64,000 bases of DNA, taken from the IMG/VR virus record IMGVR_UViG_3300043399_000509. One strand, given 5' to 3'. Positions 1-64,000 of the stretch are shown in pieces. The notes below the pieces were generated by a model. The model searched no databases. It saw nothing but the letters and a program-made list of their open reading frames with translations, and was not told the DNA's origin. How positions within the stretch are numbered: position 1 is the stretch's first letter; each line of letters opens with the position of its first letter. The translations under genes and the position numbers were made by a program. The stretch is from a virus.

Positions 1-49
1 TATAATTTCTTGATATGTCATATCTTCAATCCTCTCATGCTCATCAAAA

Positions 50-390
50 GTGCCGGGTTTTCTGTTACGAGGAAACCCGGCGAACCCTATGAGACCTTAA
101 GCCGCTAGGCGTGTCTCAAATGGAGCATTATCGTTTGCTGCCTTTACGTTTTTGACCCGATAACGGCGGAATCATGCCGGTCTTCTCCTCTTGTCCTTCA
201 ACGCCTGTCGATCCTAGTTCTGGCCCATCAAAAGCACTACTGGCATCCTGATTGACTTCTCCAACTGAGCCACGACAGCCCAATCTGTCAACCACCGTAT
301 CCCTTGCCAGTCGGGTTGGGAGTTACCCAGTTTCCTTTGGTAGTGCTTGTGGTGGACCAGTGCGGTACTGCCCCGCAGTCCAGTTCGTCT
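50..390 (-). ncRNA. ssrA: tmRNA, circularly permuted two-piece (alphaproteobacterial type)
   Basis: Minus strand order: T-arm plus CTGGTCC-A-CCA (ends 350), intervening segment 227-349, then GGGCCAG-AACTAGGATCGAC (starts 226) pairing with CTGGTCC with a G3:U70 Ala determinant. Tag ORF 138-97 = ANDNAPFETRLAA*. 3' hairpin at 52-81. Outer ends approximate. Confidence 0.95.
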
Positions 391-418
391 ATCTCCAATT
401 CTCATCAAAGACAACTTA

Positions 419-447
419 TTTATAGCACAGACAATCTCATTTGTCAA
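419..447 (-). promoter_or_regulatory. sigma70-type promoter upstream of tmRNA
   Basis: TTGACA-N17-TATAAA with TG-extended -10. Confidence 0.8.
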
Positions 448-479
448 TATCTATAAAGCATATAAAGAGTAGGTATTAC

Positions 480-662
480 TTAGTCTCCACGGTCAGCATA
501 TTTGTTCACACAAACGGCATATACTGCTTTTAGTCCTCCATTAAAACTTTTCTCAACAGCAACTTTTGCTTTCTCACATGCTTCGAGGCTGGCAAAATCT
601 GCTGTTGTGGTACCACCATTACTGTACCCAGAAATAAAGATAATCATAATCCAGTTCATCAT
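480..662 (-). CDS. small hypothetical protein with hydrophobic N-terminus
   Basis: ORF with GGAGA RBS, ATGA overlap with the ligase stop; F.S..ACE.A...C pattern. Confidence 0.6.
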   Translation of the reverse strand: MMNWIMIIFISGYSNGGTTTADFASLEACEKAKVAVEKSFNGGLKAVYAVCVNKYADRGD

Positions 663-1795
663 AGTTCTCCTGCTTTCCACTTGACCTTTATAATGTTACG
701 AATAGAATCAACATCCTTTTGAGACGAACAGTTTTTCAGTACAAGAGCAATCACCTTATCTCGTATATGAACTTCGTTGTTGTCCCAGCACGCAAAAAGA
801 ATAGACCGAGTAAAAGGATTTATCTTTGGTGCATACTCAGTGGCAAACTGCTTACGAGTTATACCATTTGCCTGAAAATGTATCAAGGTAGTTAGTACAG
901 TCATTACCTCCAACTCAATATTCATCAACAGACCTTCCTTGAAATGAATGACTCGTTCCTTGTCGCTGTCTGGTAGATTGGGAAGAATATCATCGATCTT
1001 TTCTTCAAGGATAAGCTTGATAACATTCTTTTCAAATAGAATATTTTCTTTGGCCTTATGAATAGCAACATACCATTCGGTTTTGATCTTTATCATTTCT
1101 CCATTCTCAAACCGAACTACCACACCTTCCATATCAGTCTGGTTCTTCAGGTCATCCAATAAACCGTGATACTGATCTACAACAGGAATATTATACCGAT
1201 AGGCATTTACACGAACAGCCTCGGGTGGCAGATACTTACCAGATACATTCTCACGGATTGCCAGTATGATAAGCTTTGATTCTTTGTATGGTAGAACAAT
1301 ACGATTGTCTGGGCTGATGAACTCAAAGATTGGAGTCATATTGTGTTCATGGCACAGCAAGGCAAACTGCTCATATAAAATATCTGGCTTGCTGGCAATG
1401 AAATCTTCTGCCTGTATTGCCACATCAGTAATACCCATTTTGGTTGCCCAACGGACATTACCATCAATCACCAGTGGAGTGATCATGCTTCCATCAAGTT
1501 TCTCCAACACAACATGTGGTATATTCCAGTTGATATTATCTGGTAGGGTATGTTCCTTTTCACCCAGGTTGAAGAACTTATGAAAGCGACGAGATAAAAC
1601 ACAACCGTTCTCGTCAAAGACAAGACCACGGCACTCCCGGCGAATAGGACAATCAAAGGAATCTTCGTGGGCAACCATATAGTTGAATACAGTATAGCCT
1701 TCACGGGTAGCCTCTATAAACTCGGGGCGACCTTGAATAGCCACCCTGACTTCATCAATATGATTTATCTCTGGAAACATTTTCAACATTCTCAA
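659..1795 (-). CDS. rnlA: RNA ligase 1 (T4 Rnl1/gp63 family)
   Basis: ECRGL, FHKFFN, motif I EKLDGS, TPIFE, EGVV and KIKTEWY motifs. Confidence 0.92.
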   Translation of the reverse strand: MRMLKMFPEINHIDEVRVAIQGRPEFIEATREGYTVFNYMVAHEDSFDCPIRRECRGLVFDENGCVLSRRFHKFFNLGEKEHTLPDNINWNIPHVVLEKLDGSMITPLVIDGNVRWATKMGITDVAIQAEDFIASKPDILYEQFALLCHEHNMTPIFEFISPDNRIVLPYKESKLIILAIRENVSGKYLPPEAVRVNAYRYNIPVVDQYHGLLDDLKNQTDMEGVVVRFENGEMIKIKTEWYVAIHKAKENILFEKNVIKLILEEKIDDILPNLPDSDKERVIHFKEGLLMNIELEVMTVLTTLIHFQANGITRKQFATEYAPKINPFTRSILFACWDNNEVHIRDKVIALVLKNCSSQKDVDSIRNIIKVKWKAGEL

Positions 1796-1952
1796 TACGT
1801 TTTGAATACTTTCATTTCACCACAGGTCTTACATTGTAAAGTAAACTTATTACCAATTCTTACGTCATCATCATCGACAATGATGGTCTCTTGGTATACT
1901 TCCCAATGATGATCGTGCCAAGCTCCCGTCCATAAAAATCTAAGTAACTTTT

Positions 1953-2165
1953 TCATATCACAACTTTCCATGCTCGATTGTTTGAGCACCAGTCAGCAAT
2001 ACAGTTTTCAGCAGTGATCAATTCGCTATTCTCACCGTGAAGTTTTACCATTCGGACCTTCCACCACTCCCAATGATCATTCAAAACTTCTTCTCGGGTC
2101 TTGGTGATCACAAGTGGTTCTTCGCCCATATCAAGGATAGGAGTATAGAAAGCATACTTTTCCAT
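1953..2165 (-). CDS. hypothetical protein
   Basis: ORF packed into the operon. Confidence 0.55.
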   Translation of the reverse strand: MEKYAFYTPILDMGEEPLVITKTREEVLNDHWEWWKVRMVKLHGENSELITAENCIADWCSNNRAWKVVI

Positions 2166-2166
2166 A

Positions 2167-2616
2167 TTAGTAATCTCCCGGCTTTACCTGCATACACCGA
2201 ATACCGTTCTCACGCCACATATTTACTACGGTGTTCCGGTCATCAAACACCATATAGGGATTGTAGCCATCAAGACGCATCTGGTCAAGCATATCTTTCT
2301 TCACAAGAGCATCATCCCGGTAATCATCCTTTTCACGCATGTATATTACATCATAGGACACCTCGGCAACATTCTCAAGCCACCATACAGTATCTTCCCG
2401 CTGCCGTTCACTACGGCCAGTTGAAATAATAATGCGGCAACCCTTTGCTTGAAACATCTTTAGAAGCCAGACCACATCTTCATAAACAGTATCTTCCCGG
2501 ACACCCTTATGAAAACCTTTCCAGCCTTTTGGACGGTCGTGCAGATAGTGCAGCCGATGACCTAAGTTAGCCAGTGTGCCGTCAATATCAAATATAATGT
2601 CCTTGGTCATTCGCAT
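2167..2616 (-). CDS. HAD phosphatase, like the PseT/PNK 3'-phosphatase domain
   Basis: FDIDGTLA motif I, STGR, FDDR..VVNMWR; no kinase domain. Confidence 0.88.
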   Translation of the reverse strand: MRMTKDIIFDIDGTLANLGHRLHYLHDRPKGWKGFHKGVREDTVYEDVVWLLKMFQAKGCRIIISTGRSERQREDTVWWLENVAEVSYDVIYMREKDDYRDDALVKKDMLDQMRLDGYNPYMVFDDRNTVVNMWRENGIRCMQVKPGDY

Positions 2617-2637
2617 TTTTCCTCATCATTACGTATA

Positions 2638-2666
2638 ACTATACCAGATCAGGACGGCAAAGTCAA
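2638..2666 (-). promoter_or_regulatory. sigma70-type early promoter
   Basis: TTGACT-N17-TATAGT. Confidence 0.75.
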
Positions 2667-2779
2667 GTTCTATTTTCCACACAAAACAGTGTTTAGTTGA
2701 GGCATATACAACCACTTAGTTGTATCTACGCCAAATGAGGCATAAAATATATGAAGGAAAATAAGTGGAGTGAAAAATA

Positions 2780-3217
2780 TCATTTTACGATTTCCCATTG
2801 ATAGTAATCTTCTGGTGGAGACTGAAAATCTACTTTTCTATCACTCATTGTCATAGAAAACATATAGACCTTTTGTTCAGAGTATATTGAATCAAACTTC
2901 CATCCAACGAATCCACCATCATCTTCATAACCAATAAGAACAGTGGATGCGGTTATATCATCACTTTTTTCCACAAAGACTGTGTAGTCCATATGTGAAT
3001 GTTTTGATGCAATCTCACCAAGTCTTTTTTCAAGGCCTGCTTTTATTTCATTCATATCCACAGTTTGTCTGGTTTCTTTAGCAACAGAAACCAACTCGTC
3101 CTTTACTTCATTTTTGATCATGTAGAACATAGAATGTTTATATTGTTGGGCATCGCTTTTACACGATCCCGCAACAATCAAAATGAGAGTAAGAACAATA
3201 ATAATATGTTTGATCAT
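2780..3217 (-). CDS. hypothetical lipoprotein/secreted protein
   Basis: Hydrophobic signal ending VAGSC. Confidence 0.6.
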   Translation of the reverse strand: MIKHIIIVLTLILIVAGSCKSDAQQYKHSMFYMIKNEVKDELVSVAKETRQTVDMNEIKAGLEKRLGEIASKHSHMDYTVFVEKSDDITASTVLIGYEDDGGFVGWKFDSIYSEQKVYMFSMTMSDRKVDFQSPPEDYYQWEIVK

Positions 3218-3720
3218 CCACGTTCCTCTGAGACACTAAAATCTGTTCCAAAGGCATGGTTCATACCTTTGTGGTTGAGTATAGTGTCTTTGAGTTCTGG
3301 TGTCAACTTTTCATTTCCTGTATAGTGAAAGGTTGTCTTTCCTTTCACTATTTTGACGATACCAGGAATGGCGTGTCTTTCACCAGCAGCAACAGTTTTA
3401 TCCTTGACTGCACCATGAGAAACCTTGCCATGTTCAAAGAATGATGCATGGCCGTTTTTAGACAGCCACGCACCAGCACGAGAATCAGAGGTCATGGGGC
3501 TATCCTTAGAAACATAATTCATCATATGCTTCTTCAGTCTTTCATCAAACATGGTTCTTTCATCAGGTTTGATTTTATCCCGAACATGAATAATACCATA
3601 TTCAAGGCCACGATGATTCTTGCCTGTATCAACATCGGTATAATCATTCTTTGGTGTTCTGGGCTTTGGTTTTGCTCTTGGCTCTTTTGCTTCTGCCAGA
3701 AGTTCTCTAAGTGTTTTCAT
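3214..3720 (-). CDS. putative internal head protein
   Basis: N-terminus MKTLRELLAE resembles the T4 capsid-targeting sequence; K/H-rich. Confidence 0.6.
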   Translation of the reverse strand: MKTLRELLAEAKEPRAKPKPRTPKNDYTDVDTGKNHRGLEYGIIHVRDKIKPDERTMFDERLKKHMMNYVSKDSPMTSDSRAGAWLSKNGHASFFEHGKVSHGAVKDKTVAAGERHAIPGIVKIVKGKTTFHYTGNEKLTPELKDTILNHKGMNHAFGTDFSVSEERG

Positions 3721-4448
3721 CCTACTATTCCAAGTTCTGTTCGTTTGATAATGTAATCTTTCACCAAGCCTGAGCGAACAATATCATTCTTCTCAAACTC
3801 AATGTAATCAAACTTGTTCATTCGTTTTGTTATATTTAGGAAATGCATAAGCCCACTTTTGTCTCTATCGTGGGTAAGGTCTGTCTGTCTAAAGTCACCA
3901 CAGAAAATAATGCGTGATTGATTGCCCATACGAGTCATCACAGTATCCAACTCTTGGAATGTCATGTTCTGTAGCTCATCAACAATAACGATGGCATTGT
4001 TGAATGTGAGGCCTCTCAAATATGATGTTGTGGTGAACTCAATTACGTTTCTTAGTTTGAGTATGTCATAGGCATCGCCTCTTTCAAATAGCTCATTACA
4101 TATTTCTCTGTATGGTTCTTCGTATACTTTGATCTTTTCTTTGATATTGCCTGGAAGAAAGCCCACATCCCTGGATGGAACAACCGATCTCACAATAACA
4201 ACCTTATCATATAGAGTCGAGCCTGATATGATTTCTTCCAATCCCAAATACATTGAAATGAACGATTTACCTGTTCCAGCAAAGCCGTGAAGAACTAAAT
4301 TCATTCCATTATTATAGGACGTGAATGTTTTCTGTTGGTTTGTTGTTAGGGGAGATATCTTTCTCAACTCAAATCTATTTTTGACGAGAGTATTATTGTT
4401 GTTATTGTTGTTGTTCTGGTTTGATTGTTTTTGCTTTCTTTTAGACAT
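3717..4448 (-). CDS. phoH: PhoH-family ATPase
   Basis: GFAGTGKS, GFLPG, YLRGLTF, DELQN, CGDFRQTDL and IVRSGLVK motifs; start chosen at the GGAGA-preceded ATG. Confidence 0.93.
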   Translation of the reverse strand: MSKRKQKQSNQNNNNNNNNTLVKNRFELRKISPLTTNQQKTFTSYNNGMNLVLHGFAGTGKSFISMYLGLEEIISGSTLYDKVVIVRSVVPSRDVGFLPGNIKEKIKVYEEPYREICNELFERGDAYDILKLRNVIEFTTTSYLRGLTFNNAIVIVDELQNMTFQELDTVMTRMGNQSRIIFCGDFRQTDLTHDRDKSGLMHFLNITKRMNKFDYIEFEKNDIVRSGLVKDYIIKRTELGIVG

Positions 4449-4551
4449 ATCGTCTCCTTTATGTGCAGAAAAGGCCCTTCTCATTTTTTGAGAAAGACCC
4501 TTTCTTATACTTCTGTCGGTAACTCTGTTTTTAGAACTATACAAGTTTTTG

Positions 4552-5115
4552 TTATACCTCTTTTGGAATGCCCCATCGCTTTGAAGCGACGGCTGATGCC
4601 CCTGGGACTTCTTTTACTTTACCCAGGACATATTTTTGAAAGTCCGCTGGTGGCTTTGTGACACCAATGCCAACAGGATCAACAATATTCATTGAATCGT
4701 ATACTCGTTCCATATGTGGATTATGGTTTTGGAACTTTTCCATTTCACTAATAGACATAAAGAGGTCTACGATCTCGTCTGTCTTTGTATTATGATATCT
4801 ATAAGTTGGCATTTTTCCCTCGCTCATTGGAACTGATTTCTTGGGTCTTACTGCTGGCTTTGGTTTGGGTGGCACGATCTTTGGTGCTGGTGTTGTCTTT
4901 GGGACTTCTGTTGTTCTTGGTCCAGGAAGAATATGATCAAAGTTGCCCTTTGGTAATGGTTCTATCTTCTCTGGTTTGTCAGTCTTACCCTGACTCATAA
5001 AGGACTCAACGTCATCCTTGTTCCAAACTCTTTTATCAATAACATTCTTACTTTCTTTATCACCGGGTTGGTATTCTAACTCTTTCAGGTATTGCTTGAA
5101 TGACTTTACTTTCAT
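4552..5115 (-). CDS. internal-protein-like N-terminal region in frame with a conserved MPTY-type small phage protein
   Basis: MKVKSFKQYLKE N-terminus, Pro-rich linker, internal start MPTYRY at 4812 with its own RBS. Confidence 0.65.
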   Translation of the reverse strand: MKVKSFKQYLKELEYQPGDKESKNVIDKRVWNKDDVESFMSQGKTDKPEKIEPLPKGNFDHILPGPRTTEVPKTTPAPKIVPPKPKPAVRPKKSVPMSEGKMPTYRYHNTKTDEIVDLFMSISEMEKFQNHNPHMERVYDSMNIVDPVGIGVTKPPADFQKYVLGKVKEVPGASAVASKRWGIPKEV

Positions 5116-5144
5116 AACTTATCCTACAGTTGTTATGGATGTAT

Positions 5145-5690
5145 TTATATAACTAACCACTTTGGAGGTTGTCTTTTTGTATATATGTGTAGATGTTTTT
5201 TACCGTGAATATAATAGTTACGATAGTTCTCCACGGAATCTTCACTGATTATATATTGCTTATCCATAGCAGGGGTTGGTTGTGTGAAAGGTGTGGTTGG
5301 AATATTCTGTGGTGGTGAACCAAGCACTCCCAAAAGATCACAACACTTGTGTCGTTTGCCATACCTGTATGTGTATTCTTTTGTAAGCTCTATTGTGTGA
5401 TTGAATAGCCAATAATAGTTATCCTGGCACTCCCGGCACCAGACAGAAGATGGATGATTGACATGTGTTGCCTGATATATCACATCATCCCGTTGATCAT
5501 CAAGTTTCCATCGTTTGACCTTGCGACCACCTGGAGATAGGGCAATGTACATTTTACCATCCACCATACGATGGGCCGTTGATAGTAATTGAGTTGATTC
5601 TAAAATCATCTTCACTACGTGACGGTCAACAAGAGACTGTGCTGCGACTATGGGGGACTGGTCTACATAGAATATGTTCATTTGTGGCAC
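5145..5690 (-). CDS. pyrimidine-dimer DNA glycosylase-like (DenV-related family)
   Basis: MNIFY...DRHVVKMILES.QLLSTAH...THVNHPS.VW...YRNYY. Confidence 0.8.
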   Translation of the reverse strand: MPQMNIFYVDQSPIVAAQSLVDRHVVKMILESTQLLSTAHRMVDGKMYIALSPGGRKVKRWKLDDQRDDVIYQATHVNHPSSVWCRECQDNYYWLFNHTIELTKEYTYRYGKRHKCCDLLGVLGSPPQNIPTTPFTQPTPAMDKQYIISEDSVENYRNYYIHGKKHLHIYTKRQPPKWLVI

Positions 5691-5767
5691 TCCGGCATAA
5701 CATATAAAAAAAGAGGTTGGGACTATTCTATCCCAACCTCTTCAGGCGATCAAGTCTCATTTGATGA

Positions 5768-6316
5768 TTACGCAACCAACTTTTCAAGAGGCTGGTCATA
5801 CTCATCAAAGGACTCGTCAATGGCATACTCACCAGTCGTGGCACTCTCGACTTCTTCATCAAGCTCCACTTCTTCGGCTTCCTTGGCAGCCTTAGCTTCG
5901 GCACGAGCCTTTGCCTTTTCTACCTTGGCAGCTTCCTTTTCTGCCTTTACCAGAGCCCGAGCCTTGGCCTTTTCTGCCTTTTCAAGTTCCTTGGCAGCCT
6001 TGGCTTCTTCACGGGCCTTAAGCTTCGCTGCCTTGATAAACTCTCGCTGAAACAACTTCTCATTCTTGTCGTGTTCCTTTTGAACACGGGCAGCCATCTT
6101 GTCTTCATATTCCTGGGCAGTGCCCACACCGTTGTAGGTGTATGAAGCGATAGAACGGCCATCCTTCTCAACAGAGATATCATAACCTAGCTTACGCAAC
6201 TGCCAAACATAACGAGTGGCAAACTCATCGCCAGTAGCACTGTTGATATCAGCCGGGGTAACAGAGTCATTGGTCTTCAGTAGAGCAAGAGCAGTTTCAT
6301 GGGGACGCTTAGCCAT
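5768..6316 (-). CDS. hypothetical protein with putative HTH and A/E/K-rich coiled coil
   Basis: YVWQLRKLGYDI wing-like segment; AKAAKE repeats. Confidence 0.65.
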   Translation of the reverse strand: MAKRPHETALALLKTNDSVTPADINSATGDEFATRYVWQLRKLGYDISVEKDGRSIASYTYNGVGTAQEYEDKMAARVQKEHDKNEKLFQREFIKAAKLKAREEAKAAKELEKAEKAKARALVKAEKEAAKVEKAKARAEAKAAKEAEEVELDEEVESATTGEYAIDESFDEYDQPLEKLVA

Positions 6317-6364
6317 TAGTTTTTCCTCACAGGAGTTATATGTTCATTTCCAACTTACAAAACA

Positions 6365-6393
6365 AATATAGCATTTCTAAACTTATCTGTCAA
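6365..6393 (-). promoter_or_regulatory. sigma70-type early promoter
   Basis: TTGACA-N17-TATATT. Confidence 0.75.
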
Positions 6394-6432
6394 GCGGTAT
6401 TTGATCACAACTTTGTGATTTGAGTTGTATGT

Positions 6433-6624
6433 CTAATCTAACAAATCATCATTCAGGATTTGACACTGAACTTGATATCCAACTTGGACCCTGATTTGAT
6501 CCAAGACTTGATATCCAACTTGATCCAATACTTGAGACCTGACTTGAAACCCGACTTGATTCCAAACTTGTTCCTCGACTTCAAACCTGACTTGATATTT
6601 ATTTTGTTCTTCTACATTTTTCAT
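6433..6624 (-). CDS. QV-tetrapeptide-repeat small protein (outlying copy)
   Basis: QVWNQVGFQVRSQVLDQVGYQVLDQ. Confidence 0.7.
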   Translation of the reverse strand: MKNVEEQNKYQVRFEVEEQVWNQVGFQVRSQVLDQVGYQVLDQIRVQVGYQVQCQILNDDLLD

Positions 6625-6927
6625 TTCTTCTCTTACCTACCTTTGTCTTCACCAAAGACTTGGGACGTTCACCAGCATAGGAAACACCTACACGGGCAGG
6701 ATAGAAAGATGTATTACTCTTGTCTCGCTTACCCTTCTTACAGACTGTGATTGTCTTACCAGAAGCGACAAACTCTGCTAACTGGTCAGCAATGAGCACT
6801 CTCGTTTCTGTCTTCTTCATAACGATCTCCATAAAATATATGGGGAAGAACTTTGGCATGGTATAAGAACTTTTTTGCTGACAAACTCTGCGAATGTCAA
6901 GTCTTATGGTTCTTCCCCACAAATCCA

Positions 6928-7335
6928 TTATTCCAAGACGTAGGGCTTATTCCACTTGCCGATATTCACGCTGACATACCAACCTTTGTCAAAGTAATCG
7001 GTTTGAATGTCGGAGTTATCCCAGTTACCAGTATTCAGGGCCTGCATCAACTCAGTAAGAAACGCCTTACAGTCACCATCAAAGTAGTTTCGAAAATGAT
7101 AGGGATTGATACTAATATGGTCCTTGGCTTCTTCCTTCTGCCAGGAACTATATTGACTGATGGTACTCACGGTATTGTTGAAGTTGTTGATGAAGTCCAG
7201 CTTACCAGACTTGATATTACACACCAGAGTGGAATGATTGTCTACAGCAAAGGTTGCCTTGACACCATACTTTTTGAGAATGGGCTTTGCGAGTTCAACC
7301 AACACTTTCTTGTTCGTTTGGTTCATGTAAGCCAT
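6928..7335 (-). CDS. conserved phage hypothetical protein
   Basis: NSDIQTDYF..GWY....IGKWNKPY motif; early promoter at 7367-7395. Confidence 0.75.
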   Translation of the reverse strand: MAYMNQTNKKVLVELAKPILKKYGVKATFAVDNHSTLVCNIKSGKLDFINNFNNTVSTISQYSSWQKEEAKDHISINPYHFRNYFDGDCKAFLTELMQALNTGNWDNSDIQTDYFDKGWYVSVNIGKWNKPYVLE

Positions 7336-7391
7336 TGCTTGATTCCTATCTCATCATTACGAGAATATATTAGCAAATCACAGTGGCAATG

Positions 7392-7685
7392 TCAAGCGGC
7401 CTTTTTGGTGTTGTAGAGACACAACTTTTTGATGGGCCACTTTTCAACGACAAGCTTACCGTCGTCGGTTTCATCCACAACCACATATGCCACAGTTTTG
7501 AGCACTCGGGCATATCGGGTTTCGTTGCCTTGAGGACCGACATACACCAACTGTGGAAAGGAATGAATCTTGTTATCCGTAACAACCTGGAACACATCCA
7601 GGGCATTTACAAATTCAAACGGACGGGCCGTTTCTTTGTGAATGAAGTATCCAGTCACACGCATATTAGAAGCAGCGAAAGCCAT
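7392..7685 (-). CDS. hypothetical protein
   Basis: GAGGAG RBS; promoter at 7714-7742. Confidence 0.7.
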   Translation of the reverse strand: MAFAASNMRVTGYFIHKETARPFEFVNALDVFQVVTDNKIHSFPQLVYVGPQGNETRYARVLKTVAYVVVDETDDGKLVVEKWPIKKLCLYNTKKAA

Positions 7686-7762
7686 ATCGTTCTCCTCTCA
7701 TCATCATGAAAGTATAATAGCATGTGACTGGATAACTGTCAAACGAAAAGTTTTATGAGTTG

Positions 7763-8089
7763 TCAGTAAAAGTAAACGGTGAAGTCATCGATACCGGAGT
7801 TTTCCTTTACCATAAACAAATCACCATCTTCACCAGGAGACAAAACATACTTTACCTTTGTAATAGGATGAACAAAGGTTGCCTTGTTCAAAACAGCATC
7901 CCAGCACTCCCAATAAAACTCCTCATCCGGTCCTTTCAGTACAGTTTGATAATCAGGGTCGAAGTCTTCCATACCCCACATAAGATTATTAAACTGTTCA
8001 GCAAAGACCTGTGGCACATACTGGCCATGATGTCCATCAACAAGAAGTGTGGGATATTGTTCCATCATCTTTGGATCAAACTCATCCAT
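7763..8089 (-). CDS. hypothetical protein
   Basis: DGHHGQYVPQ.F and GPDEEFYWE motifs. Confidence 0.65.
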   Translation of the reverse strand: MDEFDPKMMEQYPTLLVDGHHGQYVPQVFAEQFNNLMWGMEDFDPDYQTVLKGPDEEFYWECWDAVLNKATFVHPITKVKYVLSPGEDGDLFMVKENSGIDDFTVYFY

Positions 8090-8236
8090 TCTTTGATTCC
8101 TTTCTAAGGTCTTTGTATTTCACATCCAGAACGACACTACCACTATTCAGCAGCACAGTATATCGTCCTTTTAGGTCAATGGAGAGGACTTTTCCTTCCT
8201 CTCCATTGATAACAACAGAATCATTTATCCAATACA

Positions 8237-8470
8237 TTATTTTCTCTTACGAATCAAATCACCCAAACCTTTTAGTTTGGGAATGTTGCGTTCAATCTCA
8301 AGGACGGCACTCTCCAAATCATCACGGGAGAGATGTCATACCGCTTTTTCAAGGTGGCTATCTTTGTAGTACACGGTATAGCCACCCTGTTCCAAGTACT
8401 TGATGATTTCATCATCTGAAAACTCATCAAGGGCTACCTCAACTGGAACATCAACTGTTATGTATGACAT
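8237..8470 (-). pseudogene. small ORF interrupted by one in-frame TGA (8336-8338)
   Basis: MSYITVDVPVE...AV*HLSRDDLE...RKRK*; final TAA overlaps the next ATG. Confidence 0.5.
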
Positions 8471-8482
8471 GTAATGTGTCCT

Positions 8483-8836
8483 TTAGAGATAGGCCGCACC
8501 ATAATGACCGAGTGCCTTGCCAATAGAATAGTCAGGCTCAAACACCGTGCCTCGAATGTGCTTTGCCGGAGCCTTCCAACTTGCGGCCTTGTAGATGTTA
8601 CCGGCAAGATCGATAAAGCAATACACACTCTTGCTATCAGAAGCATCTGCCCGCTCACGAACCAGCTTGATATACTTACGACCAACCTGTGCCGTGATCA
8701 CATCATAGTTACCATCAGCATAAAGTGACGGAAAAGTTTTCTTTTGATATTCCTTAACATACTTGTTAAGGGCAACAAGAAAATCCTTAAGTGCGACTTC
8801 CTTACCATCAGCATTTTTCATCACGAGATCAGTCAT
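8483..8836 (-). CDS. conserved phage hypothetical protein
   Basis: GRKYIKLV...SVYCFID..GNIYKAASWKAPAKH.RG; start set downstream of the promoter at 8867-8895. Confidence 0.75.
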   Translation of the reverse strand: MTDLVMKNADGKEVALKDFLVALNKYVKEYQKKTFPSLYADGNYDVITAQVGRKYIKLVRERADASDSKSVYCFIDLAGNIYKAASWKAPAKHIRGTVFEPDYSIGKALGHYGAAYL

Positions 8837-9196
8837 CTTTGTTCCCTCTCTCATCATCATGTAAGCATCATAGCACGGGCTGGAATGAATGTCAAGCACA
8901 TATTTTGATTATTAACACCAGCCTCGTTTGGGTATAATCTTAGTTGAAATTTCAACTACACCCTCGAAGACTTCTCTGTCAAAGTCTGAAATTTCTCTAC
9001 TTCCGTTTGAAAAGTAAATGTCGAGAAATTCAGCCTCTTTTTCTTCACTAATAACAAAGAACTCACTCCAACTTTTATATACGATTAGCATTAATCGTCC
9101 TCCACATATTCCAAAGCTTTCTGTATATAAGCATCTTAGCAAATCAGTCGGAACTTGTCAAACTAAAAATACTATGGTTGTATATCATCAGTTGTA

Positions 9197-9271
9197 TGGT
9201 GAACCCGGCTGGGATCGAACCAGCGACACACGGATTAAAAGTCCGATGTTCTACCACTGAACTACGGGTCC
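9197..9271 (-). tRNA. tRNA-Lys(UUU)
   Basis: Cloverleaf, loop CTTTTAA, encoded CCA. Confidence 0.93.
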
Positions 9272-9280
9272 AAAATAAAA

Positions 9281-9359
9281 TGGTCTGGGTGGATGGATTT
9301 GAACCACCGATCTTCTGCTCCCAAAGCAGACGGATTAGACCAGACTTTCCTACACCCAG
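9281..9359 (-). tRNA. tRNA-Pro(UGG)
   Basis: Cloverleaf, loop TTTGGGA, encoded CCA. Confidence 0.92.
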
Positions 9360-9482
9360 AAAAAATTCATCACTTTTTCAGATCAGACTTATATACTGTT
9401 TCAACGTTAAGCCATACATTATCAGTATCGCTGAAATACTGGAGCCGACGCTCACCATCATAATCAATAAACCATCTTAGTT

Positions 9483-9734
9483 TCATTGAAGCGTCATCCC
9501 TCGCTTTGGTAAATCTTCTTCATTGAGAAGTTCAATTATAGTATCTTTAAAATTTGGATTTATAATATCATTGATGGATAAAATGGCTTCACAATAAGCA
9601 GTAGCAATTATTGCAAACAATTTGGGATCGGAACCATGATTGTAACACATTTTTTTAGTCGCATCAAACAAATCCTTTACAAGATTGTTTATAGATTCAA
9701 TCTCTTTTTTGTTAGTCTGATTCATGTAATCCAT
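9483..9734 (-). CDS. hypothetical protein
   Basis: Promoter at 9766-9794; N-terminus YMNQTNKK shared with 6928..7335. Confidence 0.6.
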   Translation of the reverse strand: MDYMNQTNKKEIESINNLVKDLFDATKKMCYNHGSDPKLFAIIATAYCEAILSINDIINPNFKDTIIELLNEEDLPKRGMTLQ

Positions 9735-9798
9735 GTCTTTGTTCCTCTCTCATCATCATGTAAGCATCATAGCAAATTTCATGGAACTTGTCAAGAGG

Positions 9799-10188
9799 CT
9801 AAAAACTTAATCCACTTGCATAACGAACCCTTCTATAATGTCTTCCATTACCTTTATTCTTGTTCTTATAAGTATCCGTCTGTGAATGGCAGTTTGGACA
9901 AATCAAACATACATTTTCTAGACTATTATCAGTATGATTACCATTTTTATGTTCAAGTTCTAACACAATAGGTTTCCCATTCCAACTATTAATGCCACAA
10001 ACAGAACATTCATTTTTTTGCTCCGTTAAATATCGTTTAACAGTTTTATGTGATGCTGTATTATTTGATACAGCATGTAACATTTCATATTCTTTCTGGC
10101 ACTTATTTGAACAATACTTTCCGGCTGTGTTGTATGATATTTTATATATATGGCAGTTTAAACATTCAAACTCTATCTTTTTAGGCAT
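9799..10188 (-). mobile_element. HNH homing endonuclease
   Basis: CSVCG...LELEHKNGNHTDN...N...CPNCHSQT; late promoter at 10216-10223. Confidence 0.88.
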
Positions 10189-10232
10189 TTAGGTCTCCGA
10201 AGTAACTGGTAGACCTATTTATATTTTTACCA

Positions 10233-10257
10233 TGCACTACCGCTGTGCTATTGTGGC
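10233..10257 (-). pseudogene. 5' fragment of a tRNA gene
   Basis: GCCACAA-TA-GCAC-AGCGGTA-GTGC-A (acceptor strand plus D-arm) 4 nt after the tRNA-Trp CCA; no anticodon or T arm follows. Confidence 0.65.
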
Positions 10258-10261
10258 AATC

Positions 10262-10335
10262 TGGCACCTGTGGTGGGAATTGAACCCACTCTTGCGGTTT
10301 TGGAGACCGCCGTGCTACCGTAACACTTCACAGAT
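10262..10335 (-). tRNA. tRNA-Trp(CCA)
   Basis: Loop CTCCAAA, T-loop TTCAATT, CCA end. Confidence 0.9.
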
Positions 10336-10339
10336 ATTT

Positions 10340-10427
10340 TGGTGGGAAATATAGGATTCGAACCTACTAAGCACAAAGGCAACAGATTTACAGTCTGCCG
10401 TGACTCTCCAACGTCAACCGCTTTCCC
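10340..10427 (-). tRNA. tRNA-Tyr(GUA)
   Basis: Loop CTGTAAA, long variable arm, CCA end. Confidence 0.9.
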
Positions 10428-10435
10428 ATAAAAGC

Positions 10436-10607
10436 GTTTTGAGAGACAGGTAGGAAGCCACTCCTACTTTACCGAACTTGCAAGATTCCACCAAATGAGA
10501 TGGTCGGTAAATGATCCACTACAACAATGGTAGTGGATCAATGTGCTTTTGAAGTGTCCCGTCTACGCAGTACACAGGCCGCTATGCACACTTCTGTCTC
10601 TCAAAAC
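10436..10607 (-). ncRNA. unclassified multi-stem structured RNA
   Basis: 14-bp closing stem GTTTTGAGAGACAG/CTGTCTCTCAAAAC enclosing at least three hairpins; lies between the promoter at 10625-10653 and the tRNA cluster. Confidence 0.65.
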
Positions 10608-10656
10608 TCTCTCACATTCAAATCATAGTACCAAACTCAATACCGCTTGTCAAGTG

Positions 10657-10977
10657 TTATCGCACATCGGTATTGAGTTTGGGCTTCAACTCACGAATAA
10701 GCTCACGTTCAACTTCGTGGGCGGCAGACTTGCCACGTACAACCTGAACAACTTCTACAACGAAAGCGTCAGGACCGTACTTGCGGATGGCATCACAAAG
10801 ACGCCATGAGCGATCTTCTGCAAGTGCTCGTTGCACATGCTTACGCCAGCGGCGAGCCAAGGATTTCTTGGGGCTGGCTTGTTCCACGAAAGTCACACCG
10901 ATATAAACAAGGTTTTTGACCTGGAGTTTATAGACAATGTGGTTTCGGTCAGTTCGCTTTTTCCGTTTCATCACCAT
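10657..10977 (-). CDS. GIY-YIG nuclease
   Basis: IVY...YIG, R...H, E.ELI...P.LN. Confidence 0.8.
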   Translation of the reverse strand: MVMKRKKRTDRNHIVYKLQVKNLVYIGVTFVEQASPKKSLARRWRKHVQRALAEDRSWRLCDAIRKYGPDAFVVEVVQVVRGKSAAHEVERELIRELKPKLNTDVR

Positions 10978-11151
10978 GAATACATATTAGCATACCCATA
11001 CCCGGAAGCAACTACTATTTGTGCATGGCTGGTATGCAATAATGCATGGCTTATATACAACAAAACTTGGCGTTTTCAATGGGACTGATATACAACTAAA
11101 CGGTGTTTATTGAACCGTGTATAGTTGTATATCATATGTTGTATATGAGTA

Positions 11152-11191
11152 CAACCTGGGGTTGTAACTATCATGAGCACAACCCCAGGTT
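11152..11191. terminator. strong hairpin, probable terminator
   Basis: AACCTGGGGTTGT...ACAACCCCAGGTT. Confidence 0.55.
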
Positions 11192-11209
11192 AAATGTATT
11201 AGCAACTAA

Positions 11210-11383
11210 TCATTTTCCAAAAAACTCGTCGTGCTCATCATAATCTGTTTGGTGTTCGCCCCAAACCTTTTTCCAGTTTTTGACTTGCCGCCGTCGTGGG
11301 CTGTCCTTCTTTTTGGCTGGACGGAAGTCCTCGTCATCATAATCATCATTGATGTCAAACTTACGAGTCTTGGAGTTTTTCAT
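11210..11383 (-). CDS. small hypothetical protein (57 aa)
   Basis: MKNSKTRKFDINDDYDDEDF...; GAGGT RBS. Confidence 0.55.
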   Translation of the reverse strand: MKNSKTRKFDINDDYDDEDFRPAKKKDSPRRRQVKNWKKVWGEHQTDYDEHDEFFGK

Positions 11384-11421
11384 GGCGTATTATTTTACTT
11401 ACCTCTTTCTATGTGGTTGCT

Positions 11422-11853
11422 TTATGGTAGTAGATCGGGGAAGGCTTCCTTGACAATCTTATATGTCAGTCCCTTCACTTTTTGGTTTTTGAGAAGCATG
11501 TTCATAAAGATTTCTGCTTCTCGCTTTTCCAGTGCTTCCAGGATTTGAATCAAAATCTGTTCCTTTCTATCATAGGAAAGATTTGGATCAACCCGTGGAT
11601 TGTTTTCTTCAAACAAGTATGCTCTGCTTAGTTCTTGAGCAATGGTTGTGTATCCCATACCAACAGGGGCATCAGAGACACCATAGTATGGCACCTTCTC
11701 AATAACAAACTTTACATTGGGGTCAAATGTACCTTTCAATACACTTCTTAGTGTATAAGTTCCATTTGATCGTAGGACATTGATCTTATCTTGTTTGGAT
11801 GGTGCCATTTCAAACATATCAAAGATTTCATACATCATTTTGGTTTTTGTCAT
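11422..11853 (-). CDS. conserved T4-like hypothetical protein
   Basis: KEQILIQILEAL...EA...VKEAFPDLL; next to rnh. Confidence 0.75.
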   Translation of the reverse strand: MTKTKMMYEIFDMFEMAPSKQDKINVLRSNGTYTLRSVLKGTFDPNVKFVIEKVPYYGVSDAPVGMGYTTIAQELSRAYLFEENNPRVDPNLSYDRKEQILIQILEALEKREAEIFMNMLLKNQKVKGLTYKIVKEAFPDLLP

Positions 11854-11865
11854 TTCTCTCTCACT

Positions 11866-12717
11866 TTAGAACTCATCAACAACTGATGCAAGTTCGCTCA
11901 ATCTGTTTTCAATAAGGTAGTTTAGCATTTTCATTTTTGTGCCTGTCTTGGCAACATCATATTCCTCTAAAATCTTGGTTGTCATTTCTGTTGGAATAAA
12001 GTCCAAATCAACCAATACCTGATTTCTCTTATAGTTCCTCAACATAACATCATTAGAACAAAAGTCGGCAGGGTCTTTTGTAATCCATTCTGCCAGTTTC
12101 TTGCTATTTATAGGTTTCTGTCTTTCTCCAATAACAAAAACATTGTCAGAAGATAGGAAGTTTGGCACTCCATCACCCCGATCACCACGAATAATATGTT
12201 CCTTGGTAAAGGCAACAGGATCATCTGTTGTGATAAATCGCCTTAGAATAGGGCTATATTGAGATACATTTGGGTATTTCTGCAACTGAACAAAATCATT
12301 GTCTGATGACAAGATCAGCATGTTCTCTTGCTGAGAATACTTCTTCACCAGAACAGCAATGATGTCGTCTGCTTCTGCACCCTCAACTTCCACAACACGG
12401 TATGGAAAATGTTCTTTCAACTCATCCCGTATCTTGTTTAGTGCCTCAAAGATTGCCACCCAATCAAAATCTGATTTATCACGATCTTTCTTTCGATGTG
12501 CCTTATAGAAAGGAAATACGTCCCGTCTCCAATACTTTTTACTATCACAGGCAATAACAATCGTTCCATACTTTGTTTTGAACTGCTGAATATATGAGCG
12601 GAGGGTATTTAGAACAATATGTCTAATCAGTCCTTCTTCAATCTTCATTTTTGGGTTGGAGTTGATCTGCTGCATCACACTCGCAATACCAGTTTGACTA
12701 AAATCCACAATAATCAT
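11866..12717 (-). CDS. rnh: T4-type RNase H (5'-3' exonuclease, FEN family)
   Basis: IIVDF, YWRRD.FPFYKAHR, EADDII, SSDNDFVQLQ, GDRGDGVPN. Confidence 0.93.
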   Translation of the reverse strand: MIIVDFSQTGIASVMQQINSNPKMKIEEGLIRHIVLNTLRSYIQQFKTKYGTIVIACDSKKYWRRDVFPFYKAHRKKDRDKSDFDWVAIFEALNKIRDELKEHFPYRVVEVEGAEADDIIAVLVKKYSQQENMLILSSDNDFVQLQKYPNVSQYSPILRRFITTDDPVAFTKEHIIRGDRGDGVPNFLSSDNVFVIGERQKPINSKKLAEWITKDPADFCSNDVMLRNYKRNQVLVDLDFIPTEMTTKILEEYDVAKTGTKMKMLNYLIENRLSELASVVDEF

Positions 12718-12731
12718 TTATGTAATCTTTC

Positions 12732-13100
12732 TCACTCGTCGTCTTCTGGGTTATCTGTATTTTTTACCTTGTCTGTGATTTCTTTGACTTCGGCCAGAGA
12801 TACATTTTCATCAATGAATTTATGAAAGTGATGTTCGACACCAACTGAACGATAGACCAGTGCAGATAGAATAGCACACATAAAGTAGAAGTCTTTGGTG
12901 AACTCGTCACTCTCGGTATCCACACCAAAGTTCTCTAACTCAAACAAAATAAGGTCAGACATTTCTGCTGTGATTGTGTCTGCAAAGTTTTGAATACTCT
13001 TTTCCTTCATCTTATTGACAGCATCAATATTCAGGGAAGTATCCCGTACAATCTTACTCTTTGGAAAGGCAACAACATTGGTTTCAGTATTGGATGTCAT
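12732..13100 (-). CDS. hypothetical protein
   Basis: NVVAFP N-terminal motif; in operon. Confidence 0.65.
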   Translation of the reverse strand: MTSNTETNVVAFPKSKIVRDTSLNIDAVNKMKEKSIQNFADTITAEMSDLILFELENFGVDTESDEFTKDFYFMCAILSALVYRSVGVEHHFHKFIDENVSLAEVKEITDKVKNTDNPEDDE

Positions 13101-13101
13101 T

Positions 13102-14307
13102 TTATTTCACCACTTTGATTAGAACTGTGTCTGTATTTATTCGACCAGAGGCTTGCTTTTCCACGGCCTTGATGTCTTCCATGATCTTACGTAGTGCCAG
13201 CTTACCACCAGAGAGCACCTTTGGCAATACATCTTTTGGCTTGCGTAGCGTTTTGGTTATGGAAGTCTTTTCATCAAAGCCAATAATAGTTGTTCCCTTC
13301 ACGATTAAACCTGTAGGGCCAATAGCATTGAACACGCTAAGGCGGCGAGTGCTAACATTGAATACCCAGGCTTGTTGTGATCCAATGATAGTAGCAGGGC
13401 TAATAGAAGTAAGGTTATAGGTATCATCTTTTTCCTTGTACTTCAACTTCTCTACCAAAGCAGTAGCAGGCTTTTCTTTCTTCTTACGAGGCTTACGAGA
13501 TACCTTTGTGACAGTTGAAAATGTCTCTGATGTTGAAATGATACCCTTGACAAACTCCACATACTTTTTTAGGGCAGACTTTTTCCAACCCTTGTATGCT
13601 TCCTTTAGATCATCATCCTTGCCTGTGTAGGCATCATACAACTCAGAGTAAAGTGGACGATAGTATTCTGCAACCTTTTTTGCGATTGCGGGCTTGATAT
13701 TCTTGGCTCGCATCCAAGCAGATGCATCAAAGTCGGGCACTCCTGAAAGAATGAACTTATCAAGCTCCTCCTCCAAGGCAGAGATTACATCTGTTGCCTT
13801 GGATTCAACCCGACTTTGAATAGAGATTACAGGTGCAATCTCAACATCTTCTTCCTGCTTTTGTTCAGGTGCAGCCACACACAAAGCATCAAGAGTAGAC
13901 CACATCTTGGTCTCAATCTGCTCTGGTAGTGTGCCACCACGAGTAAGATTGCGAAAACCCCAACCAGTGGTACGAAGCTTGTTAGCATCGACCTGTGGAA
14001 GTGCTTTCAAATATGCCTTGAACTTTTTGGTTGTGGCTGGGTCTGTACTGCTATCCTTTACTTTGGACTTGAGATATTCGATGACATATCTCTTGGCATC
14101 TTCGGAGTCGTTATTATAGTTATACCAGTTATAAAACCGAATGATGTCAAGATTAGAAGAGTTGGTACTAATCGTTGGTTCAGAGCCAAAATGCTTCTCA
14201 TTGATAAGCGAGTCCTTAGCCCGACTTAGATTTTTTGATCTCTTCATATTCTTTCTCAAAGTCCGAGAAACTATATTCCTTGAAGTCTGTGATAAGGTTT
14301 GTGCCAT
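13102..14307 (-). CDS. conserved T4-like hypothetical protein
   Basis: YNWYNY, KTLRKP and GRINTDTVL motifs. Confidence 0.75.
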   Translation of the reverse strand: MAQTLSQTSRNIVSRTLRKNMKRSKNLSRAKDSLINEKHFGSEPTISTNSSNLDIIRFYNWYNYNNDSEDAKRYVIEYLKSKVKDSSTDPATTKKFKAYLKALPQVDANKLRTTGWGFRNLTRGGTLPEQIETKMWSTLDALCVAAPEQKQEEDVEIAPVISIQSRVESKATDVISALEEELDKFILSGVPDFDASAWMRAKNIKPAIAKKVAEYYRPLYSELYDAYTGKDDDLKEAYKGWKKSALKKYVEFVKGIISTSETFSTVTKVSRKPRKKKEKPATALVEKLKYKEKDDTYNLTSISPATIIGSQQAWVFNVSTRRLSVFNAIGPTGLIVKGTTIIGFDEKTSITKTLRKPKDVLPKVLSGGKLALRKIMEDIKAVEKQASGRINTDTVLIKVVK

Positions 14308-14539
14308 ATTCTGTCCAGCCTATATCATCTTCCATATTGGATGCAGCATCCCATGCCTCATCCAGCGATTCATACACAACACTTGTAGCATAGACTTCCA
14401 CGATTGTCAATATGTTTGGTGTCCAGGTTTTATCTGCAACATTATATTCTTCAAAGATAGCAGTCACATTTTGCATATGTGCTATGCGAAATTGTGGACC
14501 CTTGGTTTGTAAAACATAAACACCATTATCTGCCGACAT
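14216..14539 (-). CDS. hypothetical protein
   Basis: MSADNGVYVL...TEYG; GAGG RBS. Confidence 0.65.
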   Translation of the reverse strand: MSADNGVYVLQTKGPQFRIAHMQNVTAIFEEYNVADKTWTPNILTIVEVYATSVVYESLDEAWDAASNMEDDIGWTEYGTNLITDFKEYSFSDFEKEYEEIKKSKSG

Positions 14540-14934
14540 ATTTCTTTTCCTCTTACTGTTTATTATCTGCTGCTTGCATATCTTTCAACCAAGACTTCCA
14601 CACATCTTTTCCCTTTGCCTTACCGAACTTATTTTGAAGGCGAATCTTTTGACGGTTTGAATCCAACTTTGTCATTTATCATTATCTCCTACTCTTGATT
14701 TTAGTGCCTTTAGAATAAAATCTTTCTTGTCTACTCCATCAGGTATTTCCAGGCAATCACCCAAAACAACATCAGTTGATGTTGCTACTTGTGTTAGTTC
14801 ATTATATAGTGTTGTGCCCTTTGCTCGGCACTCGTGAAAATTCTGGTATGCACTTGGATCAACATATACTTCACAAGTAAAGTTCAAGGTGCTACATAGA
14901 ATAAAACCTGCTGTAAAACTCATATTTCTAATCC

Positions 14935-15186
14935 CTATGAATAACTGATACTCCTGATTGAGTCCAGCCTAAATGATCGCCAATTATTATTATCTATATC
15001 CCATACAACAAGCACATCCTCATTTTCCTTTTTGGATGATTCTGTGATGTATTCTGGTAGATAATCTTCCAGTAGCGTGCATCGCATCTGTCTTAGGCTA
15101 CCATCAGATTTCTCAAACACAACAGTCATAATATGGCTTTGAAGATTGCTCTTTAGACTTTCTTGTTCTAACATAACTTCAGTCAT
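14935..15186 (-). CDS. SH3/Sm-like (WYL_2-type) small protein
   Basis: VFEKSDGSLRQMRCTL...VWDID...WRSFRLDS. Confidence 0.75.
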   Translation of the reverse strand: MTEVMLEQESLKSNLQSHIMTVVFEKSDGSLRQMRCTLLEDYLPEYITESSKKENEDVLVVWDIDNNNWRSFRLDSIRSISYS

Positions 15187-15189
15187 TTT

Positions 15190-15450
15190 TTATCGTCCCC
15201 TGTTATTTTCTAGGATAGCCTCAATAACATCTTTGTGTTGGTCTATTATATGGAAAGTGTAATCTTCCATTAGATACGCACAACATAATCCAATAATCAA
15301 AATATTTATGTCAGTGATTACTCCCAAGGCATAAAAAAGTGTGCCAATAACTCCAAGTATATACACGAAGTTTATTGTAAAGAATATTGTTGCCATTAGA
15401 TATATAATGGTTTTGCCATTTTCTTCAATGAACTTTTTCATTTTAGGCAA
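15190..15450 (-). CDS. membrane protein
   Basis: Two hydrophobic segments. Confidence 0.6.
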   Translation of the reverse strand: MPKMKKFIEENGKTIIYLMATIFFTINFVYILGVIGTLFYALGVITDINILIIGLCCAYLMEDYTFHIIDQHKDVIEAILENNRGR

Positions 15451-15688
15451 TCTCCAAATATACTCTTAGGTCTTCATATCCACCAATACGAATACCATCA
15501 AATCTAAAAATCTGTGGTACTGTTGGTTTGATATCTGGTCCTAATATAGCACAAAGGTCTTCCTTTGTAAAGTCCTCATTGAATATTTTTTCTACATATT
15601 GAATATGTAGGTTTTCAAGGATTGCCTTGGCTTTATCACACCAAGGGCAATCTGGTTTAGAGTATATTATCATTTTCATACTATTCAT
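15443..15688 (-). CDS. glutaredoxin
   Basis: CPWC, TVPQIF, IGGYEDL. Confidence 0.92.
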   Translation of the reverse strand: MNSMKMIIYSKPDCPWCDKAKAILENLHIQYVEKIFNEDFTKEDLCAILGPDIKPTVPQIFRFDGIRIGGYEDLRVYLEIA

Positions 15689-16025
15689 TCATTTGATCCC
15701 TAACTTCATCCCTAGCTTTATGGTAGACTTGATCCCTGACTTGATCCTCGACTTGAGACATGACTTGATCCAAGACTCGATCCCAGACTTGAATCCCAAC
15801 ACGATCCCAGGTTTGATTACAGAGTTGATCCCTGATTTGGTCCCATAATTGAAACCTGACTTGATCCCTGATTTGGTCCCATAATTGAAACCTGACTTGA
15901 TCCCAGACTTCACCTTCAACTTGGCTTTCAACTTGAAACCTGACTTGACCATCGGCTTCATTCCAGACTCGATCAAAGACTTGATCAAAAACTTTAGGTG
16001 CAACTTGATCTTTCATACTATTCAT
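15681..16025 (-). CDS. QV-repeat protein
   Basis: MNSMKDQV...; internal 36-nt tandem duplication 15825-15896. Confidence 0.8.
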   Translation of the reverse strand: MNSMKDQVAPKVFDQVFDRVWNEADGQVRFQVESQVEGEVWDQVRFQLWDQIRDQVRFQLWDQIRDQLCNQTWDRVGIQVWDRVLDQVMSQVEDQVRDQVYHKARDEVRDQMNE

Positions 16026-16218
16026 TTATTTGGTACCTGACTTGATTTCTGACACAATCATAGATTTGATCGTGGATTCGATTCCTAACTTGAATACTAA
16101 TTTCAGTATTGACTTGTTGATGGACCTGATCCCAGGCTTGATCACTAACTTTATCCCCAACTTGATCCCAGACTTGATTATAGACTTGAGTGTCTATTCG
16201 TTTTTTCATACTATTCAT
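16018..16218 (-). CDS. QV-repeat protein
   Basis: MNSMKK...QINE*. Confidence 0.8.
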   Translation of the reverse strand: MNSMKKRIDTQVYNQVWDQVGDKVSDQAWDQVHQQVNTEISIQVRNRIHDQIYDCVRNQVRYQINE

Positions 16219-16397
16219 TTAGTTTCATCCCGAACTTGATCTTGGACTGGAACTAAGGCTTGAGGACATATTTGATTTCTCACTTGAACAGTGAGTTCCC
16301 AACCTTGATCCAAGACTCGATCCCAGACTTGAATCCCAACACGATCCCAGGTTTGATTACAGAGTTGATCCCTGACTTTGTGTTTCACACTATTCAT
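16215..16397 (-). CDS. QV-repeat protein
   Basis: MNSVKH...DETK*. Confidence 0.8.
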   Translation of the reverse strand: MNSVKHKVRDQLCNQTWDRVGIQVWDRVLDQGWELTVQVRNQICPQALVPVQDQVRDETK

Positions 16398-16578
16398 TTA
16401 GTTGATCCTTCATTTGAGACCTAACTTGATCTCCAACTTGAACCCATACCTGATCATCAACTGGAGTCCAGATATATGTATCAACCTGAGACATTACACG
16501 AAGATAAACATGATCTCTGATTTGATCCTCAATCTCATTCCAGATGTCAGCATCAATTCGTCTATCCACACTATTCAT
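16390..16578 (-). CDS. QV-repeat protein
   Basis: MNSVDRR...QLNE*. Confidence 0.8.
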   Translation of the reverse strand: MNSVDRRIDADIWNEIEDQIRDHVYLRVMSQVDTYIWTPVDDQVWVQVGDQVRSQMKDQLNE

Positions 16579-16582
16579 TTTA

Positions 16583-17398
16583 TCAAACCTCAAAATAAGT
16601 ATCAGGGTTGAAGTGCGTTGCTATGCTTTCATACCCTTCATAACCACGAGCATTAGATACAAGTGTGGTTTCACCAATCTCAAACTTTGACTGAATGTGA
16701 GTATGACCAAACACCCAATACTTTACCTGTGGTCTATCCATAATGAACTCATCAAGGGCACTCGCATAACCAGCATCAAGGTGATTACCACCGTGATAAG
16801 GATTGATTCCTTTGTATGTGGGTGAATGATGTGTTACCACCACACAGTTCTTGTGCTTGTTTGCTTCCAGTTCTGTTGTTAGAAACTCCATTGTCTTTGT
16901 GTGCTTTTCATAGGCGTGCTTTGTAAAAAACCTATCCTTGCCGATTTCAATGTAATGAAAATCATTCATACCAGCACCAACAGCCCGATGTGCCAATGGA
17001 TCGTCTTTATTCATATCAGTCCATAGAGTGCCACCAAGCACAACTGTACTATCATCCAAATGATATGACGAATCATTCAGGTGAATTACACCCGGCAGAT
17101 ACTTCTCAATATACTCTGCTTCAAGGTTGATGTCAAACCCATATGACTCGTGGTTGCCAGTCACATAGAACACTCGCTTGAAGTTTTCACGGACGATATT
17201 GAAAAATGTTAGGGTGCGATCCCGTAGTTTTCTGTTCCGGGCATCAGTCATCCTTGGATTTAGTGCCCTCAACAAAGTGATGTCGCCAGCCAAAATGAGA
17301 TTGTCACCAGAGATTGCCATAAATCTTGGTGAAGCAAAAAATCTTGGTGAAGCAAACTCAATGTGTAGGTCAGACATATAATAGAACTTGTGTGTCAT
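16583..17398 (-). CDS. calcineurin-like metallophosphoesterase
   Basis: SDLH, AGD, GNHE, THH.P, GHTH; 18-nt tandem duplication (FASPRF x2) at 17321-17356. Confidence 0.9.
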   Translation of the reverse strand: MTHKFYYMSDLHIEFASPRFFASPRFMAISGDNLILAGDITLLRALNPRMTDARNRKLRDRTLTFFNIVRENFKRVFYVTGNHESYGFDINLEAEYIEKYLPGVIHLNDSSYHLDDSTVVLGGTLWTDMNKDDPLAHRAVGAGMNDFHYIEIGKDRFFTKHAYEKHTKTMEFLTTELEANKHKNCVVVTHHSPTYKGINPYHGGNHLDAGYASALDEFIMDRPQVKYWVFGHTHIQSKFEIGETTLVSNARGYEGYESIATHFNPDTYFEV

Positions 17399-17580
17399 TT
17401 TGTTTCATCCCAGACTTGAATATAGACTTGATCATGGACTTGATCGCTGACTTGATCCCAGACTCGACCCATGATTTGATCCCTGACTTGTTCATGGACT
17501 TGATCACTGACTTGATTCCAGACTTGTTCATGGACTTGACGCCGGACTTGATCACTGACTTGTTTTTTCACACTATTCAT
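17395..17580 (-). CDS. QV-repeat protein
   Basis: MNSVKKQVSDQV...DETK*. Confidence 0.8.
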   Translation of the reverse strand: MNSVKKQVSDQVRRQVHEQVWNQVSDQVHEQVRDQIMGRVWDQVSDQVHDQVYIQVWDETK

Positions 17581-17776
17581 TTAGTTGATCCCATACTTGA
17601 TTTCTAACTTGAGCCCAAACATGATCCCTGACTTGAACCTCGACTTGATCGCTGATTTGGTCCCAGATTTGATTTCTAATTTGTTCCCAGTCTTGAGACC
17701 AGACTTGATGATAAACACGAGAGGTTCTCAGTTCAGCCCAAGGTTGATCCCAGATATGTTGTTTCAAACTATTCAT
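17573..17776 (-). CDS. QV-repeat protein
   Basis: MNSLKQ...QLNE*. Confidence 0.8.
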   Translation of the reverse strand: MNSLKQHIWDQPWAELRTSRVYHQVWSQDWEQIRNQIWDQISDQVEVQVRDHVWAQVRNQVWDQLNE

Positions 17777-17945
17777 CTATTTGATCCCAACCTTGATCTC
17801 TAACTTGAAACCAAACCTGTTGATAAACTTGATTACTGGCTTGATTGCTGGTTTGAACCATAACTTGAATACAGACTTGAGATTTGATTTGTTCATAAAC
17901 GTGATCCCAAATCTTAGTTTTAGCTATCTGTCTCACACTATTCAT
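17769..17945 (-). CDS. QV-repeat protein (58 aa, not in ORF track)
   Basis: MNSVRQIAKTKIWDHV...QIDE*. Confidence 0.8.
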   Translation of the reverse strand: MNSVRQIAKTKIWDHVYEQIKSQVCIQVMVQTSNQASNQVYQQVWFQVRDQGWDQIDE

Positions 17946-18115
17946 TTCATTTCATCCCAGAGTTGATCATCCAATTGTTCCCAGAATAGAAACCTGACTT
18001 GAGCCCAAACATGATCCCTGACTTGATCAAGGGCTTGATCCCTGACTTGATTCCAGACTTGTTCATGGACTTGATCACTGACTTGAGACCAGACTTGTTT
18101 TTTCACACTATTCAT
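17942..18115 (-). CDS. QV-repeat protein
   Basis: MNSVKKQVWSQV...DEMK*. Confidence 0.8.
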   Translation of the reverse strand: MNSVKKQVWSQVSDQVHEQVWNQVRDQALDQVRDHVWAQVRFLFWEQLDDQLWDEMK

Positions 18116-18302
18116 CAATTTGATTCTCGACTTGAGTCCTGACTTGAGTCCTGACTTGAGCACAAACTTGTTTATCAACTTGGGTCCAGACTTGAAACCG
18201 GACTTGATCGTAGACTTGATTACTGACTTGATTATAGACTTGACTATCAACATTAGGCCAGACGTTACTTTTGACTTTGTATTTCACACTATTCATCATC
18301 AT
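18108..18302 (-). CDS. QV-repeat protein, first of sub-array
   Basis: GGAGAT RBS; MMMNSVKY...QIDE*. Confidence 0.8.
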   Translation of the reverse strand: MMMNSVKYKVKSNVWPNVDSQVYNQVSNQVYDQVRFQVWTQVDKQVCAQVRTQVRTQVENQIDE

Positions 18303-18351
18303 ATCTCCATAATGAAGAAGGGGTCCAGTTAGACCAGACCCCCTTTATGGT

Positions 18352-18690
18352 TTAGTCCTGCACTCGACGGAACCCCTCCGGGGTATACTCACGCTGACGC
18401 CGAACATGATAAGTTCCCTTATCAAACATAATAGGCTCGTGGGTATCGTAACTACGAAGGTGCTCAAGTGCCGTGGGATCATTCACAACGAGGAAGCAAT
18501 CCATAATGGAATCAGGCAGTGAATACATCTTCACCTTCTCTGCTTCCATAACATGGTTGTGACCCGTTTCTGAGTGAGTAACAATCAACTTACCATTTTC
18601 GGGCTTTACTTCCACAACATTTGCAGGAAGTGAGTCAACACGACGAATATACACATCGCCCTGAGCACAAGTATTTTTGAATGTTCGCAT
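18352..18690 (-). CDS. small beta-rich protein, putative partner of the DUF6745-like protein
   Basis: AQGDVYI, HSETGHNH, H..I....G.Y.VRRQREY.PEG.RRV.D motifs. Confidence 0.8.
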   Translation of the reverse strand: MRTFKNTCAQGDVYIRRVDSLPANVVEVKPENGKLIVTHSETGHNHVMEAEKVKMYSLPDSIMDCFLVVNDPTALEHLRSYDTHEPIMFDKGTYHVRRQREYTPEGFRRVQD

Positions 18691-18723
18691 TGTATAGTCT
18701 CCTTTGGTTTTCCATTATGTCTT

Positions 18724-18752
18724 ATAGTAGCATACTATTTAGTGGAAGTCAA
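18724..18752 (-). promoter_or_regulatory. sigma70-type promoter of the partner gene
   Basis: TTGACT-N17-TACTAT. Confidence 0.75.
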
Positions 18753-18904
18753 GTATAAAGTTTCATATAGTTCATTCAAACTTTGAACCCTAACATTATA
18801 AACAAGTTGTGCTGTATCTTCTAACATCCAATGATCAAATTTTGCTTCAATATCAACATGTTCATCAAATTCTGAATGAAATTTTGGAGTAAGATATACC
18901 TTAT

Positions 18905-19090
18905 TCAATCTTCCAGCCATCGTATATCTTCCTGTAGTTGAAATTCTACTGCGGAACGAACTTGTTCGCCCACCATTATATAGACAGGGCGTGGCACACC
19001 ACCACCTACTTGATCGGCAACTTCCTCACATACTACTTCTCCAAAAAAACCGTACAAAGTTGTATAAACCTTTTTTCTCACACTATTCAT
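18905..19090 (-). CDS. divergent QV-family protein
   Basis: MNSVRKKV...EVADQV...EQVRSAV. Confidence 0.7.
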   Translation of the reverse strand: MNSVRKKVYTTLYGFFGEVVCEEVADQVGGGVPRPVYIMVGEQVRSAVEFQLQEDIRWLED

Positions 19091-19295
19091 TGATTTGATC
19101 CCAAACTTCATCCCAGATTTGATCACCAACTTGATCATAGACTTGATCCCAGACATGAATAGTGACTCTATTCCCGATTTGATCCCAGACATGAAACCTG
19201 ACCTGATCCCTAACTTGAACCATGACTTGATCCCTAATTTGAACCTCGACCTGATACCTGACTTGATCATAGACTTGATCGAACACACTATTCAT
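19083..19295 (-). CDS. QV-repeat protein
   Basis: MNSVFDQVYDQV...QINE*. Confidence 0.8.
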   Translation of the reverse strand: MNSVFDQVYDQVRYQVEVQIRDQVMVQVRDQVRFHVWDQIGNRVTIHVWDQVYDQVGDQIWDEVWDQINE

Positions 19296-19452
19296 TGATT
19301 TGATTCCTGACTTGATGCCAGACTCGATGTACGATATGACCCCGGACATGATCACTGACCTGATTATCAACTTGAATACTGACTTGTTTCCAGAGTTGGT
19401 CTGTAACTTGAATCCAGTTTTCAGTTTGGATTTGTTCTCTCACACTATTCAT
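19288..19452 (-). CDS. QV-repeat protein
   Basis: MNSVREQI...QINE*. Confidence 0.8.
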   Translation of the reverse strand: MNSVREQIQTENWIQVTDQLWKQVSIQVDNQVSDHVRGHIVHRVWHQVRNQINE

Positions 19453-19621
19453 GTAACTGATTCCAGATGTGATTTCTGACTTGATTATTGACTTGATCTC
19501 GGACTTGACCCTTGACTTGAGTCCTGACTTGATCATAAATTTGAATACAGGCTTGATGTCTGGTTTGATTCCAAACTTGAATATAAGGTTGCTCCCAAAC
19601 TTGACCTTTCACACTATTCAT
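19445..19621 (-). CDS. QV-repeat protein
   Basis: MNSVKGQV...QLHE*. Confidence 0.8.
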   Translation of the reverse strand: MNSVKGQVWEQPYIQVWNQTRHQACIQIYDQVRTQVKGQVRDQVNNQVRNHIWNQLHE

Positions 19622-19847
19622 CAATTTGATTCCAAACTTTATCCCAAGCTTGATCCTCGACTTGATCATAAACTTGATCTTGGACTTGATATATAACTTG
19701 AATCTTAACTTGACTCCTAACTTGATTCTCGACTTTATCCCAGACTTGTTTACCAACTTGATTCTTGATTTGCATCTCAACTTGATCGTTGACTTGGCCG
19801 ACTGGAGTATATATTTGATTCCAAATTTGTTTTTTCACACTATTCAT
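19614..19847 (-). CDS. QV-repeat protein
   Basis: MNSVKKQIWNQ...QIDE*. Confidence 0.8.
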   Translation of the reverse strand: MNSVKKQIWNQIYTPVGQVNDQVEMQIKNQVGKQVWDKVENQVRSQVKIQVIYQVQDQVYDQVEDQAWDKVWNQIDE

Positions 19848-20035
19848 TTGATCTGATTCCATACTTCATCCCAAACTTGATTCCAGACTTGATTCTTGAC
19901 TTGATAACTGTTTTTATTTTCCCAACGCTGCATGATAACGGCTTGATCCCAAGCTTCATTACTTGTTTGATTTTTGACTTGATCCCTGACCTGAATATAG
20001 AGTTGAGACCCAATTTGTTTTGCCATACTATTCAT
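19844..20035 (-). CDS. QV-repeat protein
   Basis: MNSMAKQ...NQIK*. Confidence 0.8.
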   Translation of the reverse strand: MNSMAKQIGSQLYIQVRDQVKNQTSNEAWDQAVIMQRWENKNSYQVKNQVWNQVWDEVWNQIK

Positions 20036-20204
20036 CGATTTGTTCTTTGATTTGAACCATTGTTTTATGTCTAATTTGTTCCCAGAATGGATCACCAACT
20101 TTAATCCAGACTTGAGCCCTGACTTGAACCAAGATTTGATTCTCGACTTGATCCCAAACTTGATCGATGACTTGATACCTGACTTGATTTTTCACACTAT
20201 TCAT
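20028..20204 (-). CDS. QV-repeat protein
   Basis: MNSVKNQV...QIDE*. Confidence 0.8.
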   Translation of the reverse strand: MNSVKNQVRYQVIDQVWDQVENQILVQVRAQVWIKVGDPFWEQIRHKTMVQIKEQIDE

Positions 20205-20379
20205 CGATTTGATCCAAAATTTGAGCCGTAGTTTGATATCTGGCTTGTTCACAAAATTGATCACCGAATTGAGACCAGACTTGAGACCTGATTTGAATAC
20301 ATATTTCATGTCCGGTTTGATTGCAAACTTGAACAAAGATTTGATTCCAGATTTGTTTTCTCACACTATTCATAATCAT
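20197..20379 (-). CDS. QV-repeat protein, first of sub-array
   Basis: GGAGAT RBS; MIMNSVRKQ...QIDE*. Confidence 0.8.
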   Translation of the reverse strand: MIMNSVRKQIWNQIFVQVCNQTGHEICIQIRSQVWSQFGDQFCEQARYQTTAQILDQIDE

Positions 20380-20385
20380 ATCTCC

Positions 20386-20417
20386 ATAAAAGTAGAGGGG
20401 GTTTATGCCCCCTCTAC
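20386..20417 (-). terminator. intrinsic terminator-like hairpin between core gene and array
   Basis: GTAGAGGGGG/CCCCCTCTAC stem followed by TTTTAT on the minus strand. Confidence 0.65.
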
Positions 20418-20431
20418 CGGCACTCCCAAGA

Positions 20432-21304
20432 TTAGGTTCGGATTTCAGGTTTCAGGAAACTATCCTTATCAAACCCAAAAGTCCAAGCATTGGCATCCAG
20501 AGCAGTCTTCATATCAGGCGGAACAGGCAACGCAAACTCTCGACCCGTACCACACATAACACGCAGGAACTTCTCCTTACCAATCTCAGGAATTTCTACC
20601 TCAAGCAGTGTACCAATTTCAGGGTCTTCATCTTCATCAAGAACCTGAGCATCAAGGGCCTTGAGAATCTTGTTCCAACCAAGGATTTCACAGGCACAAC
20701 GACGCTGTTCAATGTTTTCCCAAGTTAGAGCAATCTCAGGATTCAACTTTTCCTTGTTCTCAATCCACTCGGCAGGAATGCGAGTACCGTGCCAAGCATA
20801 GACGCAGAAGCCATCACGGTAACGAATCGCTGGACCATCTTCACAGTGAAGTCGGTTCTGATCATCAAACTTGATGCGTTCTGGCCGATCCTGAAACACA
20901 ACCAGATCATCATAGACATTGAGCCAACCACAATGTTTGGCCAGTTCAATGAGACCATTCAACTTATTGCAGCATTCCAGACCGACCACATCACGGAAGT
21001 AGGCATAGAAGGCCAGCCAATAGGCATCGTGAGCACCATAAATCATTTCATTATAGATTTCACGCTTGGTTCGCTTTGGATCAATCTCCTGAATGATACG
21101 AATAGCATCCATAGGACCCTTGGCCGTGAGGAACTTTGTGGGTAGAGGCAAACCAACAAGTTCATATGCCATACACACAGCATCCTTGGCCTTTTCAAAA
21201 TCAACAGGTTCGGTGGATAGACCGATATCAATCCAAGTATCACGGTATTCACCAAACTTGGCCTTCTGTTCTTCAGTGAGTGCTTCAATCTTCTTAGTCG
21301 TCAT
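20432..21304 (-). CDS. DUF6745-like protein lacking an internal QV repeat region
   Basis: GLSTEP, YGAHDAYWLAFY, CGW, RLHCEDGPAIRYRDG..VYAWHG, NIEQRR, V.CGTGREFALPVPP...A..ANAWTFG; family assignment from recall. Confidence 0.75.
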   Translation of the reverse strand: MTTKKIEALTEEQKAKFGEYRDTWIDIGLSTEPVDFEKAKDAVCMAYELVGLPLPTKFLTAKGPMDAIRIIQEIDPKRTKREIYNEMIYGAHDAYWLAFYAYFRDVVGLECCNKLNGLIELAKHCGWLNVYDDLVVFQDRPERIKFDDQNRLHCEDGPAIRYRDGFCVYAWHGTRIPAEWIENKEKLNPEIALTWENIEQRRCACEILGWNKILKALDAQVLDEDEDPEIGTLLEVEIPEIGKEKFLRVMCGTGREFALPVPPDMKTALDANAWTFGFDKDSFLKPEIRT

Positions 21305-21339
21305 TGTATAAGTCCTCATTGGTTTCGCATTATGTTTCT

Positions 21340-21368
21340 ACTATAGCATAGGTAAAAAGGAAAGTCAA
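21340..21368 (-). promoter_or_regulatory. sigma70-type promoter of the core gene
   Basis: TTGACT-N17-TATAGT; nearly identical to the promoter at 26892-26920. Confidence 0.78.
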
Positions 21369-21377
21369 GCGTGATTT

Positions 21378-21563
21378 TTAGTCATAGATTTCATCTACAA
21401 GTCTATCTACAATTTTGTCGTGAACTTCAAAAATTTTATTTTCCAGTGGGCGTTCAATATCTCTCCACACAATATTATTAATCTTTATATCCACTTGAGA
21501 TTCAATTTTAGATGCAACTTCAGCATGACCTTTATGATATATTTGTCTATCAACAGATTTCAT
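21378..21563 (-). CDS. divergent QV-family protein
   Basis: MKSVDRQI...; 4-residue hydrophobic periodicity. Confidence 0.6.
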   Translation of the reverse strand: MKSVDRQIYHKGHAEVASKIESQVDIKINNIVWRDIERPLENKIFEVHDKIVDRLVDEIYD

Positions 21564-21733
21564 TTGGTTTCATCCCAGATTTGATCTTGGGTCAATCCGT
21601 TAACTTGAATAGCCATTTGACCCCAGACTTGATTCTGGCATTCAGCCTGAACTTGAAATGTGGTTTGATATTCAGTTTGATCGGTGACTTGAACCATAGG
21701 TTCACTTCTGATTTGTTTTCTCACACTATTCAT
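21560..21733 (-). CDS. QV-repeat protein (57 aa, not in ORF track)
   Basis: MNSVRKQIRSEPMVQV...DETK*. Confidence 0.78.
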   Translation of the reverse strand: MNSVRKQIRSEPMVQVTDQTEYQTTFQVQAECQNQVWGQMAIQVNGLTQDQIWDETK

Positions 21734-21903
21734 TTAGTTTCATCCCAGACTTGATTACTGACTTGAGTAATGGCTTGAGCCAAGTTTTGATCCCTGATTT
21801 GGTCCCATAATTGATCCCAGACTTGATCGCTGACTTTATCCCAAACTTGGTCACTGACTTGAATATAAACTTTATTCCAGATGTGTTTTCTCACACTATT
21901 CAT
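21730..21903 (-). CDS. QV-repeat protein
   Basis: MNSVRKHIWNKV...DETK*. Confidence 0.8.
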   Translation of the reverse strand: MNSVRKHIWNKVYIQVSDQVWDKVSDQVWDQLWDQIRDQNLAQAITQVSNQVWDETK

Positions 21904-22111
21904 TTTTGTATCCAACAACATCACAAATATCCTCAATAAGATCATAGGCATTTTCAATAACCCGATCACATTGGCCTATTGTTTCAGGGCAAGATATACG
22001 CTGATTCTCAATAAACTTTTCACAAACAACCCAAAGTTTTTTGAGCCGTTCTATATCAATCTCCTGATGTGCCATTCCATCCTCCGTCCTTATATACTTT
22101 ATTTCGCTCAC
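21896..22111 (-). CDS. hypothetical protein
   Basis: Ends YKNE*, overlapping the next MNSV start. Confidence 0.6.
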   Translation of the reverse strand: MSEIKYIRTEDGMAHQEIDIERLKKLWVVCEKFIENQRISCPETIGQCDRVIENAYDLIEDICDVVGYKNE

Positions 22112-22249
22112 AGGAAATCTTCATTAGTTCGTCTGCCAGAGCATCCAAGGCATTACGAACACAAAGTTCCATCTCTGTTATTTTTTCTGGCTTCAAATCC
22201 ATCCTACCGACGACACGACGAATGGCAAGTTCAACTACTTCAAAATCAT

Positions 22250-22435
22250 TCATTTGGTTTCATCCAAAAGTTGGTTACTGACTTGATTTCTGATTTGAAC
22301 CCAGACTTGATCACAGACTTGAACCCAGACTTGATCCATAACTTGTTCATAGATTTGATTACTGGCTTGATTATAGACTTGATCACAGACTTGATCCCGG
22401 ACTTGATCACAGACTTGTTTGCTCAAACTATTCAT
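22250..22435 (-). CDS. QV-repeat protein
   Basis: MNSLSKQVCDQVRDQV...DETK*. Confidence 0.8.
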   Translation of the reverse strand: MNSLSKQVCDQVRDQVCDQVYNQASNQIYEQVMDQVWVQVCDQVWVQIRNQVSNQLLDETK

Positions 22436-22703
22436 TTGACTTGATCCTGTTATACAAGCGTTTCAACTTATTCAACTCTGGGTGTTTATGTATCCACATA
22501 CCTGTATCTGTTTCAAACTTGGTTTGAAAAAACTTATCCAGTTTTGGATTGTCTGTTTTGATATCTGGTCTAATCTTACGAGACATTTCATCATATTTGG
22601 CATCACTGATTATAGAATCATTCTCAAACTCATATGAGTATGCCGCAACAGAAAGAATGATCCTGTTGCGGCGTTCTATCTCTATTTCGCTTCCCCAAGA
22701 CAT
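22428..22703 (-). CDS. small protein resembling NAD-dependent DNA ligase domain Ia
   Basis: AYSYE..NDSIISDAKYDEM. Confidence 0.65.
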   Translation of the reverse strand: MSWGSEIEIERRNRIILSVAAYSYEFENDSIISDAKYDEMSRKIRPDIKTDNPKLDKFFQTKFETDTGMWIHKHPELNKLKRLYNRIKSNE

Positions 22704-23439
22704 TAGAAGTCATCATCCAATGGTTTTGGTTCTACTGTTTCGCCCTTATATGATTCAGCAAGTGCCTTTTTTGCCATCTTCATATGATCGTCTCGCTGCC
22801 ACTGAACCTTATCGTGGGATAGTTCAACATAATCATTTGCGATGTAGCGAAGTGTTGCCCGAAGTCGTTCAATCTCATCATTGGCTGATTCAAGTTCCAT
22901 TTTTTTATCACAATATGCTTGCCACAGCATAAGTTGTGATTCTTGGGCAATATCTTCTATTGATTTGTTAGTCATTGTCCCATCCTTTCGGGGGAAGAAA
23001 TCCAACCAAGTTCTGTTATGCGTTCTTTTAGTTTTTCATTTTCAGCACGCAAGCGTTCAATCTCATCAATGGCATCATAGACACATTTTGCTTCTGTATA
23101 GGCACCCGTTATATCGCTGCACTCTGCGTATGCTTTCAGCCGTTCAACAACATCAGTCACTATAGACCTACCTACATTTGTGCCGGACATAATAAGATTC
23201 AATGGACCTTTTTTCATATCACACTTTCCTTTGAGCCGTAAGCCTCATTGATATTTGCTAATATATCATTGATTTGCTGCTTTGTCAAGCCCGTATATTT
23301 TTTACCATCATACCCATTTTTGTAAAGGGTGTATGTACCATAATCTTCCTTGATGATCAAAAAGTCCATCAAATAGATGGTACTTGAATGAAGTTCTTCA
23401 AAACGATCTCGGTCAATGATCATCATATTATTCAACATA

Positions 23440-23820
23440 TCACACTTTCCTTCCCAGGGATTCTACATCAGCACCATCGGTTATGTATTGGTAACTGCCC
23501 TTGTTGCAAATTGGGGCAATCTTTTTCTTCTTGCGTTCTGTCTCGGCAATCACTTCTTCACTTTCATTGCGACCAGACTTCCACTTGTAGTCATCAATAC
23601 TACGCTTGAAGCCATTACCAGGGATGCTGTTAGAAATAGGGGCAACATTTTTGTTCTCCACTTTTAATGATTGAAACTCAACACAAGACTTTTTGTTAGG
23701 TCCAGTATAGCCCACTGACCGTAGAAAAGCAAGATGTTTCTTTTGTGCTTCTGTTTGTACTTTAGTCTTAGGCTGCTTTTTTTTCTTGGGTGGGCGGTTG
23801 CTTACATAAAATATGGCCAT
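23440..23820 (-). CDS. conserved T4-like hypothetical protein
   Basis: IAP..NKG.YQYIT motif; promoter at 23853-23881. Confidence 0.7.
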   Translation of the reverse strand: MAIFYVSNRPPKKKKQPKTKVQTEAQKKHLAFLRSVGYTGPNKKSCVEFQSLKVENKNVAPISNSIPGNGFKRSIDDYKWKSGRNESEEVIAETERKKKKIAPICNKGSYQYITDGADVESLGRKV

Positions 23821-23965
23821 AACGGCACTCCCATTTTTGGGTCACTAAATTTATAGTACTACAATATACCGCAGAAGTCAAGCTCGTATGTTATATAAAT
23901 AACAATGTGGTTCACGAGATTGCCGTCTCCAACCACTCTAACACCTTACGAGGAGGTACCAGCAT

Positions 23966-24559
23966 ATGTCTATTTATACCCCATCATTAGAATATTATGT
24001 TTATGCTTATCTAGGAATAGATGGCAAGCCTTATTATATTGGCAAAGGTAAAGGTTATAGGGCTTGGAGCAAACATAAGAAAATTATAGTTCCCGAGGAC
24101 AGGAAAAGGATTGTCATTTGCGAATCTAATCTAACGGAAGTTGGTGCGTTTGCTTTGGAAAGAAGGCTTATTCGTTGGTATGGTAGAAAAAATAATGGCA
24201 CAGGAATATTGAGAAATATGACTGATGGTGGAGAGGGTTTATCTGGTTTAGTATTTACTGAAGAATTAAGAATAAAAATTAGTGAAAGAACATCTGGTGA
24301 AAACCATCATCTCTTTGGTAAGAAGCATAGCGAAGAAACAAAAGAGAAAATAAGACAATCCAGACTAGGTAAAAAACATAGCGAAGAATCTAAACAAAAA
24401 ATGAGTGAAGAAAGAAAAGGTATAAATAACCCCTTCTTTGGTAAGAAACATAGTGATGAAGTTAAACAAATAGTAAGTCTAACAAATAAGAACAAAGTTA
24501 GAACAGAAGAAACAAAAAGAAAAATCAGTATGACAAAAAAGGCTATGCGGCAATTTTAG
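23966..24559 (+). mobile_element. GIY-YIG homing endonuclease with NUMOD3 repeats
   Basis: YVYAY...YYIGKG..R, LRNMTDGGEG, GKKHSEE repeats; antisense orientation; TATAAATA at 23894-23901. Confidence 0.9.
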
Positions 24560-24956
24560 ATTGCTCTTGCAATATGCATTTCCAAGTTTGGGTTTTTTCA
24601 TCCCATCTATAATTCAACTGTATCCATTCTACAAGTTGCTTATTATTAAGATTTCTAAAATCATAATTATTATCTCTTTTTATATTGAGATAAAAGGAAA
24701 TACAGATGCCTAACAACTTCTGTTGGTCAAGTAACAAAAATCTATGGATGGCTTCATCCATAGATACAGCATTCGTGTTTTCCAATTCAAGTAGACCCCC
24801 AATGAGTTGTTGAGAATGTATTTATAATACTTACCCGTTATAGGTTCCTAATGAAATTGTGCCGATGTATTTCCACTCACCATCAATATATTGCTCAAGT
24901 ATCGTTCCACCAAAATAATCTGTGTTGATTCTTACTTCCATTTCTTTTGGCATATT

Positions 24957-25295
24957 TCATCTTTCAAACTTCTTTTTCAGCCGTTCGTATTCAGCCCGTT
25001 CTTTTTCTTCAGCAATTTTCTTATCTGCTTTTTTCTTGGACATTTCTTCATTCAGCATCTTCAATCTTTTATTATATTCCTTATCAGTCTCAATCCTATC
25101 ACCTAACAAATAAAGCCGTTCTACATCTTCATATCGTAATAGAATCATATCCAATCGTAAATTTTTATAACCGTTTTCAGTATAAATTTTGGAAAGATTT
25201 GATAACATTTCTATTGCTTCATTCAAAGCATAACTATGCAAGTCTATATGAATAAGTTGATCTGTCACATAAATTTTTTCTATTGTTTTCATCAT
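24957..25295 (-). CDS. hypothetical protein
   Basis: R.ETD.EY.KR...ERAEYERLKKKF. Confidence 0.65.
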   Translation of the reverse strand: MMKTIEKIYVTDQLIHIDLHSYALNEAIEMLSNLSKIYTENGYKNLRLDMILLRYEDVERLYLLGDRIETDKEYNKRLKMLNEEMSKKKADKKIAEEKERAEYERLKKKFER

Positions 25296-25425
25296 CTACA
25301 AATCTCACCCACAAACTTGTTGTCTTCACACACAAGACCATCTTCTATGTTATAGACTGAATATAGCATACAGCCGATAACAAGGCAAGAGATAATCGCC
25401 ATATAGATTGTGAAAAATTTCTGTG

Positions 25426-25773
25426 TCATGCCTTGAACCATACATCATTTGTATATGTGACTACATTTTCACTACCATCGTATTCTTCAATACGGAACAT
25501 TGTGCTTTCTGGCAACCATTCAATAGTAATTTGTTCAATACCCCCAACATATGTATCTGGGTATCGTTCTTCTGCCAGAGCATATAGATCACGTTCATTC
25601 ATACCATTCAATACTGCCTCAACAATCACAGGATCAAAAAGCATTTCTGGTTGTGCGGTATTCCAAGAATACCAACCAGCACCATATCCGGGTGAATAGA
25701 GCACTGCCACCATTCCGTCTTTACGATATTTGGGATACATTTTTGTCTCCTTAGTTGAAAGCATGTTTACCAT
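25426..25773 (-). CDS. conserved phage hypothetical protein
   Basis: VAVLYSPGYGAGWYSWN...FRIEEYDGSE. Confidence 0.75.
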   Translation of the reverse strand: MVNMLSTKETKMYPKYRKDGMVAVLYSPGYGAGWYSWNTAQPEMLFDPVIVEAVLNGMNERDLYALAEERYPDTYVGGIEQITIEWLPESTMFRIEEYDGSENVVTYTNDVWFKA

Positions 25774-26168
25774 TTGCTCTTTTCAAGTACAGCACTTCCA
25801 TCACAATAACCACACCGAACGGCTTTTGGTCCCGAAGATGCTTCAAAAAACATATCTTGTCTCCTTGGAACGTAACCATAGCCGTAACAGAACGGACATG
25901 ATACTTGATTGTCTTTGGGCACTCGTGGTGAACCTGAAAGTAGATAATGGCTGTTCGTCATATTGTTATCACCCGAAAGCATTGTAGTAGGAACTCTCAT
26001 CTTCATATTGTGAATACTTGTGATCTATCACAAGTCGTCCAGTGATTTCTTCAATCTCGGTTTGAAAATCCACAACAGTCATACGAGAACAATCACAGAT
26101 AGGCAAAGCACCATATGCAAGACGATATGTTTCAAGGTAAAGAGCCATCCAAAGATCACGCTTGCTGT

Positions 26169-26354
26169 TCATTTGATTTCCTCCCATACTTGAGCATAGA
26201 TTTGTCTCCAAACCTCATCATAAACCTCATCCACGATTTGAGACCTGACTTGATTATTGACTTGATTGTTGACTTGAGACCAGCCTTGAGCCCAGACTTG
26301 ATCCCTGACTTGTTCCATAACTTGGTCCCAGACTTGATTGCTCACACTATTCAT
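26169..26354 (-). CDS. QV-repeat protein (outlying copy)
   Basis: MNSVSNQVWDQV...EEIK*, with the same junction types as the array. Confidence 0.8.
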   Translation of the reverse strand: MNSVSNQVWDQVMEQVRDQVWAQGWSQVNNQVNNQVRSQIVDEVYDEVWRQIYAQVWEEIK

Positions 26355-26590
26355 TTTCAATATCCAGGTTATCATAGATTTGATCAAGTATCACACCGTG
26401 GAGATTATCATAGTCAATGGGTGATTCAAAGCACAAAGAAGTCCATAGATTAGCACTAACATATTTTATCAAATGATCAAATGTATCTTGTGTGGCTTTA
26501 TTAGAGACTTTACGATTCAGGCTTTTCATATCATCACCAAAAAAGAACAAAAGAGAGTGGGAATAATGACACTCCCACTCTCTACTTCCA

Positions 26591-26860
26591 TTAGGCTACC
26601 ATAGCAAGATCATAGTAGCTAATGGACTTCACGCTGTCAAGCCGGAACGAACGCCACTCGCTCTTGTCAAGGTCATAGGCTGCCACAACCTCTTCGTCGA
26701 TTTCACGAGTCTTCTTTGCGGAAGACTTCTTTGTCTTGGGCAGCATATCCTTGGCAAGTGTACAACGCATCGTTCGTTCTGTACCATCTGCCTTCTCAAA
26801 GGTTACCATAGCAATGGCAGACTTCAGGCCAGCAACAACTTCATCACGAATGAGTTCCAT
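26591..26860 (-). CDS. SH3/Sm-like (WYL_2-type) small protein, paralog of 14935..15186
   Basis: VTFEKADGTERTMRCTL...WRSFRLDS. Confidence 0.75.
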   Translation of the reverse strand: MELIRDEVVAGLKSAIAMVTFEKADGTERTMRCTLAKDMLPKTKKSSAKKTREIDEEVVAAYDLDKSEWRSFRLDSVKSISYYDLAMVA

Positions 26861-26930
26861 AGAGGTCTCCTTTATTACTCATTATGGTAGTATAATAGCA
26901 TAGGTAAAAAGCAAAGTCAAGCACTATTTT

Positions 26931-27209
26931 TTAGACAGGTTGCTTGTACGACTCATAGGAACGAATAGGTGAATGATTCTTTTGCTTTAGAGCTTTGATT
27001 GTATATTCAATGTTCTTGGCTTTGAGTGTATCAACAAGAAGTACCGCATCACAATCTTCTTCAAGGTATGCGGACTTACCACGCTGATATGAGCATTGAG
27101 AAATCTTATCGGCAATACCTAGATCAGCCAGAAGGGTAATCTTTACTGCTACCCAACCGTGACCAGCATCACTGTGATAGTTTAGAGTAAGCATTGTGTA
27201 GCTCCACAA
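26931..27209 (-). CDS. hypothetical protein
   Basis: SDAGHGW...YLEEDCD. Confidence 0.65.
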   Translation of the reverse strand: MWSYTMLTLNYHSDAGHGWVAVKITLLADLGIADKISQCSYQRGKSAYLEEDCDAVLLVDTLKAKNIEYTIKALKQKNHSPIRSYESYKQPV

Positions 27210-27712
27210 TCCAAGATTGAATGTACCGAATGGCCCCCAACCCGCCTTCGATCCGACCTATCCATTTGACCACTAACATAGGCTTTTGATGTGTAAGGTC
27301 TTGCCTTGATTACTTTATCGCAGATTATCTTTCTGCCACTGCCATAGATCACTGATATTATTGAATGTGGGTCCAAATCCATACTGGACATGTACACCAT
27401 CTATAGCAGAACGCCAACCACCAATAACACTAATACAGCAAATCTTTGTCATTTGGTTTACCCCATCAGGATTCGCTTGAGTTGAGCAATCGACATACCA
27501 GTCATACGAGACAACTGACCCAAAGTCAAGTTGGGATTGCTGTCATATAGATCACGAATCTTTTGAGCAGTCATATCTGTTCTCCTCATTACGCAACCAA
27601 TATAGCACGGTCAAATGGGGAAGTCAAATACTATTTTTGCATAGCTGCTATGCATTTTTTGATGGGTTGTATAGCGGTCATAAACACTGTTTATGATGGT
27701 TATGGCAGTCAT

Positions 27713-28114
27713 TTAGAGTTTTATATGCGACCTATGTATTCTCACATAGATTTGATCGTTGTAAAAGTTTTCTGATTCAAGGGCATTGTGAAGTATTTGT
27801 TCTTTCAACTCCAGATAACTACAAGTTCCTTTGGTCTTACACAAGTGTAGAATCTCACGACGAAAGCAAGTCACACCAAACTGTTTTACATCTTCTTTGA
27901 GAAGATTGTTTGAACCATAGTAGTTCTGCCAATCGGATTGCTTTGTCACTTTCTTACGGCGTGTCTTACCCTTGACCTTTTTGGTTCTGGTAAAAGAGAA
28001 TAGTTTCTTACCTATGTATTTCTTTTTTGTGAAGATGTTTTCTATGAGATAGACAAAGCCGACATAACCTTCAGCCTGTTCTTCCTTGAACTCCTCACCC
28101 TGATACATCCACAT
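27713..28114 (-). CDS. GIY-YIG nuclease, conserved in T4-like phages
   Basis: GFVYLIEN...KYIGKK, YYGS, FYND. Confidence 0.8.
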   Translation of the reverse strand: MWMYQGEEFKEEQAEGYVGFVYLIENIFTKKKYIGKKLFSFTRTKKVKGKTRRKKVTKQSDWQNYYGSNNLLKEDVKQFGVTCFRREILHLCKTKGTCSYLELKEQILHNALESENFYNDQIYVRIHRSHIKL

Positions 28115-28310
28115 TTATTATAAACAGGTTACCTGAAAGTTTGGACAATCCGAGCGAACACATACATATCCCATAGGACCTTTGAAAGAGATATTACATT
28201 TAGGACAAGTAGATACTATATCTGTTATTTGTGTTGGTATAACAGGATTATGTTTCTTGGCTGCCTCAAATCCATCCTTGAATCCATCACGGTATCCTTT
28301 CTTATAATCA

Positions 28311-28475
28311 TCACTCATCTTCGTTTTCCTCATCATATTTTACATCATCATCGTAGGTTTCTTCAGCACAAAATGGACAGAATCTTGGATAGCCAGTAGT
28401 CATAGACATATCAAACAATAACTTGTATGAAGACTCGCAGTGAGGGCAGGTGTGCTTTTCTACTTCTTTGGTCAT
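28311..28475 (-). CDS. small zinc-ribbon protein
   Basis: CPHC...CPFC with acidic tail; late promoter at 28531-28538. Confidence 0.6.
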   Translation of the reverse strand: MTKEVEKHTCPHCESSYKLLFDMSMTTGYPRFCPFCAEETYDDDVKYDEENEDE

Positions 28476-28533
28476 TAGCATTTCCGTATTTTAGAAAGGG
28501 ATGGGTATTATACCCATCCCTATTTTCGTGTAT

Positions 28534-30462
28534 TTATAGCTCACAGGAACCGCTAACGCAGGCTAATTCTTGAGTACCTGTTGTAGTATCGACCTTTTCA
28601 TAATCAGCAAGTTTAGACCAGTCAACATTTTTAGGCATTTTAGCCAGCAAAGCTTCATATTCTTCTTTAGTACAATCCTGATATGGCATTTGTTTATATG
28701 TTGTATCACTATATGGCAAGAATGATACACCAGACATTTCATCAAAATTCTGCCAGACCCATGCACCAACTTCTGGCCATTCATCTTCCTTTACAGTTAC
28801 TGTGATAGAAGGTTTATGTTCACAGAAATGACGCTGATATGTCAGCCATAGTTCAAGTTGTTCAATGGCAGTCATATCTTTACGGAACACAGCATTTTCT
28901 GGTGCCTTCATTGGGAATGAGAAGACATAGGTATGCTGTGGTTTTGTCACATCATCTTCAACAGGGAAGCCCATATCAAGCATCATCTTTGCCAATGGGT
29001 CTTTCTTGTCTGCCCGTACTGTACGAATGTAGTAAGGGTTATGACGAGCATGAATGCCAGAAGCAGAGTCAACAAGAGCAGAAACTGTGCCTGATGGTTT
29101 TACGCAAGTAATAGCAGCAGACTGAGGAATACCAATCTTATCTGCCCATTCCTTGTTTGTATCAACAGCAGCAACACGCAGACCACTTAGTACATCTTCT
29201 AATGAAGTACCGGCAGCATTACATAGTTTTCCATTAGTATAACCATTATCAAGGATACCAGTCAAGGACACACCAAGTAGTCTTTCTTCCTTGCAGTTTT
29301 CTTCCCACTTCTTTGATATGTACTTGAAGTTTGTTAGGGTAGACTGGATAGTTCCAAGGATTGTGGCCAGACGAACCTTGTTAGCCAATGTCTCTGGTGT
29401 ATCTGTTTCACGCACCACAACTTCTGTAAGATTACAGAACTCACGGGAACGCAGAATGATTTCAGAGCAAGGATTAGTTCCAAAGTCGTGGTTAGGATCA
29501 CGGCGGCCATACTTTTCAGCCTGATCCTTGGATGCTGTACGAGAGAAGATACCACGCTCACCAGACTTTGACTGATAAAGAGATAGCCATTCACGCATAA
29601 ACACACCAACATCAGGCTTTTCCTTTGCCACGAATGAGTTATTGGCTAGAGCACGCTGAACACTATCTTCCCACCAAGCACCAGACTTGGCAGTTCTCAT
29701 CCGATCATCAGAAAGATCAGAGAGAGAAATGAGAGCAGAACGGCGAACACCACCGACAACCACGATCTCCGCAATCTTACATACAATGTCATGGCACTCC
29801 AATGTGTTAAGTCTACGACCAGCAGCACCCTTGAATGTCTTTACAACAAACTCAAAGAGTGAAACAAGTGGTTCTGGGCCAGAGGCACGACCACCAAAAA
29901 CCTTGAGTGGAGCACCAGCAGGACGAACCTTTGACACATCCCAACCAGGAACCTGACCTGAATATAGAAGATGAATGAGTTCCTTCAATGCCTTGGCCCA
30001 ACCAAGCTTACTATCAGCAACAGCAATGGTTGTGTCTGTTGAATGAAACTCCTCAGCAACCATAGGTAGTTGCTCAACAAACTTTGACTCAACAGAGAAG
30101 CCAACGCCTGTGCCATTCATAAGAATGTAAAGGATTTCATCAAAGGCACGGGGACTATCAACAGCAACATAGGAGCAATTATAACCAGCAACATTCTCAC
30201 GCTTCAGTGCTTCACCAGCAGTCATAAGACAACGCATTGATGGCATGATTTCAAGGTTCATCACAGCATCCTTTAGTTCCTGACGAGTCTTTGTGTCAAT
30301 AGTAAAGTTATGCATATCCTTTAGGTGTTCGTCAAAGAAGTTGAAATACCGATCAACAGTCTCACCCCAGTTTTCACGACGATTCTTTTCTGGTAGCCAT
30401 CGTGAATAACGGGAAAGGTGGATGTATTCTTGGTATAAGGTGGGGAAAAAATTGGTAGTCAT
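28534..30462 (-). CDS. nrdJ: class II (AdoCbl-dependent) ribonucleotide reductase, monomeric type
   Basis: YNCSY, GTGVGFSVE, TNPCSEI, CNLTE, CVKPSGT and C-terminal CxxxxC. Confidence 0.92.
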   Translation of the reverse strand: MTTNFFPTLYQEYIHLSRYSRWLPEKNRRENWGETVDRYFNFFDEHLKDMHNFTIDTKTRQELKDAVMNLEIMPSMRCLMTAGEALKRENVAGYNCSYVAVDSPRAFDEILYILMNGTGVGFSVESKFVEQLPMVAEEFHSTDTTIAVADSKLGWAKALKELIHLLYSGQVPGWDVSKVRPAGAPLKVFGGRASGPEPLVSLFEFVVKTFKGAAGRRLNTLECHDIVCKIAEIVVVGGVRRSALISLSDLSDDRMRTAKSGAWWEDSVQRALANNSFVAKEKPDVGVFMREWLSLYQSKSGERGIFSRTASKDQAEKYGRRDPNHDFGTNPCSEIILRSREFCNLTEVVVRETDTPETLANKVRLATILGTIQSTLTNFKYISKKWEENCKEERLLGVSLTGILDNGYTNGKLCNAAGTSLEDVLSGLRVAAVDTNKEWADKIGIPQSAAITCVKPSGTVSALVDSASGIHARHNPYYIRTVRADKKDPLAKMMLDMGFPVEDDVTKPQHTYVFSFPMKAPENAVFRKDMTAIEQLELWLTYQRHFCEHKPSITVTVKEDEWPEVGAWVWQNFDEMSGVSFLPYSDTTYKQMPYQDCTKEEYEALLAKMPKNVDWSKLADYEKVDTTTGTQELACVSGSCEL

Positions 30463-30465
30463 ATA

Positions 30466-30816
30466 TTACTCCTTATTGAGTCTTTTATCGATTACTGGCT
30501 TATCACATGCAACAATCAGTTCATCTAAATCATTTCGCATAATCAATAATTGTTTTTTAAGTTCTTTGGTAATGTTATCAATATCATCCTGTAAAACAAA
30601 ATTACACATCAGTTTTATTTTTTGTATTTTATCTTCAATTTGTTCCAAAATATTTTGAGAGTTAATTATAGCAAAATCTGATTCTAACTCTTTTGAAACT
30701 TTATTGAAAGCAAGGTGTGATGCTCCACTTTTATTAATAAAAGTGTTCATCAAGTTTTCATTATTGGTATTATGTTCGCTTAGAACAAGTCTTGGTTCTG
30801 TTGTATGCTTAATCAT
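30466..30816 (-). CDS. hypothetical protein
   Basis: AT-rich ORF coupled to the endonuclease gene. Confidence 0.5.
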   Translation of the reverse strand: MIKHTTEPRLVLSEHNTNNENLMNTFINKSGASHLAFNKVSKELESDFAIINSQNILEQIEDKIQKIKLMCNFVLQDDIDNITKELKKQLLIMRNDLDELIVACDKPVIDKRLNKE

Positions 30817-31402
30817 TAATTACTCCTGTATCTTTATTTAAACTATGTTCGTATATTTCTTTTATTTTTTTCAAAAATAAATCTTTTGGTTCACTCATTT
30901 TCATAGAATTACATCTACTACAACATGGTACAGAATTGTCAATAGAATATCCTTTTGAACTATCTATTCTATCAATTCCATTTATAGGAATTTTAATCCC
31001 TACTTGGTTGTGTGATACTCCTTCATGAAGTTTAGGATTGTCTCCACAATAGTGACATTCTTTTTGAACCAAAGATGAAAATTCATCAAAAGTTATTTCA
31101 TAATTTAAATTTTTGAATTTAGCATATCGCTTTTTTTCACCATAAAGAAAATTCAAATAACTATCTTCTGTCCTTTGATTTTTTCCTTTTTCTATTGCTA
31201 AATCTTTTCTTAAACATCCACAACTTTGTGTTTTTCCATTATAGATATAATCTTTTCTTATCCATTTTTCATTTCCACATTCACAACAACATTTTAAAAA
31301 AACCCGTGATACTTTATTTTTACCTACTTTTTTTCTTTTTTCTGGCACATCTAAAATTGTTAATCTTCCTATCTTACTAAATGTTGGTGTGATATATTTC
31401 AT
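30809..31402 (-). mobile_element. HNH-like homing endonuclease
   Basis: C.CECG, SCGC, CHYCG, GIDRIDS..GY...N.VPCC..CN.MK; AT-rich. Confidence 0.85.
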
Positions 31403-31450
31403 GTACTATTTCTCCAATATTGATATTTGGTAATGCTATTTAGTACATTA

Positions 31451-32119
31451 TTACCAAGGAGAATCATATCCACCTAAAGCATCCCCAATTTTAGGAAACT
31501 TTAAACAAATAATTTTTTTACATTCCAATGCAATATCTCTATGCTCTTTTTGTGTTCCATTTTTTTCTCTTAAAGATATGAAGGTAATCCATGATCTTAG
31601 CGTACCATTCATATAAAGTCTACTGTTAGTTATACCCTCGGGCAAAATGGCACGGGCTTGCTCTTTGGCAATACCATTTTCGATGGCCCATTTGTATGCC
31701 AATGTAATTTCGTGTATGAGTTGTTCCTGTTTTATAACCCAGGTCTTTTGTAGGTCCTCATCTGTAGTTTCGATTGAGTTCTGTCTGTTCTTTGAGTCCT
31801 GTAGACGGGCTTCTCTTATAGTGAAGCCGAGCTGTGTTGGATCAGCATATCTTTGAGAAAACTCTTGGAATGTGAAGCTTCTGTGTCGCAGTATTTGTCT
31901 GGCAATATCTCTGGTGGTATTGATCTCCATAACAACATTTACCATTTCAAAGATAGACCAATGCTTGTTGTCTATACAATACTTGAGAAGTTTTGATGAA
32001 GTCTCAAAATTATTTTGATTTGATGGATTGCTGACACGAGCACAATATGAAATCAACTGTTCGGCTGTTTCCATATTACCATCTATTGGTTCACTTATTG
32101 AAATAAGTTTTACACTCAT
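31451..32119 (-). CDS. thyX: flavin-dependent thymidylate synthase
   Basis: HWSIFE, QILRHRSFTFQEFSQRY, KEQAR..LP. Confidence 0.95.
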   Translation of the reverse strand: MSVKLISISEPIDGNMETAEQLISYCARVSNPSNQNNFETSSKLLKYCIDNKHWSIFEMVNVVMEINTTRDIARQILRHRSFTFQEFSQRYADPTQLGFTIREARLQDSKNRQNSIETTDEDLQKTWVIKQEQLIHEITLAYKWAIENGIAKEQARAILPEGITNSRLYMNGTLRSWITFISLREKNGTQKEHRDIALECKKIICLKFPKIGDALGGYDSPW

Positions 32120-32559
32120 ATAATCCTCACTTTTTTTGTTCTCTCAATAGGTACACGAAAGAATAACTCCCCATGTGAAATATTCTTGTTTGATACTGAC
32201 TTCTTAGGACAACCAGAGACTATTTTTCCTGATGTGAAAAGAGCGTGTGTCTTCTCAGCATTTACTACACAGAAAAATATTGGCTTATCTAATTTTAGAA
32301 ACTTCTCTTTTCTTTCCTCAATATTCAGTTCTTTATACGGAAAGTTATCACCTTTCCATGCCATTTTTTGTTGAACTTCACAATAGTATTCCTGTGAGTC
32401 TATCACAACAATGAGGTCTGGACCATATTTATCTTCGTTTATGGTTGCTTTTACACCTTTTTGGGCAAAGTAGTCCAAAATATTTTTTTTCACATTATCG
32501 TGAATATTATATAGTTTGGAGTCAAAAGTCTTGTATTCACCAATCATATTTTCTTCCAT
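32116..32559 (-). CDS. hypothetical protein, possible PD-(D/E)xK nuclease
   Basis: GPDL...EVQQK. Confidence 0.5.
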   Translation of the reverse strand: MEENMIGEYKTFDSKLYNIHDNVKKNILDYFAQKGVKATINEDKYGPDLIVVIDSQEYYCEVQQKMAWKGDNFPYKELNIEERKEKFLKLDKPIFFCVVNAEKTHALFTSGKIVSGCPKKSVSNKNISHGELFFRVPIERTKKVRII

Positions 32560-33578
32560 AAATCAAACTGAACTTTTGCTTTTAGTCCTGTGAAGGTATT
32601 ACTATCTATAATACATTTTATATCGGTTGGTGTCATACCTTCCAGCACCATATCGTTTATATCCTTACTTGCGATATTTTGAGGCCAGATACATAATGTC
32701 CTACCCTTTGCAATCGCCTTTTGCATAAACTTTACGATATGAGGATTTCGTGGTTCATTGTCAAAAACAAACACATAGTCATGGTCACCAACTGTTGAAT
32801 ATACTGAAGTTAAGTTGGCGTCCATTGTGGCGATGGTATTAGGTAGGAACATGCTGTCAATGGGACCTTCAACCACATAAACTGTTTTTGAAAGGTCAAC
32901 TATATCAAGACCATATACCTTGGCTACTGAATCATCTTTCTTCAGGGTGATATACTTTATTGGAGACCCAGAGATAGTTCTGCCCTGGACTGCAATAAGA
33001 TTATTGTCTTTGTCGAAGATTGGGATGATTACTCGTTTGTCATTCTTATGAAGACTCTTATTTGACATAGACTCAGGAAATAGAGTTTTAGCAAACTCAC
33101 CAAAGTCATCTGTATAATACAGTTTCGAAAACATGTTCTTTGGAATCTTTCTCCCAAGGACATACTGTCGTGCTGGATGATCTTGTGGCAACTCCGACAA
33201 TAATGATGCAGGCAACTTATTTTCTTTGGTTATTTGTTTGGAAAATACAGGCTTCTCTTTGAGTTCTGTGAAGTCTGGTTGTGCAACATTTGCGGATGCA
33301 TTTGTTTCCATGTATGTCTCTAACTTATGTTGATTGTACAACACAACATCCACAGACTTTAGGAATGATGAAAGAGACATGGATGCACCACAGTTGTGGC
33401 ATGTATAAAAAAGATTGTCCGTTTTTCTATACAGAAAGCCTCTTGCCTTACTCTTATTTTTCTTGGAATCGTTACAGATGGGACATCTAAAGTTCCAGAG
33501 ATAATCATTTTTTTGTTTGAATCTTTCCAATCTCATGGAGACCAGAGACACAAACTTTCTATCAACAAATAAAGACAT
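32544..33578 (-). CDS. 61: DNA primase (T4 gp61)
   Basis: NFRCPICNDS, CHNCG, VVEGPIDSMF, DNEPRN, KDINDM. Confidence 0.95.
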   Translation of the reverse strand: MSLFVDRKFVSLVSMRLERFKQKNDYLWNFRCPICNDSKKNKSKARGFLYRKTDNLFYTCHNCGASMSLSSFLKSVDVVLYNQHKLETYMETNASANVAQPDFTELKEKPVFSKQITKENKLPASLLSELPQDHPARQYVLGRKIPKNMFSKLYYTDDFGEFAKTLFPESMSNKSLHKNDKRVIIPIFDKDNNLIAVQGRTISGSPIKYITLKKDDSVAKVYGLDIVDLSKTVYVVEGPIDSMFLPNTIATMDANLTSVYSTVGDHDYVFVFDNEPRNPHIVKFMQKAIAKGRTLCIWPQNIASKDINDMVLEGMTPTDIKCIIDSNTFTGLKAKVQFDLWKKI

Positions 33579-33651
33579 AGTGCCTCACATGAATGGATTT
33601 GGGGGAAGTCCATTCAACATACAACAGTTAGATGGTCATGTCAAGGGGTTG

Positions 33652-34098
33652 TTATTTCAAGAAGTTTAGTGCTTGGGCGATGAGGAACACTGCCAGAGAT
33701 ATACCACCCATGATCATATATCTCCAGGTTTCGATAACATTTATTTTTTTCCCAAGGTCTTCCTTGACCTTTTGAAGTTCTTGTAAAATTGCATTTTCAG
33801 TTCTATCAATTTTTTGATTTAGTTCCTTAATATCGGTCGTATGCTCTTTCTGTTGTCTTTCCAATATTACTTCTACTTCTTTGTTTATCTGCTCTTGTGC
33901 CTGCATCTTTTGCTCTTGAAGTGATACTATTTTTGATAATTCAGTCGCAACCACCTGAAGTTTATCAATCGTTGTATCCATTTTTTCGCAAAGTTTAGAA
34001 ATCATACCTATGTCTTTTTTCATAAGTTCAATCTCAACCTTTTGGCTATAGGCTGATACAGCATTATTATAATCTGGAAAATCATTACTGTTGGTCAT
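33652..34098 (-). CDS. coiled-coil protein with C-terminal TM helix
   Basis: Heptad pattern; IETWRYMIMGG plus hydrophobic tail. Confidence 0.65.
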   Translation of the reverse strand: MTNSNDFPDYNNAVSAYSQKVEIELMKKDIGMISKLCEKMDTTIDKLQVVATELSKIVSLQEQKMQAQEQINKEVEVILERQQKEHTTDIKELNQKIDRTENAILQELQKVKEDLGKKINVIETWRYMIMGGISLAVFLIAQALNFLK

Positions 34099-34490
34099 TA
34101 GTCCCTCTTTTTACCGTATTTTGCATAGAACATATAACCAGTTTTTTCATCCTCAAAAATGATAGGAGACTTAGGATTTTTCCTAGCATATTCTCTTATT
34201 TCAGGATGTAGATCATTATCTTCAATATATTTTCGCCAATGCTTTCCTTTTAGTTTTTCATATCTGGCTTTTTCAAAAATATTTGATGGAACCTTGAATG
34301 TCTTATTTCCAGCAAATATTCCTGTTTGTAGCCGCCTCATAATCGCACTTGAATCTTTTTCATTCTGTTTCTTGTACTTGTTGTCTGCTCTTGGAAAGGC
34401 TTGTGCATCATCACCAGTTCCAGGAACAGCGGCACCTGTGACATTTGCAATCTCTTCTCTGATCTTAGTCATTGTTTTACCTCTTGACAA
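34098..34490 (-). CDS. hypothetical (probably virion) protein
   Basis: EEIANVTGAAVPG...IREYARKNP..PII.EDE.TG.M. Confidence 0.6.
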   Translation of the reverse strand: MSRGKTMTKIREEIANVTGAAVPGTGDDAQAFPRADNKYKKQNEKDSSAIMRRLQTGIFAGNKTFKVPSNIFEKARYEKLKGKHWRKYIEDNDLHPEIREYARKNPKSPIIFEDEKTGYMFYAKYGKKRD

Positions 34491-34567
34491 GCCTTGACAA
34501 CCCTATATAATCGCTGTGTGGCGGTTTCAATGAATATATTTATCTGTATTGTATTTTATAGGTTTTC

Positions 34568-34954
34568 TTAGATGTCTCTAAGTCTCTTAGCTACAAACAA
34601 GTCAATACTAATGGTTGATGACAATATGTTTGTGTCGTTTATACCAAAGACTATTTTAGGCATGTAGTTAAGGAATAGTAGGAAGGTTTTTAGTATTTCA
34701 TAATCTTCTTTATCGAACTTATAGAATAACATTCTAACAGCAGCTTCTGTACCAAAGACATTAGAAAGGACAATGATATGATTTAATATCAATCGTTCTT
34801 TTAGTTCTCCTGTTGTCTTATATCTCTTGATAAGTCTTTTTATGTATTTGATTCTTTTTAGGTCTTCTTCAAACTCACTCATCACACAGTTAGGATTATC
34901 ATAACACTTTATCGCATACATAATAAAGTTATCTTCATTCAAATTATTAAACAT
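34568..34954 (-). CDS. conserved T4-like hypothetical protein
   Basis: YDNPNC..EFEEDLKRIKYIKRL...GELKERLILNHII. Confidence 0.8.
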   Translation of the reverse strand: MFNNLNEDNFIMYAIKCYDNPNCVMSEFEEDLKRIKYIKRLIKRYKTTGELKERLILNHIIVLSNVFGTEAAVRMLFYKFDKEDYEILKTFLLFLNYMPKIVFGINDTNILSSTISIDLFVAKRLRDI

Positions 34955-35370
34955 TTATTATTAAATTTCAGTTTCTTTCTTGCTTGATTCTATACATTTA
35001 AATTTTTCAATCTTCCAGTCCTCATGTTCTCTAAACCAATGAGTAAGGTTGATCATTGAACTTTGAACACATTGTTGCATAGTGACTTCTTCTTCAAACT
35101 TTACTTCAAACTCTTTACATTTAGCAGGATCGTCTATCAAACATGCCAGTATTATTAAAGATATCATAACACATAGTGTCTCCTATTTTTGTTTGTGCAT
35201 TCCCGGTAGTAGTTTGTCTGGATGATAGATTTGAGACATTTCAGCTTTACGCCTTCGTTCTCTCACATATTGTGCTGCCTTTTCGGGGTCATTCTTAACA
35301 CCAGGAAACTTATCCAGATATCTTCTTGGCATTTGATCTAGAAAATCAGTATACTGCTCTTTTATCTTAT

Positions 35371-36444
35371 TCAAGACTTTTTTTTTACATCTTCATTGAC
35401 TGTTTTTGAAGATGGTGCATTTGCCTTGGAAATCATTTCAATGTCTTTATTTGTTCTGTATGCTGATCTGGCAACTCTTTTTTTGATTCCAGCGACTTTT
35501 CTAAGTCTATCAGTAAGCACATCAACTTCCTTATCTGGAGCACCTCTTTGTGTTGCTCTCATTAAAGATGATTTAGCATCTGCAATCTTGGCTTCTCTTT
35601 TACCTTCAGCCAAGATAGACATTGCGGCTTCTTTGGCTTCTTTTAGATTTTCTTTTTTAGGGAAATACTTTTTATACTTTTTTTCTAGTTTGAGTCTTGT
35701 ATATGCATTTCCATTTTTCTTATAGTCATCAATAAGAGACCTTAGATCAGTTGCCTTTTCTTCTTCACCTTGATCTTTTAGTGTTTTATGTGTCATTTCC
35801 CATTTAGAAATAGGAGCAGGTATAAGTTTATCACCTATTTCTGGACCCATTGCTCCGGCAGCACCCATTGTCATGGCAGCAAGACCAGCAGCCATGTTTC
35901 TCATGCTGTTGTCTTTGGCTTCTTCTAACTTTTCTTCACGACGATCTTCTGCTGACTCCAGGCTTTCTTCATCGTCGCCTTCATCTGTATTGTCATTGAG
36001 TTCGTCTTCAAGATCGTTCATGATTTCATCAAGTTCATCCTGAGAAACAATCTCACAGAAAACATCAAATAGTCCTTTATCATTCATTCTATATTCAAAG
36101 TATAGAGAATATGGTGAGGTGTTTTTTGTGACAACCTCACCATTATTCTGCATACCAAACTTATTTCCAAACTGAGAAATATTGAAGGTTACCATTCCTG
36201 AATCATTTTCAAGGAATGTTGTCTTTGGGACATGAATATGAAAGTTTCCAAGAACCTTGGCAACTCTTTCCATGGCAATGTATGGTGTGACAAAGCATCT
36301 ACCAGTAACACCATGTAGTAGAGTATTGATATTATCTCTCACAGAAGAATCGTCAATATCCATACTTCCACTTCTTACATATGGAGTCAAATCTACTTCT
36401 TCTGTTGTAAAAGTCTTGAAGGTTTTCATTGTTCTATGTCCCAA
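35371..36444 (-). CDS. putative internal head protein
   Basis: MKTFKTFTTEE; repeated L.E sites resembling gp21 protease cleavage sites. Confidence 0.6.
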   Translation of the reverse strand: MGHRTMKTFKTFTTEEVDLTPYVRSGSMDIDDSSVRDNINTLLHGVTGRCFVTPYIAMERVAKVLGNFHIHVPKTTFLENDSGMVTFNISQFGNKFGMQNNGEVVTKNTSPYSLYFEYRMNDKGLFDVFCEIVSQDELDEIMNDLEDELNDNTDEGDDEESLESAEDRREEKLEEAKDNSMRNMAAGLAAMTMGAAGAMGPEIGDKLIPAPISKWEMTHKTLKDQGEEEKATDLRSLIDDYKKNGNAYTRLKLEKKYKKYFPKKENLKEAKEAAMSILAEGKREAKIADAKSSLMRATQRGAPDKEVDVLTDRLRKVAGIKKRVARSAYRTNKDIEMISKANAPSSKTVNEDVKKKS

Positions 36445-36452
36445 TCTTTATA

Positions 36453-37058
36453 TTATACGCCAGAATACCAAACGTTGTCTGCTGGATCATCACCAGTGAT
36501 TGAACCCATGGCAATGAGAGTTTCAGTCTGGATACGGCCTGCACGACCACCAAGAGTAACTGTAAATGTGGGTGCTGAAGTATTGGCACCATTTGTTGCA
36601 ACAGTGATTGCACTAACATTGGAGAATCCATCCCCACCATTTACAATGGTAAGTGTACCAATGGTATTCCAGGCAGAGTTGGTTGAAAATACTTGAAGTG
36701 TATTCTGTGAGTTGGCTGTGGTGAAGGAAATATTGACATTTGCACCCTTACCCAAAGAACTGCCATCTGTTACAATAAGGAAGCCTGAAGCATTGATACC
36801 TGTACCACCAGTTGCAGTAATGCTTGCGATTGGGCCTGTACCAACCTTTAGGCTGACCCAACCAGCATGTGTTGGATGCTGTGGAAGGCTATTTGCTCTT
36901 TCTTCTTCAGTTACAGATACACCGGCAACAACACCATAGTACTTGACAGTATTAGCTGCTGTTCCGTTGATAGTTGATTTGGATGTGGTTAGTGATGTGT
37001 TGGCAAATAGTGGTTTTTGATTACCTGTTGCATTATCTAAGTTACCCCAAAGGCTCAT
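36453..37058 (-). CDS. virion structural protein (putative)
   Basis: MSLWG...HAGWV...GGRAGRIQTETLIAM; late promoter at 37095-37102. Confidence 0.65.
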   Translation of the reverse strand: MSLWGNLDNATGNQKPLFANTSLTTSKSTINGTAANTVKYYGVVAGVSVTEEERANSLPQHPTHAGWVSLKVGTGPIASITATGGTGINASGFLIVTDGSSLGKGANVNISFTTANSQNTLQVFSTNSAWNTIGTLTIVNGGDGFSNVSAITVATNGANTSAPTFTVTLGGRAGRIQTETLIAMGSITGDDPADNVWYSGV

Positions 37059-37369
37059 TTTTCTTTACTCCTAAAATAAGTTTATGTTCGTTTATATTTA
37101 TATTCTGTAGATAATCCTAACAGATACGGCAAACTACCTTGTTTGGTCTATTGTATCCAAAGAAGGGTCCATATTTAGTTCTTGATTGGCACCTTTATGA
37201 ATGTTGGTTTTATCTTCTTCTTGTGCCAACTTATTTTTTCTTTTTACCAATCTTGCTTTTCTCATACTTTGATGAGAACCATTGTATCTTTGGCCGTGAG
37301 ACTCATCTAGTTTTGCTAATGATTCACGGCCAAAAGACTTTATTGTTTCAATAAGTTTAGATGACATGA

Positions 37370-38911
37370 TTATCCTTTTAAAAACTTATTGCGAAGGAAC
37401 TGCTCAAATGATTCTTTGATTGGCTTTGGTGATTCTGTTTCTTCACGAATACCAATGGCTCTGTTCATAATATCACCTGTTGTTTCTGGTCTTCTCACCA
37501 TTTGTCTTGACGTGGGTCTTGACATTCCTGGTCTCTGAGACATTCCTGGTCTAGTTGCTTGTCTTTGTATTGGCCTTACAGATGATGTTCCTGGTTTAGA
37601 TACTGCTCCAGGTCTTTGTACAGACTGCTGTGGTATATTTGGGGTTGTTTTTCCACCGGGTTTTGTTACTGGACCAGAAGGCTTTGATTTTCCAACATCA
37701 TATCCTTTTGGTAAAAGTGAATTTGTTTGGGATGGGGTCCCAAGAGCACCAGTTCTACCTTGTGGGGATACTGAAGGACCTTGTGGTGCAGCAGGTACTG
37801 GACGTTTTTGTTGTGCACCAGATAATGGTCCGCTCTTTGAAGTAACAGGACCGAGATTTCCAGCAGATGTTGATCCACCCTTTAGTGGTGTTACCACATT
37901 ACTTGTTCTGTTGCCTTGACCAGTTGTTAAAGGTGTTGAACTGCTTGATGAAGTTGGTGCAGTAGCAGCAGGCTTCGCTAATGGTTCAATTGAAGGTTTA
38001 TTATCTACATTTTTTAGTGGAATTGATGGAGCATCTCTAGATTTACCATAAACATTTGTTTCACCTGCTTCCATCAAACCAAGAATTTCAAGTTGTTCTT
38101 CTGTAAGCGAACCAACAAAATTAGTAAACGCAGATTCATCACCAGACTCATAAACTGCGACCAATCTTTCTTCAAGATTTGTGCGGATTTCTTCTAGGAT
38201 TGATTCAATATCTTCATTCATCTTATCTTTCTTAGATAGCCCAGCCTGACTTAGAGCAATAGCAACTGCCTGCTTTTGGCCTTTCTTGGTCATAGGAACA
38301 GTCTTTTCTGACTTACCAATATGTTCCTTACCCTGCTTCCACTTGTGCATAACCTTGGCAACCTTTTCTTTTTGTGACTCAGTTGCCTTTTCTTCTTCAA
38401 CCACACCACGGCCTTTTAGAACATCACCATGTGTGATCTTATTTGGATCACCATGAAGCTTGGCCAATGCTCTTTCCTTGGCGTTTCTTGGAGTAGAACC
38501 TTCGTCCTTGGCTTCATCCAAATCCTTTGGATATTCAATCTTCTTGCCTGTCATTCTCTTGTATGCATCTTCGTGTTCTTTCTTCTTAGCAACAAGATGA
38601 GGCATTCTTCCACCAGATTTGATTGCCTTATGAATGCGGATAGCTTCGGCTCTGTGATGCTCTGGTGTTGCAGGAGACGATTTTTTATCCTCGTCCTTTT
38701 TATTATGAGATTCTTCTTCCATGGCACATCTCTTTGTTTCCTCAAAGATGGCATCATATTCAGCATGGTATTCATGAGGTAGGGCTTTCTTGGAAACAAC
38801 TCCAAAATGCTCATTCACAGCGGTTTCTACTCTGCGTAGAATATCGTTGTGTTCCATCACATTCTTGATTGATTCAACGAGTGGGTCATTCTTATTGGTC
38901 TTTGTGAACAT
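37370..38911 (-). CDS. large low-complexity putative internal virion protein
   Basis: Modules separated by L.E/EE sites; KVAKVMH...QAVAIALSQAG module; P/S/T/G-rich tail; late promoter at 38961-38968. Confidence 0.65.
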   Translation of the reverse strand: MFTKTNKNDPLVESIKNVMEHNDILRRVETAVNEHFGVVSKKALPHEYHAEYDAIFEETKRCAMEEESHNKKDEDKKSSPATPEHHRAEAIRIHKAIKSGGRMPHLVAKKKEHEDAYKRMTGKKIEYPKDLDEAKDEGSTPRNAKERALAKLHGDPNKITHGDVLKGRGVVEEEKATESQKEKVAKVMHKWKQGKEHIGKSEKTVPMTKKGQKQAVAIALSQAGLSKKDKMNEDIESILEEIRTNLEERLVAVYESGDESAFTNFVGSLTEEQLEILGLMEAGETNVYGKSRDAPSIPLKNVDNKPSIEPLAKPAATAPTSSSSSTPLTTGQGNRTSNVVTPLKGGSTSAGNLGPVTSKSGPLSGAQQKRPVPAAPQGPSVSPQGRTGALGTPSQTNSLLPKGYDVGKSKPSGPVTKPGGKTTPNIPQQSVQRPGAVSKPGTSSVRPIQRQATRPGMSQRPGMSRPTSRQMVRRPETTGDIMNRAIGIREETESPKPIKESFEQFLRNKFLKG

Positions 38912-38981
38912 TTCTGGGTTCCTTTTATCCTTGTGATTTAGTTATAAATGGGATTTACTATATTTATATATTTATCTTTTC

Positions 38982-41822
38982 CTATTCCTCACAGTTCCAT
39001 TTCCTTAGGGATAGGGCCTTTCTGGTTGGACGGCCCTTTTCATCCTTCATTGGTCCTGGCATTCCACCCATACGTGCACAGAATGATTTACGACGTTTCC
39101 ATGACTTGCTGCCCTTCTTGAGCTTTGATGGCTTGGTGGTTACAGCAGTCTGTAGTTTAGAGCCGGGGTTTTCACGTCTATATGATTCAACGCCCTTTTT
39201 ATTTAATCCACCTTCAGGGTTTTTACCTTCTTTACGTTGCCATGCAGGAGATTCTTCACCAACAACACGACCGTCATCATCATCCTTATATCCCTGTGAT
39301 GCGACAGTTCCTTGAGCAATAAACTTGTCCATACCTTCACGAAGCTGAGTAAATGTCTTCTTTTCCTCTGCAATACCATATGTGCCAAAAGGATATACTG
39401 ACATATAGGCACCCTGAGACATTGGTGATACACCTGTTAATCCACCAATAAGAGATGGAGACTTGGCAACACCAAACTCAGGACCAATACTATCAGAGAC
39501 AGGTAATCCTACAGCACCAGAAGCAGTATCTAAAATACCATCCTCCTGGGCTAATACTTTTTTCTTCTTTACAAGCTTCATTTGTTTCTTTGATTCAGGG
39601 ACAAGTGGGTGGCGTATGATAGTTCTTCCTGGTAGAGTATCGCCAGCATCTGGAGCATTATGACCTGATACAATAAACTTTTCAAATTCTTCATTGACTG
39701 ATTTCCAGCCACCACCCTTGGACTTATACCATTTTGATGCCCAACCGTTTGCGTATGCTGATGGATATACATCAAACTTTTGCTTGGCCAAGGATTTTGC
39801 TCTTGCCCATAGTTCTGGATTGGTTGGCTTATTTTCTTCTTCAAGCTTACCCTTCCCAAAGTTGGATACATTTATTGGCTTACCCTTTCTTTCAGGATTA
39901 GGATCATTTCTTCTTTTTGAGGACACGGCGGCTGCTCTTTCTTTTTTGGTTAGCTTTGCTCTTTTTTCATTAGACATACACTTTGGTTTTGGTTCACCTT
40001 CTTCACGGGCACAAGGACCAATGGCTTCACCTTTTGCATTGATTCGCTTCCATCCACCCTCTGGATGCTTGGGATCAAACCATTTTCTAAGGTCCTCTTT
40101 TATGTTTTCTGGTCCAACAGATGTCTTGCGTATTCTAACTAACTTATCACCAACAGTTTTATGTGTTATGATTGGTGTGCCTTTTGGACCTTTCTTTCTT
40201 GGACCATGGAAACCAGAACCCCAATGCTTCAATCCAAGTGATTTGGCCTGTGCGGTCACCTCTGGAGAAACAACAGATGTGATTGTTTTCTTGGTTGGTT
40301 TTTTTGGTGCTGGTGTGCTTGTTGGTGCTGCTACTGTTGGTTTTTTTCTTGCCTTTAGCTTTTGTTCAAGGGCTGTTGCACCGATAGGATTGGATGGTTT
40401 TGATCTTGCCCATTTGCGGATTGTCTTGAATACATTAGTAAACTCACCTTTCTTGGCAAGCTTTTCTTCTTTACTAGCAGTGGAAAGATCAAGTGAGTTA
40501 TCCACATGATGAAAATTTTCATCACCAAACATTTTTTTGTAATGAGGTATTGACTTCTGGGCTTTCTTCCAATACTCTGATCTTGTCTTTTCAGGAACAG
40601 TCCGGCCACCACCTTGACCACGAGCAATATTTCTTTGTTTTGATACAGCATCTGAGGTATTGACAAATACCATTTTGGTATCATAACCCATACCTTCAAG
40701 CTTATCTTTCATCTTTTTGATTTTTTCATGATCATGGCCTGTGGTGTTTATGATGATACCATTTCTTGCATTCAGGTGTAGGTTCTGTCTTGTCTTGGTA
40801 ATACCCTTGGCCTTTTCACGGACTGATGTTCTTTTTGGTTCTTCTTCTGGGGGCATGGTCTTAGAAAGACCTTCCTTACCAAGTAAATGCTCAAAGGCAT
40901 GATCAGAGTTGATTTCGGTTAGGCCATGGCCATATCCTGTTTCTTTGGCAACATAATCCTTACCAGAACCAGGACCACCAGCATAAAACAGAGCCTTATA
41001 TCTTGCTCTGTTTGGTGCCATTTTTGTCATTTCAGCAAGATATTCTTCAACAAGAGCACCAGACTCAAACATCTTTGGATTCTTTTTTCCGTACTTACGC
41101 ATTATTACTCCTGCCTCTGCGTTTGCTTTGTTTTCGATATGACTGCCTGTCTTGCCAGATTCTTCCACATTCTTATCTGTAATCTCACCTTTTTCTTTTT
41201 GACTATGATGAACCAGTTCATGAGCCAATGTCCTTAGCACATCAATGGGATGTCTGTTCTTTGTTTGTATGACAATCTCACTTGTTGCGGGAGAGTATGC
41301 ACCAAAGCTTGAAAACTTTTCATCAGGTGATTTATATCTTACCTTGGGTAATGATTTGATGCCCAGATGATCTGATGCAAACGACACAAATGAGTCCATC
41401 ATAGGACCAAACTCTTTGTGTGTGATTTCTTCGTTCAATGCTTTGATTGTGTTTAAATATTCTTTTGACATTCGTAATAACTCTAATATTGGTAAATCGA
41501 CAATATACGCTTCGGTTGATCCATCCTTATTATGATTTGCCAACCAACGATGATGACCATCCAAAACATAATCATCATTAGACACAATAATCTTATTGCT
41601 TCTATCATCTTCATTTTGAAACATTATATTAGTGATCTTGTCGGCATCAAACTCAGATTGGGTTGACTTGAGATTATTTGTATCAACTGTTCCAGTTTTG
41701 CATTTTACGCCCTTGGTCTTCAAATAGGAAATAAATCCTTTGATGTTATCAGCAGAAAACTGAGGCATCAACTCTCGACTAAGGGTCATTCCTATTTTTG
41801 GAACAGCAATCTGATTTGTCAT
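38982..41822 (-). CDS. multidomain protein: ParB-like, HExxH peptidase-like, P-loop kinase and small C-terminal modules
   Basis: VLDGHHRW; LAHELVH; GGPGSGKD...INSD; YPSAYANGW; SFCARMGG. Confidence 0.75.
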   Translation of the reverse strand: MTNQIAVPKIGMTLSRELMPQFSADNIKGFISYLKTKGVKCKTGTVDTNNLKSTQSEFDADKITNIMFQNEDDRSNKIIVSNDDYVLDGHHRWLANHNKDGSTEAYIVDLPILELLRMSKEYLNTIKALNEEITHKEFGPMMDSFVSFASDHLGIKSLPKVRYKSPDEKFSSFGAYSPATSEIVIQTKNRHPIDVLRTLAHELVHHSQKEKGEITDKNVEESGKTGSHIENKANAEAGVIMRKYGKKNPKMFESGALVEEYLAEMTKMAPNRARYKALFYAGGPGSGKDYVAKETGYGHGLTEINSDHAFEHLLGKEGLSKTMPPEEEPKRTSVREKAKGITKTRQNLHLNARNGIIINTTGHDHEKIKKMKDKLEGMGYDTKMVFVNTSDAVSKQRNIARGQGGGRTVPEKTRSEYWKKAQKSIPHYKKMFGDENFHHVDNSLDLSTASKEEKLAKKGEFTNVFKTIRKWARSKPSNPIGATALEQKLKARKKPTVAAPTSTPAPKKPTKKTITSVVSPEVTAQAKSLGLKHWGSGFHGPRKKGPKGTPIITHKTVGDKLVRIRKTSVGPENIKEDLRKWFDPKHPEGGWKRINAKGEAIGPCAREEGEPKPKCMSNEKRAKLTKKERAAAVSSKRRNDPNPERKGKPINVSNFGKGKLEEENKPTNPELWARAKSLAKQKFDVYPSAYANGWASKWYKSKGGGWKSVNEEFEKFIVSGHNAPDAGDTLPGRTIIRHPLVPESKKQMKLVKKKKVLAQEDGILDTASGAVGLPVSDSIGPEFGVAKSPSLIGGLTGVSPMSQGAYMSVYPFGTYGIAEEKKTFTQLREGMDKFIAQGTVASQGYKDDDDGRVVGEESPAWQRKEGKNPEGGLNKKGVESYRRENPGSKLQTAVTTKPSKLKKGSKSWKRRKSFCARMGGMPGPMKDEKGRPTRKALSLRKWNCEE

Positions 41823-41864
41823 AAAAATCCTTTAGTATGTATATACATTATTTGTATTTATATA

Positions 41865-42845
41865 TTATTCTAATCTAAACTCAATATCATCCGCTTTTGG
41901 CATTGTTTTTAGCGTAAAGTATATTTTGTTCTTTTTGACATCCCTGAAGTTGATATTTCTTCCAGAGGATGATACATAAAGTTTTGTTGACTTCTCCAAA
42001 TCATCGATATCTTCCAACTGTTTTGATGCCTGTGTGGATACAACATCAACCAAAGACCCTGCAATTCTTAGAAACTCATAGATGCGTCTGGAAGCATCGA
42101 CTTTATTTTGAACTATCAGTTTTAGCAGTTCATCACACATATCACGGAGGATTTGACTGCGTTTTTGTTTCTCGGCACCAGTGATAGCTTTCTTTTTTAT
42201 GTCATTATAGTCAGCAATATTTTTCCATTTGATTTCAAAGGCTTCTGCTATGGATACCATCTTATTGTATGATTCGATATTCTTTGGGTCTTCTTCGGCA
42301 GTCTTCAAACTAAATGATAGAGTTTCTGTAAGAACATCTTCAGGTTCTTCATCAGCAATTTGTGCTTGCATGGATACAGTTATTCTACCATTGACCACAG
42401 ATTCACCTTCCGCACCATCCGCTGTTATAACAAATGTTATACCTTCTTCTTTTGAATTATTGAGGTATTCGTCTCGTGCTTTTAGGAGTCGGGCAACTTG
42501 TGGCATCTTGAATGGAGAGGCAAGATTTATAAGTTCATCAATCTTATCGTTTAGGTTTCCGATCTCAGATGACGAGTTATAGAGAATCTTGTTCTTTTCT
42601 GTTCTTCGGGGTCTTGTTGAGATTGATAAAGACACATTGAAGATATCGGCTGGATTACTACCCTTTTCTCTTTTGGCATCCTTGGTGATAATGCCTTCGT
42701 ACTTACCAGATGAAAAAAGTGATGGTTCAACAATAGAACGAGCAGCATTCACATCACTTTTGTTCACTCTACCCTGAGAAACAACAGTACCAATGATTAT
42801 TGCAAAAAGACTTTCAAGAACATCACCTTCACTTAGTTTGGACAT
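41865..42845 (-). CDS. hypothetical protein
   Basis: 326 aa ORF. Confidence 0.6.
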   Translation of the reverse strand: MSKLSEGDVLESLFAIIIGTVVSQGRVNKSDVNAARSIVEPSLFSSGKYEGIITKDAKREKGSNPADIFNVSLSISTRPRRTEKNKILYNSSSEIGNLNDKIDELINLASPFKMPQVARLLKARDEYLNNSKEEGITFVITADGAEGESVVNGRITVSMQAQIADEEPEDVLTETLSFSLKTAEEDPKNIESYNKMVSIAEAFEIKWKNIADYNDIKKKAITGAEKQKRSQILRDMCDELLKLIVQNKVDASRRIYEFLRIAGSLVDVVSTQASKQLEDIDDLEKSTKLYVSSSGRNINFRDVKKNKIYFTLKTMPKADDIEFRLE

Positions 42846-43859
42846 TTAATTATTCGGTCTATATTTCTCAGAATAAGTAGTTTGCTTTACATCACCCAAT
42901 TCTTCTTTACCTGACGATGACGTATTTGGTGTATAGGTTGCAATATGATTTGCCCTTTTACCAGTTCTATGACCATAAAACCTCAGCCCACCTCGCTCTC
43001 TTTTTGCTTCTATGTGGTCGAATGAGTCTAACATATGTTTCCAATTTTCGGTGTGATTTTGAATTTCAGAGCCAGAAGAACCTTTACGTCTTATAGTAAT
43101 TTCATCAAGTCCGGGTGTTTCTGCACTTCTTGTCAATCTTTTCATGGCCATCTTTTTCTTTTCATGGTCCATTCTATTAAAACCTTTTTGGAAAGTATTC
43201 AATAGAACATCTCTTATACCAGACCTAACTTTTCTAAACTCTGGACCTTTTCTTTCGCCCGCTGAACCCAATCTCTTTTTAATTTTTTCTGTTGACTTTT
43301 GTGCCACTGCTTTTATTTTTCCACGTCTTATTTGTTTTTCTTCGGGTGATTCTTCTCCTTTGAACATACCTCTCCTCAATAAACCTAACATTGGACCAAT
43401 GGTCATTTTTCTTAGACTTGGTGTGGATTTGGCATACTTGGCTTGAATACCGATGTGCTTATTCTCATTTGGTTTGCTTGTATTGTGATGAGGATGTTGG
43501 ATGATAACATCTGCTGAACTTTCAATTTTATCTGTATTTGGGTGTTTCATCACTTCAGCAATTTTCTTTTGGCTATCAGCAGTATGAATAGCTTTCATAC
43601 CAGGGACTATTCTTCCCATCTTGTTGTAATGATCATATATTTTTTTAGCATCTTCCTTGGCGTGAAACTCAACTGTGTTCTGTGGGGTTGCTGGTTCTGG
43701 TGCTTTATCAGTTCCATGATGCTGTAAATGATGATTTAGATAATTGGTGAGACTTAGTTCATATTGTTTATCAGGCTTTATAGATGGTTTATTATCACCA
43801 AATAAATCTAATTGCTTTGGATTTTTTGCTTCTGCCAATATCTGTCTAAATGATTTCAT
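42846..43859 (-). CDS. putative internal head protein
   Basis: MKSFRQILAE; SADVII...IGIQAK could be a nuclease-like motif. Confidence 0.6.
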   Translation of the reverse strand: MKSFRQILAEAKNPKQLDLFGDNKPSIKPDKQYELSLTNYLNHHLQHHGTDKAPEPATPQNTVEFHAKEDAKKIYDHYNKMGRIVPGMKAIHTADSQKKIAEVMKHPNTDKIESSADVIIQHPHHNTSKPNENKHIGIQAKYAKSTPSLRKMTIGPMLGLLRRGMFKGEESPEEKQIRRGKIKAVAQKSTEKIKKRLGSAGERKGPEFRKVRSGIRDVLLNTFQKGFNRMDHEKKKMAMKRLTRSAETPGLDEITIRRKGSSGSEIQNHTENWKHMLDSFDHIEAKRERGGLRFYGHRTGKRANHIATYTPNTSSSGKEELGDVKQTTYSEKYRPNN

Positions 43860-44018
43860 CTATGTTATCTCTGCTTACTGGATGGATAGTATAATATTTA
43901 TATTATGGTGTTATCACACACTTGTTATTTCATGTTACTGGATTTTTGAGACAATTTGTCATATATATGTATGTGCGTCAATACGGCGTAGCATAATAAT
44001 TATATGGAGAATATTCGT

Positions 44019-44108
44019 ATGAAGAACTGGACAAAGCCTGAAGTTCGTGAAGTAGGGACAGCAATGGAAGTTACATCATATCTACCAGCAGAGATTGATA
44101 TCATCTAA
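44019..44108 (+). CDS. pqqA: pyrroloquinoline quinone precursor peptide PqqA
   Basis: MKNWTKPEVREVGTAMEVTSYLPAEIDII: W..P start and E-x-x-x-Y core; GGAGA RBS at 44006; own terminator. Confidence 0.88.
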   Translation: MKNWTKPEVREVGTAMEVTSYLPAEIDII

Positions 44109-44113
44109 ACAGT

Positions 44114-44138
44114 AAGGCGGGTAACCCCCGCCTTTTTT
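44114..44138. terminator. intrinsic terminator between convergent pqqA and dps
   Basis: AAGGCGGG-TAACC-CCCGCC-TTTTTT. Confidence 0.75.
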
Positions 44139-44580
44139 ATTTCTTTAATGCTGTGACCTTCAACATCCAACGATGCTTAAAGTGAGCAGTCAGTCTATCC
44201 TGTAGAAAGTTTGAATATCCATACATCTTTTCTTCTTCAGCCATTTCATAAGCCTCAGTAAGTGTTTGAATAACCTTCTCATTTGTGTCGTATAGATTTG
44301 ATACCATATTCTGTGGTGTAGGAATCGAATCACCTTCTTCAAGGGTTGTAAAATCAATAATACGACGCAATGAACCTGGAGCAAATGAATCAAGTTGTCT
44401 CACATGCTCTGCAAGATCATCAACAGCAGTATGAAGTTCTTCATAAAGATCACCAAAGAAATCATGTAGTTGTGGAAAGTCTGGGCCAACAACATTCCAA
44501 TGATAACTATGTGACTGAAAATACATGGTGAATGTATCTGCCAAAACGACCTTGGACTTTTCGATTAGTTCTGCTGACAT
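44137..44580 (-). CDS. dps: Dps/ferritin-like protein
   Basis: HSYHWNVVGPDF..LHDFF...D.LAE...H.KH.WML. Confidence 0.92.
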   Translation of the reverse strand: MSAELIEKSKVVLADTFTMYFQSHSYHWNVVGPDFPQLHDFFGDLYEELHTAVDDLAEHVRQLDSFAPGSLRRIIDFTTLEEGDSIPTPQNMVSNLYDTNEKVIQTLTEAYEMAEEEKMYGYSNFLQDRLTAHFKHRWMLKVTALKK

Positions 44581-44585
44581 AACAA

Positions 44586-44777
44586 TTATTCCTTATATGA
44601 TTGCCACTTATTTATTGGACAGGATGACGACATGATGAGAGACTTGTAGTTCATAAAACACCCACACTTTTTACACCTGCTATTATCTTTTTGATAATGC
44701 TCACATTCATTACAAATCTTCAATCTTTCATCGGCCACTCTTTTACGAGCAGTCCATACAGTATCAAGTAGAGGCAC
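44586..44777 (-). CDS. small Cys-rich protein
   Basis: ERLKICNEC...CKKCGCFM...CPINKW. Confidence 0.7.
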   Translation of the reverse strand: MPLLDTVWTARKRVADERLKICNECEHYQKDNSRCKKCGCFMNYKSLIMSSSCPINKWQSYKE

Positions 44778-45504
44778 TTTTTTTAGGTTTAATCAAAACA
44801 TGATCACCATTATTATTTGTAGTATATTTCCAGCCAAGTTTTCTGCCAAGTCTATTAAAAAAGATTCTCTGGACGCCAATCTTTTTTTCTTTCCCTGATT
44901 GCTTCGGCTCACTATCATACTCTGGGTCTTCTGTGTGGGCCACCAGATGATCTCCTTCACCAACATGATTGCGGGCATGGTGTTCTATTGCTTTAGCAAT
45001 ACCACGCATAGCAGCCTGTCGGCTCTTGGCAGGGAGGTGTTCACTACCCGCTCTGGTTGAAAGTTTTCCACCTACAAAAAAAGCCAACTCATGAACGCCT
45101 TTTTCTTTATCGTGAGTAATGTTTAATTCAACTTGTTTTGACGATCCATCTCTGGTTGGAACAGAAAATATATGATCGTATTCTGTTACTCTTTTATATG
45201 GTGTTACTTTCCATTGTGGTTCTTCCTCGTCCTCGTCTTCTAAAAGAAAACCAAAGACATAATCCCAATCAATATCTTCTTCAAGGTGAGCCTTGTTGAG
45301 TTTGCTGTAGTAGTCTGGTCTTTCACCAAGATGGTCTCTGGCAATCTCGTCAGCAACCTTGGAAGATTTGGTATGTTCTTTTTCTACCTTGTGTCCCATA
45401 CCAAGTTGTCTCTTGATTTGTGCCAGAGAAACATCATGCTTGCTGGCGATCTGTTCAGGAGTCAGGGTCTTGCGATTAAGTAGTTCCTTGATGGTCTTTA
45501 CCAT
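44764..45504 (-). CDS. putative internal head protein
   Basis: G.KVEKEHT...EIARDHLGERPDYYSKL module. Confidence 0.65.
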   Translation of the reverse strand: MVKTIKELLNRKTLTPEQIASKHDVSLAQIKRQLGMGHKVEKEHTKSSKVADEIARDHLGERPDYYSKLNKAHLEEDIDWDYVFGFLLEDEDEEEPQWKVTPYKRVTEYDHIFSVPTRDGSSKQVELNITHDKEKGVHELAFFVGGKLSTRAGSEHLPAKSRQAAMRGIAKAIEHHARNHVGEGDHLVAHTEDPEYDSEPKQSGKEKKIGVQRIFFNRLGRKLGWKYTTNNNGDHVLIKPKKSAST

Positions 45505-46418
45505 TACTTTTTGCTCCCCAAAGTCCTTGCTGCTTCCATTCTAACATATGAATCAGGATCATTTACTAACTTACCAGCATGTTCTGGATGTTTGGCAACT
45601 TCTTTACGAACTTTCCAATGAGGATCATTTACTAACTTACCAGCATGTTCTGGGTATCTAGCTACTGTCCTACGAACTAACTCATCAGGGTCATTTATTA
45701 ACCTACCAGCGATTTCAGATTTTGCTTTTTGTTTTAATTCTTCTTCCTTTTTTTCATTACCAAAAAATGCACCCCATTTACTATTTTGTAGGTGCTCTGA
45801 TTTCTGTAGGTCTGGGTACTGTCTAACAAGATGTCTCAATCCAACTTCATCATTTTTTTCGTCTCTTGCTACAGCATTTTCTCCTTCATGGTAAGCATAA
45901 CGTTTATTATCTGGGGTGTGGATAACATACATTTGGTTTTTTTCTTTACCAGAATATCTATTGAAAAAATTTGTGCCGGTTTTCCCCTTTGAACTAACAC
46001 ACCATTTGGTTCCTTTACAATGTGGTCCTTTTGCTGCTTCTGGTGTTTCTATATGTCTTACTTTTAGACCATTTCCATTATCATAAACGACCGGAGCACC
46101 ACTCTTGGCTGTTTCTGTTTCAGCTTCCTTTGATTCTGCTTTTTCAACATGTGGTTGTAACTGCTGCCGAACATGCTCAAATGAAGGATGCTGACTAAAA
46201 TCTTTTAACTTACCTTGGAGTTTGGAACCATGTTTATCAAAGGCGTTTAGAGTAGATGTTATTTTTTCATTGTCTTTTGGTAAACCTGACATTTTAGCCA
46301 AGGCTGATCCATACTTCACAAGATGTCTATCTGACAGGCCAGCCAAATGTGGATGTTGCTGCCTGAGATCATCAGCCTTACCTTCCAATAATATGGTATA
46401 CTCTAAAAATGACAACAT
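45504..46418 (-). CDS. putative internal head protein with C-terminal HEAT-like repeats
   Basis: MLSFLEYTILLE; GTKWCVS; LVNDP..VR repeats with 22-aa period. Confidence 0.65.
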   Translation of the reverse strand: MLSFLEYTILLEGKADDLRQQHPHLAGLSDRHLVKYGSALAKMSGLPKDNEKITSTLNAFDKHGSKLQGKLKDFSQHPSFEHVRQQLQPHVEKAESKEAETETAKSGAPVVYDNGNGLKVRHIETPEAAKGPHCKGTKWCVSSKGKTGTNFFNRYSGKEKNQMYVIHTPDNKRYAYHEGENAVARDEKNDEVGLRHLVRQYPDLQKSEHLQNSKWGAFFGNEKKEEELKQKAKSEIAGRLINDPDELVRRTVARYPEHAGKLVNDPHWKVRKEVAKHPEHAGKLVNDPDSYVRMEAARTLGSKK

Positions 46419-46690
46419 TATTTTTTGCTCTTTAGTTCTTTGGTAATGGCACGACAGGCATCTCTCATTTTGCTATAGTCAGTGAGCATTACAGTAAGTT
46501 GTGAGCTATCTGGAAGGGATTTTAGTTCTTGTGCTGCCTTTGTCAAGGCATCTTTACTATATTGTTTTAGCACAGGACATTTGGCAAGAACAAGGGTCTT
46601 TGCCTGTTGCTTTTCTTGGGCAGTCATATCAGAAATGGTGGCACAACCACCAAGCATCAATGCAGATGCTAAAATAAAAATATTTTTCAA
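46418..46690 (-). CDS. lipoprotein, o-spanin candidate
   Basis: LGGC lipobox; follows a TM-anchored coiled-coil gene. Confidence 0.6.
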   Translation of the reverse strand: MKNIFILASALMLGGCATISDMTAQEKQQAKTLVLAKCPVLKQYSKDALTKAAQELKSLPDSSQLTVMLTDYSKMRDACRAITKELKSKK

Positions 46691-46914
46691 AACGAACCAT
46701 CCTCCATTTTTTTTATAACATCTTCTTTTGTTCTATCCTGGGATAGAATCTCTGTTTGCCTACGATTTATTTCAATTTCTTCTTTGGCAAGTTCAGCCTT
46801 GGCTTTTTCTTCACCCCAGGACACCAATCTTAACTCTTTGAAATAATCAGCAAATCTGTTGAATAGTCCTAGGGCACCATTAAGGAGCCCTAGGATGACT
46901 GACATAAAAGTCAT
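46687..46914 (-). CDS. i-spanin candidate
   Basis: N-terminal hydrophobic helix plus charged helical tail. Confidence 0.5.
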   Translation of the reverse strand: MTFMSVILGLLNGALGLFNRFADYFKELRLVSWGEEKAKAELAKEEIEINRRQTEILSQDRTKEDVIKKMEDGSF

Positions 46915-46921
46915 TTATATC

Positions 46922-47104
46922 CTACCGCATACCGGGAGGAGTTGTGGTGATGGCACGCATTACTGCCATTAGAACAGCCATAATAACAGTTGCCCAACCA
47001 GCGGAAGGGTCTGTTAGAACGGCATTCCAATCAACAATGGCAAGAGCACCAAACATAGCAGCAAGGGCTGCTACAATATATGTACGATAACCTACAAGAT
47101 TCAT
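46922..47104 (-). CDS. holin-like two-TM protein
   Basis: GYRTYIVA...R.ITTTPPG with two TM segments. Confidence 0.6.
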   Translation of the reverse strand: MNLVGYRTYIVAALAAMFGALAIVDWNAVLTDPSAGWATVIMAVLMAVMRAITTTPPGMR

Positions 47105-47670
47105 TTTATCATTCTCCTTTCAAGAGATATTTTCGTATATTTAGTGACTAAATGATTTAGACGATTACTCAGGCTTTACTTCTTCAACAACTGGTTCAGC
47201 AACAGGAGCTTCTACTGGATTATCATGTGAGGTTGAAATAGCAGCAGCAAGAGCATCTGTTGATGCATCAAGCTTGGCAACCAGATCATCAAGAGCTGAT
47301 GTGTCGATCTTTTCTTCGTTCTTTACCTTTAGTTCTTCGGTAACAGCCTTTAGTTCGTCTGTTAGTTTGGCAATAAACTGTATTGCTGATTCATGGACTG
47401 TCTGTACTCGTGTGACTTCTGCGGCAAGGGCTTCTACATTAAGGCTCATTTGGTTCATCCTTCCTTCTAAGATTAGAACTAGCTTCTGTATATTCACATC
47501 GACACTGGCATTATCATATGGTGGAAATATATGTTCGTCCCTAAACTCTTTGATTTTTACCGAAACTTTCGATAACAGGCACTTCAAAGGATCAAGGTTT
47601 AGACTAAAAGAGTAAGATTTCATGGGATTTGATACCTCATATAGTGGTGGATTCCTATCCACCACAAAGG

Positions 47671-47684
47671 TATTTATATAAATA
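47671..47684. promoter_or_regulatory. overlapping divergent T4 late promoters
   Basis: Palindrome TATTTATATAAATA gives TATAAATA on both strands. Confidence 0.7.
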
Positions 47685-47717
47685 TGATGCTATTAGAAGC
47701 CAATAAAGGAAATAATT

Positions 47718-48014
47718 ATGCCAACCAAAACTGTAAAAGAAAATGTAACAATAACATACTCAAATGGAGTAATAACAATAACAGGAAAAACATTTTCTTT
47801 GGAGGGTGTTGTGCCTTCTTCAGAACTGATGTCTGTCTATTGGGGCAGTAAAGGAAAAGGCACGGCCAAACTATCTGTTAAGATAGATGAACCCGTGCCA
47901 GTTAAAAAGCCAGAAGTTAAGGTTTTAAGAGATTATATCAATGACCTTGCAGATCAAGGTCTAACAGAAGATGAAATTTTTGCTAGTAAAATCTCTATGC
48001 CCGAGACTGATTAA
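47718..48014 (+). CDS. hypothetical protein
   Basis: AAGGA RBS; late promoter upstream. Confidence 0.65.
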   Translation: MPTKTVKENVTITYSNGVITITGKTFSLEGVVPSSELMSVYWGSKGKGTAKLSVKIDEPVPVKKPEVKVLRDYINDLADQGLTEDEIFASKISMPETD

Positions 48015-48195
48015 GTTTACTTAGAAGCTGTTTCTTTGTGTATCTCAAATCATTGATTTCTGTGTGACGATACTGAAGCTTCTGTTTAGTTTCTTTTAAT
48101 TCTCTTTTGAGTTGTTCGTTTTCTTCTTGAAGATTTTGAACAAGAGTTTTGACAGACTTTAACATCTATATCATACCTTTTGTTGTTTAAAAAAT

Positions 48196-48290
48196 TGGCG
48201 ACCCGTTAGCCGTCCGGATTTGGAACCCTGGACAATGACCCCCAACCATACTCTAGAACTTCGGTTGGGACTTATATACCGCTACGAGCC
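48196..48290 (-). ncRNA. tRNA-like structured RNA ending in CCA
   Basis: GGCTCGT/ACGGGTC-G-CCA closing stem, CCCAACC/GGTTGGG hairpin, T-loop-like GGTTCCAAATCC. Confidence 0.5.
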
Positions 48291-48353
48291 GAGAGCGGTT
48301 GGAGCAAATGGCAGTCACGAGTTCAAAGTTCGTTTTACCATTTTCTATTTATA

Positions 48354-48430
48354 TGGCGATCCCGGCAGGATTTGAACCTGCGACCTAATGCTTAGAAGGC
48401 ATTTGCTCTATCCAACTGAGCTACGGGACC
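48354..48430 (-). tRNA. tRNA-Arg(UCU)
   Basis: Loop CTTCTAA, CCA end. Confidence 0.93.
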
Positions 48431-49001
48431 TGACTTTATTCATCATGTTCACTTAATATAGCACGCTTTTCTTGGATTGTCAACTCATTAAAATGCTTCC
48501 GGGGATTTCCACACACCCAACACGAGCAAGAAGCAAGATGATCTGCATTTTTGATGATTGCTTCTTCTGGTATATTCATAAACCAACTGCTCTGTTCAGC
48601 AAACCTAATCGCCTTTTGTTTCTGTACCTGATTTCGGTAGCGGCGTTCAGCTCGCTTCTTGTTCTTGGTTGGAAAGTCGTTCATGAAGTTCCTTTCTATC
48701 TTCTTCCTCGGCCAGAAGCCCTCTATGAATAAGATTGTGTATGGACATATACCCACTATCCATTCCTATCATATAGGCTTCTGGTCCGAAGTTAAACACA
48801 TCATACAATACATAACGAAAGCTGCCTTGTTCTTCAATATCTCCCTTGAAGATTCTTTTACATACTGAATAGAAAGCTTTTAGTTTATCGTCTGGTGACA
48901 TAGCAGACCAAAAAGAATCTGCATCACTGTCGTATAGTACTGACTGTTGACGCCATACTTGTGCTACATTTTCTAATTGTTCTGCTATGTCTTTTGCCAT
49001 A

Positions 49002-49313
49002 TTATTCCACCACATCCATAACAACTTCATACTGTCCGGGTGCAACTTCACAAACAACGGCACTCGTGACAGATGCCTTACCAGACTTTTCAAACCGCTT
49101 GAGAAGAACACCATAGCCAGCAACAGCCGAACCACAATCTTCCAAACGACGACCAGTTACAAGAGAACCCTTGTAGCCGTTCTCGTCCAACCACTGTAAC
49201 ATACCAACCGTGCCATTGTCAAGTACCATTGGTTCATCATAAACCTTGGCACTCGTGGTAGCACAAGCAGCAAGAAAGGTGGTTGAAACAAGAGCCATAA
49301 TAATCTTTGTCAT
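49002..49313 (-). CDS. lipoprotein, hypothetical
   Basis: LAAC lipobox. Confidence 0.6.
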   Translation of the reverse strand: MTKIIMALVSTTFLAACATTSAKVYDEPMVLDNGTVGMLQWLDENGYKGSLVTGRRLEDCGSAVAGYGVLLKRFEKSGKASVTSAVVCEVAPGQYEVVMDVVE

Positions 49314-49611
49314 AGTGAGTTTCCTTTATTCGTCGATTTGAATCAGGTTACCTTCTTTGAAACACATATTCTTACCATTACTCTGTACATAGACACCACT
49401 CATACTTTGACATGCTGCCATATAGACCTTTTCTTTCTCTGCTCGCACAGGATCATGGTTGATCGATTGTATAACAAAGGATATAACTCCAATAAAAAGT
49501 GTAATAACAAGAATAATAAGAAAGCCAAAAACAACAAAGAAAAAACCTTCAACAACTTTTTCAACCCAATGTTTTGTTTCACCGTACATTTTTCATATCC
49601 TTAAAAAGAGT

Positions 49612-49687
49612 TGGTGGAAGCACCAGGACTCGAACCTGGAACCAATCGGTTATGAGCCGATAGCTCTAACCATTGAGCTATGCTTCC
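49612..49687 (-). tRNA. tRNA(CAU), elongator Met or Ile2
   Basis: Loop CTCATAA; paired G1-C72, so not initiator. Confidence 0.9.
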
Positions 49688-49692
49688 TTTGT

Positions 49693-49777
49693 TGGTGCGG
49701 TCAGCCGGACTTGAACCGGCACAGCCGAAGCCCAGAGTTTTTAAGACTCTTGTGTCTACCGATTTCACCATGACCGC
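49693..49777 (-). tRNA. tRNA-Leu(UAA)
   Basis: Loop CTTAAAA, long variable arm. Confidence 0.92.
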
Positions 49778-50365
49778 CTATTCTTCAATATAATCCTTAA
49801 CAGCCTTTTCCATATACTGGTTTAGTGTAAGGTCTTGTTTATGTGCTGCCAACATCAACTTATATAATGTCTTGGGGTCGATGTCAACAGGCACTACCAC
49901 ACGGTCATCATAATCTTCATCATTGACAATGGCATCAAGCTTTTCAAAGAAGTCTTGTTCTGTTTCCAGATCAATATACTTCACTTCATCCCAGGCCTGA
50001 TTTCCATCAATACCTCTTTCCTCAGCCTCTAAGGTATAGTCCTTTTTATAGTCTGGGTTGATCAAACGATAAGCCCGTTGGAGTTTGTAATCACAAACTG
50101 TGGCCTCATATATCATTTGAGTAACCGAATCAAACACAACAGAGGCTGAGTATTCATTAAGTTCAGCACAATCTAAGATACGTGCATTTGGTCCATAACA
50201 ATCCCATTCAAACTTAGAACCGTCAGTGATATTATATTGTGTTGTTTCAAGGAAATCTTTAAGAGTGATCATAGTAAGTGTCCTCTTTGTTATATCCAAC
50301 CTGGAACTTCTCTGCTTCGGCAAGATGATCATCAACAAAGCCCCAAGTTGTAAGCTTACGGGCAA
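49778..50365 (-). CDS. conserved phage hypothetical protein
   Basis: WDCYGPNA...AYRLINP...AHKQDLTLNQ; true start probably at MITLKDF. Confidence 0.7.
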   Translation of the reverse strand: MPVSLQLGALLMIILPKQRSSRLDITKRTLTMITLKDFLETTQYNITDGSKFEWDCYGPNARILDCAELNEYSASVVFDSVTQMIYEATVCDYKLQRAYRLINPDYKKDYTLEAEERGIDGNQAWDEVKYIDLETEQDFFEKLDAIVNDEDYDDRVVVPVDIDPKTLYKLMLAAHKQDLTLNQYMEKAVKDYIEE

Positions 50366-50404
50366 ACCGAATAAACTTTAGGGCTAACCAGTTTCTAATA
50401 ACCA

Positions 50405-51037
50405 TCATGTCCATAATCCTGTATAATATTTACCGAACAAACGGTATCCATTCTGCTTTCTCTTATGATACTCCTTCCACTCGTTGCTGTCAAACCCTTT
50501 TTCATAAAAAGGTTCTTCTGGGTTAATATTATAACGAGTATTCATTTCATCTTGTTCAAATGCCCAGATCATTTCATCAAGGACCCAATCCCAACGCTTG
50601 AAGTGGTTGTCATCAGGGATACCCATATTAATATCCTCTTGTGAAAGGATAGGTGCTGCTACTGACCGAAGTTCCAAAGGAACATCTTCATCATCAACAA
50701 ATGGGGCACCATGCTTCTGTTCTTTAAGTTGACGTAGCATTGGCGTAATGATTATGGAAAGTGTGCTATCCATATTCCAAGTATCATATTGATCAATACG
50801 AACCTTGATCTTACGCTTTCTCTTGGATTCCACCCACTCACAAAAGTTCCTAAGACGAGTATTAGCAAGCCATTCACCAATCGTGTCACAACGATCTTCG
50901 CTCACACCTACTTTTTGTAGTAGGTCAGCAATCTGGTATGGACCCCACCAGTTTTTATAGGGGCCAATGTACACTTTCATATCACTTCGCTCCGAGGTAG
51001 AGTCCAATATTTGAGAAGGCATATCCAGCAAAGACAA
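50405..51037 (-). CDS. conserved phage hypothetical protein
   Basis: YDTWNMDSTL...HGAP.VDDEDVP...RWDWVLDEMIWAF. Confidence 0.75.
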   Translation of the reverse strand: MSLLDMPSQILDSTSERSDMKVYIGPYKNWWGPYQIADLLQKVGVSEDRCDTIGEWLANTRLRNFCEWVESKRKRKIKVRIDQYDTWNMDSTLSIIITPMLRQLKEQKHGAPFVDDEDVPLELRSVAAPILSQEDINMGIPDDNHFKRWDWVLDEMIWAFEQDEMNTRYNINPEEPFYEKGFDSNEWKEYHKRKQNGYRLFGKYYTGLWT

Positions 51038-51153
51038 TAGCCATTGATGGATTGCCTTTCATCATCTGCTCAAATGCGATGTAGCCATAGATAACACCTA
51101 CAACAGCAATCAATGTGCTAGACATAATATTTGCTCCTTCATTCTATAGAAGG

Positions 51154-51182
51154 ATTATAGCATATGATTTGCTGTTTGTCAA
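51154..51182 (-). promoter_or_regulatory. consensus sigma70 promoter
   Basis: TTGACA-N17-TATAAT. Confidence 0.8.
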
Positions 51183-51205
51183 GTAGGGTGAGTTGTAGGT
51201 AAAAT

Positions 51206-51850
51206 CTACTTTTTGTTTCTGTGGATCAGTCCAGCAATCCTACCGGGTGTCACATTCAGGTCTTTGGCAATCTGCCTATGAGAATGACCTTGGGCTTTTC
51301 TTGCCATAATATCATCAATCATAGGCTGGCTTGCCATTTCCTGCTTTGGTTTATTTCTGGCAGCATAATCTGGATGATCTTTATATTTTGATTCAATATA
51401 TGAACGAAGTCTTTTTACAGACCTTCTTTCTTGTCCCCGGAAAATCTGAGCGTCCCCAGCACCAGCCTTTCTTTGTTTCATAATCTTATCGATTCCACCA
51501 GCTTTTTTTATTTTGGTCTCATATCCATAATCATAAGAACCATGTTCCCTCTGTGGAACCTGTAAGGGACCATGAATCAATCTTCTAACAGATTTTAGAT
51601 CAAGTGTCTTATCACCATCTGGATAATGAAATGCGGATGCAGTATCTGTGATCTTGCGATATGCGTGTTGAACAGGCTTTTGTGGAGGCTTTATTTCACC
51701 TTCAGTTTCAGCAATGTCATATGCTTTTGTTATTGGGTGCCCGAGTGCCATCGCATGGATAAGTCTTACCGTTCCTGGGTTTTCATTATTCAATCTTTCG
51801 TGAAAAGATATGTTAGTTGATTCAGTGATAAACTCCTGAAAGGTTTTCAT
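51206..51850 (-). CDS. putative internal head protein with C-terminal HTH
   Basis: MKTFQEFITE; GHSHRQIAKDLNVTPGRIAGLIHR. Confidence 0.7.
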   Translation of the reverse strand: MKTFQEFITESTNISFHERLNNENPGTVRLIHAMALGHPITKAYDIAETEGEIKPPQKPVQHAYRKITDTASAFHYPDGDKTLDLKSVRRLIHGPLQVPQREHGSYDYGYETKIKKAGGIDKIMKQRKAGAGDAQIFRGQERRSVKRLRSYIESKYKDHPDYAARNKPKQEMASQPMIDDIMARKAQGHSHRQIAKDLNVTPGRIAGLIHRNKK

Positions 51851-52085
51851 TGGATGTGTCCTCTATATTTTCATATATTTATGAAAACAGAACATCACCC
51901 GCATCTTTAGGAAATGTAGAACCCCATTCAGCAATCATTTGAATATCTTTCTTTTCATCATATCCATCAATATGGCGGATGTAATATTTGATACCATCAA
52001 ACTCATCTTCGACCTTGACAATACCAGCACCATTGAACCATCTTACATCAAGAACTTTCATTGGTCACCTTTGTGTAAAAGAAAA

Positions 52086-52161
52086 TGGCTCCCCAACCTG
52101 GATTTGAACCAGGAACCTGATGATGCTACAGTCATCTACTCTACCGTTGAGTTATTGGGGA
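52086..52161 (-). tRNA. tRNA with Asn-like body and non-canonical 8-nt anticodon loop
   Basis: TCCCCAA/TTGGGGA-G-CCA; GATGA-CTGTAGCA-TCATC. Confidence 0.8.
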
Positions 52162-52168
52162 ATAATAT

Positions 52169-52243
52169 TGGAGCGGATGGTCGGATTTGAACCGATCTTC
52201 TCTAGCTTGGAAGGCTAGGGCACAACCCTTATACCACACCCGC
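52169..52243 (-). tRNA. tRNA-Gly(UCC)
   Basis: Loop CTTCCAA; GCG/CGC-T-CCA. Confidence 0.92.
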
Positions 52244-52288
52244 TTTGTGTTCTCTACGATATATAGTAACACCGTAGAGAACTTTTGG

Positions 52289-52828
52289 TTATACATGCCG
52301 ATATGCAATCGGCATTCCAGTACGATGCTTCAATGAGCGAGGACGCTCACGAACTGCATTTCCATCATTACCAGACTTCACAATCCAACGACCATCAGCC
52401 GCCTTGCCTGTAATGATGCCTACGTGTCCACGCCATACTACGACAACACCAACTTGCGGACCACTGGCTGGACTACCACGCTTAGCCCAGTTACGAGCCA
52501 AGTTATATTCAGGACCGCCACCGAACTGTGTTCGCATCCACCAACCACACCAACGCCCAGGCTTTGCACCGGCATTGAAACGTGAGGCTGTGTTAACGAC
52601 GACCTTACCAACATCATTTGCCAGCATACCTGTTGCTGTAAAAATATTTGTTGGTGTATTATGCTTCTTCTTAGAAATCTTAGTCTTACCTTTTTTAGAT
52701 TTCATTGGAGCATTATCATCATAACCAGCACCCATGGCCCCGTAAAGAGTTGTTGCTGATGCTGTGTTTACCATGCTCGCCGTACAAAAAAGCATACCTA
52801 GAGCAAGGGCTGTGATAAAGTTCTTCAT
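52289..52828 (-). CDS. secreted CHAP/NlpC-like peptidase candidate
   Basis: Signal peptide; WCGWWM, GHVGI, SGN. Confidence 0.65.
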   Translation of the reverse strand: MKNFITALALGMLFCTASMVNTASATTLYGAMGAGYDDNAPMKSKKGKTKISKKKHNTPTNIFTATGMLANDVGKVVVNTASRFNAGAKPGRWCGWWMRTQFGGGPEYNLARNWAKRGSPASGPQVGVVVVWRGHVGIITGKAADGRWIVKSGNDGNAVRERPRSLKHRTGMPIAYRHV

Positions 52829-52855
52829 TACTTTCTCCTTATTTTGAGGGGGGTA

Positions 52856-53419
52856 TTACGAATCAACCCCGTTGATACTGCCACCAGAAGGCTTGTTTAG
52901 GTTGGCAGGTACTTCACGCAAACACTGCCCCATAAGACCGACAGCATTGCGAGAATTCTTTAATTGGACCTCTGCATTTTCAACGGTCCCTGGCATAATC
53001 ATTACCATCTTGTCATAAACCGTGAATGCCTTAAGAAACTTCTCATGATCCAAGCCACGAATCTGAATTGTATTCTTATCTATAAGAGTGAAGGTGGCCT
53101 GCCATGACTCTACTCTATTACCGCTATACATATTCAGTGTCATTTGATGACTATTTCCATATGGGCCTTCAACGTTCCAGATATTGTTATTCATCTCAAG
53201 CAGAAGTTCACCATCTGCCAAGTCCTGAATAAGCAGAAATGTTGAACCATCATCCCACGATGCGGAAGCAATACAGGATGGATTTGTTTCACTATCACCA
53301 GAGAAACCAAACACCCGCCAATAACCAACACTCTGGTCAAAGAAGTTATCAGCAAATGTGGGTGTCACAAGAGCCAAACTCATTGCCGTAGCCATAAGCA
53401 TTTTCTTAATCATTGTCAA
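52856..53419 (-). CDS. secreted hypothetical protein
   Basis: Signal peptide; two Cys. Confidence 0.65.
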   Translation of the reverse strand: MTMIKKMLMATAMSLALVTPTFADNFFDQSVGYWRVFGFSGDSETNPSCIASASWDDGSTFLLIQDLADGELLLEMNNNIWNVEGPYGNSHQMTLNMYSGNRVESWQATFTLIDKNTIQIRGLDHEKFLKAFTVYDKMVMIMPGTVENAEVQLKNSRNAVGLMGQCLREVPANLNKPSGGSINGVDS

Positions 53420-53950
53420 TATATCCTTTTAATCAGTATCTCTAACTGGAATAACATCACATTCAATTGTTAGCCACATCTTTAGAAATGGATGTGGATA
53501 AGATTGAACAAACTTTTCTGCTTCCTCTTTTGTGTATGTGACTTTTAGGATCACATGTCTATTTGGCCATGCATAGTATGATGGTAAGCAAACCTTATAT
53601 ATCTTAATGTTGGAGTCGCTCATTGTTTTACACCAGTATCAGTTCATCATACTCGGTCTTTCGAGGTCTTTAAGCTGTTTTGTTTCATCAATCATAATAG
53701 AAACCACTTTACTTAGAGAATCGTTAGTAAGGGCATCAATATCCTTGATGATCAGCATTATACTAGAGGCAATCAATGCTATTCGTTCTTTATCACTCAC
53801 ACCAACGCCTTCAAACTTATCGGCAAATATTTCAATAATATCATTAGCAACATCATTGACTCGCACTGCCTTTTCTTCAATGTCCATAATATTCATCCTC
53901 ACAGGTTTTCATCATGAAAGTATAATAGCACAACACCAGGAGCGTGTCAA

Positions 53951-54289
53951 CTACATTTTTGAGATTGTAACGTTTGCCAATCCACCCATACCAATAGCCT
54001 TTGCAGCGGCACGAGACAAATCAATAATACGACCCTTAACAAAGGGGCCACGGTCATTAATTGTAACCACAACCGACTTGCCATTGCTCTTGTTTGTCAC
54101 ACGAACTTTTGATCCGCAAGGCAATGTCTTATGTGCTGCTGTCATTGCATTTGGATTGAATCGACCACCACAAGCAACTGCCTGGGGCTGCCAATAGAAG
54201 GATGCAATACCCGACTGAGCACTTGCATCAGGAATAAAAGAACACGAGACAGCGAGCATTGCCGCTGTGGCAATAAACATATTTTTCAT
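53951..54289 (-). CDS. RlpA-like (DPBB) lytic transglycosylase
   Basis: [36 protein letters not shown]. Confidence 0.9.
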
Positions 54290-54493
54290 GAATGAATCTT
54301 TCTTAATCTACCAGAAGCTTCTTTTCAGACTTTTGGATAGTGATGTTGCTATTGACGTTTTCCAGTTTCATCTGGTTGTAGACATCAAGGGCTTCATCAT
54401 ATGAGTTGAACTTGATGCTTTTTGTAGATCCATTATCAACCATCTCAACTACCCATTCAACGATTGTGCTTGCCATATTGTTTCTCCTATCGT

Positions 54494-54781
54494 TTAGTCA
54501 CATACAAGTTCTTGACGAATATGACGAGTGCCATAACGGTCTGTGAAATAGACATTATCATAATAACAGTATTCACGACGATGACGGCGTGAAGATTCAG
54601 CAGCAATACCTAGTCCAATGATGGCAGCGGCAGCACCAATACCGATTGCAATCTCTGCACCCCGGCCATGTCCACGATGGTGATGATGGTGATGATGATC
54701 ATGATATCCACGACCATGAGCAAAGGCTGCTGTTGGTAGAATGGTGGCAGCAATCAATGCAGCAACTAAAACTTTCTTCAT
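54494..54781 (-). CDS. secreted His-rich small protein
   Basis: Signal peptide, poly-His tract, Gly/Ala hydrophobic segment. Confidence 0.65.
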   Translation of the reverse strand: MKKVLVAALIAATILPTAAFAHGRGYHDHHHHHHHRGHGRGAEIAIGIGAAAAIIGLGIAAESSRRHRREYCYYDNVYFTDRYGTRHIRQELVCD

Positions 54782-54852
54782 ATTACATAATCCCTTTTTG
54801 CATGTTATGTCTTACTATATAGTATCCCAAAGTCGGTTTGGTGTCAAGCCCA

Positions 54853-55314
54853 TTAAAGTTTTTCCACATCCTGTTCATTGGTGGTGTAATATACATCAGG
54901 AATATTGTATGTTACAATACATCTCAAACAACCACAACAAGGTTTAGCCAACCCAAACTCCACAACCTTTCGTGAGCAATCCTGAAACTTGATTCGACAA
55001 ATATAAAGACTGGCCTTCTCAAGTTCATTTTGAGATATATACCGGAGTGCATTCTTGATTGCAGAAGTCTCGGCATGTAGAAAAACAGCATCAGAGTTTT
55101 TACCGTAGCGTGCCTGAAAGGGATGAGACTTCTTCTCGTTGATACCAAATGAAATAATGTCATTACGATAAACGACACATGCCGCCAGACGGGCATTGCC
55201 GCTGACAGGATTTACAATATCAGCGGCAACTTTAGCAAGGATGTTCATGTATCGTGAAGTTTTAGTTCCGCCAACTACCGTAGTAGTTGGCATGGTCGGT
55301 GCAACATCAATCAT
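54853..55314 (-). CDS. cytidine-deaminase-fold protein
   Basis: LHAE...KPCCGC; start uncertain. Confidence 0.8.
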   Translation of the reverse strand: MIDVAPTMPTTTVVGGTKTSRYMNILAKVAADIVNPVSGNARLAACVVYRNDIISFGINEKKSHPFQARYGKNSDAVFLHAETSAIKNALRYISQNELEKASLYICRIKFQDCSRKVVEFGLAKPCCGCLRCIVTYNIPDVYYTTNEQDVEKL

Positions 55315-55777
55315 TGAGTAGTTCTTTCTCTCTCTTTCGCATGTGAATGACATAGGCATCATGCAGATACTTTTCTGACAAATGAGCCTCAATCTCCCAT
55401 GGCATCTTCTTATATTGCTTTTCTGTCATGTGCATTTGTTTACCCATCCACTTATAGTTGCCCTGGTCATACACCTTGAACTCACCACGAGCGAATTGCT
55501 TGATGTGGACCATTTCATGGGCTATGGTCTTGATTGTTTTCTTTTTAGAAAGATTTGATGACAGAAAGATTTCAAACTCACGAGGGAGTTTGCGTTCATA
55601 GTCTGTGGGTAGACATAGACCCCATATAGTACTAGGTAGTGATCCACTCACAATAACATCAAGTTCGACATTTTTAGATAGTCGTTTACCTAAAAGAATC
55701 TCAGCAAAGAAGTTTAGAATATACTTCATTTCCTTCTTTGTCAAAGATTCTGCGTTACCTCTTATTGATATTTTCAT
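55307..55777 (-). CDS. zinc metallopeptidase-like protein
   Basis: AHEMVHIKQ...PWEIEA. Confidence 0.8.
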   Translation of the reverse strand: MKISIRGNAESLTKKEMKYILNFFAEILLGKRLSKNVELDVIVSGSLPSTIWGLCLPTDYERKLPREFEIFLSSNLSKKKTIKTIAHEMVHIKQFARGEFKVYDQGNYKWMGKQMHMTEKQYKKMPWEIEAHLSEKYLHDAYVIHMRKREKELLND

Positions 55778-56129
55778 GCAGATATAATCCTGGTATATCT
55801 TCTATTGATCGTATAATATAACATAAAACCTGAATGTTGTCAAGCAAAAAATATGTCAACAAAATCAATGGGTTAGGCAAACTCCCCAGTAAAGGCGGTA
55901 TCTACATCATCAATATTCACCTGTTTGAGCATAAAGTTTGGAGTGAAACCATCGAAGGCACCACCCGAATTTAGGAAGGATATACAACTCTCGGCATCAT
56001 CAAGGAAGTAGAAGAAATCATAGACCTGTTGAGTTTGCTCCTCAAATACACAAAAGAATGTATTTTGATCATCATCTGTTAAAGTGTGGAGAGTGTAGTT
56101 TTCGATTGTCATTGTGTGACCTTTCTTTT

Positions 56130-57530
56130 CTACTGAACTTTCAACTTCTTAAACTTGTTGTTTGTTACATTCAATGTTCTTGTATTACTTGAGTTTAGAG
56201 GCATTTGACCACTATCTGCAATGTTCTTTTGAGCAGAAGCGTCACAATCATACAGCTTCATCTTGCTTCTGTCAATACCTATCACAAACCGCTTGTTTAT
56301 GGTTGGATCATTATACCTGTTCTTCAACTGTTTGATTAGTACCTGATTAAGTTGCTGAAGCTCCTCAGAAGAAATGATGGCAAACATAAAGTCCGCTGTT
56401 GCAGGTAGACCGAAACTTTCTGATGTATCTTCAAGTCCAACATCAGAAGATACAAAGCCTGTTCGATTGACCTGTGTTGCAGAAAAGATTGGCACATCAT
56501 GTTCTACACCAAGACCTCTAAGTTCTTCGGCAATAGACTTGACATAGGTATAACTGTTGACGTTACCTCCTGGCTTTATTCTTGAAGATGCACAAATGTT
56601 TAGATAGTCAATAAAGATGATATCTGGCACAAATGACTTCTTGAGTTTTAGTTCATTCAACAATGCCTTGAAGTGGATTGTTGAGGCACCAGCGGTTGGA
56701 TACTCCTTTACAATGAGTTTTCCGTTTGACTTCGATTTTACTTTCTCGATTCTCTTGATGTATTCATTCTTGTTTAGAGCCATCAAATCATCAAATGAAA
56801 TGTTCAGTAGATTGGCATCTATTCGCTTTGCAACTTCTTCTTCGGCAAGCTCAAGAGTAATATACAGAACATTCTTACCTTGATTTAGATGTGATGCTGC
56901 CACATGACACATAAACAAAGATTTACCAACACCTGTGCCAGCCATAGCAATATTCAAGGTCTTCTTAGGTAAGCCACCACGAGTAATCTCATTGAAGTAT
57001 TCCAGATCGAATGGAAGCCTTTCCTGAACTCTATGGTAATAATCAAACCGCTTTTCATAGTCCTCAGTATAGCTATGACCTACATTTGGATCAAAGCTAA
57101 CTGCAAGGGCATCAGAAAGAAGTTGTGGTATGGCTCCCTTGGTCATGGATAAGTTCTTGGACTTATCATCCATAATCTCAATGGATGTCATGATGGCATT
57201 GTAGATTGCTCGCTCTTGACAAAACTTCTCAGTCTTGTTGATCAACCATTCATCATTTGGTGGTGGTTCATTGCCAGATGACTCAAACTCTGCCAGAATA
57301 GATTTCATACCCTTATGGATATCATCCCTGAAGGTTGATGTATCAATCTCAACCTTCAGGGAATCAATCGTTGGCGGAATATTATACTTGACAATAAAGT
57401 CCTTTATAACACCAAACAGATTCTTCTCTGCCTCAACAGAGAAGTACTCTGATTTTATAAATGGTAGAACCTTACGAGCATATTCATCATTCTTGAGTAA
57501 TGACTTTAGTATAATGTTCTCAACATTCAT
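56130..57530 (-). CDS. 41: replicative helicase (T4 gp41)
   Basis: AGTGVGKS, TLELAEE, IDYLNIC, SATQVNR, KQLKNRY. Confidence 0.95.
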   Translation of the reverse strand: MNVENIILKSLLKNDEYARKVLPFIKSEYFSVEAEKNLFGVIKDFIVKYNIPPTIDSLKVEIDTSTFRDDIHKGMKSILAEFESSGNEPPPNDEWLINKTEKFCQERAIYNAIMTSIEIMDDKSKNLSMTKGAIPQLLSDALAVSFDPNVGHSYTEDYEKRFDYYHRVQERLPFDLEYFNEITRGGLPKKTLNIAMAGTGVGKSLFMCHVAASHLNQGKNVLYITLELAEEEVAKRIDANLLNISFDDLMALNKNEYIKRIEKVKSKSNGKLIVKEYPTAGASTIHFKALLNELKLKKSFVPDIIFIDYLNICASSRIKPGGNVNSYTYVKSIAEELRGLGVEHDVPIFSATQVNRTGFVSSDVGLEDTSESFGLPATADFMFAIISSEELQQLNQVLIKQLKNRYNDPTINKRFVIGIDRSKMKLYDCDASAQKNIADSGQMPLNSSNTRTLNVTNNKFKKLKVQ

Positions 57531-57535
57531 AATGT

Positions 57536-57847
57536 TTATTTACCGCCTGTTTCTTCCACAATTTCTTCTTTATCATCAACATCCACAGTATCCAAAATAA
57601 GCTGATTTAGTATCAACCCGATATGAGTAGTAAACTTTGGATCAGCCCTCAAAGATGCTTCTGTATGTTCTGCTGTTTCATGCAAGTAATAGTCAAACTG
57701 CATAACAGCAGAATCATCTTTCGTTTCTTTGATGGATACCTGAGTATATCTGTATACTACACCATTATACGGACCAGTCAATAGGTGAATAGGAACTGTA
57801 TCTGCCTTGATATCGTCACGAAACTTATAATCAATATTGATAATCAT
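57536..57847 (-). CDS. gp40-like head vertex assembly chaperone (putative)
   Basis: Position between uvsX and gene 41, as in T4. Confidence 0.5.
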   Translation of the reverse strand: MIINIDYKFRDDIKADTVPIHLLTGPYNGVVYRYTQVSIKETKDDSAVMQFDYYLHETAEHTEASLRADPKFTTHIGLILNQLILDTVDVDDKEEIVEETGGK

Positions 57848-57852
57848 AGGAT

Positions 57853-58353
57853 TTATTCAGCCTCCGTGGTATTTGAAACATTTGACTTTCCATAAAGGAA
57901 CTCGTTCTTACACATTTCATCAATCTGTTTTAGAACATCCTCTGTGAAAAACTTTTCTGGTGTCTTGTGAATTTGAGATTCAAAAGCCTTGGTTCCATCA
58001 GGAAACTCGTATCTTGTGGATACCTTCTTTGCAATCCCAAACTTTACAGCAAGATCAAGCAACCCATAGTATGGATCAAGACCAGATGCATAGTCAAGTA
58101 GAGTTTCAACTTCCTTGTTCTCAATAGTCAATCGTGCCTTCTTCAAAACAGTTTTGATGATTGCACCAGTGACTTCATTGTCCTTGTCCTTGTTTTTCTT
58201 CTTGGAAAGAAATACAATCGAGGATGCTGCATAATCGAGGCCTGAGTTATGTGTGATAGTTCCATTTTCTAAAATGTAGTGATGAGCAGTATTTACCGTA
58301 AAATCATAAACCGGCTCAGTTTGAACTTTTTTGATTGATAATATTTTCATCAA
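57853..58353 (-). CDS. uvsX: split intein C-fragment (36 aa) plus UvsX C-extein
   Basis: MMKILSIKKV..EPVYDFTV..AHHY..NG.ITHN|SGLDYAAS. Confidence 0.92.
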   Translation of the reverse strand: MMKILSIKKVQTEPVYDFTVNTAHHYILENGTITHNSGLDYAASSIVFLSKKKNKDKDNEVTGAIIKTVLKKARLTIENKEVETLLDYASGLDPYYGLLDLAVKFGIAKKVSTRYEFPDGTKAFESQIHKTPEKFFTEDVLKQIDEMCKNEFLYGKSNVSNTTEAE

Positions 58354-59029
58354 GAATCTCCTTTATGTTGTATTTGCTCCATAAATGTCTCTTTATAGAG
58401 CATAGATGAACTCCCATTGATTTACTGACACCCAATAATGATCCTATATCAGTTTTCTTTTTACATTGTTTTTTGGTGCCATCAATAAAAATAATAGTTA
58501 CAGGCTCGCTTTGGTTTTTAGATATGATATCTTTCGTAGTTTTAGAATGCGTTTTTCCATAGAAATGATTATCTTTTCCGCATTTTTTTGGTCTATTTTT
58601 TAGTTTCTGTATTGTCTCATTAGAGTGTTTTTTTCCATAAAATGGATTGTTCTCTCCACTAAATCTACTATCACCATAAAATGGATTGTTCTCTCCACTG
58701 TATAACTCTCTTAGTCCTACTCGCAAGGTTTCATATAGTTTACCATTACCAACTCTTACATAACCGCTTTTATTATTAGAGACTTTCATTTTTATAAAAG
58801 CAAAAGCCATTGATATTTTATCTCTTTTATCTTCTACCATTTTTGTCAATAATGCGTGTGATATAAAATGTTCTCTTGGTGTCAAATATGCAATATTGCC
58901 TTCGCTATTTGATCCACCAAGAGATTTTGGTATTATATGATGGGCTTCACAGATCAAAGGTTTTTCACGCTGCTTCGATCTGTCCATAAGAGAGAAGTAG
59001 ATTTTTGTATATTTGTTTTTCATAAACAT
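58316..59029 (-). mobile_element. free-standing HNH/NUMOD3 homing endonuclease inside fractured uvsX
   Basis: EAHHIIPKSLGGSN...LTPREHFISH; GENNPFYGKKHS repeats. Confidence 0.9.
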
Positions 59030-59978
59030 CGAGGTCTCCTTGCATATCTGCAACCTCAATATTTAGTGTTTCTGTATTTTTGACCGAATCCAGCATAGCA
59101 TATACAGATTTCCATTCACCGTCTACCAAAAACTTATGATCACCAGAACATTTTACTTTTGATCCATCATCAAAAGTAAGTTCGAATACTTCTTTATCAT
59201 CAAAGGAAAAAGTTTCAGTGATCATCTTATCACCATATAGGGTAGATACAAAGTCTCCAACTTTTAGGTTTTGTATTTCTATTAGCCCGTCAGGAGTTTG
59301 TATTTTTGTTCCTTTGACCAAACAACCACCACCCATCTTCTTGGTTGGAACATAGGCACCTACCACATCATAGATGTGATTCGTGACAACCAGAGGCACC
59401 TTTGCCTTACCCAACTTTAATGTGAGAACACGGAAGGCTGCACGAATAAGCTGTGCCCGTGTCATATCACGCTTGTCTTCACCTTTTGTCATATCATCAA
59501 TCTCTTTGTCGGTTGATAGATTACCCAAAGAGTCAAGTACAAATAACATTGGTGGGGCATCCTTGGTTTTCATGTAAGTATCAAGGATTTTGATTGCCTG
59601 AGTTCTAAACTCTTGAACTGTGGCGACAGGAACAATAGCAATACGCTTTGTGTCCACACCACGATCTTCAAGCATCTTCTTTGAGATTGCAGACTCTGAT
59701 TCAAAATAGAAGACAAAGGACTTATCATTATCCTTTTGAAACTGCCTGACAATATTGATTGCAAAGAAGGTTTTACCAGTCGAAGGCTCACCAGCAAAAG
59801 CAGTCACTTTATTATTGGGCAGACCGTCATAGATTGAACCGGAAAGAAGGGCATTTAGGCTGTATGAGCCAGTGCCGATATATCCGGTAACATCACCAGC
59901 ATCAATGCCTTCATCAGCAATACCGGCGTACTCGTTGTCAATCTCTTTGAGAAGAGATGAAAAAATATCATCTGTCAT
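58965..59978 (-). CDS. uvsX: UvsX/RecA N-extein plus split intein N-fragment (from Cys at 59324)
   Basis: [20 protein letters not shown]|CLVKGTKI...CSGDHKF. Confidence 0.93.
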
Positions 59979-60034
59979 AAGGTTCTCCTTATTGTATGTG
60001 TTAAATGAATAGCAATCTCGCCATTCAGGTCTAT

Positions 60035-60379
60035 TTATAATCTTACGATATCTTCTTCACTACATGTATGGCCTTGTTGTAGTTCCAGGATTACCAAAGG
60101 TGTATCCTTGGATGTATTAGTGACCTTGTGTATATCTCGAACATGTATCTTATGCATATCACCAGCACAGATTTTATATCCAAGTTCATTTATCTTCAAA
60201 AGTCCTTCTCCTGAAATAACAATCCAGGCCTCGGATCGTAGATTATGATACTGAAGACTAATGCTGTTTTCTGGAAGGATGGATAACTTCTTTACTTTAT
60301 ATCCATCCCCTCTTTCCAGAACATACCATGATCCCCAGGGTCTTTTACAATAATCAACATCATCTAACTTTTTTGACAT
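60035..60379 (-). CDS. cupin, like the mannose-6-phosphate isomerase type II C-terminal domain
   Basis: RPWG, SLQYH..RSE.W, E.Q.G...EEDIVRL. Confidence 0.85.
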
Positions 60380-61236
60380 TAAAATTCACCACCATCATTA
60401 TGTGTTGTTTCTATTTTCTTTTTCCTTCTTGGTTCTTTGAAGGACTTGGGGGTTTTCATTTCCAAGAACTCCATTCTTTCATAGTCATCTTTACGAGATA
60501 TTGTAATATTGAAAGCAAGCAGCAACATAACTGCCAGTGGATCAAATACAAATATCACCAATAGTATCACAAATCTTACTGCTTTGTCAATGACTTCATT
60601 GGACGAATCCTCGTAGATAACCTCTGCGACATATTTGAGAGGACCTACTTCTGCTTCTAACTTTTTGACTTCAGCATCACCCTTGATCTTTTCAATACGC
60701 ATAGGCTTTAGTTCTTCAAGAAGTTTATTCTTTTGATCTACAAGCTCTTGGCGATTCTTCTTTTGTTCTTTAGAAGCAGAAAGAGCAGATGTTCCGCTTT
60801 TCTTTTCAATGATCTTATTGATTGAATCGTCAATGACCTTGATTTGCTTATCAATATCAGCAATCTCCTCTTGTTTGAACTTTATTTGCTCATCAAGAAT
60901 TGTTTGTCCGCTGGCTGCACCAGTCTCAATAGATACCTGATGTTCAATATGAGCACGAGACAGAAAACCAAAGATGCCCATTGATGTGATGCCCATAAGG
61001 ACGACTATCGCTAATAGAAAATATGACTTCACCCTCCATTTGATATATGACCAGTTATGATATAACCAGGATACTGCGACAAGTTTACCTATTTCAAGAA
61101 TTGATCCCATAATAACAACTGGCCAAAACGCACCAGCAAAGATTGCTGTAAGACCGATGATGCTGTAATAAGCAGCAACACCAGACAATGCCAACCCTGT
61201 TATTAGCACAAGGAAGGCTAAAATATTGTGTTTCAT
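60379..61236 (-). CDS. conserved membrane/coiled-coil protein
   Basis: AAYYSIIGL, ITSMGIFGFLS, EVGPLKY, VFDPLA. Confidence 0.75.
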   Translation of the reverse strand: MKHNILAFLVLITGLALSGVAAYYSIIGLTAIFAGAFWPVVIMGSILEIGKLVAVSWLYHNWSYIKWRVKSYFLLAIVVLMGITSMGIFGFLSRAHIEHQVSIETGAASGQTILDEQIKFKQEEIADIDKQIKVIDDSINKIIEKKSGTSALSASKEQKKNRQELVDQKNKLLEELKPMRIEKIKGDAEVKKLEAEVGPLKYVAEVIYEDSSNEVIDKAVRFVILLVIFVFDPLAVMLLLAFNITISRKDDYERMEFLEMKTPKSFKEPRRKKKIETTHNDGGEF

Positions 61237-61268
61237 GACACCCTTCTGTTGTATATGTTAGCTTTTAT

Positions 61269-62018
61269 TTATGTGAAAAAGTCGTCTAATGATTGTGTGT
61301 TATTTTGTTCTACTAATCGCAGCATTTTGTTTCTTTTTCTTGATTCAAAACATTTTTTTACAGTTTCTGGATTCTTCATTCCATTATTAGCAGATAATTT
61401 TGCTCTTGCTTCTGGATTATTTTCGAAATATTGTTTTACTGATTTTGATACTTTCGCTCTTGATTCTGGGTTTTTCGAAGGATGTTTATTTGGATTATCC
61501 TTATAATATTGTTTCATTGATTTCGATATATTTGCTCTTGCTTCTGGATTATCCTTATAATATTGTTTTATTGATTTTGATGTGTTTGCTCTTGCTTCTG
61601 GATTATCCTTATAATATTGTTTTACTGATTTTGATTTGTTTGCTCTTATTTCAGGTCTTTTCATAGGATTATTTTCACCAGTTATGAAGAAAGGATGAAC
61701 CATTTTTCCGGCAGTAGCATTTAGACAAGACCCTTTCCTATCTTTACCATACAATCCGTGTTTTTGCCAGCCTTCTTTTATAAGTTCAGGTTCTTCGTCT
61801 CTAAATGTCTCAAAGAACTCATCATACACACCATACTTCAATATCTCTTTTGTCTTCACATATGATTCATCTTTCCATAGGTCAGCATAGGTTGTTGGGC
61901 TTCCCATATAAGAATCTTCTTCCGGTAAACAATAGCAAGACCTAATACCAAAGTAATATAGTGGTCTTTGTCTCTTTTTCTTCAAAGTAATTTTGTAGAG
62001 ATACACATATTTTGACAT
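61269..62018 (-). mobile_element. GIY-YIG-like homing endonuclease with 18-aa repeats
   Basis: YVYLY...YYFG...YMGS; KS.KQYYKDNPEARAN repeats with 54-nt period; C-terminus SLDDFFT. Confidence 0.75.
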
Positions 62019-64000
62019 TACGAAAAGAAATCCTCCAGACTTGCTACTTTCTCAGTCTTCCAACCAATGCAATCAAGAATGATTTTTAGTGGTTCAAGAA
62101 AACTCTTTTCAAACTGTGTATTATAGTCGATATACTTCTTTATGTCAAGGTCTTCTGGTATTGCCTGCGGAAATGATATCACATTGCTTCTAATCGTGTT
62201 TGGCTCTTTTAGATAGATGAACTTGATCTTATCGGCATCCTTGATTAATGGATATTTCTTGGTTAGTTTCTTGGATTTGATGAGGTTATTATAAACAATA
62301 GACCCCCGAACATGAATAGGTGTACCCTTGGCATATGATCCAGTTTTATTGTCAGTATATGTATCAATACCGTTCACACCACGAGGAAACGCAATCTGGT
62401 CTTCTGGTAGATTAGTAAACTCTTTCCTAAAGGACTCAATGAACTCAATCATTTCATCTTCTGTCTTGGATAGCATAAAATCAACAGAAGCAAGCAACTT
62501 TTCACGACAGGCTGAAGGTGTGGAACTTTTGATCATTTCAAGTCCCATAATCTTTACCTTGGGCTTTGTATATTCCACACCTTCGTTGTTGTATACATTT
62601 AGAATGTATCGTTTCTTTGCCGTCCAAATTCCTTTGTCCGCCAAGGCTTCTCGCTTCATAATCATCTTCTGTGCTAACGCATTAGTATATTCAGCAAGCT
62701 CATTATAAGACTTGTCAATATACGGCTGAATCTTATTTTCACAGACCTTATCCAAGAATGCGATAGTTTGTTTTGTTCCAGAAGACGGATTTGATGTAAG
62801 TACAGTTTTGCACACCAAGTCATCAAGAGATAGGTAAATTGAGTCAGTATCTGAGGCAATTACATAGTCCTTGTTAGATGATCCTAACACTCTATTTAGA
62901 TAATCATTTAGTTTCTTTTCAATCCACCGAATAGCCAACTGACCAGATGTGGTAATGGCTGATGCCTGACGAACATCAAAGAACCTGAAATATTGATTTC
63001 CCAAAGCACCATAGGCTGAGTTTAGACAAACTTTCTTAGCCAACTGGAGATTGTTGAAACGAGCGATTCTCTTTTCAATCTCGATTCTCTTTTCTTTATC
63101 AGTTTCTTTTTCAAGTTCCTTCTTTGCTTCAATCGCTTTTTCTTTATACTTCGATCTGTCATTATACATAGTCTCCATAATATGGGCAAGAAATCCCTGA
63201 CCATCCACCTTGAACAACTGTCCATTTGGTGTGAGAGTAACACCAAGTTCTTTCAGGGCTCTTGTATCAACTTCTTTGTTGAGCATAGAATCAATGCTAA
63301 TATTCTGCGAAATGATTTTACGCATTTCATTTGTGTAGTTTTCAGGCTCAATAAACTTGTCTGGACTAATATTGAACTGCATAATCAAATGTGGATAAAG
63401 CGAGTTCAAGTCAAAGCTTGCCACCCAATTATGTAATCCAACCATAGGGTCTTTGACATATGCACCAACATATGCTTCATCCTTATCGTGTGATGTGATA
63501 GGAGGTAGAACCTTATGGTCTTTTCTTAGTTCATTGAAAATGATATTATCCCACATACGAACCTGGGCGAACACATCATCATAGTTTGATTTGCTGTCAT
63601 ATGCCAGAGTAAGAGCAAGGTCGATAAGCTTTAGTTTGTCGTCCAGCTTATCAACAAGCTCAACGTCACGAATATTATACTCAATAAACTTTTGAAAATC
63701 TTCTTTGTATAGATTGTGCAGGTTACCGTATTCAGCATAGGATAACTTACGCTCACCAAGTTCTTCGTGGCAGATATGGTCTAACTTATATGACTCTTGT
63801 GGTTTGAGAACAAATTTCTTATAGAGTTCAATATAATCCAGTGTACCAATACCCAGGAGAGAGTACGCAATCTGTTCCTTGCCCATAATATATGTGGTAC
63901 GGTTTGTAACCTTATGCCAGGGAGAAAGTCTGTTCGCCTGTGTTTCACCAAGTATCTTTGTGATACGATTGATAAGATATGGAATATCGAAGAACTTGAT
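62018..64000 (-). CDS. 43: family B DNA polymerase (T4 gp43), 5' part outside window
   Basis: FDIPY, SFDLNSLYP, KVCLNSAYG, SDTDS, KKRY; clamp-binding SLEDFF; frame open to the window edge. Confidence 0.97.
   Translation of the reverse strand: MKFFDIPYLINRITKILGETQANRLSPWHKVTNRTTYIMGKEQIAYSLLGIGTLDYIELYKKFVLKPQESYKLDHICHEELGERKLSYAEYGNLHNLYKEDFQKFIEYNIRDVELVDKLDDKLKLIDLALTLAYDSKSNYDDVFAQVRMWDNIIFNELRKDHKVLPPITSHDKDEAYVGAYVKDPMVGLHNWVASFDLNSLYPHLIMQFNISPDKFIEPENYTNEMRKIISQNISIDSMLNKEVDTRALKELGVTLTPNGQLFKVDGQGFLAHIMETMYNDRSKYKEKAIEAKKELEKETDKEKRIEIEKRIARFNNLQLAKKVCLNSAYGALGNQYFRFFDVRQASAITTSGQLAIRWIEKKLNDYLNRVLGSSNKDYVIASDTDSIYLSLDDLVCKTVLTSNPSSGTKQTIAFLDKVCENKIQPYIDKSYNELAEYTNALAQKMIMKREALADKGIWTAKKRYILNVYNNEGVEYTKPKVKIMGLEMIKSSTPSACREKLLASVDFMLSKTEDEMIEFIESFRKEFTNLPEDQIAFPRGVNGIDTYTDNKTGSYAKGTPIHVRGSIVYNNLIKSKKLTKKYPLIKDADKIKFIYLKEPNTIRSNVISFPQAIPEDLDIKKYIDYNTQFEKSFLEPLKIILDCIGWKTEKVASLEDFFS

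Follow-up and report, generated by a model that had tools for sequence, protein, structure and literature searches.

A complete 156-kb genome of a T4-like phage (IMG/VR record IMGVR_UViG_3300043399_000509) carries an array of very small genes built from a four-residue repeat, and among them lie a protein of the DUF6745 family and a His-rich partner. The question raised by this locus is what these minigenes are, and whether they belong with the two proteins that they enclose. Our analysis of a 64,000-nucleotide stretch of this genome (the window) leads us to regard as probable, on balance, a three-part system in which the repeat has become detached from the core and acts upon it in trans as a library.

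Layout of the array

The initial annotation described 21 genes of 54–114 amino acids around proteins of 290 and 112 residues, and all were recovered at those sizes: 21 intact minigenes of Q-V-x-x tetrapeptides, all on the minus strand between 15681 and 22435, enclose a repeat-less DUF6745 core (290 aa; 20432–21304, minus strand) and a His-rich partner (112 aa; 18352–18690, minus strand). The array runs from a 61-aa minigene (22250–22435), past two small ORFs at 21896–22253 that lie within the region and outside the minigene family, to three minigenes upstream of the core (21730–21903, 21560–21733 and 21378–21563). Beyond the core stands a chain of eight (18905–20373: 20197–20373, 20028–20204, 19844–20035, 19614–19847, 19445–19621, 19288–19452, 19083–19295 and 18905–19090), and beyond the partner chains of five (17395–18296: 18108–18296, 17942–18115, 17769–17945, 17573–17776 and 17395–17580) and four (15681–16578: 16390–16578, 16215–16397, 16018–16218 and 15681–16025, the last of 114 aa). 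Nineteen of the 21 are typical; the divergent two, 18905–19090 and 21378–21563, both match the minigene profile at ~2e-6, and the former stays adjacent to the partner gene in related strains. Neighbouring minigenes are joined by an 8-nt start/stop overlap at 11 of 20 junctions and a 4-nt overlap at five, the remaining four being gaps with other genes; starts, ribosome-binding sites (RBS) and overlaps are conserved. A metallophosphoesterase (16583–17398, minus strand; Pfam) inside the array is probably a passenger: such a gene lies near a DUF6745 core at just 6 of 132 non-redundant loci.

Three further copies had been listed. Two, at 26169–26354 (61 aa) and 6433–6624 (63 aa), both on the minus strand, are confirmed by profile and bring the total to 23; the third, an ORF at 26347–26529, gave no match to the minigene profile and an hhalign probability of 2%, and its membership of the family is not supported.

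Sigma70-type promoter motifs, on the minus strand and identified by consensus match only, precede the core (21340–21368, with an extended −10; kept in strains L219, L225 and L226) and the partner (18724–18752), where promoter and RBS form a cassette similar to the one before the core. GC-rich hairpins on the same strand follow each gene (20394–20413 after the core, 18318–18344 after the partner), each hairpin leading on to the RBS of the minigene that comes next. Early expression had been proposed; only the promoter motifs speak for it, whereas the homologues in Microcystis phage Ma-LMM01, gp174 and its partner gp175, are transcribed in middle class B5 (PMC5780444, supplement).

The core and its partner

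Membership of the core in DUF6745, proposed in the initial annotation, is borne out by profile: PF20530 (phrog_31813) matches residues 85–283 with E 1.4e-35 and 122.9 bits, against a gathering score of 27. The protein comprises an N-terminal helical part (~1–145), predicted to serve in docking, and a conserved C-terminal part (147–290), and its AF2 model has a pLDDT of 92.8. The partner, an all-beta protein assigned to phrog_27831 and to no Pfam family, has six residues conserved at 98% or more (H39, E41, H44, H46, H77 and H84) that form a putative metal site. Such a gene does often neighbour the core: the two co-occur in 122 of 136 loci found by the core and in 71 of 78 found by the partner, no other neighbour recurs consistently at these loci, and they are fused in P0256 and in an atlas cluster. 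The present genome has no DUF2201_N, and a link to MoxR/DUF2201 does not apply to it. In some bacterial homologues leucine-rich repeats (LRRs) replace the N-terminal part and the partner is retained.

Comparison with solved folds (Foldseek, VIA-align, PDB) gave best Z scores of 4.4 for the core and 3.5 for the partner, with no Foldseek E below 0.001 for either; a WGR-like row, weak at Z 3.6, appeared in the fold searches and was set aside. PDB sequence searches were empty except for one low-complexity match, an NCBIfam search gave no match, and PADLOC 2.0 profiles (library from 2023) matched neither core, partner nor minigenes. A literature search found no paper on the DUF6745 family.

The repeat as probable coding sequence

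The pattern first noticed – Q and V/I conserved, the other two positions variable – holds across 324 units: position 1 is Q in 222 and position 2 is V or I in 248, while position 3 may be W, R, Y, D, E, S or others and position 4 D, N, E, S or others. A 12-nt repeat profile built from other phages gave 211 three-unit matches in the window, all in frame within intact genes, against none in five shuffled controls. At the level of sequence, selection against stops in these genes is firm: the minigene frame contains none where ~44 are expected, TGA occurs in 0 of 69 cases as against AGA in 11 of 46 (p 2e-5), and CAA has changed to TAA in no case, compared with 30 changes to AAA or GAA. DNA-level homogenisation nevertheless shapes the array, since 96% of the repeat Q codons are CAA, as against 56% genome-wide. 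The products are mostly acidic and aromatic-rich. To judge from stops, starts, RBS and promoters, neither the antisense frame nor a shifted sense frame is the one that codes.

Split and fused cores

The repeat tracts expected within DUF6745 proteins proved real: homologous cores carry, at core residues 76–89, a tetrapeptide insert of 50–340 aa with units of QV, QL, SV, AV, AT or NI type. In the core studied here the insert has length 0, a state shared by 43 non-redundant cores; the insert being common but not universal, family membership is judged by the profile. The co-occurrence predicted across genomes was found, minigenes accompanying 36 of 43 insert-less cores as against 1 of 31 cores with an insert of at least 40 aa – mutual exclusion by count, although a tree-corrected test on a quick core tree is underpowered, with only four independent pairs (2.8 in the same direction, none opposite; p 0.25). 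Relatives' arrays were located by DNA patterns, the minigene alignment being too variable for a scan of related loci, and L227, which looks error-rich and has a core that is split too, was left out. Four insert-less-core records counted as lacking a nearby minigene have minigenes elsewhere, and in some phages the array lies far from the core; some cores, that of the complete record L064 among them, lack both a long insert and minigenes. Where the core is fused, essentially nothing in the record apart from the core itself matches the repeat profile, and among near-complete records found by repeat DNA alone DUF6745 is present in 10 of 11 (fused cores included). The minigene unit type, moreover, matches that of the nearest fused relatives: QL minigenes occur in the QL-insert clade (support 89), and AV minigenes adjoin an AV-insert sister (support 99).

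Comparisons between close strains reveal minigenes that turn over rapidly around a conserved core and partner. dN/dS is 0.04–0.07 for the core, mostly 0.02–0.07 for core and partner, and 0.68–0.78 for minigenes (difference p 1e-9); the minigene value cannot be told apart from 1 (p 0.17) and, judged from sequence, is as compatible with relaxed as with diversifying selection. Indels between strains are multiples of 12 nt, and unit position 4 evolves at twice the rate of position 1 (p 9e-4, from pairs that are not independent).

A predicted complex

One minigene of the 23 (20028–20204) was modelled together with the core. The pair scored an ipSAE of 0.80 against 0.01 for the best control, at least 92% of contacts agreed between runs, and partner pLDDT within the modelled pair was at least 86. 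The ipSAE mark is reached by 58 of 80 solved pairs and 2 of 110 mismatched ones, counts that hold only roughly; the halves of a split gene tend to pass this test with ease. In the predicted structure the helix binds the core where homologues carry the insert, burying Q and V and leaving position 4 mostly exposed (modelled contacts at positions 1–4: 13/13, 13/13, 9/13 and 4/13). Residues of the predicted interface are scarcely more conserved than the remainder (0.57 versus 0.55), and fused DUF6745 sequences may have taught the model this contact. The initial proposal that the repeat was split off and amplified is thus supported by mutual exclusion, avoidance of stops and, for one minigene, predicted binding at the site of the insert.

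These observations suggest a mechanism with three parts: a DUF6745 core, its His-rich partner and, as a library, the small helical proteins built from the repeat. The repeat – an internal insert in most relatives – would here be detached, each minigene product replacing the insert in trans. The product would wrap the N-terminal half of the core, burying Q and V (positions 1 and 2), while its conserved first residues pair with core strand 129–131; position 4, and partly position 3, would face outward, such that one core could show many surfaces. We infer that subunits are swapped on a core whose C-terminal part, together with a metal-binding partner, would provide an activity that stays the same. 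The library could be renewed as the 12-nt units and the shared start/stop junction undergo slippage and recombination.

Alternative explanations

An insert-less core may simply need one repeat helix as a structural plug, for which any copy would serve; the array would then have grown as a side effect of slippage and unequal recombination, positions 3 and 4 being under little selection. A minigene dN/dS indistinguishable from 1, strong codon homogenisation and a near-core copy number ranging from 1 to about 18–21 from phage to phage all accord with a plug, which the modelled complex fits equally. However, redundancy should allow decay, and not one broken copy was found among the 211 repeat matches; the 21 share a median identity of only 40%, and certain copies persist from strain to strain, one of them at a fixed position. 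We consider the plug unlikely, and less likely again that the products act mainly alone, decoying or inhibiting host factors or the fused DUF6745 proteins of rival phages and prophages, their link to the core being historical. Stand-alone inhibitors would not need to be nearly absent alongside fused cores, as the minigenes are, and docking on their own core is confidently predicted; yet arrays far from the core, the two outlying copies here, the acidic, aromatic-rich products and the abundance of fused cores in viral records and bacterial genomes are what such decoys would lead one to expect.

That the repeats are selfish or untranslated 12-nt DNA, with ORFs a by-product of low stop content, is very improbable. 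Homogenisation acts on the DNA, and the antisense frame is likewise stop-poor (6), but among the sense frames stops are avoided in the minigene frame only (0 versus 16 and 120), and the missing CAA to TAA changes, the 12-nt periodicity of indels and the conserved starts, RBS and overlaps all argue for translation. Variable positions within a repeated frame also bring to mind the targets of a diversity-generating retroelement, an idea we find hardly credible given a complete genome with no reverse transcriptase and variation that is not confined to adenines: those in the Q codon rank among the most conserved bases.

Relation to known systems

Other DUF6745 proteins, exemplified by Ma-LMM01 gp174 and Mycobacterium prophiGD102-1 gp38, share with this phage the partner gene and the conserved C-terminal part; most differ in that here there is no internal repeat, the repeat coming instead from 23 separate genes. 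Mycobacteriophage Tweety gp54 (Che8 gp57, PMC gp51) is reported to act as a tunable counter-defence against Phrann gp29/gp30. It is a non-essential phage gene and resembles the array in its tetrapeptide of two fixed and two variable residues, its 12-nt unit and its varying copy number (PMC2884959, PMC9262239). However, gp54 is one chain of A-A-x-x units tuned by repeat number, with the repeat between two domains, whereas here separate chains form a library and a partner gene accompanies them. Comparison of gp54 with the core gave an hhalign probability of 0.09% (E 0.59), and gp54 had no DUF6745 match. We infer that a host-directed function would be analogous, not homologous, to this counter-defence.

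The HsdS cassettes of type I restriction, F-box adaptors and LRR receptors are exchangeable specificity subunits. They share with the proposed system a fixed effector and a variable recognition part, and LRR–DUF6745 fusions with a partner gene exist; we found them related to it neither in sequence nor in fold, however, and the variable part here is a single helix with a four-residue period.

Implications

The array has the appearance of a plug-in library of a kind not described before, perhaps one for dealing with different hosts or their defences. That the role is host-directed, with defence proteins of the host being recognised and disabled, for example, is a serious possibility that we place somewhat short of even. 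More doubtful is a broader conjecture: a widespread undescribed system in which a scaffold-effector, DUF6745 plus a metal-binding partner, is programmed by renewable helices of ~60 residues with a two-position code per tetrapeptide, allowing many host targets to be recognised and neutralised at once and having arisen through several fissions of a fused ancestor.

The core and partner families have no assigned function, solved fold or paper, despite ~6,450 partner clusters at 50% identity. The split form offers a direct handle – a small predicted heterodimer with fixed residues buried and variable ones exposed – that can be tested by co-expression without phage culture. If the variable face selects targets, the array would be a library of binders encoded by a phage, new in kind, and would provide a simple scaffold on which binding could be programmed. 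A large class of tiny phage ORFs often missed by annotation would likewise be accounted for, and the array shows how such minigene arrays yield divergent genes.

Results and Discussion

The window spans positions 31899-95898 of a complete viral record (156,381 bp, with terminal repeats) from a T4-like phage, whose helicase shares ~63% identity with gp41 from phages of Synechococcus and Methylophilales. As the initial annotation had described, 21 small genes of 54-114 aa (15681-22435, minus strand) surround a repeat-less 290-aa core (20432-21304, minus strand) and a 112-aa His-rich partner (18352-18690, minus strand). Nearly all of these minigenes begin M-N-S-V and they are chained by start/stop overlaps (8 nt at 11 junctions, 4 nt at 5); median identity among them is 40%. 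The expected pattern within the tetrapeptide unit was borne out – Q at position 1 in 222 of 324 units, V or I at position 2 in 248 of 324, and wide variability at positions 3 and 4. Outlying copies at 6433 and 26169 were confirmed, but 26347-26529 is unsupported as a member: it and 25969-26172 (minus strand) have minigene-like starts and overlaps and flank the 26169 copy, without a profile match.

Other genes lie within the array or elsewhere around it. A glutaredoxin gene (15443-15688, minus strand) shares the minigenes' first residues and 8-nt junction, and thus appears joined to the array's translation chain. A metallophosphoesterase gene (16583-17398, minus strand) is embedded via a 4-nt overlap; among 132 non-redundant loci, just 6 have a relative of it close to the core. 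Two short paralogous ORFs (14935-15186 and 26591-26860, minus strand) resemble WYL_2-type phage proteins, with a faint Pfam match in the relative L227.

Profile searches placed the core in DUF6745, as anticipated; the partner matched a single family, phrog_27831, and its five invariant His and one Glu suggest a putative metal site. Both folds are predicted confidently (pLDDT 93 and 88, respectively), and a search of solved folds gave no significant match to either. The noted association of DUF6745 proteins with a GExTGHxH-type neighbour held up: the partner occurs in 122 of 136 loci found by the core and the core in 71 of 78 found by the partner, several misses being short or cut contigs. The two are fused in the protein P0256 and in an atlas cluster; the partner domain of P0256 (residues 1-120) lacks several conserved His and may be a non-catalytic copy. 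By motif matches only, core and partner each have a sigma70-type promoter and a similar RBS cassette in front, and behind each gene lie a GC hairpin and then a sub-array of minigenes. The homologues in Ma-LMM01, gp174 and gp175, are transcribed in the middle class (PMC5780444).

The minigenes are under coding selection. No stop occurs in 1,259 codons, against ~44 expected from independent base frequencies; the two other sense frames hold 16 and 120. Because this count is partly circular – the ORFs had been selected – three further coding tests were run. W codons changed to TGA in 0 of 69 cases versus 11 of 46 for AGG to AGA (p 2e-5); CAA never became TAA, and became AAA or GAA 30 times; and all 211 matches in the window to a repeat profile built from other phages lie in frame within intact genes, with none in shuffles. 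Between near-identical strains, minigene lengths change by multiples of four residues. Within the unit, the choice of codons is much more restricted than genome-wide (CAA 96% versus 56%), which points to ongoing slippage or conversion.

Comparison with close strains (L219, L220, L225, L226) showed turnover: core-region DNA is 91-96% identical and the core conserved, while only some minigenes are common and others are replaced. The core has a dN/dS ratio of 0.04-0.07; for the partner two pairs give 0.02 and another 0.16, and orthologous minigenes, pooled, reach 0.78. Five minigenes in one strain pair have a ratio of 0.68, which can be told apart from that of core and partner (p 1e-9) and not from a value of 1 (p 0.17). 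Position 4 evolves at roughly double the rate of position 1 (p 9e-4; non-independent pairs), which fits a constrained inner face and an outer face that would be free or diversifying, alternatives the data do not separate. One heavily diverged minigene (18905-19090, minus strand) is retained immediately upstream of the partner in every close strain that covers the site (L219, L225, L226), and is possibly a specialised or domesticated copy. NUMOD3-type homing endonuclease genes lie antisense right after core or partner (L226:973-1557; L225:2521-3180), and a similar gene occurs in the window (23966-24559, plus strand).

The repeat is an internal insert elsewhere in the family: as the initial annotation had noted for QV tracts, homologous cores carry QV, QL, SV, AV, AT or NI tetrapeptide tracts of ~50-340 aa, placed between residues 76 and 89 of the core. 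Some bacterial homologues have LRRs instead of the entire N-terminal part and retain both the C-terminal part and the partner. Such LRR-DUF6745 fusions occur in Oxalobacter-labelled genome bins (L206:3266-4441, also L189, L199 and L210), with several copies in one bin; the His-rich partner accompanies them in L206 and L189.

The initial annotation had asked whether repeat-less cores co-occur with stand-alone arrays, and most of them do. After merging at 90% identity, stand-alone repeat genes lie near 36 of 43 repeat-less cores versus 1 of 31 cores with inserts of at least 40 aa (Fisher 1e-12, kinship ignored). Insert state changes at least 8 times on the tree, but with only four independent pairs on well-supported branches, of which 2.8 on average agree and none disagrees (p 0.25). 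In fused-core records, whole-record searches with the repeat profile match essentially the core gene alone; four repeat-less-core records with none counted nearby have minigenes elsewhere, one of them complete with 9 matches. Minigenes match their closest fused relatives in unit type (QL with QL, AV with AV), which fits repeated fission. One core (L155:9719-10521) combines a degenerate insert of 96 aa with AV-type minigenes, and in its sister core the AV insert is intact; it is possibly an intermediate stage. There are exceptions: the complete record L064 carries an insert of only 25 aa and lacks minigenes, and in L278 (87% complete) repeat genes are present and the core gave no match. In the reverse direction, repeat DNA alone led to 11 near-complete records, 10 of which hold DUF6745 (a set that includes fused cores); the exception, the complete record L284, has a short QV tract within an unrelated small protein.

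Modelling of the core with one minigene (20028-20204) supports binding. Three runs gave an ipSAE of 0.80 (best of three controls, 0.01); 58 of 80 solved complexes attain the ipSAE mark, as do 2 of 110 mismatched pairs, though these counts are only rough with the alignments used here. Split-gene halves tend to clear it too, and the contact may have been learned from fused sequences. The runs share at least 92% of contacts, with the partner chain at pLDDT of at least 86. Predicted contacts span core residues 4-175, including both insertion-site flanks, and leave free the C-terminal part, where conservation is highest. The best-placed pairs are those of minigene residues 2-5 with core residues 129-131, 47 and 86, an arrangement that would account for the conserved minigene start. 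Contacts by unit position (13/13, 13/13, 9/13 and 4/13) predict a core-facing side made up of the fixed residues, with position 4 mostly outside it. A search for a solved complex of like kind found none. The claim that the repeat module split off into subunits that would act in trans is partly supported, by mutual exclusion, by selection against stops and by predicted docking at the insertion site, for the one minigene modelled.

We consider it probable that the core makes up, with its partner, a fixed module whose variable part, a repeat helix built into most relatives, would here be supplied in trans by 23 genes. That the minigene product is a redundant structural plug is a good deal less probable. 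It is unlikely that the products act independently of the core, and a non-coding repeat is very improbable given the coding selection.

The closest system compared is Tweety gp54, in which the number of tetrapeptide repeats adjusts how the phage escapes the gp29/gp30 defence of Phrann (PMC9262239, PMC2884959). The repeat logic is the same, and our locus may work likewise; membership was rejected, however, since no homology was found and gp54 is a single chain, whereas the repeat here forms separate genes. Fast turnover, the accessory-gene setting, LRR substitution and the gp54 analogy lead us to favour, tentatively and at somewhat less than even chances, recognition of host targets by the module, perhaps in counter-defence.

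A literature search found no paper naming DUF6745 or its accessions. The architecture is real, recurrent, undescribed and new as to layout, and it comes with a concrete, testable structural model and a putative function.
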